DNA of 64,000 nt from Zygnema circumcarinatum SAG 698-1b. Its lineage: Eukaryota > Plantae > Zygnematophyceae. Where the stretch lies: positions 4,836,001-4,900,000 of the forward strand of contig CM074806.1 of NCBI GenBank assembly GCA_037447605.1, read 5' to 3'. The notes under the pieces were generated by a model. It made no database searches. It saw only the letters and a program-made list of their open reading frames with translations, and had not been told where the DNA came from. A program made the translations under genes and the position numbers. The first letter of the stretch is position 1; every line of letters starts with the position of its first letter. This document shows, one piece after another, positions 1 to 64,000 of this stretch.

Positions 1-633
1 GGAACCACGAGCTCCTCGCCCGTACAGTACGGACTGTCCACGCACTTCACTCTGCAAGAACATATAAGACATTTCTTCTTTTTTAAAACAAAAAAACAAT
101 GCGAGGCGAAAGAGAAAAAAATAAGCAGGCAATGGAAGTTTAAATATTAAAAAAAAATCACGAGTTTGCGGTGGGAGGGCGGGAGGGGCCTTGCCCTGAG
201 CCGGCCACTGCCTACCTGTAGCACGCCCCGCAGCCGAGCCCGCCCTTGTAGAGGGGGGGACTGCCCGCCGCGATGTAGAGCGAGTACCCCGCCGCCTCCA
301 AGTCGCCATACCCGCAGGCCCCGCCTGCACGCGCACTCTCCTCCTTCTTATCTCCTCCAAAATCCTCGCTCCCTCGCTCCCTCCCTCCCTCCACCTTTCT
401 TCCTTTACTTTAGAGATGTGAGAAGGAGGGAAAGAGAGGCAGGGAGAGAGCTTACCTTGAACCCCAAATCCGTCCGCGTCGCCATAGAAGGTCGCTCCCC
501 CGGGCAGGACCTCGCCGTAGCCATGGCCATGGCTGCCGTCGTCTTGTGCGGAGGCGCGCGCGACGACAGCGAGCAGGAGGGAGGCGGCGAGAGATCCAAG
601 GCGGTGCCACGTGGCTTCTTGGGATTGGACCAT
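1..633 (-). CDS. Expansin (alpha-expansin-like), 3' part outside window
   Basis: Spliced exons 633-456, 324-216 and 51-1 give [30 protein letters not shown] (signal peptide)...[60 protein letters not shown]. These are the ATFYG/GGACGYG/CGACY motifs of the expansin DPBB domain. GT-AG junctions are phase-consistent. Confidence 0.93.
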
Positions 634-1880
634 GCTGAAACAGAAAGAGAGGCGGCGCGATCAAGATCTGCACAGAGCACGCGTGCGGGCAGGCATGCAT
701 GCATGCTGCGTCAACGGCAGGACAATGTTGAAAGCGGCAAGCTATTGAATTCAGGAATGTGAAGGAAGAGAAAATAGCTTCATAGAGCAGAGAAACCTGC
801 ACAGGAATTTTTACTTGGAGGAGAGAAGTAGCTGCGCATGTGCAATTCACCTTTCACGATCGCGCTCCTGCTGGAGCTGCTCCCACCTTGATGTATGGCT
901 GCCGCAAAGAAGGGGGAGACAGGCCAGAGGGAGAGAGAGAGATAGAGGGAGAGAGAGAGCGAGAGCGAGAGCGAGACAGGGGAGAGAGAGGGAGGGAGTG
1001 GGAGGGCGAGGGAGTGGGAGTGAGGGGAGGCGCGCGGAGGTTGTCCGCCCGCCCGCTTTTGGGCGCCGCCGCGTCCCGTCCCCGTGCGGGCGGGCGCCGA
1101 CATTTACAGTTGCCGCAGATTCCGCGAGGGGCCGCCGGGCGGGGCGCGCCTCCCCCGCTAGGCGACACGGGGTCGCCGCTCAAGGTCGTACGGGACGAGA
1201 GAAGAGTGCACTCTGGCGGGCGAAAACGGAATAAATACACCGTGCAATGGTTTACGGTGGAGTTTTTCCTTTTGAAAGTACGAGATCTAAAATGTTTATT
1301 GTTTTTTAGGAACCGTTGCTTTCGCGAAATTTTCTTTGACTGGCAATCCCTTAACCTTTATGTTATTGGTATGTTGCAAATATAGAAACAAAAGGTATTT
1401 TACGAGTTCAAGTAAAAGTGCTCTGTACCTGTTCTTTCTACAGTTTTGACAAGCCCGCCTAGGTTCCAAACGTCAAATATTGCAGTTAACTTCCAATTTT
1501 TTGAGGACATTGAACCTCCCTCATTGGCCAGCACAATTTTCCCACCAGCTGTCGCCTTCCCCGGGCCGTACGGTCAAAGCCGTTCCCGCCCGATCCGGCG
1601 CGCAGTGCCCGTCCGCTGGCGCGCTTCGGCGGAAGTCGCAGCCGGTCGCCGACCGGAGGGTCGGCCAATCAAAGACCGGGGCCGCACGCGCGTCCTTGAG
1701 TGATTGTCGGTGCACGTGCGAAGGTCGGTTGCCATCCCCCTCGGGCTAGAGCCACGTAGCAAAAAGTCGTCGCCCAATCGGAGCGCGCCAAGCCACGCTT
1801 TTGGAGGGCCTCTGACAGGGATAAGCGACAAATAAATTCGGACTTCGTGTGCTACGTGGTCGCGTAGATTTGTTTTGTCG

Positions 1881-2335
1881 TATCCGTACGAGGGGAGATT
1901 GTTGCGGGGGCGCGTCCCTTTGTGGGCCTGCTGGCGGAGGTTGACTGGCCCACTGGGTCACAAGGCGACAATGATTGCGTACGAATCCGAGGTGTTAACG
2001 ATCGGCCGGAGGAGCAGCACGCTTGCGGCGCGTGGCGGCGGCCGTACCACTGTACGAGCTTTTGGGACTGTTGGAACGGGGGGAGCTTGTAGAAATGGCG
2101 GTTTCGTACGGGCCACAGGGCAGGCCGGATCGTTTAGTCCGTACAATATGTACGTTTCGCTGTCCTTTTGTTGGCGGTGCAAGCCGAGTCCTTCCCGTCG
2201 CCGTCCCGTAACCGTAGGCCCCGTACCGTATCGCACAAAGGCCCTCCTCTCTGTTCGATACGATACACTCGATCCGATTTGACTCGATTCGAATCGAATT
2301 TCTCTATTTGCGTCCTACTTCGGGACCGTACATGT
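1881..2335. promoter_or_regulatory. GTAC/CGTAC-rich cluster in the divergent promoter between expansin and the small-protein gene
   Basis: Nine GTAC cores in ~455 bp, mostly as (C)CGTAC(G). CCAAT boxes lie upstream at ~1665 and ~1774. Confidence 0.45.
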
Positions 2336-2524
2336 TGAAGAAGGTGCTTGCGCGGTTCCCCAAAGCCCCCCTGCCCTGTGCCGGAGTGCGAAAAGGTGTA
2401 GTTTGCGCGAGCACTTGGACTTGAACAACAACATCAACAACATCATCATCATCATGATCATCAATGGCGCGGCAGGGCAGCGCGGGGGATTAGGGTTCGC
2501 TCAGGAGCACCGACGCGAGGAGCC

Positions 2525-3271
2525 ATGGCGGCCTGGCGCGCCGCGCTGGCTGCTTCCGCGCGCTGGATGAGGTGATGCGCGCTGGCAGGGGCTCAAGGCG
2601 GGCGAGGGCGGGAGGAGGGTCGCAGAGAAAGGGGGGATGCCAGCCGTAGGCTTCGTAGGAACGTATTCAGCTGTAGGATGGCGGACTTCAAATCGATAGG
2701 CGTCGCTGGTTTGCTGCCTGAAAATGTCATCTCGCTTTCTCCCTCTCTCTTTGGAGTTCCTTTTCCTATTGTTGCGTCAGTTGGAATCACTGTTTGGGCA
2801 ATGAGGCACTGCTGCCACTGTCTAGCAGATGCAAAGTAGCCTGGCATACAGCGAAGATAATGATGTTTCAAGGCGTGCACTTACGAAGTGTGTACGCGAC
2901 CTTCAACAATCTAGAGAGCATGGTTAAATGGGAAATTTTGTCAATTTTCCTTTGATGGTGTGTCGTATGAATGCCTCAAATACAAGTCCTTCTGGCTTGA
3001 ATGTTGAAGAAGAGAGTTTGCGGCCTTCACATAACAGAAGTTCGACATGTCGTATGCCTCTTTTTTTAATTTGGCGGGGCAAGAGGGAGGGGGAAGCAGG
3101 CATGGCGAGCAGCAAGTGAACCAAGTTGCTGATGTCCTAAAGCCGGGACCTCTGGGAATGCTTGTTCATAAGTTTTCGCCGTCGGAGCTGGCAGAAGCTG
3201 AAGCAGACGTGCACCGGGCACTAAGGAAGTGGAAGTGTCATTCAGGAGAGAAAATCACAAAGAAATTTTGA
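2525..3271 (+). CDS. Small (72 aa) uncharacterised protein, two exons
   Basis: Good ATG context (gccATGGCG). Exon 2525-2571 (AG|GTGATG) joins exon 3100-3271 (CAG|G) in frame: MAAWRAALAASARWMRHGEQQVNQVADVLKPGPLGMLVHKFSPSELAEAEADVHRALRKWKCHSGEKITKKF*. The LKPGPLG..HKFS..E motif resembles, from memory, a plant small-protein family. Confidence 0.7.
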
Positions 3272-4360
3272 TCCTTTCAAATGTGCTGAGAGACACCCTG
3301 CTCCATTTCCATTATTCGACGCTGGCTGAAGGGCACACTTAATTGTGAATATTCTCCGCATGAGGACGATGGTCTTCTCAACAATAGAGAATGTAATGGA
3401 GTTTTTGATAAAAAACTCATGTGTTGAAGAGCAGATAAAACGCCTTTTTCTGTGGAAGAGGTGATTCTTGCAAGAAGTACAATCTCCCAGAATTCAGAGA
3501 ATCAAATTCTGGGTGCTATATGGATGTTAAAGACCTATGTACAAATCAGGCGCATGTTCATTCTGCACAATAACACAATCTCAATATGTTCTTCTCAACC
3601 ATTCGTGGTGGGTATTTTATGAGGGCACTTCTCAAACAAGCGTATAACCGTTATTGTAATTTTATCTCATGGAGACACAAGGCATAACTGGGGTTGTTGC
3701 TTTTGACAGGCAGTTCATTGTTCCCTGTCGAAGATTTCCAACACTGGTCCTAAATCGGTACTAGACGCCGCAGTGTGTGGGAGGAGGACATGCACAAGAT
3801 CGTCATCTCCAAACCCTTCTTCTTGGCCGCGCCATCTCTACGGTCAAATTGACATTAAATTCATCGCGCAATCACAATGCCCACCGAATAAACTTGTGAA
3901 GCACGCTGTCTCCCTAGGGATGATTTGGCATTTATCTCACGATGGCGCTGCCATCAAATGTACGCGGGCAAAAACAACCAAGGGGGATCGGTTACGAACG
4001 AAAGAAAACGCCATGAGCTGAACTCTAGTTGTAGGCTTTCGTCTCCGTAGAAATTGACTAGCAGATGTCGCTAAGACCAGGCAACTGACACGTGTGACCG
4101 ACAGTAAGGGACGGCCACAGATGGCATCATCGCCATCGTGAGGTCAATGCCACATCCCTTCTCTCAGTACAGTACCTGGTTATGTCTCTTGGCGAGAAGG
4201 CCTTTAGATGGCAACTGCCCGCGGCTAGGAGATCCATGTTCGCTCTGTTGGTGGCGGCGTGTCGTTCTTATGAGGTATGGCCCGGGTGACTAACTAACCA
4301 CACCCGCGTACCGAGAGTCGTGAGGTGCCCGCGGACGCAACTGTCAAGTCTGTCCCATGT

Positions 4361-4488
4361 CACCCATGCACCCATGCACCCATGCACCCATGCACCCATG
4401 CACCCATGCACCCATGCACCCATGCACCCATGCACCCATGCACCCATGTACCCATGCACCCATGCACCCATGCACCCATGCTCCCATG
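4361..4488. repeat. (CACCCATG)16 tandem array
   Basis: Sixteen 8-bp units with two variant units (TACCCATG, CTCCCATG). Confidence 0.98.
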
Positions 4489-4732
4489 GGGGCATGCCAT
4501 GCGGGCACCATGCCATGAATTTGGAACGTTTGGGGAGTTTGCGTCGGTGGCTGTTGCGGCGGCCTCGATGCGCACATCAACGTTGCTGTAGCGCTGGCGC
4601 TGCCTCTCTTGCGCAGCCACCATGGCTGCTCCGCAGAATCTCGCCGAGAATGGAATGTAGAGAGTGCCTGCTCCGCGGGATTCTCCTGCCAGTTCGTTCT
4701 TAGGTTGGAGGGTTGTTGGAAAGGTTCGCGAC

Positions 4733-7700
4733 ATGGGAGACCATTTGAGCGAGCTGCGAGCCCTTGCGATAGCATCCATGATTGGAACCAAGAGGCCTGC
4801 TGTAGCCTCCGCAGAAGACAGGGAGGAGGGGGAGCTGAGCCCTGAAGAAGACAGACGGGTTGTGCTTAAGAGTAGCAAGAGGTCGCGGGTAGAACGTATT
4901 AGTAAGGACTGGTTAGCTGTTGAGAAGGCCGTCAGGAGCAGTACAAGAGAGAGAGGGGCTTTGGGAGAGAGTGAGGATTTGCGGGAGCGGGCTAGGGAAG
5001 CAAGGTCTGGCCTCCAGCTGATGGAGAAGCACATCCAGGAGACAGCTGATGATGTTAAGGTTGTCCGTTCGGATTATATAGAGACAGAAAAAGGGAATGT
5101 AAACGGAGCTCCCGTTTCGAACACTCAGGGTGCGTGGAATCACCATTCTGAAGAAGGAACCTTCGTATATTTTGGAAGGCAGCGTTAGTCAATGACTTTG
5201 TGCTAGTTGTTGATTGTTGTTTTTGTTATGTAAGGAGGTTGATACCGTGGAAACGCTGGATGCTTGAACTACGGTCGTTCATATATTCATGCATGTTATT
5301 GGAAAATGGAGGAAGTGTTATCAAGTACAAATTTGTCTCCCAAACTGACCATTTGAGCCTGCATAGCAGTGAGGGGCGATTGATTTTGGGATGTTTCTTC
5401 GGGCGCATGGCACAGGAGAGTCGCAAGAAGCTGTCGATGCCGCTTCGAAGATAGACATTTTGGCGTCAGTGTTGACTCACAAGAAAGAGGTATCGCGTGA
5501 TGCATTTTTGGATCCTGCTTTTCTCGTCACTGACATCTTACGAGCAGAAAATTCACCAAAACATAAACCGTGGCACTGGTAGTTTGGCCAATATTGTTAC
5601 ATTTTGTCTGTTCATTTCCAACCTATCGACAGTGGTGTAAATAGAAACTCACAAGTTTTTGAAGTCGTCGCATGTAAGTTCTTATTGCAGAGCGGACACG
5701 TACCGATGGTGCTCTGTAGAGTGTTTTGTTTCCATGCCTCAAATCCCATTCCATTTTCCTTCAGGGCACTCTGTTGTTTTAAGTGTCGACGAAGCCCCTT
5801 TTCTGCTCATTTAGGAAAGGCGAGATAGACCGGTGCCTCCTTAGGAGTGCACCCAGAGTCCATTGGAGCCTCTACTTACACGTCCATGTCATGTATAAAG
5901 TCACGCGGGCTTTATTTTATTTGCATAAAGCCAGTCTAAGCATATTGTTATTCGAGGTGGACTTGCCTTTCATGTTGAGACTCTTTGAGCCAGTTAAATA
6001 TGCAATCTGGTTCCACAGAAGACGCATTCGCGGTTGAGACTGTCAGCAACTGATGTGCATTTTTTTTTCGCAGGGAATAGAGGAGACATGCGTATCAGCA
6101 GAGGAAGGTGAACAGTTGAGCCGTCAAAGTTTGGATGGAATTCCTGAGCGTCCCCAGGTCGCTGTTCCTGTGAATTGTGCTGACGTCAGGATGAGCATTA
6201 ACCAGGCCGACTCGAGGAAAGGACATGTGATGCTTCCGGACACCACTAGAGTGGAGGGCCTCCATTCCCAGCCTGAGGAGCCACAGTGCAGATTCAATGT
6301 TTCAGAAGAGTTGAACAACTTGGGATCTTCTGTTGTTGTGGAGGTTGCGAAAGATTTTGGTGGCACAGATCCTTGTCCTGCACCACCAGATATTGTGCGT
6401 AAGAGCACAACTGCAAGAGGTGTGGTTACGGAGCAAGGGCTCTCGAATTTGAACGAGGGTTCGTCTTCTTTTACTACAGCCCCTGAACTGCCATGTAGAC
6501 TATCCCCTCTCCCTCCCCCGCCCATTCATTCCCAGAAAGGCAAGCCTGCAACAAACGATTCGTCTAGCATTATGGGACAGGTGTGTGCTCCTGTCCCTGT
6601 TCGTCTTGGCGGTGTTGGCTCCATGTTGGAGGCTGTGTCTGTTCCAGCAATAAATCGTGCTCCCTCTGCAACTGACATGAGTGTGCGGAAGGAAGCGGAA
6701 TTATTTTTGCGTGATTTAGGCAAGTCTTTGGGAGGAGCAGCAAAGAGGAGACGTGGAGCTCCCAGTGATGACAGTTTCTTGATAACTTTCGACGACGATG
6801 ACGAGGAGGAAGATAACCGGCTGGAGACTGAGGCGCCGACACCCTTGGGGGGGGTTGTTGCTGCGCCGAGTAGCAACAGTCAGCCAGGCCAGCAGTCAGT
6901 GGGTTTGCATGCAGAGATTGAGCGGATGAGGAAACAGATAGCTGCCATGCAGAAGGTTAATGGCAAGGGGTCCGTTTCAGCAGCACGAAGTCTAGATCAG
7001 CAAGGAGGTCGACCTGTCAGTCCGATCGTTCCAGGAACAGACAACGGCACATCTGCTGCCCATGTTGGCAAGGTTGGAGGACGAGGTACAGGAGGGAGGC
7101 CTGCTGTCGGAAATGGACACGCCAATCAAAGTATAGCGGATCTTGAAGAGCTGAAGAAACGAATTCATGCTAAAGAGGCCGAAGTTTTGCAGCTTCGCCA
7201 AGTGAGTGTGAAAGGAACACTCAACGATGTTGAAGTTCAAAAGCAGGGGCCTAAACGCGGCGTCGAGTCGGACACTTCTACAGGGCCACGATTCAGAGTT
7301 TTGCCCCCTCATGTCCGATCCTCTGGTGCACCCGATAACAGAGCTGGACAATTGCACTCTGCCAATGCATCCAAACGAGATAATGTTCATCCGTCAACTA
7401 GCACCGCTGGAAGGACTCTAAATCAGTGTTCTATACCCTCATTGGCCATCTTGCCTGTTGGTCCCGCTATCACCCCAGTAGCTGCTCCCACCAGCATTCC
7501 TCACGCTGCAGGGGCCATCTCGATAAAGGCTCCTGCAAGCAGTCAGCCTGCCATGATTAAATCCTCAGCTGAATCGGAGAAACAGGTAGATAATTTGAGA
7601 GGCAGGGTCATGGGCCGGGTCAGCAAATCTACGAAAGAACCAAGGGCTGATGGCGGGGATGGAGGGCATAAGCAGTTGGCCACTGAATATTTGCCTCCTA

Positions 7701-10700
7701 CTAACGGCGTGCCTACAGCAGCTCATCAGCACACAGTGGAGAAAGACTCTGAAGTAAGCCACTTTTATCCAGTTTTGCTGTTGCGCATGCACGAAAACAA
7801 GAAGCAACTACAGTACGGCGGCCATTGTTTCCTCGATATTCTTGAGATGTTTTTTGTTACCTATTTGCGAACTGGGTTCACTCATCTTGATTGAATATTA
7901 CTCCGAATGGAAATAAGGGACGGTGTAGCCTGGATTGTCCAGGCTATACCTGTTCATGCCAAGCCTTAGGGATTCGTAGTCGACTAATGCCATTTCCCTA
8001 CAAAATTGACACTTATGAAGCGTTGGATCTATACATATATGTGAATCTGCAGACTGCACATGGCTTAATGATTACTTTGTTTGATCATTTTGAACAGAGT
8101 CGCGGAACTCTTTCCCAAGGGACAAAGGAGCAAGAATTTAGAGCAGACAAAGGAATTCGAGAAGAGTTGCCCCTGGTTACTGCCAACGCGAAGGGCTCAA
8201 GAGGAACTTCTGAAAGTAAGACTCTGCAACTAGAACTAGGTGGTCTAACAGAGCATCCTCCAATACAAGCTTTACCAGATGAACGGATTGAGGAGAGAAG
8301 AGTCGTACGGGAATTCGCATCAGATAAAGGTGCCCCTCCCTCTGTAAACATTCCTGAAGAAAGAGCCATGGGCACACAAGAAGGCCGGGAAATGGCTGGT
8401 GGCTTGGCACCTAGAGCTGGTGCTGAAGTAGACTTAGTACTGGCAACAACTAGGACTTTGCCACCCAATACTTTGCTTCCCCCTGGAAGTAGAACTGCCA
8501 ATAACCCTCCTCCAAATGGACACCCTCCATTGAATGGTCCTTCTGACCTTTCTCAAAGGCCCAGCAACGCGGTATCAGGGTTACAAGCAGAGAAAGGAAT
8601 GTTTCTCAATAGGGTTAGGGCTGCTGAACAAATGGTGGATACTTTTAGGGTTGCTTCTAGTGTGCCATTCTGCAACGTGCCGTTGGTGACGGAGGGCAGA
8701 ACAACCACTGAAGCAGCTAGCAGGAGGATGACGGAGGACTTTGTAGAAGGTACTCAGCAGCCTCATATGGAGCCTCCTAGACCTGAGTTGCCTTGGCCGA
8801 CATTCCCAAAGATAGGATGGGGTTCTCCGCACATAGCTTCAGACGAGGCCTATGTTCAGCGGCTAAGACACGATGAGGAGGCTATCGAAGAAGCCCTGGA
8901 GGAAGCACAGCAGGAACGTCGCAGGTTGGAGGTCAGGGAGCGCATGGCTCGGCGTGCTTTGCGCGAGACGGAAGCTGCTCTGCAAGCAGCCTCTGCTCGC
9001 TGTGCTTCTCTTGCACAGCGTCGAGAAGCTCTGTCAGTGTCGCTGCATACTGCTCAGATGATGCAGGCTGCCAGAGGCCCTCCACAATCAGGGCCGACTG
9101 TGCTGTCGACGTTCTCATCTCCTGCACTTGGAGTCTCCTTCCACCCTCCTCCTTCTGACACGGAGCAACCTGTTTATCTGGAAAAGGCATCAGTTCAGCT
9201 GCATTCTGCCAGTCACCCTATGTGGCCGCAACCTACTCTTCATCCTCCTGAGCCACCCGGGCCCGTCTCCGAGGGCGCAAACCTTTCGCTGCAGACTGTT
9301 GACGAGACTTTAGCTGCAAGGTTAGAAGACCGGCTTCCAGAGAGCACAAGGGATGGTTTAGAAAAGCAGTCAGAATTTGAAGTACGTGAACGAGGTGAAA
9401 GGCCCCAAGAGTCGCATCCCAGAGATATTTCGGCAAAGGAAACAAACGGAAAGATGGTGATGGCGCATAGAGCTGTTAGTAGAGTTGATGGTGGCGATCA
9501 CGGAAATTGGGCTGCTAGAAGCTCTGTACAACATCATTCTGCAGTATTTCCAGTAAGTCCTGCTGTGAGCTCTGTGCAGCCTGTTTCTGCCATTGCAGAG
9601 CAAGCTTCGGCAAGTAAACCTCATGAGCCAGTTAGGCAGGATACAGAGAAGTTGGGACTTCTTCAAAGTGCGAACGCTTTGAATAGAGACAGTGGGTTGG
9701 AGATTGCCATCGTTCCAAAGGATGTGGAGTGCGGGGAACCCGATCGTCAAGGGGAGTCCCTGAAAGGATTGTCGGATGATCAACGTAAGCTTGGGGGTCG
9801 TGCAGCTGTGGCTGTCACTCGTGGTTTAGAATCCAATGCACTGCAAAAGGCTGGCGGGGAGATTACATCGCAAGAGCGAGAATCTGTCAATTTGGCAAGT
9901 TTCACACATCAGGTGTCGTCTTCTGCTAGACAACAGGTTGTTCCAAGTTTGAAAAGGCAGATTGTTCGACAGGGAGATGGTCCGAAAAAACGAAAAGCCA
10001 GACGAAAGTCATCAGAACAAGTGAAGCATGCTGAAGCATACAAGAGCTCTGTGGCGAAGGTGGACGAGGCTGATGAAGTAGCGAGGTTAAAGGATGAGCA
10101 AGAAAAGATTGCTCAAATAGCCCGAGATATCAGAGCTCGTCTGCTCCGGGAGTTCGGTTCAAAGCCGCAAGGGCATTCTGATGAAGCGCTCAGACTTGGA
10201 AGAGTGACGCCTCTGCCACCCGGACCCTCCTGCGATGGTCAGAAGTTTCCTTTGGATTCTTCTGTGCAAGTCCCTCGCAATGTAGCCAGGAAAGAAAACC
10301 CACCCTTACCTCTGCACTTGGTATCACGTGAAGAGAGGGGAGAGACGGATGTTGCTAGCAAGGCATCGAACGAGAAAGCCATAAATAGCAATTTGGGTGA
10401 GGAACCCCATTCAGTAATTGAAACAACTACTGGGGCAGAGAAGGGCTCGGCTGGTCAGAGTGAACAAGTCATGTTGAGGGCCCACCTCAAGCACCTTGGG
10501 AGAAGTAAACCTTCTGAAGCCCAGGAGCCAGCAACAAATGTTGGAAATAATTTACAGACTTCTGCTGTTTCCCTGATTACAATACAAGATAGCCACCGGC
10601 AAGAGAACGAGACCCCCAACATAACAGAGAGGCTGGAAGTAGGGCAAGCAGAGACTGGGGAGACAAGAGAGAAGCCTGGGGAGATAGAGGAAATTCTTCT

Positions 10701-13700
10701 TCAAGGCAGGCTGGGAGAGCCCGCCTCCCCTACCCCGCTGCATCAGAGTGATAGCCCGGTTTGCGGTTCGCTGTCCGTCCCAGTATTGGGCCATTGCTTG
10801 GAGACAGCAGCAAATGATTCTGGAGTGGAAGGTTTTACGGTATTATCGGAGGATGAGACCGGTAAAGAAAGGGAAGGCCAAAATACGACGCAAAGCGCAG
10901 CATTTCAAACTCGATATCATAGCCCACTTGCATGTTTGCGGTCTTTCAGACTTAGCTCACGTTTTGCAACTATTTGGGGTCACTCACCAGCATCACCAAC
11001 TTGGCGAAATGTGATTGATCCTCACAAGATATTGTGCAAGTTTGAGCATAGAGGCCGCTGCAATGACAAGAAGTGCCCATGGCAGCACATTGCTCAATAT
11101 ATGGACAAGGAAGAAGTGACCTGCGATTTTTCGATGGACATAAGCTCCAACGGATGCAGTCAGTTAAATTGGTGGCTCAGAAGGGCCTCTCAGAACATTC
11201 AAGCAGTTGATAAGGTTGTTTTACACCCTGAAGCTGCGATGGTTGAGAATCATCTTGGTGGGTCGGAAGTGTCAGTTCCCCCATATTATATCGCCACTGC
11301 AGAGGCAGGCCTAGGTTTCGCAGGTGGACAAGGAGAGGGGGCAGCATCAAAGGAACTGCAACTGTTCTTTTCTCCTATGCGCCGAGGACTGCCAGCAGAA
11401 GTTCAAGTTTTGAGCAGTACTGTCAACTGCAACGATGGCTCTTTTCTCCCATCTGTAGAAAACTGCGACAAGGAGGTAGATGAAGGGGTTCGGCCGCGCT
11501 ACTTCAAGGATGGATCGAAGTTGCTCAAACAGGCTGAAGTAAGCTCTGCTTTCTTTGCCTCTTCCTTTTGTGTAGTGGCTATCAGCAGGCCCTTGCTTTT
11601 GAAGGGTGGAAAGCTTGCTGGCTGCTTGAAGAACTGAAAGACCACATCCTTGGAGATGTGGTGGTGCAGGCTCGAGTTCAGCAGGAGCCTGAGAGTGTTG
11701 AGGGTTGGCTCGACCTTGCACTGTTCCATACGTCTTACAGCCTCGATTCCAATCTGCACAAGGATGCACGCGATGAGGTATGTTCCTCTATATTTTACCA
11801 CCACTGTGTTATGGAAACAAACGTGACTATACTTACACCATTGCTTGCCCCAGGCTCATTCTTAACCACATCGTAAGCCGTGAAGGAGAGTAAAATATTA
11901 CGCCTTCAAAGAACTTGAGAGGGAATTTCGATGTTTTGCAAGCACTTGAGTTGATCGTGAATGGCTTCTGGCCTTCCAACACTCGATGCACAGAATGGGC
12001 TCTACTAGACGAGTTATCCTTCCGCACTGCCAAAAATTTAATTGTCCGGATTCACCATCATCATTGACAGCACACGAGTGTCTGTTCGGTTGGTGGAAGT
12101 GCACGGTATTAGTCAAGTCTGTCGGTTTGAGCGTTCTTCTAAGGATGGGGGATGAGGGCTTATGGGGACATCTCAGGCTTTGCGTGTTCTTGTAAGGGCT
12201 TTGGAGGCAAACCGCCGTTCAGCCACTCTTTGGAGCGTCTACCTGCTGCTCTACCGCAGCCGCACAAATGGGCCTGAAGACTATTACAACATTGTCATGA
12301 GTGCGGTATGGCTGGAAGACGGGACTGCATGCTATGTGGGCCCATTTTTATCCTCCTTCCCTGCTGATTCGACCCCACATTAGTTAGGGAATGTTTCTCT
12401 GATGATATGATTTGGGGTTGGGAGGGCATGGATTGCGGAGCGTGGCGCAGATTGAGTATAACATGGGCTCTTATGAGGTATGGAGACTGCTCCTTCACAG
12501 TCTGCCATCAGTGCAGCAGCAGCTGCGGAGTTGCCAGCAGGCCCTAGACACGCTCCCATGCAGCCCATGCAGCCATGCCATCCCTTCAGAACTGCTCAGT
12601 GCGCAGATTCTGGACTTTGCTCTCCGTTTCTTACATTTTAACTGTACAGCAGGGCATGCATCTGGGGCAATTGATTGGCTTCAAAAGCTGAAGACTGCCC
12701 TTAATGACTATAAAGAGGAATCCATGGAGGGTGAAGCAAGTCGCTTGCCAGGGTTTGGGGTTTGGGTTACATGCCTAAGTGGACCAGATTTGGCCGTGCT
12801 CTGCGTGGCTGCTGCGTGTGTGTGCGTTCAGCAGCAGCTTCCTCATGCAGTGGTTGACCGGCTTGGTTACTATCAGGCGCAGCCTCTACCGCTTGATGTT
12901 GACTGGAGAGCGTGGGACTCCGCAAGTAAAGAGCTGAAGGAGGAAACTAAGGGCTTGTGTTTAGATATTCTGCGGATGGGCATGCGAGTGGCGCAAAGTA
13001 AAGGTGGCATTCCTGCCTCTGAGTGGAACGACTGCCTTCCTGAAGGCATGACTCCCAGTGCGGCCCTGGGGGTCAATCTGGTACAGGCTATGGCCGCCCT
13101 AAAAGGCAAGGCTGCAGCTGCTGCGGAGTCTGCGGGACTACTAGCAGAGCATTCGCAGTGCCTCGAGTTACTACATTTGCATGCTAACTTGGTCTCATGC
13201 ACTGACCCTTCTGACTTCAGAGCAGCGAAGGTCGTTTGGGAGGCAGCTTTGAAAGGTTCACTCCAGGGGGGACACTGTATACTGCGGCTTTTTTGGCACT
13301 ATGCCCAGCAGGCATTTTTCAATGTTGGGTCCCAAGCTGCTCAAGATATTTTGGCGACTGCTGCCGGTCTGCAGAGTGAGGTTGCGCATGATGTTGCAGA
13401 AGTAAGAGTAGCCTTAGCCGCTGTTGTAGCAAGTAAGTCTGACATGTTGGAGCGCACTTACGGGCTCCTCTGCTTAGCCATGCTTGAAGCTTTGCAAGGC
13501 AAAGCAGCTGCAGCATTGGAGCATGCAGAGAGCAGTCTGGAGGCTGCCATCGATGCTGGGCTTTCCCACATACAGCAAACTTTGACTGAGATTGGCAGTC
13601 TAGTGCAGGCAGGATTACATGTAGCTACAGGCAACCAACCGGCCTCTCATGCGGAAATGAAGCTCAGACTGCTTAGCCGTCTCTTGGATTCCCTGTTGCG

Positions 13701-14289
13701 GAATCCCAAAACCCGTGCCAAAGTTTTCCGTCCCGTGAAGCAGCTCGCCCAGCTTCTGCAGGACGTGCAGAAGCCCCGTCTTGTGCAAGTCTTGGCAAGC
13801 CTTTTCGGGGGACCCCGGGTTGACTTCTCGTGTGCAGAGGCTCTGTTAGGGGCTGCAGAGGATGGCTCGAGGGAGCAGCGAGTCGTCACTCCAATTGATT
13901 TGAAAGCGGAGGTGCGTTTGGCGGAGGGCATAATGGAGCTCATGCCGAGCAACACTGCGGCTGCATGGCGGATTGCCGAGCAAATGGAGCGTCGGAAATT
14001 TCCTTCAAAGGCGGCTGCCATGGCGTGCTTGTGGTGGACCACAAGCCTTCTTGTGGGAACGTTGGTAGAGGCAGAGAAGGCGAAAAGGATCGATGGCTTG
14101 GAGGGTGTGTGGCTGAGTGCAGGCTTGCGGCTTGAGCAGCAGTTACAACTGCCTAAAGCAGCGCTGCAGCTCTATTCGTTGGCTGCAAAGTTGTATCCAC
14201 AAAGTCTCGCGCTCAAGGATCGACTCAGCACTCTCCAGCAGAGAACCAAAGATGTGGATGCGACACTGGTTGAGGAGAGGACAACTTAA
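4733..14289 (+). CDS. ZFC3H1: ZFC3H1/Red1-like zinc finger C3H1 protein (nuclear exosome adaptor, PAXT/MTREC-like), ~7 exons
   Basis: N-terminal REEGELS motif, long disordered and coiled-coil region, zf-C3H1 signature HSPLACLRSFRLS...IDPHKILCKFEHRGRCNDKKCPWQH, then helical repeats (ALRVLVRALEANRRSATLWSVYL). Approximate exons 4733-5129, 5416-5489, 6074-7753, 8098-11537, 11670-11777, ~12177-12306, 12442-14289. Confidence 0.85.
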
Positions 14290-15863
14290 GCGTGGATGGC
14301 AATTATGTTGTGGAATGTGACATGTGGAGGCTTTCTGCAACAATGACAACTCGAAGGACAGAATAAAAAAGTTGGTTCTAACTGCAGGTGCAACTAAACT
14401 TTCTCGGCAACCTCCTTTTCTGCTTGAGATGCGAGCTTTCCTGGGTCGAGGAGGTTGCGAGTGTAAGGCCTCACAGTCTATCATCGTTTTTCGATCTTTC
14501 TGCTTTTCATTAACCCTCCTGCTTCTACCATTGCCGCACCTCTTGGCGAAGTCTCGCTCTCCTTGGCCAACTTCCTCTTTCCTCGTTTTGCTTGGCAATA
14601 TTTCTCATAGCGCCTGCATTAGTGGTAGAACCTTAGCTGATGTCATTAGAGGCAGTGCTGGTTAAAATATTTGGGGAAGGCATAAGGTGACCCTTAGAGC
14701 GACCGGGGTGACCTTCATGTGTTTGACACGGCTGACCTGTTCCGTCTTCCCTCACTGGAAGAGGCCTATGTTGATGTGTTGCAGGTTTATGCATGTGCAG
14801 GGGGGGATGGTAAGCCTCCCTGCTCGTTCATTGCAGATTTAAGATAGAAAATTGTCATATGTGGAATCAATGCCCAGCAGGCAGTCACTCTATACAGAGG
14901 GCAGATCTTGCTGCCGGCCGAGGAGGCTGTCTCGCCCTTGGGAGGTAGCAGGCTGCCTTACGCGTTCCGTTCCGTTCCGTGTCTCAGTCGCACTTATGTG
15001 GCGGCGGATGCATGTGCAGGGCAGTGGCGTGGGGAGGAGGCCGGGCCCCCTCTGGGATGCCTGGGGCTATGCGCTCTGCGGTACTCTAGTCAATCAGCAG
15101 TCCCCTCCAGGATTTTGTTGGGGTGTGGGGGGGGGGGGTGGTGGGGTTGGGTGGGGTGGAAGAGAGAGAGAGACGGGAGAAGGTATAAACGGGGGGGGGG
15201 GTACTGAGGGACTACCAATCTTCTTTCAGGCCCATGGCGGCATACTTGTTATTTTTTGTGAATAATACGAGGAAAAAACAATTAGAATTTGTCATTGTCA
15301 ATGTGGCGTGCACGTGCCTACATGGTGTGCATGGTTTCCCTATGTCCCGATGAAACAACAGGTCACACGGAACCCTTTATGATTATTATTATTCTCTTAA
15401 GATTGTCTTACTTGCTGGAATTCCTTTTAAACTAGTGCTTTCAGTTGACATTGTCGCCAATCTTCAACTTCTTATTCTTCAAATCGTGTCTTTTTGTGTT
15501 ATCATGATGTTGACCAACCGCTTCCACAAACAAGCCGCCATTTTGCTCAGATCAAACCCCCCTTTTTTCTTTGAAAATAATCAATATATATATATACAGA
15601 CGGTGTTTCACGCATTGCGTTTCCTGCTGCGCACTGGAAAATTTTTCCATTTGTTGCCACCGTCCAATGTAGAAATTCTGCCACATCGCACTACGAGGGC
15701 CAAAAGCAATACCACAAACTTTTCCAAATTTTGACTTCAGAAATGAGCGCATTGCTGCAACCCCACCCCACCCCCCCACCCAATCCCCTTCGTGCTATTA
15801 TCTATCCTCCGCCGCGTCCTGTCCCACCCCTCTTCTCTTTCCGGACTGCGGAGTCGGTCTCGG

Positions 15864-20358
<4,495 letters not shown>

Positions 20359-20493
20359 GGCTGCTGCACCACTGTCCTCCGCACGCTGAGGTAGCCGGAG
20401 AGAGTGAGAGAGCGAGAGAAAGCGAGAGAGAGAGAGAGGCGCGTCTAGGGTTGCGGGGCGGCCGCGTCTCCATGCGACGGCCAGTTGAGGGGC

Positions 20494-20650
20494 TGACGTG
20501 GCCACGAGGTTCAATGCCACGTGGCGAGACCACCGACGTCAACGAGAAACGGCCTAAACATGGAAACCGTCACGTCACACGCGTGGAGCAGATTGGCTAG
20601 GGCCACTACGCGACAGGTGTCATGCTCGCTGACGGAGGATGACGTCACCT
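20494..20650. promoter_or_regulatory. G-box/ACGT element cluster upstream of SHMT
   Basis: TGACGTGGC at 20494, perfect GCCACGTGGC at 20516-20525, GACGTC, CACGTC, TGACGTCA at 20640 and an ATTGG (CCAAT) box. Confidence 0.5.
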
Positions 20651-21266
20651 CACCTCGTGGATGTATCGTATTGGCAAGATGTCGGTACTGTTATATCTGT
20701 ATCGTATCAGAAATATCGGTACCGGTTTTGTATCGCCCCTTGACCTCTTACCTGACGGGGCACTTCGGGAGGGTTTAAAAGTAGTGTCTCAATGGGGAAA
20801 AAAAAATTGTTCTTGTGACAATTGAGGTTTAAAAATGTTATGATGTCTGCAGTCGACAGGCTTCAGGTGTAAAAATTAATATTTAAATATCTCGGCACTC
20901 GCGAAGTTGGGAGCATTTCCAGGGTCAGAAAGATACCTCGACTCAAAAAGGGAGATAACCTGTGTTAAGAAAGTAAACGAACAGAGCATCCCAAATGTTG
21001 GCCAGGTAGATTAGAAATTGGGATAATTATTTTTGAAACCTTTTCTTTGACATTCCTGAACAATCATTTACAGTACCAGGCTGTGCAATAACATACAATA
21101 GAAGGGTTGATGGTGTTCGCACCAAAAGCCCCTCCAAGATGGATGGCTACACTCGCTGACCAACCACAGACAAAGGCAGCCATTTCCCCCACCCCACAGT
21201 TCTCGCAAAAGCAACCTTCAAGCAACTTTATTTACACCCATAACTTAAGCGTCTGCCGGCAGCAGT

Positions 21267-23406
21267 TCACGGGTCATCATCATCCTCCTCCTGCTGCAGG
21301 CGGCGGTAGCGGCGGCGCACCCAGGGGGCCAGCTCGACGTTGTGCGGGTCGCGGGGGTGCAGGCGGTAGTGGTCCGACCAATGGCAGGCGAGCGGGCCCG
21401 CCAGGAGCCCTCCTCCGCCCTCCGCGGTGGAGTCGTACAGCAGGAGGGGCAGCCGCTCCGCTCCCCCGCCCCCTCTCCGCTGCCGCTCGCGAGGGTACGC
21501 CAGCGGGGCCTGAATGTACCTGGACCCCATGCGGGCCAAGGGAGGGAGGGAGGGAGGGGAAATAAGGCGCCCCTCAGATGCAGCAGGCAGGCAGGCAGGC
21601 GCCAACCCTACGAGCGCAGTTGAGAAGCAGGGCGAAGGGGCGCAGGGGGGCTTCACCTGACCCCCTGAAGGGTGGCATCCCAGGCGAAGTGCGTGTGGCC
21701 GAACACGTGGCACGCTGTCGGGCCGCCACTCGGGCCATGGAGGGCCCGCACACGGGCCTCCAGCCAATCCGAGCCCACAATTTTAGGCAGGTTGGGATAG
21801 AAGAGCATCCTCTTCTCAGGGCACAGCTCGTATCTGCACATCGTCAAATGTGCCACTGGAGGTTAACAAACAAAGGATGTTCAGTACCCAAACATGTAAT
21901 GCAAGGAAGGAGCCCACCGCCTGCCTCACGCGGGGTTGGACCTCTTCTTACCTGGGCAAGAAATGGGAGAACGAAATGATTTGGGAGGCACCGTGTGACA
22001 TTGGGCCAAAGCTATCAAAGAACGGCTCATTCATCTCGTCGAAGTATCGTGCCAGAGACTCGTCCACATTAGACAGAGGAGACGGCCATTTACATACTCG
22101 ATAATCCATGCACACCTGCGGACGTAGCAAAAAATGAAGGAAGTTGTCAAGCATTAGACCTTAATACTGTCAACAAGAAACATGAGCCCGCAAGTTCGAG
22201 CGACCAATCACTTCAGAACTGACCTGAAAAAAAGGATGTGCTGTAGTACCTCCAACTTCCATAGCAGACAGAGAGGTCCGCCGCACAAACCTTGTTCAAG
22301 GGAGGAATTCGGACTCCCTCGATGTCCCGCTCGCGGTCAAAGCTCTGCATGCAAGCGGCACAGCAGGGTGAAGGGGCTGAACAGGTCCAGAAAGAGCGAG
22401 CGCGAAGGGAGGGTGGGGGGGCAGAGAGGGAGAGAAGGGCGAGGGGGGGAGAGAAGGGCGAGGAGAAGGGACAGTTCGCCACTCACCTGATGATGCCAGG
22501 AAAAGATGGGGACAATGAAGACGTCCCCCACTCTCCGTGGCGTGACATCGACGCCCATCCTAATGCAGAGCTGAAGTAAAGCCGTCAGCTTCTCGCAGGA
22601 GTCGGGCGGGTCGTCGCTTCTGCGGCACCATAGGTCGTGGTTGCCGGGGACGAAGAACACATTGGCAAATCTCTGCTTCAAGAGCTTCATAGTTATCTCA
22701 AATGTCTGCAGCGACATCATAAACGCAACTCTAGTTGCATGAGATGAAGCTCTTCATTAGATGTGCACAAAAAAGTTAAAACGGTCTATAAGACAAAATT
22801 CAACCCTAAGAACCCTGCAAAAGTGCCATGCTGCTATTGCCTCTCAATGTCTCTCAGTTGACGCGTGGTGAAACACTGCGTATGTGCAACAGGCTTACAT
22901 GCAACTCCCATGCCCTAGACAAATTTACACGAGGCCTGCAATGACTGCACAAGTACATGAGCTACGACATGTGAGGAGGGGACACAAATCTCGTCGCTGA
23001 TCCAATCTTCCCGCAGAGAGCATCCGGGGCTGAAGCAGCCTCAGCGAGCACGCACCTGCAGGCAGTCGGCGACGTCCCCCGCCACGACGAGCGTGTCCTC
23101 TGCGCAGGGCGCCGCCATGGCCAGGGCCTGCAGCCACGCCATGTTCTCCGCGCAGTCGGCATGCAGGTCCGAGAGCGCGTACACGCGCACCGCGCCGGCC
23201 TCTCGCGGGGGGACCTCCGGCAGCAGCCTCCTCCCCGGCGGGGCGCCATCCCCTCCCCGCGCCGCTGCCCGCACGAGCCGCGAGGCGCCGCCATGGCGCG
23301 CCGGGGAGCGAGGCGGGAGGCGCCCGCTGCGAGCTGCCACGTGGCACCCCGCTGGAGGGAGGCGGGCGCCACGTGGCAGCTGCGGAGGTGCCGAGCAGGC
23401 CGCCAT
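21267..23406 (-). CDS. Calcineurin-like metallophosphoesterase (PptH/MPP superfamily)
   Basis: Canonical MPP motifs across exons: YALSDLHAD, VVAGDVAD, FFVPGNHDLW, IISFSHFLPR, HVFGHTHF and YIQAPLAYPRER. The start ATG at 23406 is tentative. Confidence 0.88.
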
Positions 23407-24597
23407 CGGAGAGGGCAGCCTCGACCCGCCTGGGCACCAGCGGATCCACTGCGCTCTCCACTTTCGGATCCACCAGAGAGATCCATGGTGGATCGGCGTC
23501 ATATCCGGCGGGGCGGGCGGGATCCCCTGTAAGGACCGGCGGGCGGAGCCCAGCGGGCGATTGATCCGACGGCCGCCCCGCTGGCGCCGACCGTCGGATC
23601 AGATCCGATAGCGGCCCTGAACCCGCGCCGCTGCCCGGGGAAGCCGCCGCCCTGCCCGCCCGCCCTCCCGCCCGCCCCAGACCGGTCCGTCGTTTTGCGG
23701 GCGCGCGGCCAATCGCAGTCGGCGGCGCCGCGCCGTATTTTTGGCCTTAAAGAAAGTCGCGGCAGGCGAGCCTTGATCCCTCGGCGACGTTTTGCGGGGG
23801 CACGAATTCGGTTGAACTCGGGGATTGCTAATTTTTTTTTCGCGCAGGCGCGCTGCAATGGCGGGCCGCCGCGTGCGGGCGGCGGAGCGGATCGGCCGCC
23901 CGGAGCCGCCCGGGCGGGCCCGCCATTGGCCCCGGCCTTTGCGGGCGGCCAACGGCTGGCCGTTGGCAGCGTCCGCATCCACGGGGATCTGCCGCCCGCC
24001 CGGGCCTGTGTACGAAAGTGTACGAAACCATACGGCGCATGCATGAATTAGTACGGTCGTAGCGAAACGGATATGAGGGTCGTACATATTTGTCGGCATT
24101 ACTGTAGCCACGATCGGCGTGCGAAGCCGTACGGAGAGAACAGCTGGTGGCCACGTGGCGGCGGTCAAGCGGCGGCGCGAGGGCGCAGGGGGGGGCCTTA
24201 AAGAGCGCGCCGGGAAACGATGACATGACGTCACCGGCAGGTGCCAGCGGGCCGGGTGACGTCAGGGGAGGCCGGCGCGGTGCGGTCGTTGGCGCCTTTA
24301 CGGCCGGCACGGCGCCGCGCTGGCTCGCCGGAGGGACGGAGGGAGGGAGGGACGGAGGGAGGGAGGCCAGGCAGAGGGGCGGGGAGGAAGGGAGAGGGAG
24401 AGCGAGGGAGAGGGAGAGGGAGAGGGAGGGACGGGGCAGGTCGGCCAGAGGGACAGCGACGCAGTGAACGAAGCAGGAAGAGGGAGGAGTGAAGACCGGA
24501 AGGCAGAGGTTTTGGCAGACGGCCGACGTGAAGCTAGTAGGGGAGGGCCCTGATCGCCGGGGGGAAAGGGGAGGGAGGGAGGGAGGGACGGGGCGCC

Positions 24598-25606
24598 ATG
24601 GCGGAGAGGGAAGAGTGGCTATCGTACCTCCAGCAGAGCCCCAGCCCCATGGCGACGCCTGAGAGCGCGGCGGCCGCTCGGCGCGTCTTGCGGCGGCGGT
24701 CGTGGGCGTGCCCCGTGCCGCTGGAGAGGGCAGCGGGCAGCGGCGAGGCGGGGGAGGGCGCGTGGCGGGGCGGCGGCGAGGGCGAGGGCGAGGCCGCGCG
24801 CAGGGACGAGGGCGAGGGCGAGGGCGAGGGCGCGCGGGCGTGGGCGGACCCGCGCGCGGACGCGGGGGGCTACTTCGCGGCGGCGGCCGCCATGGACGAC
24901 GAGCTGGAGGAGATCCACAAGCGCTCGCACGCGCCCGCCTCGCACGGCCACGTCCACGGCATGCGCCTCGCCAGCCGCGCGCGCCGCGTCTCCTGCGACA
25001 CCTACGACTACGACGAGCTCGAGGCGGCGCGCATGCGGTACGCGCCTCCCGCCGCTCCTTGCTCTCCTCGGAGGGCATGAGAGCGCTTCCTCCTCGTGCA
25101 GGGTGAAGCTCTGCTCAGGATCTTGCCGAGGAAGGCGCTCTTGGATTCCCCTTTGCACCGCTTCTGGTTTTCTCAGAGATTGGACCCCTTTATATCTCTC
25201 CCGCTGCGATTCAGCGTGAGAGGATGAATTGCTCAGGGACAGGAGCTGGAGTCGGGACTGGCGTTGCAATTGATGTCTGCATGCAACGCTCGTCTCCAAA
25301 GCGTGTGGTGGTTCGAGCCGGAATGAGTGGAGTTGTGAGTTGTGGCGGGGAAGGCGACGGCTGCCTGCCGGATTAGACCCCTGGGGAAACGAGATGGTTT
25401 CGCCGCAATCTGACGTTTTCCTGTGGTCTGTCGGAGCTTGCAGGATCAAGCAGGCGGCATGGGAGGTGGTGGACGCGCAGCAGAAGGTAGACATTGTGAA
25501 GATCAAGCCCACGCGGCAGCAGGAGACGGTGAAGAAGAAGGGCCTCTTTAAAAAGTGGCTGACGGCGCCATTGACATGGCGGCCCGTTGCCGCCAGCCGA
25601 GGATGA
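24598..25606 (+). CDS. Hypothetical ~200-aa protein, two exons
   Basis: gccATGGCG start. Exon 24598-25037 (CG|GTA) joins exon 25444-25606 (CAG|G) in frame. GC3-rich codon usage. No recognisable domain. Confidence 0.65.
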
Positions 25607-26906
25607 GCCCGCGGTCGATCTCCGTCGACGCAACACCGCTGGAAGGAGGCTCAGGCTGAGGCACCTTCTTAGAGGGGCGTGGAGATTTGGGGGGGTGTAC
25701 AGGCTGGGCTGGGCAGGCTGTCGAGGATGGTTCCCTCTTCCAAAATGTAGGAGATTGCGGCGGAGTGGGAGGTCTGTATCCGCCGTCGTGCGAGCAGGAA
25801 GAAATGGAAGGGGCGGGTGAAGAGGGCATCTCGACAGGCAGGCCCGTGTGGAGTATGGGGGGGGTGGGGGGAGCAATGCTTCGCAGCAGCAGTTCTTTAA
25901 GGCACATGGAACTAAGTTTTAGTTGCGTTAAGCGCGCAGGCTGAGCTGCCAGGGATATGCATAGTTAAGGAAAGTGTCACTGTAGGATTAAGACAGATCA
26001 GAGATGATTCAACGCCGCACCTCTTGAGGTCACCTCGCCTGTTCTCTCTCGGGGCACATTGCGGCACGTTGGTGGAAGGAAAAGGGCTGCAGCTGGCAGG
26101 GGCTAGTCGTGGGAAGTACGGGACATCCCAGAAAACTCTCAGATATCGCATCGGTTTTATCAAAAGAGAGTTTCACTGAAGAATGCCTTGGAACAGCATG
26201 CGCTGGTTGCCATGGCAAACAAGACAATGAGGATGAGGGTGAGGGTGAATGAGAGCCTTTGCCGGCTACGGTCACATGAGAAGGAGATGCCCAGAGATCT
26301 CATGTATTTTTGGCTGTGTCGGAGACCCCGTGGATGAGAGAAATGATGAATGTTTGGTGTGCGTAGAGCAGACTGCTGGCGAGGGGCTGAAGCCTGCGGA
26401 CGAGCAGGCTGTCTGTCTGCACGCGAGTGAGTTGCAAGTCTGCTGAGCGCAGACCCTGTGATTAGGCGTCGCTAGCGGGAAGGAAGGCAGGTGAAAGAGG
26501 GCACTTGATGCTGTTCACAGCACTTGTCATATTCTTTTGGCCACTCGTTCTGAACGGTCGGCATTTGGGCAAACGGACAGTTCTGGTGGGTCATGTCATG
26601 GGCATGTGGTGATGCTGCTGCATGGTGATGCTGTGCCTCGTGTTCCTCGCGACTCGGCTGCTTCTTCGTTGGACAAACAAGCGCAGGACAGGCTCCAGGA
26701 GTGGCAGGCATGGGCTGCCCTTGGAGGGGGCGGCAGAACCCTGCCGGCGTCCTCCCTCGCGCTCGATGTGAAGATTCGTAGCCCTGCGCAGTGGAGAGGC
26801 GGCTGGGTCTGCCTCCCTGGCAGGCATGCGGCGGCGTATGCTGAGTCGACAGTGAGGGGAAGGCATGCGCGGCATAACAACAGTCAGCTTCAGGAGAGGT
26901 CCACCG

Positions 26907-26972
26907 GAACTGAGATTGAACGGCGAACTGAGATTGAACGGTGGACTGAGATTGAACGGTGAATTGAGATTG
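26907..26972. repeat. 18-bp minisatellite (GAACTGAGATTGAACGGY) x ~3.7
   Basis: Head-to-tail units visible at 26907, 26925, 26943 and 26961. Confidence 0.92.
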
Positions 26973-27743
26973 TAGTCAATGAACAGAGAGCTAAGGATAG
27001 CTGGAGCTGGTTCTCGTTCAACTCGCATGCAAATGCTGCGATTTGTAATAGTACGAGGTTGAAATCCAAAAGAAGGGACTTCTTACATGCAGTGTACATA
27101 TGTTACTTTTTTCCATCATCTTCGTCATCATTATGCTGTCTGCTTGTGCCATTATGATCTTTGTCACCACAACAGCGGATAAGGCTGGCATCCAGATGTA
27201 ACCATCACTGAGTAACCATCCGTCCATTGAAAAGGTATGAGGGAATGTACCTCAGAGATTGGCAGGCAATTTGCCGCAACCATTTCATGAATAAAAACAA
27301 TGGATAAAATCTGCAGAACGTGACAGGCGAAGCGACCAGCTTGTCGCTCTCGTTGCCTATCCACAGTGGGTTAATGCCGAGAGCTAGCCATCTGACAAGC
27401 TGCGGGTGGGTAGCCGGCCCATTTCCTATACAGCTGACTTCTTCCATTCAACGAATTGAATCAACTCGAAAGAATAACTAAGGAAATGTTTATTGTGGTA
27501 TGCTATGGGACCATCAATACCCGCTTTGTAGGCGCGTGCACATGCCGATTACAACTTTTCCATAGATGGTAACGCATTTGTTCTCTGCCATCTGGAGCAG
27601 AGAATAAGGGCGCACTTATTTCCTCCCTGTACAGAGTTCACTCTGGACAGCTACCAAGGTGGTGGTAGGGGAGAAAGCCGCACCACGTCTACCACCCATG
27701 AGCCTTGCTGCACCGCAGAGTGCGCATTCGACTGAGATCGCAA

Positions 27744-30694
27744 TCAGCCCCTTACATGCCTGAGGAGCACTCCTTCGCCTCCGATAGCAACTTCGAAGCT
27801 CACGCACCCAATCCTCCGGAGCTGCTCCTGCAACTCCGTAACCTCCTCAGCGCTCACATCTTGGTTACTGTCAAGGTCCACCTTGGAGGATAGAAGGAAA
27901 AGGGCAAGGCACATTCATGGATCCACACAAGTTTCCATGCAACGGCCAGCATTGGACTTAACATCCACATCCATGATTCTCCAACCTATTGCAATAATCA
28001 ATTCCCATCAATTTCACCCTCAGTCAACTCGATCCTTCCACTTCACCAAAAGGTCGACCATAAACAACCAAAGGATTTGCGAGACAATGGCCTAGACGCT
28101 TTGAAAAAGACATGAAGAATTCATGATAAGGAAGGTGAGGATACGTGCCGGCAGAAGCGTCAACACACAGCCTCCTCCCCCTGCACCTGTAAGCTTTGAT
28201 TGGAGGCTGTGCTCGGCTGTAATGCTGCAGATTGCAGACAGGGCAGGATGCCCAACACCTAAAGCGTCCAGCAAACCTTGATTCATCTGTACAAGCTCTG
28301 CCAGCCTTCGTTCAACCTCCTCCGGCTGCGGACCAGTTCCAGTCCCACACCTCTCTGTTGATAAAGATTGTTCCCTTTCTGCCGCGAGAGTCTTCTCCTT
28401 TCCTGCAGGCTCTGCTATTGATGTCTTTCGTAGTAGATGCTCCTCGTCCTCTATTTTTTCCTCTCCCAATCTCGGCAAACTAGAATGAACCGTGTTCCCT
28501 CCGTTTGGATCATCCACTGTTCTGCCAAGACAGCTTCGCTTCTCACTTTCACGCATAGCAGATTCCTTTCCTGCTGCAAATTCTACAGAAGCCCCATCAG
28601 CTGTTCTCTGCGAAACCTCCATATGGCTAAATATTCTTCCATTAGCATCCTCACCATGTCCAGCAACACCAGTTTCCTCGGCGCCCTGCGCAGGACATAA
28701 AGGAACAGATGCTCCATTACACACGGCTGGGTCTTGCTGCGTGAGATTCCCAGCTTCGGCAGGTGCGATCTCTGGAACAGGGCCTTCCTCCGCTTCAGGG
28801 TTCTGTTGCAGGAGGCAAACAGCCTCAGAGGAGATCTCGTTTATTGCGGCAAAAGCTGCTGCCATTGCAGCTGGATGTTTCATTGCCCTCTCGCGCACTG
28901 CCTGAACAAGCGCGCGTGTATTTCGAGGCACTTGGCTGTTGGTTAGGAGCACTCGCAGGGGCTGTGCGCGGAGGCGAGTCATGGCGCCCCGCTGGAAACG
29001 TAGCATGCGCCCTGAACCCTTCTTACCCCATTGCTGGGGAGTGAGCAGAGTGGTTTCGCAGACAAAATGTTGACTTTCTACATCAGAGTTGTAGCCTCGC
29101 CACTGGCCACCCACGCCACGATGACGTGATTGAAGTTTGGCTGATTGAAGGCCTCTAGGTTTACTACGGGAAAGATAGTGTTAGGATGGCCAATGCCATC
29201 CCAGTAGCAAGAATAAGAAAAAATAAATAAATAAATAGAAAAATTGGCTTACTCAAAAATCGAGATTTCTTTGACCCTTCCATCTTTGTGAACAAAAAAA
29301 ACGTATATTTTTCACGCCGTTAGAATCGACAAGCATAAAAAAGTGACTTATGGCTGATGTAATGTACCATATGTGCTGACACTGTTATCGACACCGGAGG
29401 GCTGTCCGTGTAGAATCCTCTCTCCCTCATAAGCCCACGAGTTGATAAGAGCGAGCTCGTCTTCCGCCGGTTTCATCCAGCCACTCGCGCTCTCTGTGTG
29501 CTCCCCGACACAGCTTTGAAAAGTTTCACTTTGAAAATCTTCTTCTTGGCTCGCCCTGCTGTGGTCATATACTTCATCTATACAATTCTTTCCAGCATTT
29601 CCACCCCCCGGCCGGGCCCCTACGCTTTTCCCTGTGGCTGCAAGTAATGCAGCTGAAATAGCGACACAAAAAGCAGCAGACGAGCCAAGGCCCGCCCCAA
29701 CAGGAAGCTCCGTGGTCACTGTGACGTTTGCTGGAGAGTTTCTGCAAGGGAAGCAGGGCTCAGAGCAGCTCCTTAGACTCACTAAGTTGAAACTAAAAAT
29801 AAATCCTGCACTTGACCTGAAATCCAAAATGTCCCTCTGGGCTGCGGTAAGACCCCAATACAGCTTGATTAAAAAGCTCTAGACGCGGAGATAAGAGAAG
29901 AATAAGCTACGTCAGGTCGCCGCAACTCACGTGAGCAGGCGGCTGTAAAGGAAAAGAAAAGCCGTGACGCCTGCACCCAAGGAGGGCATGCATGAAGATG
30001 CCAGTTGGCACTCCGCCAACGAGCGCAATGCAGTGAGAAGCTTGTCTGAGCAAGGTCGGACTCCGTGTGCGCTCCCAATTAGTGATGTTTCTCCTTCCTC
30101 CCGCAATGCTGTGTGCAGTTCAGAGAGTGGCCATTGACAGTGGACGCCGAGAGAGGCAATGTCGAGCGATACACATTCATCTCTCCTCTCTGCACAAAAG
30201 CTATTCCAACATGCTCAGGACCTGCTCGCATAAGAGAGGGCAGGAAGACGGAAGAGCATGAAAAAGGCCTCAGGTTAAGGCACCAAATCTAGGATTCAAA
30301 AGATCTAAGCCTTCATGTCATGAAGTCGCCATGCTTCCTTAACAGCCTCGCTACGATAATCGACATAGAGGATGACGGATGCACGAGCATTCACTGCGCA
30401 CTGCGTTACGCAAATTAACGCAACTGGTTTGTCAAGGCACCCTTATCTAGTAATTGTGACCCCCTTCTCTTCATTTTAAGGTTTTTCTGCCATCGAATGC
30501 ATGTGCGGTCGACGGCTCGCACCTGCCCCTTCGCTCGTTCGACCGCGCAGCTGCACGCAGGCGGTGGTGCGGAGGTCGACGCTGGCGGCGAGAGCGGCGC
30601 TCCCGTGCACGACGGCGTGCTCGCCGAAGAGGATCACCTTTCCCGGCGCGGAAGCCTCCCACCCTCCGCCCCCGCCCGCCATGGCCATGGCCAT
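27744..30694 (-). CDS. MVK: Mevalonate kinase (GHMP family), 5 exons
   Basis: [74 protein letters not shown] and a last exon ending ...[17 protein letters not shown]. Confidence 0.95.
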
Positions 30695-30805
30695 GGCTGC
30701 CGTCCGAGGGAGGGAGGGAGGGAAAGACGGGGCCTTTCCTTTTCCCGCCCTCTGCAGCACCGCACCGCGCCGTACTGCTTGGACCGTACACAGCGCTAAA
30801 AATAG

Positions 30806-31830
30806 GGAGAATTCTACTGCACCCCCCTATTTTGGACTTTCGAACCCCCCTTTTGAAAATTTTGCCTGCCCGTTTTGGTTACCCCCCCTGTTTTGAATAT
30901 TTCGGGAGGGAATCTTTTTCCCGCCCCTCCCGTCCCCTCCCCTCCGCTCCCCCTCCCCTCCGTTCCCTTCCCCTGCCCTGTCCTCCCCGGCCCTCCCCTC
31001 CCTCCCGCTCCCCTCCCCTCCCCTCCCTTACCCTCCCTTGCCCTGGCCTCCCTTGCCCTCCCCTCATTTTTCCACCCCCCCGTTTTCTCCTTGTCAACAT
31101 TGTGCGACAAGAGAAAAGGGGATTTGCATTGATCTCAATATGGTGAAGCCATCATATTAACATGGACGAAGTCAACATGTGAACCACAAAAAACTGGTCG
31201 CAAATGAACTAAGCACAAAATAAAAAAACTAAGAGCAAAAAACTAAACTAAACTAAGCTTCAGCGTAAAAACGCAGCCCTAAACGCAGGTGCAAAGGTCA
31301 CCGATGTGGGGCAGCTGTTACTCTTTGTTTTCAGGTTAGGATTGTAGACCCCCTAATTAAGGCAAGATCTTAAGTTGTGGCCTGGTTGCTTGCAATTGGA
31401 ACATTTTTTTCCCCTTACCGCACTCGAAATGGCTCTTGTCCCGGTTGATTGCCAAACTGCGCGCATTAGTATGTCGACCTCGTTTCTTCATAATCGGGTG
31501 GGGGTTTTGCAACTGCAATGGTTCGGCAGCCAAAAGTTCATCTACCTGAGATGCAAGGACCAACGCTACTGAAGAATCGTTTGCAAACAGCCTACTTTTT
31601 AATGCCTTGATTGTCATTGCCCGTCGTAATAACGATGATCCAACTTGAGCGGGAGGGGAGGGCAAGGGAGGACAGGGCAGGGGAAGGGAAGGGAGGGGAG
31701 GGGACGGGAGGGGCGGGAAAAAGATTCCCTCCCGAAATATTCAAAACAGGGGAGATAAGCAAAACGGGCAGGCAAAATTTTCAAAAGGGGGATGCGAAAG
31801 CCAAAATAGGGGGATGCAGTAGAATTCTCC
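30806..31830. mobile_element. Non-autonomous Mutator-like element (MULE, 1025 bp) with long TIRs
   Basis: TIR GGAGAATTCTACTGCACCCCCCTATTTTGG... matches ...CCAAAATAGGGGGATGCAGTAGAATTCTCC and extends roughly 180 bp. 9-bp TSD TAAAAATAG (30797-30805) / TAAAAATGG (31831-31839). Internal minus-strand remnant of a transposase C-terminus (KKRGR...CSNCKQPGHNLRSC zinc knuckle, frameshifted). Confidence 0.92.
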
Positions 31831-31915
31831 TAAAAATGGGTTAACAGTACGGGGATGTACGAATCGTACATTGATCGTACGACACACGTTTGTGTGACAT
31901 CAGCTTGACGTCTGA

Positions 31916-32691
31916 GCGTGGAGGTCGTGCTCCATGACAAGGTCATGACCCGAGTGACGAGCAGGTCATGACTACAGTTTACAAACCAGGGCTAGTTTGA
32001 GAACAAAAATCAAATGGAGGTTGCGCTTTGCGACCTTGTTCCTCGTCCTCTCCCTCTCCCGCTTTCGTCCTTGTTCTCTCCTTGCCACGCTATCTTTCCC
32101 TCTCTGCAATTCCGTTTGCATCTCCCACTCTCCCTCTTCCTCTCTCTCTCTCTCTCCCGTTCCCATCCTCTCCTTCTCCCACTCTCAGTCTAACCTCTCC
32201 CGTTAACTGTGATCTCCCGCTCCCCTTTCCCCCCTGTCGGTCAATGATTTTATGATTAGAGGCTATCTGTTTAAATAGCATTACATTCAAGTTCATTTCT
32301 TGCTTTTTTTTTAATTTCAGGATAGCCTAGAACTGCACACTTTTGGGCTTTGATTAGTTTTACTAAGACGTTTATAGTTTATTGAAAAGCCTCGATGGTG
32401 GGAAAAATCAACAATCGCATTCATTTCCAAACGAACACTAGAAACAAAAAGATAAGTAAACCCCAACAATTGATGGAATTTGCGGACATTGACAGGTAGT
32501 ACGACGAATAGATAGTGCGACTCACGATGTAGAGAATAAGGAGTTCTTTTTTAATGATAACATGCATGTAAACCCATAAAAACATCCAATGGTCAACAAA
32601 AGGTCGTGACCGGATCATGGGAGGTGATGGATGGGGCATGGTCATAGGTCATGACCCAAGTCATGGCTTAATTATCCATGACCTACACCCT
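31916..32691. mobile_element. Possible degenerate MITE/hAT-like relic
   Basis: Imperfect terminal inverted repeats with clustered GGTCATGACC/CCATGAC motifs at both ends and an AT- and pyrimidine-rich interior. No TSD identifiable. Confidence 0.3.
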
Positions 32692-32809
32692 CCTCCAGCA
32701 CGACACGCTTCATTTGTTCTTCTGCTATTGCAGAAGCAGAAGGGAGGCCTTGCGGCGTGTGGAGGCTTGTTGAGTGCGGAGCACAATAATGCGCAAAACA
32801 TGGATCACT

Positions 32810-34981
32810 TCATCGCATGCTCGGGACAACATCGATTTCTGATTGGCTGAAGCTGTTCCGTTCCAGCCAGCTCGCCAGCAGACCAGCGGCTCCCGACTCT
32901 GACTGCCCCTCGTGGGCGCGCCGGCACTAGACAGCGCAGCGATCCAATACCTGAAATTACATTACACGCCGCCTGCTCTGTGGGCCCAGCACAGGGGTCA
33001 GCTAAAGGCTGCATTCCTCATTAATTTTAAAACATAAAATTGGCCCTTCGCTTCACTTTGCAAGCCTCTGCCTGCGCGAGTCGTGCAGGCATTTCCAGAA
33101 GTGGACTTCCGCAGTACGACTAATTCTCTCTGCTCCAAGTCAATTGGACTCTTCCCTTTGAAACCACTCCATCTGCACGCGAATTATGGGAGGGACGGTG
33201 TCAGCATTTTCAGAAGGAACAGCAAGCACTTATCCTTATTCATAATCAGATGCATATATATCCACCACAAACGTCTCAACTCCATGTTCTTCATCCAAAG
33301 GAGCCAACTCCACTCATTCGCACGTATGCGTAGAGGACAAAATTCTTTAAGAATCAGGGCCGCCTCTTCCATCAACCACGGGGATAAAAGCAACTGATTC
33401 TTGAGGGCCGCCCAGACTTGTTCTGTAAGGTGCCTCGAGAAAGGACAACCAAATTTGCAAGCAAACAGAAGGAATTTGCAAGTCGGTAAATGAAGATGCA
33501 GACGAGTAGAGCCGTGGCCTGCGAAGTATGAAAGGTCGGAGCATGAGACCCCACCTTCCATGCATACATGGCGAAAAACGCCAAAGCATCCGCTGTCCAG
33601 ACGGCCGCAAAGGACCGCCAGACAAGAGGCAGAGTGACATTGATGAGGGGAACCACAATAAAAAGATAATTTAGGGCGTCCTTCTCTTTTGACGAGCAGT
33701 CACGGGCACGCAGAGAAGGAATGGCTGCACAGAGGAAAAGCGAGAGCGTGAGGCGAGACAGTACTACTCTAAAAAAGGCATCATCTTTCCAAAGTAGAAT
33801 AAGGAAATATAACCAGGTAGCAGCGAGACTTACTGAACATCCAGATAGACCACATGCCCATGAGGCGCCAAATATCAGGCTCGTTTGATGGAAAAACCAA
33901 GTTGTAGGAAAGAACTCCCCCCAAGGCCATTGATATGTAGGCCTGCCATTCGAACACCGAGAAAAGCAGAGACCCCGGAACTGCAGGGTTCTTTTGTCTC
34001 GTTGACGACCGTGGCGCGAAGGTGCTCGCTGTGCTGCGAACTGCCTGCAGATAAGATTGAGCGAAATGGAGCATTGGGTGAGAGCTTCTTTGCTTTTTTC
34101 CTCGTCCCACTTGAGAAGAAACTGCCGCAAGCAATTGTTTAATCATCATCAACTGCACCACAAGGTGCCTATTTTCCAACAACTTTTTTCTGAAGATTTG
34201 TCTTTGGGCTGATTGTCAGATCTTCAATGCACTCTCACTGCTCCATATTTCTTTGTCAGTTTTTCGCAAACTTTTTCCCGTCTAAATTAGAGGTAAAAGT
34301 AACGGCTACGCAAATAAATTTTCTGTAGCAAATGGCACCTAAACTCTGAAATGACCTTGCAAGAACACACCTAGGCAGCCCAAACCTTTGCTGCCACTCA
34401 TCACAGCATTCCCCTAATAGCCTCGTCTGCTAAATCATGCATAAAGTTTCCGAGTAAGCACTTGGGCCCTTCCGCATAACCTTTAAAAAGCTGAACTGTT
34501 CATTTCCATTCCTCTTATTTAAAATTCTAAAACAACTGAATGATATACGCAGATGTAATGTGTTGCAGGTGACGCCCGTCACAGAAACCTAAATTCCTCG
34601 AAAATGGTGGGCACACACCGAACTCTGAAGTCACAAAAAACGGAGAGCGCATACTTTTGAGAGCTTTCGACTGATTTCGTCGCTGTCCTCCGTTTGCACC
34701 GCCTGCTCGCCCTCCTGAAGCTGCGACGCGCTGCTTCCTGCTGCCGCCTCGTCCTCCGAAGACAGCACGGCCTCCGAGTCCCTTTTCTGAGCGCGCACGA
34801 GCACCAAGCTGGCTGCTCTGCGCTGCTCCTGTTGCCCGGCAAGAGTCCCAATCTTAATTCTGCGAAATGCGGGGAGAGAGGTACCACAACTGGGTCCCGC
34901 GGAGAGAGAGCACGCTCTCCGAACGTGCAAGGAAGAGTCCAGAGGAAGGGTCGCCATGGCCGTGGGCAGTGCGGCAGCCAT
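32810..34981 (-). CDS. RPH1: RESISTANCE TO PHYTOPHTHORA 1-like chloroplast membrane protein
   Basis: Transit peptide followed by AVRSTASTFAPRSSTRQKNPAVPGSLLFSVFEWQAY...FPSNEPDIWRLMGMWSIWMF, IPSLRARDCSSKEKDALNYLF and FFAMYAWK. The last exon (~32928-32810, containing WLER) is tentative. Confidence 0.85.
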
Positions 34982-35614
34982 GAATGCTGCTGCAGGCAGA
35001 GGACCTTGTTCCGCGCCACGTGGCGCGCTGTGGCCCTGGGCGAAAGCCGGGGCTTTAGCGGCCACTTTTTATGCCAGCACGCCGTTGAACGGAACCGTGA
35101 CGGAACTGTGAGCACAGCAAGGCGACACGGAGGCTGGGCAGCGTCAAAACGTTTTGCAGAAGATCGAGGGCTCGGAGGGAGGTGGCAGCGGAGAAGCGGC
35201 TGGCGATGGACGGCGCAGATCGGCCAGGCACGCCTACCCGCCTGCCCGCGGGCAGGGCCGCTCGGCCAATGGGAGGCGGTGGGGCCTGCGTGACGGCCAC
35301 GCAGCAACGCGGGGGATGCGGCACGTGGCCGAGGGCGGGCTGATGGCGGGTGAGGGCTGTGAGGGGGAAACATGGAGGGACAGAGAGAGACCGAGCGGGC
35401 ACTGGACTGCACTGGATTTCCATGTTATCGCTAACTTTAAAAAGACAAAATTGGAGACTCGACGGCGGCAATGTCCTACACGGCCCTCTGCCAATCTCTT
35501 CTTCTTCCCTCCGCCCGGATCGAAAACAGAACTGGTTGCGGCTCGCAACATTATTGCATGCTCTGACTCGCAGCTGCAATTGCCCGCCTGCTGCGAGCGC
35601 TCTTGCGCCCCCAC

Positions 35615-36831
35615 TCAAGGCACGTACACGTGCGTCCATTCGGGCACGGCGTGCCACTTCTGCAGCCACTCGAAGGTGGCCGGGTAAGCGCGGTGGAAGT
35701 GGGTCTGCCCCATTTGCACGGACGCGCTCGTGAGGAGCACCGCCAGAAGCATCTCCGCAATGCTGCTCCCGCCGGGCTCTCCCAGCTGCCGCCCTGCAAT
35801 GCACAGATTCCATAGATCAGGAGGAGCACTTGCAGCAACACCATGGCTAACCGTCCTTTCCAGCATGACTGGGACAGGTCTCAGCTTCAAGTTGGCATGG
35901 TGATCCATGGCACAAGCAGCACTCAAGTTTGAGCAGCATGCCTCTCATGCTTCTCACACAGTCCTTGTTTGAATTGACTGGACGATAGGTGAAATGGCGA
36001 AAGCGATGAGACACACGTAGATGAGGTACCACCACAATAGACAGGAAAGATTGAAAACGGGAGGACAAAGGTAAGACCTCTCTTATTGGCAAACACAACT
36101 CACGCCGCTAACTACATAGGCACGGTTGGACTGGCCATGCACGCATAGGAAAACCTCTCTAGCAGAAGAACATGGAACACAGGAATGGTCAAGGGATGTG
36201 TATGTATACCGCTGTGAATCCAGCGTTCGACTGTGGGCAGACACAGTGCAAGGTCCTCCTGCTGCGAACCGCTCTCCGCTCGCAGCAATGCCGGCTGCAG
36301 CACTGCTGTGGCCCAATCCAGCAGCTCGTCGCACTGCGCGCGTTCCTCTGCATGCAAACACATCGCAGGAATCACTCGCATTTGCGATCACATTTCCACA
36401 GATTGGAGTAGTCATGTGAACAAATCCAACACAGCTGCAGATCGAAAAAGCACAAAAGAAGCGTCAGGCTTCCCTACTTACTGGCTGCTGATGTGGGTGG
36501 ATAAAGTTGAGGTTTGCCAGAGGATTCGCCTAAATATCTGAGGACGGTAGCAGGGCCGGACAAAACGGCTGCCCCATCGGAAAGCACTACCGACGAGCCT
36601 TCTCCTGAAACACGCCACAAGACCTGCATGTCAGAAACTTCGTTCAGCGGTTGCGAAAGGTAATGTGGGCTCCGCATTATGAATCCCTTTAGTGAAACAA
36701 CGCATACCTGCAGCCGCAGCGACACCTTCAGGTACAACAGAATCCAACGGAAGGACGTCCACGCGAGCCTTTGCAAGCGCAAGGTAAAGTCGCAGCACTC
36801 GAGCTCCAAGGTGACCATCACGAAGGTATAG
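35615..36831 (-). CDS. GST-fold domain (four exons), apparently the C-terminal extension of LeuRS
   Basis: Exons 36831-36708, 36604-36482, 36347-36210 and 35793-35615 splice in consistent phase. Translation LYLRDGHLGARVLRLYLALAKARVDVLPL...VVLSDGAAVLSGPATVLRYLGESSGKPQLYP...KERAQCDELLDWA...SIAEMLL...YPATFEWLQKWHAVPEW follows the GST N- and C-domain pattern. No convincing start codon or promoter space of its own. Confidence 0.8.
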
Positions 36832-36966
36832 CTGCCACCGGAAACAAGGACAAGGGGGTGTTCTCACATGAACCACACTCTATCGGACTGTTCTGCAGTC
36901 TAGAATCACCCTTCATTATGTCTGCGCTGCGCAGGGCTTACTTGTGAAAGTAAGTGATGAGCTGAC

Positions 36967-39900
36967 CTTGGAGCTTGTTCCCACGGGCGCAGCCAGAAAG
37001 ACAGCAATAGGACTTCCTGCAGGCCCTCACTCCCTTTGAACCCACTTTAGCGTTCATGCAGCGGCCCCCTAACTAGCCAAGCTCGACAAAATCCAAGTTT
37101 GGGTTTTCCGTAGTTCGTGGCAGAACGAACACTCAAAACACTGTAAACAAAGTTCCGCAAGGGAGCCAGTCAGCTGTAACAAGTAATCATCTCGTTTCTC
37201 TAAACGAATGAAGCGTACAACCCTAAAAACCCGGCCCTTAGGAGGTTCAACTCACCCGGAGCTGCCGTCGGAATCTTTGAGCTCTCAGGGCCAGCAAGGG
37301 CCACTGCTTCCTTGTCGGACGCGGAAAATATCTTCACCTCCTCCAACCCTAATTGTCGCTGCCAATATGGTCAAAAGTATCATGTGAGCTGCTTGAAATT
37401 GCACACAATTTAACAGGAGTGGTCGATAGTAGCTGGAAAAACTGTTTTAAAGAGGGCAGGATACGTGCATCTGACCTGAATAAGGTCCTTGTTCTCCTGA
37501 AGAACAGCAATCTCATCGAAAGGAAGCTTCAGCTCTAACGCCTGCGGCACGCACAACAAGCGATGACATGAGATTCAATTGCCCGACCACAAGTCCGGGT
37601 CAGTTGCAAATTCCGGTCAGTTGGTCAGTCAAGCAAGGGATCAGCTTGCTCAACATGGAACTCGCAGCTCAAAGCCTAGTCGCCGAAAACTATAAAGTGG
37701 GCGTATCTTTGACTCATAAACTGCCGTAAAAAAAGGCGATTTTTAGAAACGACTCTCCTTCCAACCAACAGTGACATGCTAACAGCAGACATCAACAGCG
37801 TGTTACTCACATGGGCACCATTGTTCAGGGCTTCGTCCTTCTTGAACTTCATGAAACCCATAGCGAGGCCCACAATCTTCTTTCCTTCACCCATCTGCGC
37901 CATGCCAAAGCCAGCATCACCTATTGTTATTCTCTCTTTTTTTTTTAATTTAAACACTCCTACGAGCCTTTCTGCTTCTTTTGAAACCAGGACCAAGTGA
38001 CTTCCAGGGGAATATGGAGTCAACGAAAGATTGAGAAGATCATACAGAATTATTGTCAGGCCCATACAGCAGACGTTCAACGTCTTTCCTGAATTATCCA
38101 CAGACCCTACCTTCATAAGAGGACTGGTTTTGATGGCTGCCATCAACTCAGAATCTGGAGAAAACGTTTTGGAGGAAGGGTCATAATGAGCCTGCAGGAT
38201 CTTCAGGCACTCTTCCTGCACCACCCAACGTGCCTACAACCTCAGCCGGATATCATCTCTCGCTGGCAGCAAGCCTTTCAAGTGCAAGCATTCGAGCAGA
38301 TGCAGATTTTGAAGCAGCTACCAATCACGCACCTGCCAGCCGCCATACTTTTCAGCGACATAAACAAGGGCCACAGTGAATTTTGACGCTGTTGCCGCGG
38401 GGATGGCATTAGAGCTCTTGCCTCCTCCCTTCTTCGCAGGGGTTTGTTGTTTACTCATGAGTTTTCGAAAGTCAGTAATGACATCCTGCAACCACGACAG
38501 CAGCCCAACTAAGAAGCAGACTTTCCCACTAGCTTTCAAAACCATTTGACCTGAGCATAAAAATCGCTCACACGTTGCACTAGAGAAGGAATTCTGATAT
38601 TCTCTCGTTTCAAACGGAAAGGCCGACATCCTTGACAGTTGATATTAGGCATCTTAGGGAATACCTGCAAATACGAGTTTGCGTTCTTGAATGTGTAGTC
38701 AGGGGCAGCTCCTACTGGCCACCCCGCAGTGATGGCAAAGCCGCTCTTGCGGAGGATTGTGCCCCATACATGCTCCGCATAGTGAGGGCAAATCTACACA
38801 GCCGCAAGCGAAAGCCTCGGAGCCAAATAAACCCCTCGTATTTTATTTTTTCGCTACCCACATGGAGTCTCAAGAAACACCCTGACACCGCGGGGCTCTG
38901 AAGGCAGCAGCATGGGAAGAGAAGCAGAGAGCAAACTTACAGGCGTGAGCAAACGAGTCTGAACGTCCATGAAGCGAATGGCCAAATCTCGATGCATGCC
39001 CATAACTCCACAGGACAGCTTATACTCGTCCTTTGCCAGCTGTTACAAGCGAGCCAAACAAGGGACAGGGCTCAGACGTCACCAAAAAGGCAAAGGAGAA
39101 GAAAGTCAGTGGGCACAATTTTCGCAGATTTCTCACCTGCAAGTCAAAGAATCCGGTTTTGAGAGCCTCTCTGAAGAGCATGTCTTTGTACGCTTTCTCT
39201 GTAACACTAATGGCAATGTTGATCTCGTTTTCAAAGACCCTGTCTGCGAAGGATCGCTCTGAACCATTGCGTAGACTATCAATGGCATCCATCGTCTCCT
39301 CCATCCACGCCAATTCCCTGTCATACAAGGTGCGAATATCAGGTAATGCGCACAAATACTAACTGAATGTTAAGACAAGTTGAAGAGTAGACTTCCATGA
39401 AGGATGCCAGCTTAGTGATCCAAAAATACGACAGGAAGAATGAAATCTGAGATCAATGCCTTACATGCAGAATAAGTCACTCACACGCGACAAGCACTGG
39501 CTTACTTTGTGAGCTTGAGAATGGCTGCATTAGCGGTATCCATAACAAAATTTGCATCGTCGACTGTGTCGCCCGCATCTGCCAGAGCGAAGCGTGCAGC
39601 GTCGGCTGAAAATTCCTCTGCCAAGGCAAAATAAAACCCACCAACACCTCGACATCAAGGCCTACAACCAATTATTTCAAAAACAAGAAGTTCGAAGAAA
39701 AGGGAAGAAGAGAAAATATGAATCTGAAGGCATCGTGGTAATGTCATGTAGTTCCAACGCAATCCATCCGACTTGATCTCACCTATCGCCTGTCGAACAG
39801 TCTTGAAGTTCCCGGTAGACTTTGACATCTTCTCGGAGTTGAGGAGCAGATGGCCATTCGTTCGAAATCCTCTCGGCCACTTCTCCTGCAGCCACACACG

Positions 39901-42900
39901 AGAGACTTGTCAACACGAGGACGACACCGTGCAGAGGCTTAAACTCTCCTTAAATGGCCAAAGCAGAATGCGATTGTCAATTGATGCACGCGAGTTGCAC
40001 ATGAACGTCATCGAAATGGAAAAGGAAGTTGCCTCTGGAAACAAAGCGGTGTGGTTGTAGATGGAGAAGGTAAGATGGTTGTTGATCAGGTCCTTCCCCG
40101 AAACTCGCAAGTCAAATGGGTACCAATAATCGAAGCTGCCCTTCAACTCCTGTTCGGGATTCATGACATTCCAGCAGGCATTAAGTAGCACAAAAATCGC
40201 GAGAGCTGAAAAGCTTAGCGAGCTTTAATCTTTTACAGGCCTGCAAGGTGCTCAAGTGAACCAAAAAATTGTCACACTTACGTGCGCAGACTATCATGCA
40301 AAAAGTAAAAGGCAGTCTGTCATGGGCACCCTCACCTCCAGAACGGCCTTTGGAATATTCGTCTGAGGCATAGGCTTGTCCAAAAACAAATAGTCCCAAA
40401 CCTCTGGTGTCATATGCTCCGGTTTTATTGGACCATCCTTCTTCCCTGTCAGATCCCCTCCCTGTCAAGCCCAAACTAGCTTCAGTTATGGAAAATTAGG
40501 CGGCAAATCCTGAGAGGGCGTATGCCAGAAATTAGGACGAGATGCTCCGGCAAATGAGAGGGAGAAACGAAGCAGGAAAGCAGGAGCAGGGTCGACAAGT
40601 AGATGCAGACATTTTTACAAGGGAGACATAGAATGCCAACCTGCAAGACATGGGCCACAGTGTAGTAGGCCATATAAATAGTTGAGTCTGATAATGACTC
40701 GATGAGATATTGCGGGTCCCACGGGATGCGTGTTCCGAGTCCGAAGGAGCGTGAACAGGCCCACTGACCCTCCCAGGATGAAAATCAGCCATCAACTCTT
40801 TCTGCTAGCTATCTAATGGCTGTGTCTGCAGAAAAGTCAGAGCTACTCGAAAACGATTGCATCCATAATGCCTTTTTGGGCTGCCTTCTGAGTACGAGCC
40901 TATTCTGCATACCCTGGGCTATGGAAACCATAACAAGTGCATTGATTGGCAAAACATGAAGTACAACATCTTGGGTAGAGACGCGGCAATACCCTGTCCA
41001 ACCATCCGAGAGTGTGCTCAAACCCATGCCGAGTTTCATCACTGAACAGTTCCATATTCTCCAAGCACTGCACCGATTTGGCCTTCCACTCATCTTCTCC
41101 ATACGTCAGATACCTGTCGCCACCCGAATGTTCCTATGTCGGCAAGTGACCGGCTTCCACAATAACAAATAAGCACACAGTTCAAGCAAAGAAGGCTAAA
41201 TGCATTTCCTTGCCACTGAAAGGCTATGTCCACCGGCCTGCAGGGGGGCGTACCATTGGTCAGTGAGAGCAACGATGCACTCATCTCCAGAGCGAGACAT
41301 GACTTTTTTTTCCGGCTCGCTGTATTGCACAGCTTGGCCGCGTTCCAGCAGCAACTGGTCCACCCCATGCCGGAAACATAGGAGTACAGTTTAAAAGCAT
41401 GTAAGACCGGAAGGGGAAGGGAACAAAAGTGCAAAGTCTACAGGAATGGCCAGCCGGATGGTTTAAAAATGCATGACCTTATGGCAAAAAAAACCCACGA
41501 GAGCACCCATACAGCGTTTATAGGCTAGCATCATTCCCAAAAAATGAATCACTATTCCCACGAGCCCTTGCCCTTGACTAGCTTTGAGCCATCGTCCTTC
41601 ACACGTGTATAAGCCGAACATGAACTGCCCACCCCATCTGACGACTTGGCCAAACAATGAAACAAATCACCCTCACATGCCAACGCCCAGGCAAACGAGC
41701 TGGCCTCGTAAAGTGAACTGCAAGATCTCACCTTTTTAATGACAGGTTTGGCATCTTGCACCTTCTGACCCTTGTAACCCTCCACCAGCATCACTCCATC
41801 TGTGAAGCCCTTGAGATAGGTCAACCTCTTCGCTTCTGCCAGCTTCTCCTTGTCATTTTGGCTCTTGATGCCCAGGTCTTGGCAGACCTTCTCAGCGGCG
41901 ACATCCCCAAAGCCCGGAATATTGATGATCGGAATAACCTCGAAAGGCAGGACCCACTCATCTTTCACACCAAACTTCTCGCGCAGAGCTGCAACAGAAA
42001 TAAGGGGTGCAGGAAAAGCTTCAGTGGTGAATAAAGTTTAGGCCTTATCTCAATGCCGTATTTCAACCATTCATACACTGCTCTCCAGAAAGGCCACCCA
42101 AAGAGGCAAGATGGGGCACTTACCGGGTTTTTTCTTCAAGTCCTGCAGAGCCATATAATCGTCTGGAGAGTCGCTGGGCACACTTGTGACCACACCAGTT
42201 CCTGCAGCCCCGCGAAGGTGGCCTCAGTTCCGTGCAGAAGGGGGGCAATCGCCAAAGCAATAGGGCCTACAGCTCGAGGAAAGCTCACCTTTGTCTGTCA
42301 AAATGGTGAGCATTGGGAGGGCGTATATGACAGGATGAGATGTGAGAGGTGACTTCAGGGGTAAACCAATGAGATCGTGCCCCGTGAGATCCAAGAGTTT
42401 TTCTGGTTTTCCCCATTCCTGCAGATCAAAGTAAGCACGCATCCGAGTGGTACCCGTCAATGACGGTATCAGTGTTTTAATTGATTAGATGTTAGAAATA
42501 CCCAAATAATGCAATACAGTAAAGGTCTTTTGAGCTATAAGTTCGTGCTAGTTGCACACTTTTCTTTTCTGCACAGCAGTTTTGCCCACACCTTGACTAC
42601 CAAGGCCTAAGCACTACACTTGTGGACTACAAAGGCCTCCATTACAGCAATGGCCGAACCCCTCTCATGTAGAACCTTTGTATCGCCTTCAAAACAAACG
42701 AAATGGCCCTAACTTTGGCACTGGTCTAACATTACGCAGAATTTGCCCACCTTTGCCAGAGTTTGAAAGGACATGTTGAGAGCAGCCCGGGCAGTGACAA
42801 TAAAGACATCGGCTTCATTCACAGCAAAGGCTCCATATACGCCGTCCGGTAGCACCCAAGCATTCGTCTGGCCAGCCATGGTTTCTGGTCGCAGCGTAGC

Positions 42901-45900
42901 AGCAGCAAGAAACACATGCTTACCAGCCAACGCTTCAAGTTTCCCTGCACATAGATAACAACTCATGGTTTCAATGTCTTGCTTGCTTGCTCGCTCCATG
43001 TAGGCAGGACATTTACCCCACCTTGACTTGGAGACGTGGCAGTTTTTCTCCCTTGCTAAAGGAATCCTTTGGAAGGTTGAGTGCAGTAAGCACCTGTGAA
43101 GGGAGGCACAACCTCCATCTTAATGAGAGTATACTCCTGCGGCAGCACGCCCTCGCCGGCGGCTCGGTCGTGATCTGCGCAGGGCTGCATTTGGGCAGCC
43201 CAACAGGAAGGCAAAGCTCAGAGGGCCCTCAACCTCATTCACAACGTTCGGATCAGAAATGGTAAGGAAACCAACTGCCTTGCAGCTACATGGTGGAGTA
43301 GGCAGCACTATTTCAGGAAGTTACAACTCAGTTGATCCTCCTCACAATGAGGCCACAGAAGGCATCACAGGTTAAACAATGACGGGAAGGATGGTTCGTC
43401 GACTGAGCAATTTTGGAGCTGCTTCTAGGTTTGAAACAGCTGAAAGTTGTGAAGAAGTAGCTAAAAGAATGGTGAGACTTGTTCATATGCTAATCATTTT
43501 CGCTTCTTTAGGGTTTCCGAGGCTAAAAAACCTCAGCGGAAATTGACATGTCTTATTGGAATACGATATATGGCGCAATGTATGTTTGCCTGTACGAATA
43601 TCTATCTGCGCATTTGGTGTAAAGGCCAAAGGACTAATGTGACACACCTGGCCATCCAATGGCGAATAGATGGTATACCTTCGGTCTTTTACCACCTGCA
43701 GCCGAACGTTTCCCAGGCCAGGTGATTCAGTATTACATTAGATGCAAAAGCAGAACTGCAGTCAGTCCCAAAATGCATTCCTGAAAAGCAATTACCAACT
43801 TGAGTTTGCGAAAAATAACATACGGAAAGTGGAATGCAAGCTACGCTGGCTACGTGGAGTAGAACTATGATCTTGACTCGCTTTGCCCAGGTTCCGGAAA
43901 GCCACAATGATTTTCAAGCCGGACTATTATACAATCACCAATGGCTTCAGGTTGTGTCAGAGGACCTAAAAAGTCCCCATTGACTGAGTAGTAGCTTAGT
44001 GCTTCGTTCATATTTGCATGTCTTTCTATTAACACGATTAAGACGACCCAAAAAAGGCTCTTCAATATTCATTTCGGAGTGAACTGGATATAATGCGACC
44101 TCAGGCGCAATCAGACCTACACGCCGGTCTAACGCCGTTTTTGGACACCTGAAAGCACCGAGCATGGCCAAAGCTGGCTCACCCCTGTTCAGCTCATAGT
44201 CTTCTCAACTGACAGCCAAAACACATGACATACCTTGCCCATATTGTACAGTGTTTGGAGTTGCCAGCGGACAAACGAATCATAGAAAGGATTGGCGTCA
44301 GTGGTGATAAATGACCGTCTCCAGTCCACACCCATACCCATGGCCTTGAGATCTTCCTGCTCCCATAGGCAAAGATTACTCATATAGCCGTGATGAGTCA
44401 TGTATCTGCACCAGAGGTAACTTGCAGACGACAATAGATCATCAACCATGAAGCTTCACCCAGAGAGGAGGTCAGGCCTGGCTCTGCCAGGGGTCTTACA
44501 GAAACCTAACCTTAGCAAGCTACCACTGCAGAATGACATGGCTATCTGGAAAAAGGCTGTCTTTGAAAAACCGACAACGTTAGCAGACGAACCAGTCAGT
44601 CAATAGTGGAACGAGAGGCGAACAGTGTGAAAGGCAATGAGAAAGAGCGCATGCAGCAATACGCGTTTTGAGAACTCACGATGGCAAGAGGAGGGAAGTA
44701 GTTCAGCCAGTGAGCTGCGTCACTGAACTTTGCGATTTCTTCTTCTGGCAAACCCATTGCCCTCATAATCTGCCACTGTTTACCCAAGCACATCAGCCAA
44801 CCCAACACAGGTCAAATTCGAACAGGAAAGTGCAAAACGCACGTCTGCTTCTAGAGCTCTAATTCCCAAAAGAAACGCTCATTATTGTCTCGAGCGCTCC
44901 AAGAGTTTCATTATGAGTGTCCTGCTTTTATTCTATTTTTAGTCGTGATGAGACTAGTTTCACTCTATAAGTATGCATATATGAATATGGATTGCATCTA
45001 TCCTCGGATTCTCTCACAAAGGGTTGTTGTATGCACTCTCAGAAATGAAGTCCCATTCTTTTATAGATTCTATAGCTGGGACCACTTATCCTTAGGATTC
45101 CTTAACCTCCAGCACACTCCTCTCTCAAATCGCAGTCATTTGTATCTAGAAGGACACACAAGGTGAGAGAGGAAAAACGAGATGAGACAAAAACTACGGG
45201 CAAGAGTACATGCCTGGTACTTCGCTGATCCACTCTTGGCCGCCGCTTTCGACTGCAATTAGCCGACCCAACTCACAAGATAATATTTTAATACACATGA
45301 TGCTTGTCAGCCCTTTCAATGCTTCCGAATGATCATACTAAGCAAGGCCAGCTATCCCGATGCTAGCAAATTCAAGGTTATTCGATTGACATGCTTAGGT
45401 CAAAAGCATGAATCTCAACAGAAGAATAAGAAAATGACTGTCTAATTAGCGACGAATCACAAACAGGCCTGCCCGCTGACGGTTGACCAGAGAACGGGCA
45501 GGAGAACCAACTGACCCAAACTTGCTGAATGCCTTTCTTTCTGAAAAATAGTCACTTCAGCCTGACAAATATTGCCAAAACCGCAACCAGAAAATGCCTT
45601 GTAGTCTATCCATCACTGGCCTCCTTAGCATCGTCCGGAGTGCAAAGTTATGGGCTAGGAAGCGAGGCCATCAGCAAAACCAGAATAACGTAGCATAATA
45701 GGAGCTGTGAATCTTCCCTAGAAACAAACTCACCTTCTTGCTCTTAAACTTGGTCGGCTCCCCTGTTTGCTGGGATGGCGAAGCCTCTGCTGCCACAGGT
45801 GGTTGCTCTTCAATCTCAGCATCTTCCTCCGAAGGGAACGTCGGAGGGTTTCCAAACATCGCAATTTCCCTTCTTAGCTTATCCGCACAAGCCTGTGATG

Positions 45901-47281
45901 TCAAAACACAGTCACGAACTCACAGTCACATTCACGTGACGTAAATGGCATTACGTCACGAACTTCCACGCAATGGTGCACGCACAACGCAAGTTTGAGA
46001 GAGCAGATGTGAGGCACCTTGATAGGCATGCCAGTGCAGTGGAACCCGAAAGGGAAGAGCACATTGTAGCCTTTCAATCGATAAAATGCTGCAGCAAATT
46101 CCAACTGTCGGACAGCAACAAACATACAAAAGTCAAAATCAATGGTCCCACAATGACCGCATAAACTTTCTCTCCGACTGATTGAATATATGGAATATAT
46201 AGACTTTTCAAGAACACCCAAGATTTGTAAAATAAAGCCATTTGGAACACACCTCAGAGCTTTTCAATTTTTTTAATTGCCGTCTCAGAATTTACCGAAT
46301 TTGGATTCAACAATGAATGACATGCACATGATCCATTAGCTTTAACTCCATCCAACAATTAAACAGAAACATGCGGAACCTCGGCAATGTACAGGAGACA
46401 TTGGCTTTCCAGAAAAACGGACATAAGTTTTTATCTCGTAAACTTCAGTTTTGTTCACTTCGGCGAACCAGGGCACATACTTTCTCGCCCAGTGCAAAAA
46501 GTTAAGGTGGCATGTTCTGAATGTTTAAATTGATTGAGTACAACACGTTAGAACAACTTCATGTAAGACATGGTACAGTCTAAAGGTTGACATGAGAAGA
46601 GTATAGCGAGGGGAAGGATTAAAAGGAGGAGGAAGAATTATGCTCTCAAGCTTGGCGCTGTTAAAAGCTCCTCATTCGCGCTAGACAACACGGCATCAAT
46701 TTTTAGGCCTTAATAGCAGATTGCTGCGAACTATGATGTTTAAAAAAAATATGAAATTGTACCTTGGTGAGGGTGAAAGCGTGACCGAGATGCAATAGGC
46801 CATTCATATAAGGGTATGGAAAATTGCCAAAAAATTTCTCCCCATCTTTGGGCTTCTCGCGCTTTGCCTCCGCCTCAAACACTTTTCCTTCGTCCCACTT
46901 CTTCTGAACCTCGCTCTGAATTTTAAGAAGAAGATCGCGACGGACATGACTTTTTGGCTCCTGCGTGTTGGAAAACGCTTCACCAGAATGAGGCCAGTGC
47001 AGTCTTTAATGCGTGTCCAAATTCTTCGCTCAGTCCGGTGAAAAAATGAATAAGCCGCAATACCAGATGCTCTCTGCTTACAGTATGCCATAACTAAGAT
47101 GCATAGAATCGGAGTTGCCTGATTAAGAGGTTTTTTTGGAGAATCATTTGAGGAAGCTAATTTCGAAGGTTACAGCTTAGAAATTTGAATTATCCTCAAG
47201 CATCTGGATAGGTCGATGCAAGCTGTCACAAAATGAACGGTGTAGCGGTGAGCTCACAGCTTTGTCCCCCACTGCCGCCAT
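36967..47281 (-). CDS. LARS1: Leucyl-tRNA synthetase, cytosolic (multi-exon); probably continues into the GST domain to 35615
   Basis: [14 protein letters not shown] (HIGH-type), [41 protein letters not shown] (CP1 editing domain), [29 protein letters not shown] (KMSKS) and a plant-like C-terminal PGSPIAVF. Confidence 0.97.
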
Positions 47282-48254
47282 TGGGGCCGCGCAAAGGGCA
47301 CAGCCCTGCGTGCTCTGTTTGCCGGCCACGCCCACGCCCACGCCCACGCCCGCAGAGCGCGCAGCAGCGAGCAGCAGCAGCGAGCAGGCCCTCACTGCAG
47401 CAAAGGGCCTCTTCCTCCTCGCGGCTCCGAACCCCCCTCCCTCCCTCCCTCCCTCCCTCCGCGCCGTACGCTCACTCTGCGGACACCGTACGGCAGGGCG
47501 GGCTGCGGCGCACCAGGATTATAGATCCGTATGTATCAAACGCGTCGTATATACAGTACGACATCTTAAAGGAAAGTGTTATTTACACTCATCTTTGGAT
47601 GAAAACACTCACTTTTTCACAGGGCAGCTTGTACAAAGGATTTAAAGCGAAAAATGCTGTTTCATACTTTTGTAGAATAGATACAGACCTTTTTCGTCCG
47701 GTGTACGGATGGTGATTTGAATGTACAGTACTACAAAGTACAAGGGCGCGACACGTGGAGTGACTTGATTGGTCGCGGCGACATATGACGTGACAAGTAT
47801 GTTTGGGACCGTGACGTGACGAAACGAGACGTGAAAAAAGTGGAGTCCGCGGACGGCAGTCGGAAATGGCGGGAAAAAATATTGACAAACCCTAAAAACC
47901 CATTTTAGGGTTTTTCAACGTCCATAAGGAGACTTTTTGATATAAGAAAATCTCCAGCCACACCATGGCTGGGGTACGCTTCAAGAAACTTCTGTCATTT
48001 GATATGTCCAACATCTTGTTCACTTCGTCGCGCTCTTCTTTCTGCTGCCTGAATGCTTTTATCATCCTTAACAACATCTTGCCTAATCCAATGCCTGAAT
48101 GATTACTAAAGCCTATCCAAGAGGCTTGCATCAGAGCAAACTCGAGTTGATCCTCCACGTGTGAGGGATCCAAGCGCATGTAGCCCAGCCGCCAGGGTTC
48201 CTGGCTATATGCTGCAAAGAGATCCACCACATCACCCAAACCCTTTGATCAATT

Positions 48255-48480
48255 TCTATCACAACTAATAACTAGTTTTTAGTCACAACCAATATCTGCT
48301 TCTAATCACAACCAATAACCGATTTCCAATCACAATCAATAATCGGTTTCTAGTCACAACTAATAACTAGGTTTCAGTCATAACCGGTTTCTAATCACAA
48401 CAAATAACCAATTTTTAGTCATAGTCAATAACTAGTTTTCAATCATAACCAATAACCGAGTTCTAATCACAGTCAATAAT
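48255..48480. repeat. Degenerate ~24-bp minisatellite (CTAATCACAACCAATAACCGGTTT-like) x ~10 inside the MULE
   Basis: Repeated TCACAAC.AATAAC cores, followed by a purine-rich GAA/AAA tract at 48481-48620. Confidence 0.85.
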
Positions 48481-48704
48481 GGACGAAAAAGAAAGAAGAA
48501 AAAAGAAAACAAAGACGAAAATGAAGAAGAAAAAGAAAACAAAGACGAAAATGAAGAAGAAAAAGAAAAAAACGAAGAAGAAGAAGAAAGAGAAGGCGAA
48601 GAAGAAAAAGAAAAAAAGAGGCACAAAATTACCCTAGGTTCAACCACCAAGACACCCCTAGAAACATTTGTAAAGTTCTTTCATTGATAATAATGGCCTT
48701 CTAC

Positions 48705-51366
48705 GAATAAGATCTTGAGTTGTGCCCTGATTGACTACAAACTTTACACTTGCGTCCTTCTACGTATTTGAAGTAAGAATTATTTTTTGTGGCACTTGTC
48801 TTATTCTTAACATTTACAAGTCTCGCGTTTTTTAACTAGACTGTGGGTTCTTCAATCTAAACATTAAGCATATCCAAGAGCTGATTGATGCAAGCAATAA
48901 AGTTGTCTCTCGAGGATTCTTAGTATCAACTACTTACTATAGGGTAGTCGTCAACTCCTGCATAAATAAACTTGTTGACAATACCAGTAGTTGTGGTTGC
49001 GCAATTACATCGACGCTTGGAGGGGTCGAAGGGTTTTTGTCCAACAATCATTGTTCATGAATGTCTTGCAAACGGATTGGAGTTTCTGTTTCCAAACAAC
49101 CTTGAATGTAATGATAACAAAGCAAACCACATGATTTTGTGAACTGTATAGAGCATGGTTGCTCCTCATGTCCCCCTTTCTCAACAAGCTCTAACTGTCC
49201 CAACAACTTTTCCATAGCAAAATCAGAGATCTTGTAAATCAAATATTTGAAGCACTCGTGCTTGAAACAAAATAATGCGCCAAATGTAACAAGCCGTGAG
49301 CCCAAATGCTCCCAGCCTGCTAGCGGAAATTACTTGAATGAAATAATGTTGGTTTCCAGGTTGAAGCAAGGTTTCCAATCCGAGTTTAGACAGATTGAAC
49401 CAAATTGAAGATCAAACTTCTGCTTTTCAATAGCAACATTGAGTTCTACATTTTGATTAGCCAACATCAATCCCCACCGCTTTGTTGTCAATAATAGATA
49501 CAATAATCCGACACAGAGATACGACTTAATCACGTCGTAGTTTCTTTCTACTCGAGATATGTTAACGCTACCAAAATGAGGTTTTTATCCACGAAATAAG
49601 CCACAAATTTCTCCTTGTGTGGCATCTACATCGTGTTTATATAATGCTAGGCATTTGGGTTCCATTCTAAGTAGGTCTCCTTAAACACACCTAAAGCAGT
49701 ATAAAATAGTTCAACCGACGTACTAAAAACAACTAAATTCCATAACTCCATAAATTCTTGCTACTTAACATTAGAGAAGCCTGTAATAAGCAAGTACGTT
49801 CTTATTGATGTGCCAACAACAAAGGATGTTTTGGCAACTCGAAAAGACTCGTGCAATTCCATTCATCAAGGCCAACTCTCGATCCGTGCATAGGACCTTG
49901 GGAGTCACAACCTCAAAAAACTGTTATAGAGCCTAAGTGTATGCCTTTGCATTTTCTTCATGTAAAAATGCAAAGCCAACGTTGAATATCACATATATAG
50001 ATGTGATGCCAACCACATTCAAGAGAGGCATGCCAAACTTCAATCTGATAATTTGTGCATGAAGAATACGCAGATAAAAACACCTCCCACTAATTGTATT
50101 CTGCTAAAATAGTCAGTGCAAGAAATCAGCTCCACCATTGCCTTAATGGCTTTACGACCCTTAACTCTTCCGTTCGAGTAGCCACAAGCTCATTACAAAT
50201 GTCTCTTGTTGTAGAGTGGCTATTTGCAAACTCTTTACAAAGGATACAAATAATATCCTTTGGTGATAAGCTTAACAAAACCAGTTTTTGCACTTTCACC
50301 TTTTCTAACATGCCTAAGCGACAAGTATAGCAAAACGCTACAATCACCTAAGGGAAGCGTACTTAAGACGCGCACCATCCTAATATCCTCACCGCAATAC
50401 TCACCAAATGGTTCAAATATCAAGGATCCCATAAGATCGCAAAAAGCCTTAGGTTTGAACCTTACATATAAGCAAGTGTTCAAAAACGAGTGTAAAAGTG
50501 TCGTATGGTACCTCACGCCACATTGACCAAATGTCAAGAGTGACTTTTTAATCCGACATGGTCAGTGGTATTTTTGGACCATCAAATCCTTTTTTGAAAT
50601 CCATCGGTCTTTTTTCGTACACATATAGGTAACCGTTGGTATAAATCGACTCACAGTCAATATCATATACTACACACAGGGTCTGGCTGTGCATCACCGC
50701 ATAACGATACGCCGCAACGTATAGTGACCCATCAAATACGGCAGGACAGGTCCTCACCTGATTTTTTGGGTCAAAAGTTACCACGTGGCTACACGCTATT
50801 AGACCGTCCTGCTTTTAATCCCTATGTTAATAGGGGGGTCGATAGGGGAAGCATGTAAGGGCGAGGATGATTGTCGTCATCCAACCATTGTACTCGCATT
50901 CAGTTACGACCCTGCTCAAAGCTTTCTCTCTCTCTCAAGTGTCTTCAAATGCAGGCCTGAGCATAATTACGCAAGTGGCTGAGCATAATTACGCAAGTGG
51001 CTGACAAAAGGCTGTTAATTGTTACAACGAATGATTGAATGACCTGCCAAGTTCAAAATTACGCAAGTGACTGACAGAAAGCTGTCAATTGTTACAACGA
51101 ATGATTGAATGACCTGCCAAGTTCAAAGCCACCTCGTGGTTGTTATTGTCAGATATCTTCCAAACCGCCCACAATTCTTCTACCAAGGTGCAAACGATCT
51201 GAAACTTATAGCCTCTTTTCTTGGTGCACGTCTCTGTTTGGCGCATTCTATCTGCCAGGTTTCGAGCATTTCTATACTCCCAACCTCGATTACAGTCCAC
51301 CCGTTTCTTTGTACTACACTTATAGCGAGGACAACTTCTTCCTGTATATACCTCCGGCAGACGCAC
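48705..51366 (-). pseudogene. Decayed MULE (FAR1/Hop-type) transposase
   Basis: Minus-strand fragments in the expected order: FAR1/WRKY-like DNA-binding domain (RYKCS...TKKRGYKFQI...W.V...NNH), SPKDII..L..EF...TTRDI.N, DDE core (KFGMPLLNVVGIT...GFAFLHEE...Y, TDRELAL, CWHINKNV), SWIM-like C...F...GLLCYH and zinc knuckle RKCKVCSQSGHNSR. Many stops and frameshifts. Confidence 0.9.
50326..51026. mobile_element. Solo-LTR-like insertion interrupting the transposase
   Basis: Removing it rejoins the transposase (...LAGHSII R|RLGMLEK...). Ends are TATAGC (degenerate TGTAGC)...GTTACA with a degenerate 5-bp TSD ACAAG/ACGAA. A ~70-bp tandem duplication overlaps the right end. Confidence 0.55.
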
Positions 51367-51711
51367 TCAAAAACCCTAAAATAGGTTTTTAGGGTTTGTC
51401 AATATTTTTTCCCGCCATTTTCGACTGCCGTCCGCGGACTCCACTTTTTTCGCGTCTCGTTTCGTCACGTCACGGTCCCAAACATACTTGTCACGTCATA
51501 TGTCGCTGCGACCAATCAGGTCGCTCCACGTGTCGCGCCCTTGTACTTTGTATACGCGCACGCTTCGTACATTCAAATCACCATCCGTACACCCGACGAA
51601 AAAAGGTCTGTATCTATTCTACAAAAGTATGAAACAACATTTCTCGCTTTAAATCCTTTGAAAAAATTGCCCGGCGTAAAAGTGAGTGTTTTCATCCAAA
51701 CATGAGTGTAA

Positions 51712-52035
51712 GGGTGGGGTTCCATCAGCCCGTTATTCCGACGTGGCGTCGTAATGGACGACGACCCATGGGTTCCATGAGGCCGTTTCCGCCGACGTGG
51801 CGCCGACGTGGCGCCACGTGGTAACGAGGCACCGTTCCACAGGATGCTGCTCCGGAGGTGGTGTAACGCCATTACGACCATTCGCGTGCCGCCACGTGGC
51901 TACCGAAGATCCGCCAGCGTGCGACTGCCACGCTGGCCAACGGCGTTCTGATGGAACTCGTCGTTCCATCTGAAAACGGCATCCTACGTGGACCGTAACA
52001 AGCTCGTTACGAAACGGGCTGATGGAAACCCACCC
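51712..52035. mobile_element. Tourist-like (PIF/Harbinger) MITE, 324 bp
   Basis: 23-bp TIR GGGTGGGGTTCCATCAGCCCGTT / AACGGGCTGATGGAAACCCACCC (one mismatch) with a TAA target-site duplication (51709-51711, 52036-52038). Confidence 0.95.
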
Positions 52036-53336
52036 TAAGTAACACTGTCCCGTTTTAAAATACAGTGTACTGCTAAGTTCATGACATGCCTTCAGGCAAG
52101 TAGTGACGCTGACAACATGAGCATGCTGCTTAATATTTTTTTAAGCCTTTTCTCCTGGTGGCATCCGCTAAGTGCCTACTGCCAAACATTTTTTGGCAGC
52201 ATTACCATTTCTTAGTAGCGAATGAGAGATAATGTTGAAGTACCTAAAGCATGTCGTATGACTAGTCATTTGAATTTGAATAGCTTTTCACTCTGCTTTC
52301 CGTTGTTTCACAATCTCCCAGGGGGGGTTCGGCACTCAAGAAAAGGCACCAACATCGCTCTTCTGAAGGCACGCAACGAGAGATTGGTACCGTGTGCAAA
52401 AGTAAGTCGGTTGTTATCTACCGTTAAGCCTATTCAGGCCTACTCATCCTAGAAAGACTATGACGGTGCATTGTGAGCCCCCCTTTTCAGGACGCTTAAA
52501 GGCCAAACTGCAACCAATGTCCTCTGGGGTTTCGAAACTGGAAGCAGACTTCACAAGCAAGTTTTAGGATCTGCAACAACATGCTGTTGCCAAACAAATT
52601 TAAAGATTTTGCCATCGTAGCAGAAGTACAGGGGAGCAATGTCAAAATAGCAAAACATGTTATTGATAAAGCAAACAGAAACGAACGGCTTTGAAAACTT
52701 TTCTCACATAGGTCAGTGACCCCAGGCTCATTCGCCCACAGGCTAAAGAGCCAAAACATTTGAATCTTTCCTAAGCAGAGCAAACAGAATGAGAGATCCA
52801 CTTTCCGGAATAGCAGAAACGGCACTCAGAGAATCTCCTTTAAGCGTTTGGCAATTGATCTTCCCAACTTCAATCCTGCACTAGGCGAACACAACATCAG
52901 CCGTCATTAGCGCTATCCGAGTCAGGCAAGTATACATAGGAGAAGGACTATCAGCGACCTTTCATCAACCAGAGTCATAGCAATGAATAGATGATGACTT
53001 CAAAGCAATAGCTTTATAAAATGTCTCGTAATCATGAACAGCTAAACAAATCGACCACTGCACCCAACACCAACGAGATATGATGGGTAGGGGATAAATG
53101 ACCGTTCATACTTACCGTGAATTTGCAAAGTCGCGAGGAGTGGTATTGGTTCATAACATAATGGTGCAAATTGACCATAACCATACACCAAATTACAAAG
53201 TCGCTGTTCGGTGTCTTTCAAAGCCAGTGGCTCCAATTCGAGGATGCTGCTGGACAGATGAAGCTCGCTTGGCACTGGCAAGGAGAAAGGTAGCTTAAGC
53301 CATTTGAGTCCTATTTAGATGCTGTGAGGTTTGCTG

Positions 53337-54311
53337 TCACGAGCTGAGCCCCATTACACCAGCTCTTTGAACAACATAGTTGCAAGACGATTGTGGCAAA
53401 TGAGGAGCAAATATTACTTGCATCCGTCGCCTGGGATTGGTATCTCCTTCGCTAACTCCTTGCTCAGTGCCATATTGCATGCTTGGGGAAAAGAATGACG
53501 GAAGTCTTGAAAGGAGAATTCTGCTAGTTACACAGTTGGCCCAGCCAAGGCCTAAGGCTGGCATATAGCGACCTTGACAGCCGTTCATACACATTAGAAT
53601 TCCTTCACAGCTAGCTTCTTTGTCAGTCATCGAATCAGTCACCTGGTTCGTGATCACAACAGCCAAATCATACTGCTCTGCATACCGCTTCAAGCAGATA
53701 GATAAGCGGAAAAGCGCTGCAGCTCTTTTGGACAATTCTGCTACATTGTTATCGAACTCTGTCCGGAAAAGGTTTGCCAGGGAGTCAATTACAATAATCT
53801 TGACTGGAAAACGAATGGGCTGCTGCAACCGTATCGGCAACAGCCACTCAAGATACCCTTGCAGCTCCTGCATAGTCTTGAATTCCTCCAAAAACACGTT
53901 TTCACAGGGATCACCTGTGGCATTTGAGGTGCTTGATATTTCCATCTTATCAGCCGCTTTCCAGCCGATACGACGGCTGTATAAAGGAGCAAGCTCTTGC
54001 AATCGCTGGAATGGGAAACGGCCTTCAGTGTAAATGTAAAGAGCGCTTCCGGCTAAACCACCGCAATGAACAGGCAGCTGCACAGTCAGCGCAAGCTGCA
54101 AGCACAACTGCGTCTTCCCAGCTGTACTTTCACCTGCCAGCTCTGTCACGCTTCTTGTAGGAATGCCTCCCCCCAGCAGACCGTCCAGAATTGCGCAGCC
54201 AAGCGTGCACTTGGAGGCGACGTCAAGAGAGGAGAGACGCCTTGGCAGTACCTTCCTGCCGCCCTGCTCGGCCTCCAGAGGAAACAGCGGCGGTGGCACC
54301 TGCGGCCGCAT
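53337..54311 (-). CDS. XRCC3: DNA repair protein XRCC3 (RAD51 paralog), single coding exon
   Basis: KCTLGCAILDGLLGGGIP, Walker A GESTAGKTQLCLQL, LYIYTEGRFPFQRL, Walker B IIVIDS, VVITNQV, PALGLGWANCVTSR and a C-terminal RRMQVIFAPHLPQSSC typical of XRCC3. Confidence 0.93.
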   Translation of the reverse strand: MRPQVPPPLFPLEAEQGGRKVLPRRLSSLDVASKCTLGCAILDGLLGGGIPTRSVTELAGESTAGKTQLCLQLALTVQLPVHCGGLAGSALYIYTEGRFPFQRLQELAPLYSRRIGWKAADKMEISSTSNATGDPCENVFLEEFKTMQELQGYLEWLLPIRLQQPIRFPVKIIVIDSLANLFRTEFDNNVAELSKRAAALFRLSICLKRYAEQYDLAVVITNQVTDSMTDKEASCEGILMCMNGCQGRYMPALGLGWANCVTSRILLSRLPSFFSPSMQYGTEQGVSEGDTNPRRRMQVIFAPHLPQSSCNYVVQRAGVMGLSS

Positions 54312-54556
54312 GGAGGGAAGGCCCTGCACCGCTAGTGCAAACCCTCAAGGCGCATTGCGCAGAACGCAGAGCGCAGAGCGCAAAGCGCAAAGCGCACAAG
54401 CGGGAGCGGAGCAGGCCGGTCCGAAGGGAGGAAGATGGGCGCAGGTACCGTTCTTGCGGACGCCGCGGTTCGCGCCCGAGGGACGCCCTGCGGTTTTTCC
54501 CGCCATAGGTGGTAGTGGAGTGTGCGGCCTCTCCGTCCCGCAGCCTTGAGGGAGCG

Positions 54557-57500
54557 ATGGCCTTCAAAATCAGCCTCAAGGGTGTGGCGCAGGTGGGCTG
54601 GCAGCTGCACCATGGCCCACTGCCCGGCGTTGCATGCTGCCCTCGACGGGGAAATCATGGGTACTGACTGCAATCAGTTGCGCGGCGCAGGGCGTGGGAG
54701 GCCTCGTCTTCGGCACTGGAGAACGGTCTGAGGAAGAGGACGATGGGTGCGCAGCTCTCATGTTTTTGAGCAATGTGTTTGCTAGCATGTCGAGACGCTG
54801 AAAGCAGATAAGTGGCGGGAGATCTGACACGGCCAGCGCAAGGGATGGAGGCAGGGGCGTTGAACAACTGCTTGAGAGAATCAGTGATGGAAGACGGGCC
54901 GATGACCGGCATGCTGCCATGGCGGAACTGCGCGATGTGGTTGGAGATAGTCGAGCATCGCAACTGGCATTTGGAGCTATGGGTGGGGATCTTCACACCT
55001 CAATCAGTCCTGAGCAATCTGAGGCAGGTTTTTATATTGAGTATGCACGGGTATGGGTTGGATTCTGGCAGGTTTCCCAATTTTACTGTCAGTGCTCAAG
55101 GAAGAACGCGACGACCTTGAGATGGTGGGCTTGCAAGAGTTCAGCATTTTTCCTTCGCGTGCGCGTAGGAGGCAAGCATAGCGGAATGGGTTCCAATGAT
55201 TAAACCATACTATTTGATGGGATGTTTCGTTCTAATTTCTGAGCTCAAGAGGACATGAAGGACAAGATGAGGAACCCTTACTTGCTGGTAGAATTACAGG
55301 CGAACAGGCTGCAGCCTGTGACTTTTCAGTCCTAATACCCGAGGGAGAGGAGGGAAGGATGGCGGCAGGTCCGAGGGGCCTTGGAGGTGCTGATCAATGG
55401 GCTGGCCGCAGCAGTCGTAGCAGGGGAGCAACCTGATGGACGGGTTGCACCGGGTCTGGTCAACTCGGAGCTCCTGGCTCGCGAACCGCAGAGCGTGTCG
55501 CTGCTGCTTTCTCTTCTGGTAAGTGGGCTTCTGAATAAGCCTCAGCAATTCAACTGCTGAGAGATCCATAGAGTTGGGCAATGAACTCATCTATATGGCT
55601 ATTAACAGCAATAGATGTCGGGTCTGCAGGAGGAGGAAGATTTTTATGTTCGGTATCATACCGTGCAGCTCTTGACTCTTCTGCTCACAAACTCTCCGCA
55701 CAGGTGAGGCATTTCCGTGTTGACAAGCCTTTTTTTGAGACTGTAGCAATGCGGCATTGTCGATGCCAGCTGCAGGCTGGACTGAGTGCAAGAGAGCCTG
55801 GGGAGGGATTGCAAGGGGTCAGAGTACAGGAGGCCATATTAGGCACTGCACAGGGCGTGGTGCGCCTAATAGACATGCTGCAGGAGCGTGAGGCAAGTGT
55901 ATCCTTTAGCCTGATGTGCAAACTGACCTCTCATTTAGGTGCTGATTGCACAAGCTACGAGCCTTTGCAAAGACTTCTTCAGCTTCTGAACTATTTTGGG
56001 CAAGATGTAATCTTCGATTTCATACTTGCCAGCTTTCGGCTTTGTCCACCAAGTACAATCACGATGGTACTGCCTCAAGCTAAGCGTATCTCAACATTTG
56101 ATTTTAATTGCAGCTGCAACTGGAACCTAATTCATTGTGTTTGTGCCTGTGTATTTATTTCCCTGTTTGTTCAGGTGATACGGAATGAGGCGCTCCTACT
56201 CCTTATCAATCTAACACGTTCGGCAGAGGTATACAGTTGCATAATAATAGTGCTGAACGTCAGCAGAGGATTGACTTAATTACTCCTTGAATCAGGCCTC
56301 CTCCGATCGAAGTACCTTCTTTACTGGGCGCATAGATGATACGAGCAGAGTCCAACAGGTTTTGAACATTCAAAATATTTACAGTGGCGTTTTAAATGCA
56401 TATAAAGGTATGCATTTATGGCTTCTGAAGCAATCAGGGAGTGTGGGAGCGTATGGTTGATTCATGGGTGCAGGAGATTCAGAAAATTGTTGCTTTTGAG
56501 GGTGTATTTGAACGCATATGGACCATCATCCAAGAGGAGGGGTCTGCAGATGGAGGCATAGTTGTTCAGGTAAGCATTTTGAGCTATGTCTGATTGGTGT
56601 TTGAGAGGCGAGGAAGTGGTTAATGGATTTTTGGATTGACACCTCCTTGTGTCTTGCAGGATTGTATAGAGCTGCTTAACAACCTTCTACGCAATAATCC
56701 GTCTAATCAGGTATGGAGGGAGTATCCATTTTTTTTGTGACTGCTAATTAGCTGTTGACCTAGCTATGGTTAGCCAGGTTATGATAAATTACGTGTGCGA
56801 GGGCACAGGTCCTCCTCCGGGAGACTTTGGGGCTGCATCATGTGCCAGCTCTCTTGAAGCTACGGAAGGGTGATGGTGACGGCCTGTCTCGCCAGAAGGT
56901 ATAGTATTTTCATACGCTAACCACTTATGGCATGCACACAGAGGAATGGCTCACTCTCAGTTTCCTTCTGCAGGCAGTTTCAATTCAGCGTGATGACATC
57001 TTTTTGTTAACGTTGTGTAGGCGGCGAACTTGCTATGCGCATTGGAAACCGTTGCGTTGTTACTATCTCATAGTGCTCACGCGGAACTCGGGAAGGATAG
57101 CAATATGGTCGCTAATCAAACTCTACTCCAGCAGGTATCAGCTTCTTTTTCCAAAAACTGACTCAAGCTACCTGCAAATTTTCCCGAATTTCATGAGAGC
57201 CGGACCATTGAAAGTTTCCAGATGGGTTAGCACCGGAATACATGTGGGTTGGATCCGTTGTGCTACTCTTGAAAATTCAAAACAGATCGCGAATGATCGA
57301 AGGCGCCTTAATGTTGATTGCGGTTGCGTTAGAGCCACGCGAGCATACCTTGCACGTGAAATATCAGCCAGTTGGAGACCCAGTTTGAGATGTTCACGTG
57401 CGTAATGGAAAATAATGAAAATAGTAGTCGTGCTGGCTTGAATGTACACTCTGCTTGATAATTCTCATGCTCTTCTTTACAATTCAGTGAACAAGTTGAG

Positions 57501-60500
57501 AGCAGATTGAATCTGCCTTGGTACAGGCCTGTCAATTGTTTCTGTCGTGTTATTTTTTTTGGTGCAATCTGGCCTCCCACTTTGCTCTTGCCAGTATTTG
57601 CATGCTCTCCTCGCGATAACTTCTGGTAAATGAGAATAAAACCTCTTAAAATATTACTGCCGTGTTTAAATATTAGCCTGTCATTTGTATTGTGTGATCC
57701 ATATTCGGAAGCTTTAGAGTTCATCCTTGTCTGACACGTCCACGAGGGGCTTATGGGCTACTAAACTTATTTACGCAGAACAAGCTTATGGACGTATTGC
57801 TGGTGCTAGCGGTGGAAGGCCGGGTTTCTTCTGTAGCTGTTCGGACTCAGGTCAGTTCCTCTTGTTGCGATGCAAGATTAAAGAATGTCAACTTTCTCCT
57901 AGATACTTTTCGCATCCAGATATGGATTGTAACTTATTCTATTGTGTCCTTATGTTTGGAGGCAGGCTTTGCGTGCGTTAGGGGCACTGGTTAATGGCAG
58001 CACGCGTAATCAGGAGCAGCTTGGAAACATAATCTTGGGAGAAGAGCCCAATGAAGAGCCTGCTTTAAATCGGGTTCTCCGCGTTGCTCTACGAACGACT
58101 TATGCAAGGGAGTGGGCAGCTGCTGAATATGTTTTCAAGAGCTATTGCGAGGTGTGAGTAATTGCAGTTTGGACTATTGGGCTACCTATGCTTTGTTTCC
58201 ATGGGGAATGCATGTCTAAAAAGTGCTCTAATCGGATACACCGTTGCTAAAGGTTTGTTCTCGGTGTTACGGCAACCTTCCTTGCAATGAACTCTGACTA
58301 CCAGACCTGCACTCGCTTTGGCGTGTCAATGCAGCTTTAACGGGAGGGCTTGGGCACTGAACAGGGCAATCGCGACGGTCAGACAATGCTTGCCTCCACG
58401 ATAACGCCGCTGCCTCAGCCTTCGTCTCGGACAGTGCAGACTTTGGATGATGAAGCGCAGCCAAGTACTTTCGGCAGGCAGGGGCCGGCCTTCACTTTTC
58501 TTGACAGTTAGCAACACTCTCCTATTGCATGTGCCCCTCTTCCATTGTCATGCCATTTAGACGGTTGATGAGTCTAAAAGGTTTAAATATACAGAATAGA
58601 TACACTTTACTGAGCTAGCTCGTTCGACTTTTGCTAGACAGTTGAATGTAAATGAGTCAAGTGTCTGAATGTGGGGCATGCTATAGAGAACAGTTTGCTC
58701 CTTTAGTCAGAATACCAAGCATCAGTGAAACTTTATCCATGTCTTCTGTTTGATTGGCTGAGTATGGCTGCGAGCATTTGGGTGTTGGCTGGGTGGGCTG
58801 CAGTATGCTTGTCAAGGCGTTGATTGGCTCTGACGGCCGCCATGACCTGGAGGTGGGGGGCTGTCTGCCCTGCCGGGTGCACTGCTTCTTTTAAGATCCA
58901 ATACCGGGGTTTGTTGCTTTTTTTTTTGAACTCGGGTTCCATTCTCATCAGCCACAGGCAGGAATGTCGCTATCTGGAGAGCTTGGAAACTAAAATGACG
59001 AAGTTTTGGTGATTTCTACGGAGGGGAACAGGCCAGCTGCAGAGCTGCAAGCATATTGGCGCACATTTTGAAAGACAATGCTTCCTGCAAGGAGCGAGTG
59101 AGCTTGCGTCCTTAAACACCTCCTGCTGTTGTGTCTCTAGTTGTGCATTCTCTTCCGATGCAGGTTTGTGTAAGAGCCCATCTCATGTAATTCTCGTCTA
59201 GCTTTTGCAGGTATTGCGAATTCCACTGGAGATCCCGAGTTCAACACTTGCCCCCCCAGAACTGCTTCTCCCTCGCTGCATGCGCTATTTAGCTGAAGCT
59301 GCCTCAGCCGCGCGAGTCTCTGCCGAGTCTGCAGCATGGCTGCAGCCCGTCCTGCTGCGCCTCTTAATCACGTGGCTGGCCGATTGCCCCCCTGCCGTCT
59401 CTGCACTGCTCGCTTCGCCTGCACATTTGCCTTTCCTATTGGAGCTTGCAAGTAGCAATGGCTCAGCTGCGAGTGTGCATGTGGCGGGTCTAGCCGTTGT
59501 ACTTTTGGGAGCCTGTATGGCCTTTAATGAGGGGAGGAGTTCTGGGAGCACGGATGGAGCTACTGTGCTGGATGTAATCAGCCAACGTATGGGGCTCACC
59601 AACTTTTTTGCAAAATGGGAGGACATGAAACGCAGCGACCTGTATGTCAGTGCTATGGCCACCCCCCGTCTGCCCAAGCCCCTGACTCGAGCGACTGCGG
59701 CTGCTGCCGCAGCAGGGGACGGCAGCGCTGCCGATAGCCATGCTGCAGTCAGCCCGTTGACCGGCGATGGGCTTCGGAGCTCACGTGACGAGCCACCGCT
59801 GACAACCTTTTATGACCCGCAATTCATAAGCTTCATTTCAGATTTAGAGCAAAATGTGCGCAGTTGTGTCGTGAAGCTATTTTCTCGTCCAAAAGGGGGC
59901 ACTGTTGATGGCAAGAATGCCGCCGTGGCAAGGGCAGAGGGCGAGCCACTGGAGGACTATGCGGCACGACTGCAGAGACTTGCACAGCAGCAAGGGCAGG
60001 AGTTACAGGTGAGGTGGAGCTTGGGTCTTGTCTGCTTCAGCTTTGACACTCGCGTGAAGGGGCTCTCTCTATCTTATTTGAAACCAAAACGGTGTGTGTA
60101 ATTTTTTATGTTGTTCATTTGAGCAACCTTGGTGTCGTTATCACTGAAAATGGTCCCCTTGTGTGGATGTCACAGGAACTGCAAGACAGGAATAGTGCTT
60201 TGGCTCAGAATCTGGTGTCAACAAGCGGTGACAGCGGTTCCATTATTGCAGCACACACGAGTTCACAAGAGGAAAAAAGTGACTTGATTCGAGCTGAGCT
60301 AAACACCAATGCGATCCTGGCTGAGAAGGAGAGGCTGCAACAGCAAGTGGATGAAGCGGAAGTTGCTCGGGAGGCCCTGCAGGTTGAATTGGTGCATTAT
60401 CGTCAGCTTGCCAGCAAGCATGAAGCGGACCTGCAGGCATTGTCCTCGGCGTACAATTCTCTGGAACATGACAATTTTCGCCTTGAAACTCAGCTGCGAG

Positions 60501-60853
60501 AAGCAGTCGCCAAAAATGCTGTTCCAGCACCAGCCGTGCCGACAGAAGAGCAGCTCCAAGGAGCGAGGCAGGAAGGGCGGGAGGAAGCGCAAAAGGAGAG
60601 TGAGACCGAGCTGAACGACCTCCTCGTGTGTCTCGGGCAGGAAGAGACGAAAGTGCAGAAGTTGAGAGCCCGGCTGCTGGAGCTGGGAGAAGACGTGGAT
60701 GCTTTGTTGATAGGCATTGGGGAGAACGAAGAGGAAGACGGTGTTAAGGATGCAGACGAGGATGAGAATGAGGGTGAGGATGAGGATGAGGATGAGGATG
60801 AGGATGAGGACAAGGACGAGGACGAGGATGAGGATGAGGATGACAAAGAATGA
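54557..60853 (+). CDS. USO1: Golgin candidate 6 / p115 / USO1 vesicle tethering factor
   Basis: VEQLLERISDG...DDR, QLAFGAMG, EEEDFYVRYHT, VRLIDMLQEREVIRNEALLLL, EIQKIVAFEGVFERI, IVVQDCIELLNNLLRNNPSNQ, a C-terminal coiled coil, ELNDLLVCLGQEETKV and an acidic tail. Confidence 0.95.
60768..60843 (+). repeat. (GAGGAT)n coding repeat forming the acidic ED tail of p115
   Basis: Hexamer repeat translating to EDEDED. Confidence 0.9.
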
Positions 60854-61116
60854 TATGGAAAACAAATAAAATATGCATGTTGTATCTGCATTGTGTATTT
60901 ATTCTTTCCTTGTGTTTCGTCAAACAGAGCTTTCCCCTTCCCCTGGTTTGTTTTTGGACATGGAACAAGTTTGCCATTTTCGTCCTACATGCAGGTTTCG
61001 AGCACCGCCTCTTTTGTTGCAGCATGCACGCATGTCTTGTATGGCGTGTATCTGCCACATCTTTGGGCTATGACAGAGCCTCGGGCAGTTCCCCTGGCGG
61101 CACAGGTAGAAGGCTG

Positions 61117-61118
61117 GG

Positions 61119-61170
<52 letters not shown>

Positions 61171-61185
61171 CTGGCAGGCTGGCTG
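61117..61185. repeat. (GGCA)n tetranucleotide microsatellite
   Basis: About 13 perfect GGCA units followed by GGCT variants. Confidence 0.95.
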
Positions 61186-61285
61186 GGTCGGTGGGTGGGT
61201 GTGTTGCGTGGTGTGGACACGGAGTTGAGCCAGCTCGCCCAAGTGACTGAGTTGTCGCGGACCACCGCACGCTCGCGGGAGCCCA

Positions 61286-61415
61286 CTGCAAACCGTAAAC
61301 TGCAAACTGCAAACTGCAGACTGCAAACTGCAAACTGCAAACTACAAAACCGTAAACTGCAAACCGCAAACTGCAAACTACAAAGCGTAAACTGCAAACT
61401 GTAAACCGCAAACTT
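61286..61415. repeat. (AAACTGC)n 7-bp tandem array upstream of the DWNN gene
   Basis: About 18 units with AAACCGT, AAACCGC and AAACTAC variants. Confidence 0.93.
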
Positions 61416-61708
61416 GCGAGCCCCGTTCGGAAAACCGCGATCCGCTTTGCGAACAACGTCGCTTTCTCCCCGCCCGGCCGGCCGGCGAGGGAGGGAGGGA
61501 GGGAGGAAGGGCACGGAGACAGAGTGTGGACGAGAGGAGGCGGGGGGCTCCTTCCATTCCCGCCTTCCTCGCGCCTTCTTTCGCCTCTTCTCCACTCCCT
61601 CGCCGCCCGCAACGGGGCTGCGCAACGCAGCCACCTCCTCCGTCAAACGCTCGCTGCAGGGGCTGCTTACTTTCTCCTCGCTCGCCTGTAGTCTGAGGGT
61701 CCCGGAAA

Positions 61709-64000
61709 ATGGCAGTGCACTTTAAGTTCAAGGCCGCCAAGAATTTCGATTCCATCAATATTGATGGTCATTTTATTACTGTCGCTAATCTCAAGGACAG
61801 GATTATTGAGCAGAAACACCTTGGCAACGCGTCCGACTTTGACTTGCTAATTACAGATGCACAAACTGGGGAAGGTTGCCCCCAGACCCTTTTGATTCTT
61901 CCCATTGCCTGTCGCTTGCAAACTGTGGGAATCTTGCTGGCCATGAAATATGTAGCTACGGTTGATAAAGGTGGGAGTTACATAGGGAAAGATAATACTC
62001 TTTAGTCCACCTTCATTTGCTTTATGTGCTTTTAATTGCGTGTTATTTTGTGTTGCTGTGCTTTTTTTGTTTCAGACTATACTGATGACATATTTCCCAT
62101 TCCAAGAAATACCAGTGTCATCGTGAAGAGGGTTCCAGCCACCCGTAAGGAGAGTCTACCGCCCTCCTCGGATAAGTACGATGCTCTTGCCGCTTATCTG
62201 CATTTTCACTAGGGCTGCGGCTGTGGAAACGGAACTTTAAAAGCCTAGTGTTGTTAAGTTCATTCAAATTTCTCCATGTCCTAAATCATGTGTCGAGAAG
62301 CGGAAACGTTTGATGGTGTCACAGAACTGTTGCAGGCTTTTACCCCTGAATATTGTTTAAGAGATGTTTTGTTGGCATTGACGCTCAATCCCGCACTCAT
62401 TCCTTACGCGCATATCTGCGGTTAGCAATTGCAGTTTGAAGTCGAAGGCGGCCAAGTCAGAGTTTAGCGATCCTCTCCAGCTTGGGAAGGAAGATGAAGC
62501 ATCTGCGCAGCAGGTACACTTATCAAAATGTTTGACTATTGCCACCTTACTTACTGCAGTATACACACTTTGATTCAGACATTTAATGGATGATATGTTT
62601 GCAGTTCGGAGTGCTGAACTTTTTGTATGTCATATCTTACAGGATGATTTTGGAGACATCTATTCTCTACCAGTAGAGCCATCTGTCACCTCTACTGCGG
62701 ACGACGATGAGGCAGCTAAACTTGCGGCTATGGTGAAGAAGCAATCAACAGACTGGCAGAGGTAAAGACTTGTTCTTCGATCATTTATCCTATACTCTGA
62801 ACAGATTGTAGTATTAGCCCTACCTGGGAACCAGAAGGTATCACACCAGCATCATTCTGCCAATTTCGCAATGAAGAGAACAGAAGCAGCTTTCGTCGCT
62901 TCAGCGTTTTACTTTGCATTTTTGTTTACCGAGGATGTTTTCATGCTTTTCTGCTGAAGCTGGGTTCTGATTTTTGTCCAGGCAAACTCAAGAGGCTGGA
63001 CGTGGTTTTGGAAGAGGATCCTACGGCAGGGGCACCGCCAGAGGGGGATCAGGTACGAACTGAAGATTTCAGAGTGCAGAAGCAGAAGGCTTATGGGGTC
63101 CACTTCAATTACACTGGGCCTCTGCTCTCTCATTGAAGCTTTTTCAAGTGGAAGGGGAAAGTAGAGTAAAGAGCATATGCATTACATGTGCAGGTAACTG
63201 CGGACATTGCTTGCCCAGATGCTTATACCGTAGCAATCAGTCTGGAGAGCGTAATTGTGTCACTGTCCTCGCAAATTATGTTTTCAATGTGTTTTTACTA
63301 CTACGCATATGATAATCCAATTCAGTAGAACTTAAATCTTACTTTCGTTTTTGTTGCCTGTAGGTGGAAGGGTTCTGTTTTCTGCAAGGAACAATACCCC
63401 ACCTGTGGGTTATATCTGTCACCGTTGCGGTCAAGCAGGTAAGTGCAAGCTGCTTGCTGTTGGGGTTCTTGAAGATGGAGGCTGGTTTATTGGTGAGTGG
63501 AGGGATTGATGAGGATATCATGTCATGGTTTACGCCTGTTTTTTCAAAGTTGGGAGTACTGGTAGCTTTGTACGTAATGTTTTTCTGTTTTCCTGGGTAA
63601 TCTTTCTCTTAGCAAAGGCTGTTATTTGCTGATGGCTGGGCTATGTTTTTTAAGATTTTCAACGACCAGAGGGGTCCACAACTCCCTTTGGATGCATAGT
63701 CTGACTTGGAACTCAGCATTTCAACGAAGGATTGTGGATGTTGTTCCCGGATACTCGTTTGCTCCACTCGATGCATACAGAGGTTCTTGGCATGTTGTAA
63801 AGCTTGTTCGTTGGTCACGTGGGTTTTGCTCTTTTAATTTTCTTACCAGGTCATTACATACAGCATTGCCCCACAAATGGCGATCCAAATTATGACATTA
63901 AGAGGGTTAAACCACCATCGGGTATCCCGCGCACACGGTTGCAAGCCGATGAAGAGGGTTCATTGATCGCTCCTGATGGCCGGATCGTAAAGCTGCGGCC
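61709..64000 (+). CDS. RBBP6: DWNN-zinc knuckle E3 ubiquitin ligase (RBBP6/MPE1/PQT3-like), 3' part outside window
   Basis: DWNN domain MAVHFKFKAAKNFDSINIDGHFITVANLK...DFDLLITDAQTGE, IPRNTSVIVKRVP and zinc knuckle PPVGYICHRCGQAGHYIQHCPTNGDPNYD. Confidence 0.93.

Follow-up and report, generated by a model that had tools for sequence, protein, structure and literature searches.

A GST-fold domain at the C-terminus of cytosolic leucyl-tRNA synthetase in the alga Zygnema circumcarinatum

Does a leucyl-tRNA synthetase (LeuRS) gene of Zygnema circumcarinatum SAG 698-1b end in a GST domain, and what might such a domain do there? The question arises from a stretch of 64,000 nucleotides (contig CM074806.1, positions 4,836,001 to 4,900,000; hereafter the window), for which the original prediction, made from the letters alone, was an in-frame LeuRS-GST fusion. 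Known carriers of GST domains among the synthetases are few. AARS Online lists CysRS, GluRS-E, MetRS and ValRS only (PMC11580382); Apicomplexa add an N-terminal GST domain on GlnRS (PMC10813123), as in Plasmodium, where GlnRS bears a GST-like domain (PMC9136112). In Arabidopsis, GluRS alone among the synthetases has one (PMC7564348). The synthetase GST domains described in yeast, human and Apicomplexa are N-terminal (PMC4394549, PMC10813123).

The gene and its transcripts

On the minus strand of the window lies a cytosolic LeuRS gene rich in introns, whose start codon is inferred to be the ATG at 47281. In tblastn, its exons from 46966 to 37245 are matched in order by poplar and prasinophyte LeuRS; its HIGH-type, KMSKS and CP1 editing motifs are all intact. 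Class I motifs, the CP1 editing domain, the anticodon-binding domain and full-length homology place the core with cytosolic LeuRS (LeuRS-A). It is 64-67% identical to land-plant cytosolic LeuRS, which has the same motifs, and the ortholog of Spirogloea muscicola scores above the TIGR00395 cut-off. Land-plant cytosolic LeuRS ends at most about 30 residues from the PG.P..F motif and has no GST domain. In the window the following features were assigned, all on the minus strand:

36967..47281 (-), LeuRS core, archaeal/eukaryote-type (tblastn, motifs, RNA joints)
36967..37016 (-), last canonical LeuRS exon (PGSPxxxFL strand) plus a 9-residue linker; land-plant LeuRS ends just past the motif
36832..36966 (-), junction intron of 135 nt, phase-0 GT-AG, at the LeuRS/GST boundary (joint in 4 of 4 runs)
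36708..36831 (-), GST-fold exon 1, 124 nt, beta1-alpha1-beta2 and the next helix (RNA; Spirogloea alignment)
36482..36604 (-), GST-fold exon 2, 123 nt, beta3-beta4 and the LRYLG helix (RNA; Spirogloea alignment)
36210..36347 (-), GST-fold exon 3, 138 nt, the RAQCDELLDW helix and the next helix (RNA; Spirogloea alignment; profile)
35615..35793 (-), GST-fold exon 4, 176 nt plus stop, N-cap SIAE, central helix and Y..TFEW helix (RNA; ESM Atlas; Spirogloea alignment)
35403..35614 (-), 3' UTR with poly(A) sites near 35417 and 35403 (poly(T) loose ends, runs X4 and X5)

The splice sites and phases are as originally claimed: the donor after exon 37016-36967 reads AAG/GTCAGC in phase 0, and a GTCAG donor is also in use at 37475 within the LeuRS gene. 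Together the four extension exons make up 561 nt, or 187 codons, with consistent phases and no internal stops.

Seven public sequencing runs contain 36-46% of the words of the window, the proportion expected of spliced RNA. The run records carry no RNA label; that the runs are RNA follows from the spliced joints and poly(A) ends found in them. In four runs from three studies, every joint including 36967/36831 lies on a single contig per run. These fusion contigs, 4028-5329 nt long and at a depth of 76-265, reach the upstream LeuRS exons, and RNA joints are confirmed for the LeuRS exons from 40464 down. Polyadenylated ends occur near 35417 and 35403 in two of the four runs. The in-frame LeuRS-GST fusion is thus confirmed as real and expressed, and the spliced 36967/36831 joint represents the main transcript, in agreement with the prediction. 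The gene product, about 1,280 aa long, is a single protein made up of an intact LeuRS, a 9-residue linker and a compact GST-fold domain that lacks a glutathione site.

Two other outcomes were considered at this junction. A separate GST gene was rejected on account of the continuous contigs and the absence of Met from extension exons 1-3, which would leave such a gene with no start codon before helix 5. A short, normal LeuRS isoform had also been proposed, produced by retention of the junction intron; on paper, the retained intron would meet a stop 16 codons in. No contig in the four runs retains this intron, and the depth of the bin 36740-36933 is that expected of exons only, so the proposed isoform found no support in these runs, from contigs that drop rare forms. 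Low-depth contigs retaining four other introns do occur.

Fold and glutathione site of the extension

Evidence on the fold comes from the window exons and from two further algal LeuRS that carry a tail. In Spirogloea muscicola (P0122, EukProt EP00850_P017139; 1238 aa), a 177-aa tail stands at the same place; the LeuRS of Prasinoderma coloniale (P0208, EukProt EP00793_P000260) is also tailed, and is intronless on TARA contigs. All four window exons align in order to the Spirogloea tail: exon 1 with residues 11-51 (shuffle p 0.012), exon 2 with 54-80 (p 0.001), exon 3 with 94-130 (p 0.0005) and exon 4 with 138-168 (p 0.0085). When the window is cut into 2338 six-frame pieces, the tail profile also scores exon 3 highest (E 0.002-0.005). 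With ESM Atlas features, the last exon alone reaches 0.96 to GST_C clusters, a level that roughly one shuffled protein in 100 also attains, and its ten best named matches all belong to that same clan.

The homologous tails lead to GSTs by sequence and by predicted structure. The Spirogloea tail matches PDB GSTs by sequence at E 8e-5 and Pfam GST_N_3 weakly (E 0.02). Its AlphaFold model (pLDDT 60) matches a GST with Z 10.2 over 157 residues (rmsd 3.5), and nearly all of the top 50 structure matches are GST-fold chains. For the Prasinoderma tail, the model (pLDDT 80) gives GST matches at E 2e-4, with Z 13.8-14.3 and rmsd 2.8. Membership of the GST-fold superfamily, with a thioredoxin-like N-subdomain and a helical C-subdomain, is well supported on these Spirogloea and Prasinoderma tail models; for the window domain itself, the predicted fold rests on the exon-by-exon evidence and on these homologues. 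Since ESM Atlas, exon alignments, the PDB sequence match and the homologue models agree, the original assignment of the extension to the GST fold stands.

Several searches gave nothing further. Single extension exons had no useful match to Pfam or PDB sequences, the last exon had no match when scanned against metagenomes, and the Spirogloea model, of low confidence, had no useful match by shape in the Atlas. Searched by region, with candidates capped at 8000, the Spirogloea tail found itself alone among the matches listed, and the window protein itself was absent from the matches listed in both LeuRS homologue searches. The sole match of the last exon in a search of 1.84 billion sequences (P0001) was a repeat-driven chance match and was rejected.

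An N-capping box, S/T-x-x-D, at the central helix is a trait of the GST fold (PMC9136112). It reads SIAD in Spirogloea and a near-match, SIAE, in the window, and is lost in Prasinoderma.

The glutathione site is another matter. As had been predicted, the cis-Pro and Glu-Ser residues of this site are missing in alignments to PDB GSTs: there is no Pro ahead of beta3 in the tails, and the Glu-Ser pair is replaced by Gly-Pro in the window, Gly-Thr in Spirogloea and Gly-Ala in Prasinoderma. In the window both positions fall in GST-fold exon 2. No catalytic Ser/Cys/Tyr pattern is conserved across the tails examined, and the tail lacks the G-site of a catalytic glutathione transferase. Because the cis-Pro and Glu-Ser residues are substituted, the GST-fold tail is probably not an enzyme. 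That LeuRS here carries a working glutathione transferase is very improbable. In favour of this reading, the top matches in structure and sequence are to catalytic GSTs, which are also dominant in the PDB; against it stand the substitutions in all tails examined and the missing catalytic pattern.

Kinship to the scaffold-type GSTs was also considered. The tail shares with these the fusion to a translation protein and the lack of a glutathione site; it does not share the N-terminal placement on a synthetase, being C-terminal. In structure searches, ordinary GSTs rank level with or above EPRS and eEF1B-gamma. For example, the Spirogloea model gives Z 8.7 with EPRS, 8.9 with eEF1B-gamma and 10.2 with an ordinary GST; across the two tail models, eEF1B-gamma lies at Z 8.9-11.8. 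That these searches do not single out scaffold-type GSTs was counted against a docking role. Sequence searches of the PDB do not single them out either. The top Atlas rows of the Prasinoderma tail are Arc1p_N-like/AIMP3 clusters (0.82-0.83), which are taken as a lead only. These comparisons, in their bearing on kinship to a GluRS-type domain, were made without a plant GluRS sequence.

Distribution and origin of the tail

The original prediction held the module to be new in this lineage. This is not so, as the Spirogloea and Prasinoderma tails are homologous to it, and a tail is also present in the LeuRS of a marine relative (P0049); the architecture is older and more widespread than had been supposed. 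Spirogloea and Prasinoderma LeuRS have the same architecture as the window protein, with a 9-11-residue linker, and are known as database entries only. The architecture had thus already been deposited for both, without GST annotation, and the precomputed Pfam of these entries shows no GST. Spirogloea also shares the junction intron: a homeolog model (P0207) leaves an intron unspliced at the same phase-0 junction. Because this intron is shared, the window and Spirogloea tails have a common origin.

Most green plants lack the tail. It is absent from sampled land plants, Chlorokybus, Mesostigma, Mamiellales, Pyramimonadales and core chlorophytes, in a sampling without Klebsormidium, Chara and Coleochaete. 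It is absent from Closterium LeuRS in both genome and transcript, with no GST remnant downstream. The closest relative found (P0081), whose core is 83% identical to the window LeuRS over the exons tested, is also without the tail; its transcripts are polyadenylated about 290 nt past the short LeuRS end, and the 3' UTR holds no GST remnant. In Pycnococcus LeuRS, an insert that by eye could pass for GST-like failed profile tests and was not counted.

A FastTree phylogeny of 43 LeuRS cores has a topology that matches the expected species grouping, with Spirogloea, Closterium and P0081 in one clade, sister to land plants; by this placement the host is most likely a zygnematophyte. On this tree the tail requires at least two changes. 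Over 134 columns, the profile of the Prasinoderma group aligns with the Spirogloea tail (hhalign 88.7%, E 2.6e-6; 24 bits); in the PDB, it picks up not a single GST at E 10. Because this profile matches the Spirogloea tail and no PDB GST, the sequence comparison favours either a single ancient origin followed by many losses or two acquisitions that drew on one green-algal donor family.

The tail diverges faster than the enzyme. Between window and Spirogloea, the tails are about 33% identical over aligned stretches, and the cores 68%. This fast evolution, together with the missing tail in the closest relative found, was counted against docking. Patchy presence and rapid divergence are also what would be expected of a decaying passenger, without present function and kept as harmless, and the N-cap box is altered in both the window and Prasinoderma. 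Against a passenger, the frame is open across four exons with full splicing at depth 76-265, and the window shares its fold-defining residues with Spirogloea and Prasinoderma across a very long separation; this explanation is quite unlikely.

A putative role in complex assembly

What a non-enzymatic tail might do is suggested by its best-kept parts. The strongest conservation in the tails lies in the LR(Y) and LD(W) helices. In GST-like heterodimers, the face formed by helix 2 and helix 3 is interface 1 (PMC9136112), and the LRY and LDW helices are those that form it. Just ahead of the conserved Trp, the window has Glu, Spirogloea Thr and Prasinoderma Ala. The arginine of interface 2 (helix 7) we take to sit just before the last Trp, and there is no arginine at that position in the tails. 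This absence was also counted against docking.

The lost G-site, the way conservation is distributed along the tail, and precedent all suggest a docking role. In the proposed scheme, the catalytic body would charge tRNA-Leu as usual and the tail, on its short linker, would present a GST-type dimer face. The tail would then pair, probably through the helix-2/helix-3 face, with a GST-fold translation protein: GluRS, an Arc1p-like scaffold, or eEF1B gamma/beta. Such pairing would tie LeuRS to a multi-synthetase or elongation-factor complex. To our knowledge, all GST-like domains so far characterised on synthetases serve complex assembly. GST-like domains build the yeast and human synthetase complexes and link ValRS to eEF1B (PMC4394549). 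A C-terminal appended domain brings mammalian LeuRS into its own complex (PMC4394549). In plants, a megadalton multi-synthetase complex with an ARC1 ortholog and GluRS has been described, with LeuRS as a possible peripheral member (bioRxiv 10.1101/815837). On balance, a docking module tethering LeuRS to a multi-synthetase or eEF1B complex is the somewhat favoured reading, at a probability of roughly 0.55. For leucylation itself the tail would be dispensable, since most green plants do without it.

The same conserved face bears on another reading, in which the tail acts inside LeuRS, by homodimerisation or as a built-in solubility or stability domain with no outside partner. GST folds often self-pair through interface 1, and the interface-2 arginine that would serve second partners seems absent. 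Eukaryotic LeuRS is nevertheless a monomer (PMC4394549), and LeuRS functions without the tail in most plants, which makes self-association unlikely. A regulatory, non-translational module, for redox or ligand sensing or TOR-type signalling, is quite improbable. The tail directly follows the Pfam RBD_LARS1 (RagD-binding-like) region, and GST folds can bind ligands without catalysis; yet no Cys or Ser at the catalytic position is conserved across the tails, and the G-site is lost.

The docking module proposed here can be set beside several known systems. Like the GST domains of GluRS/EPRS, MetRS, ValRS, CysRS and Plasmodium GlnRS, it has no G-site, sits on a class I cytosolic host and measures 170-190 aa; unlike them, its host is LeuRS and its position C-terminal. 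Arc1p, AIMP3/p18, AIMP2/p38 and eEF1B-gamma have the same fold; in contrast, these scaffolds are not synthetases, and their interface-2 arginine, presumably placed as above, seems absent in the algal tail. AIMP2 offers a precedent for a C-terminal GST-like moiety (PMC4394549). The C-terminal domain of mammalian LARS1 is a functional analogue, a C-terminal add-on for complex entry (PMC4394549), but not of GST fold (Pfam PF22947 in fish sequences).

In the literature searched, with subscription papers mostly outside it, no published description of a LeuRS-GST fusion was found, in line with the original remark that no GST domain was known at the LeuRS C-terminus. The module is of a known kind; its host enzyme and its position are new, and the architecture is apparently undescribed. 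GST-like domains are the chief building blocks of eukaryotic multi-synthetase complexes, and both LeuRS as host and C-terminal placement lie outside the published carriers. Because the tail falls below Pfam cut-offs, more carriers are probably unannotated. Tentatively, the green-plant ancestor may have possessed a multi-synthetase complex with LeuRS as a core member, docked by a C-terminal GST-fold domain, although this is doubtful. Tailed green algae and their close tailless relatives offer natural pairs for comparing how a synthetase is recruited or released.

Introns of the LeuRS gene

The LeuRS core of Zygnema contains an intron with GC-AG borders, its donor reading AG|GCAACT, and the RNA joint was found in all four runs examined.
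39886-40032, minus strand: GC-AG intron of 147 nt in the LeuRS core
Four other introns (35794-36209, 37017-37255, 37542-37810 and 37895-38110) are present in some contigs at a depth of 2-12, and these contigs probably represent unfinished splicing. Retention of intron 37017-37255 would bring LeuRS to a stop 17 codons in, ahead of the last strand.

LeuRS in relatives

The nearest LeuRS relative found (P0081; L012-L016, runs SRR8128902-8) is without the GST-fold tail; these runs might stem from the Svalbard Zygnema mat study, PRJNA498913. In Closterium LeuRS (L021/L022, ~28040-28580), the penultimate exon in use is closely preceded on its upstream side by two degenerate duplicates of itself in tandem. 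The LeuRS of Pycnococcus provasolii (P0030) is 1530 aa in length, with a post-core region at residues ~1090-1515 where a 200-aa segment is followed by a Lys/Gly-rich linker and then a 175-aa domain. The 200-aa segment resembles a GST by eye, but it did not pass profile tests and is not counted as one. The 175-aa domain looks conserved, and searches of Pfam, NCBIfam and the PDB gave no matches to it.

Neighboring genes

The next gene after LeuRS starts ~350 nt past the LeuRS poly(A) sites, and a single contig in one run (X2) extends from LeuRS into this gene.
34800-35400, minus strand: region around the start of the next gene after LeuRS
28095-30760, minus strand: exons of a GHMP-family kinase, likened to mevalonate kinase by eye
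53337-54329, minus strand: Rad51-family (XRCC3-like) ORF of ~324 aa
6038-14286, plus strand: exons of a large gene whose product carries a zinc finger of the zf-C3H1 type
The Rad51-family ORF lacks introns in an otherwise intron-rich region, and the zinc finger gene has very long exons of 618, 1248 and 627 codons.
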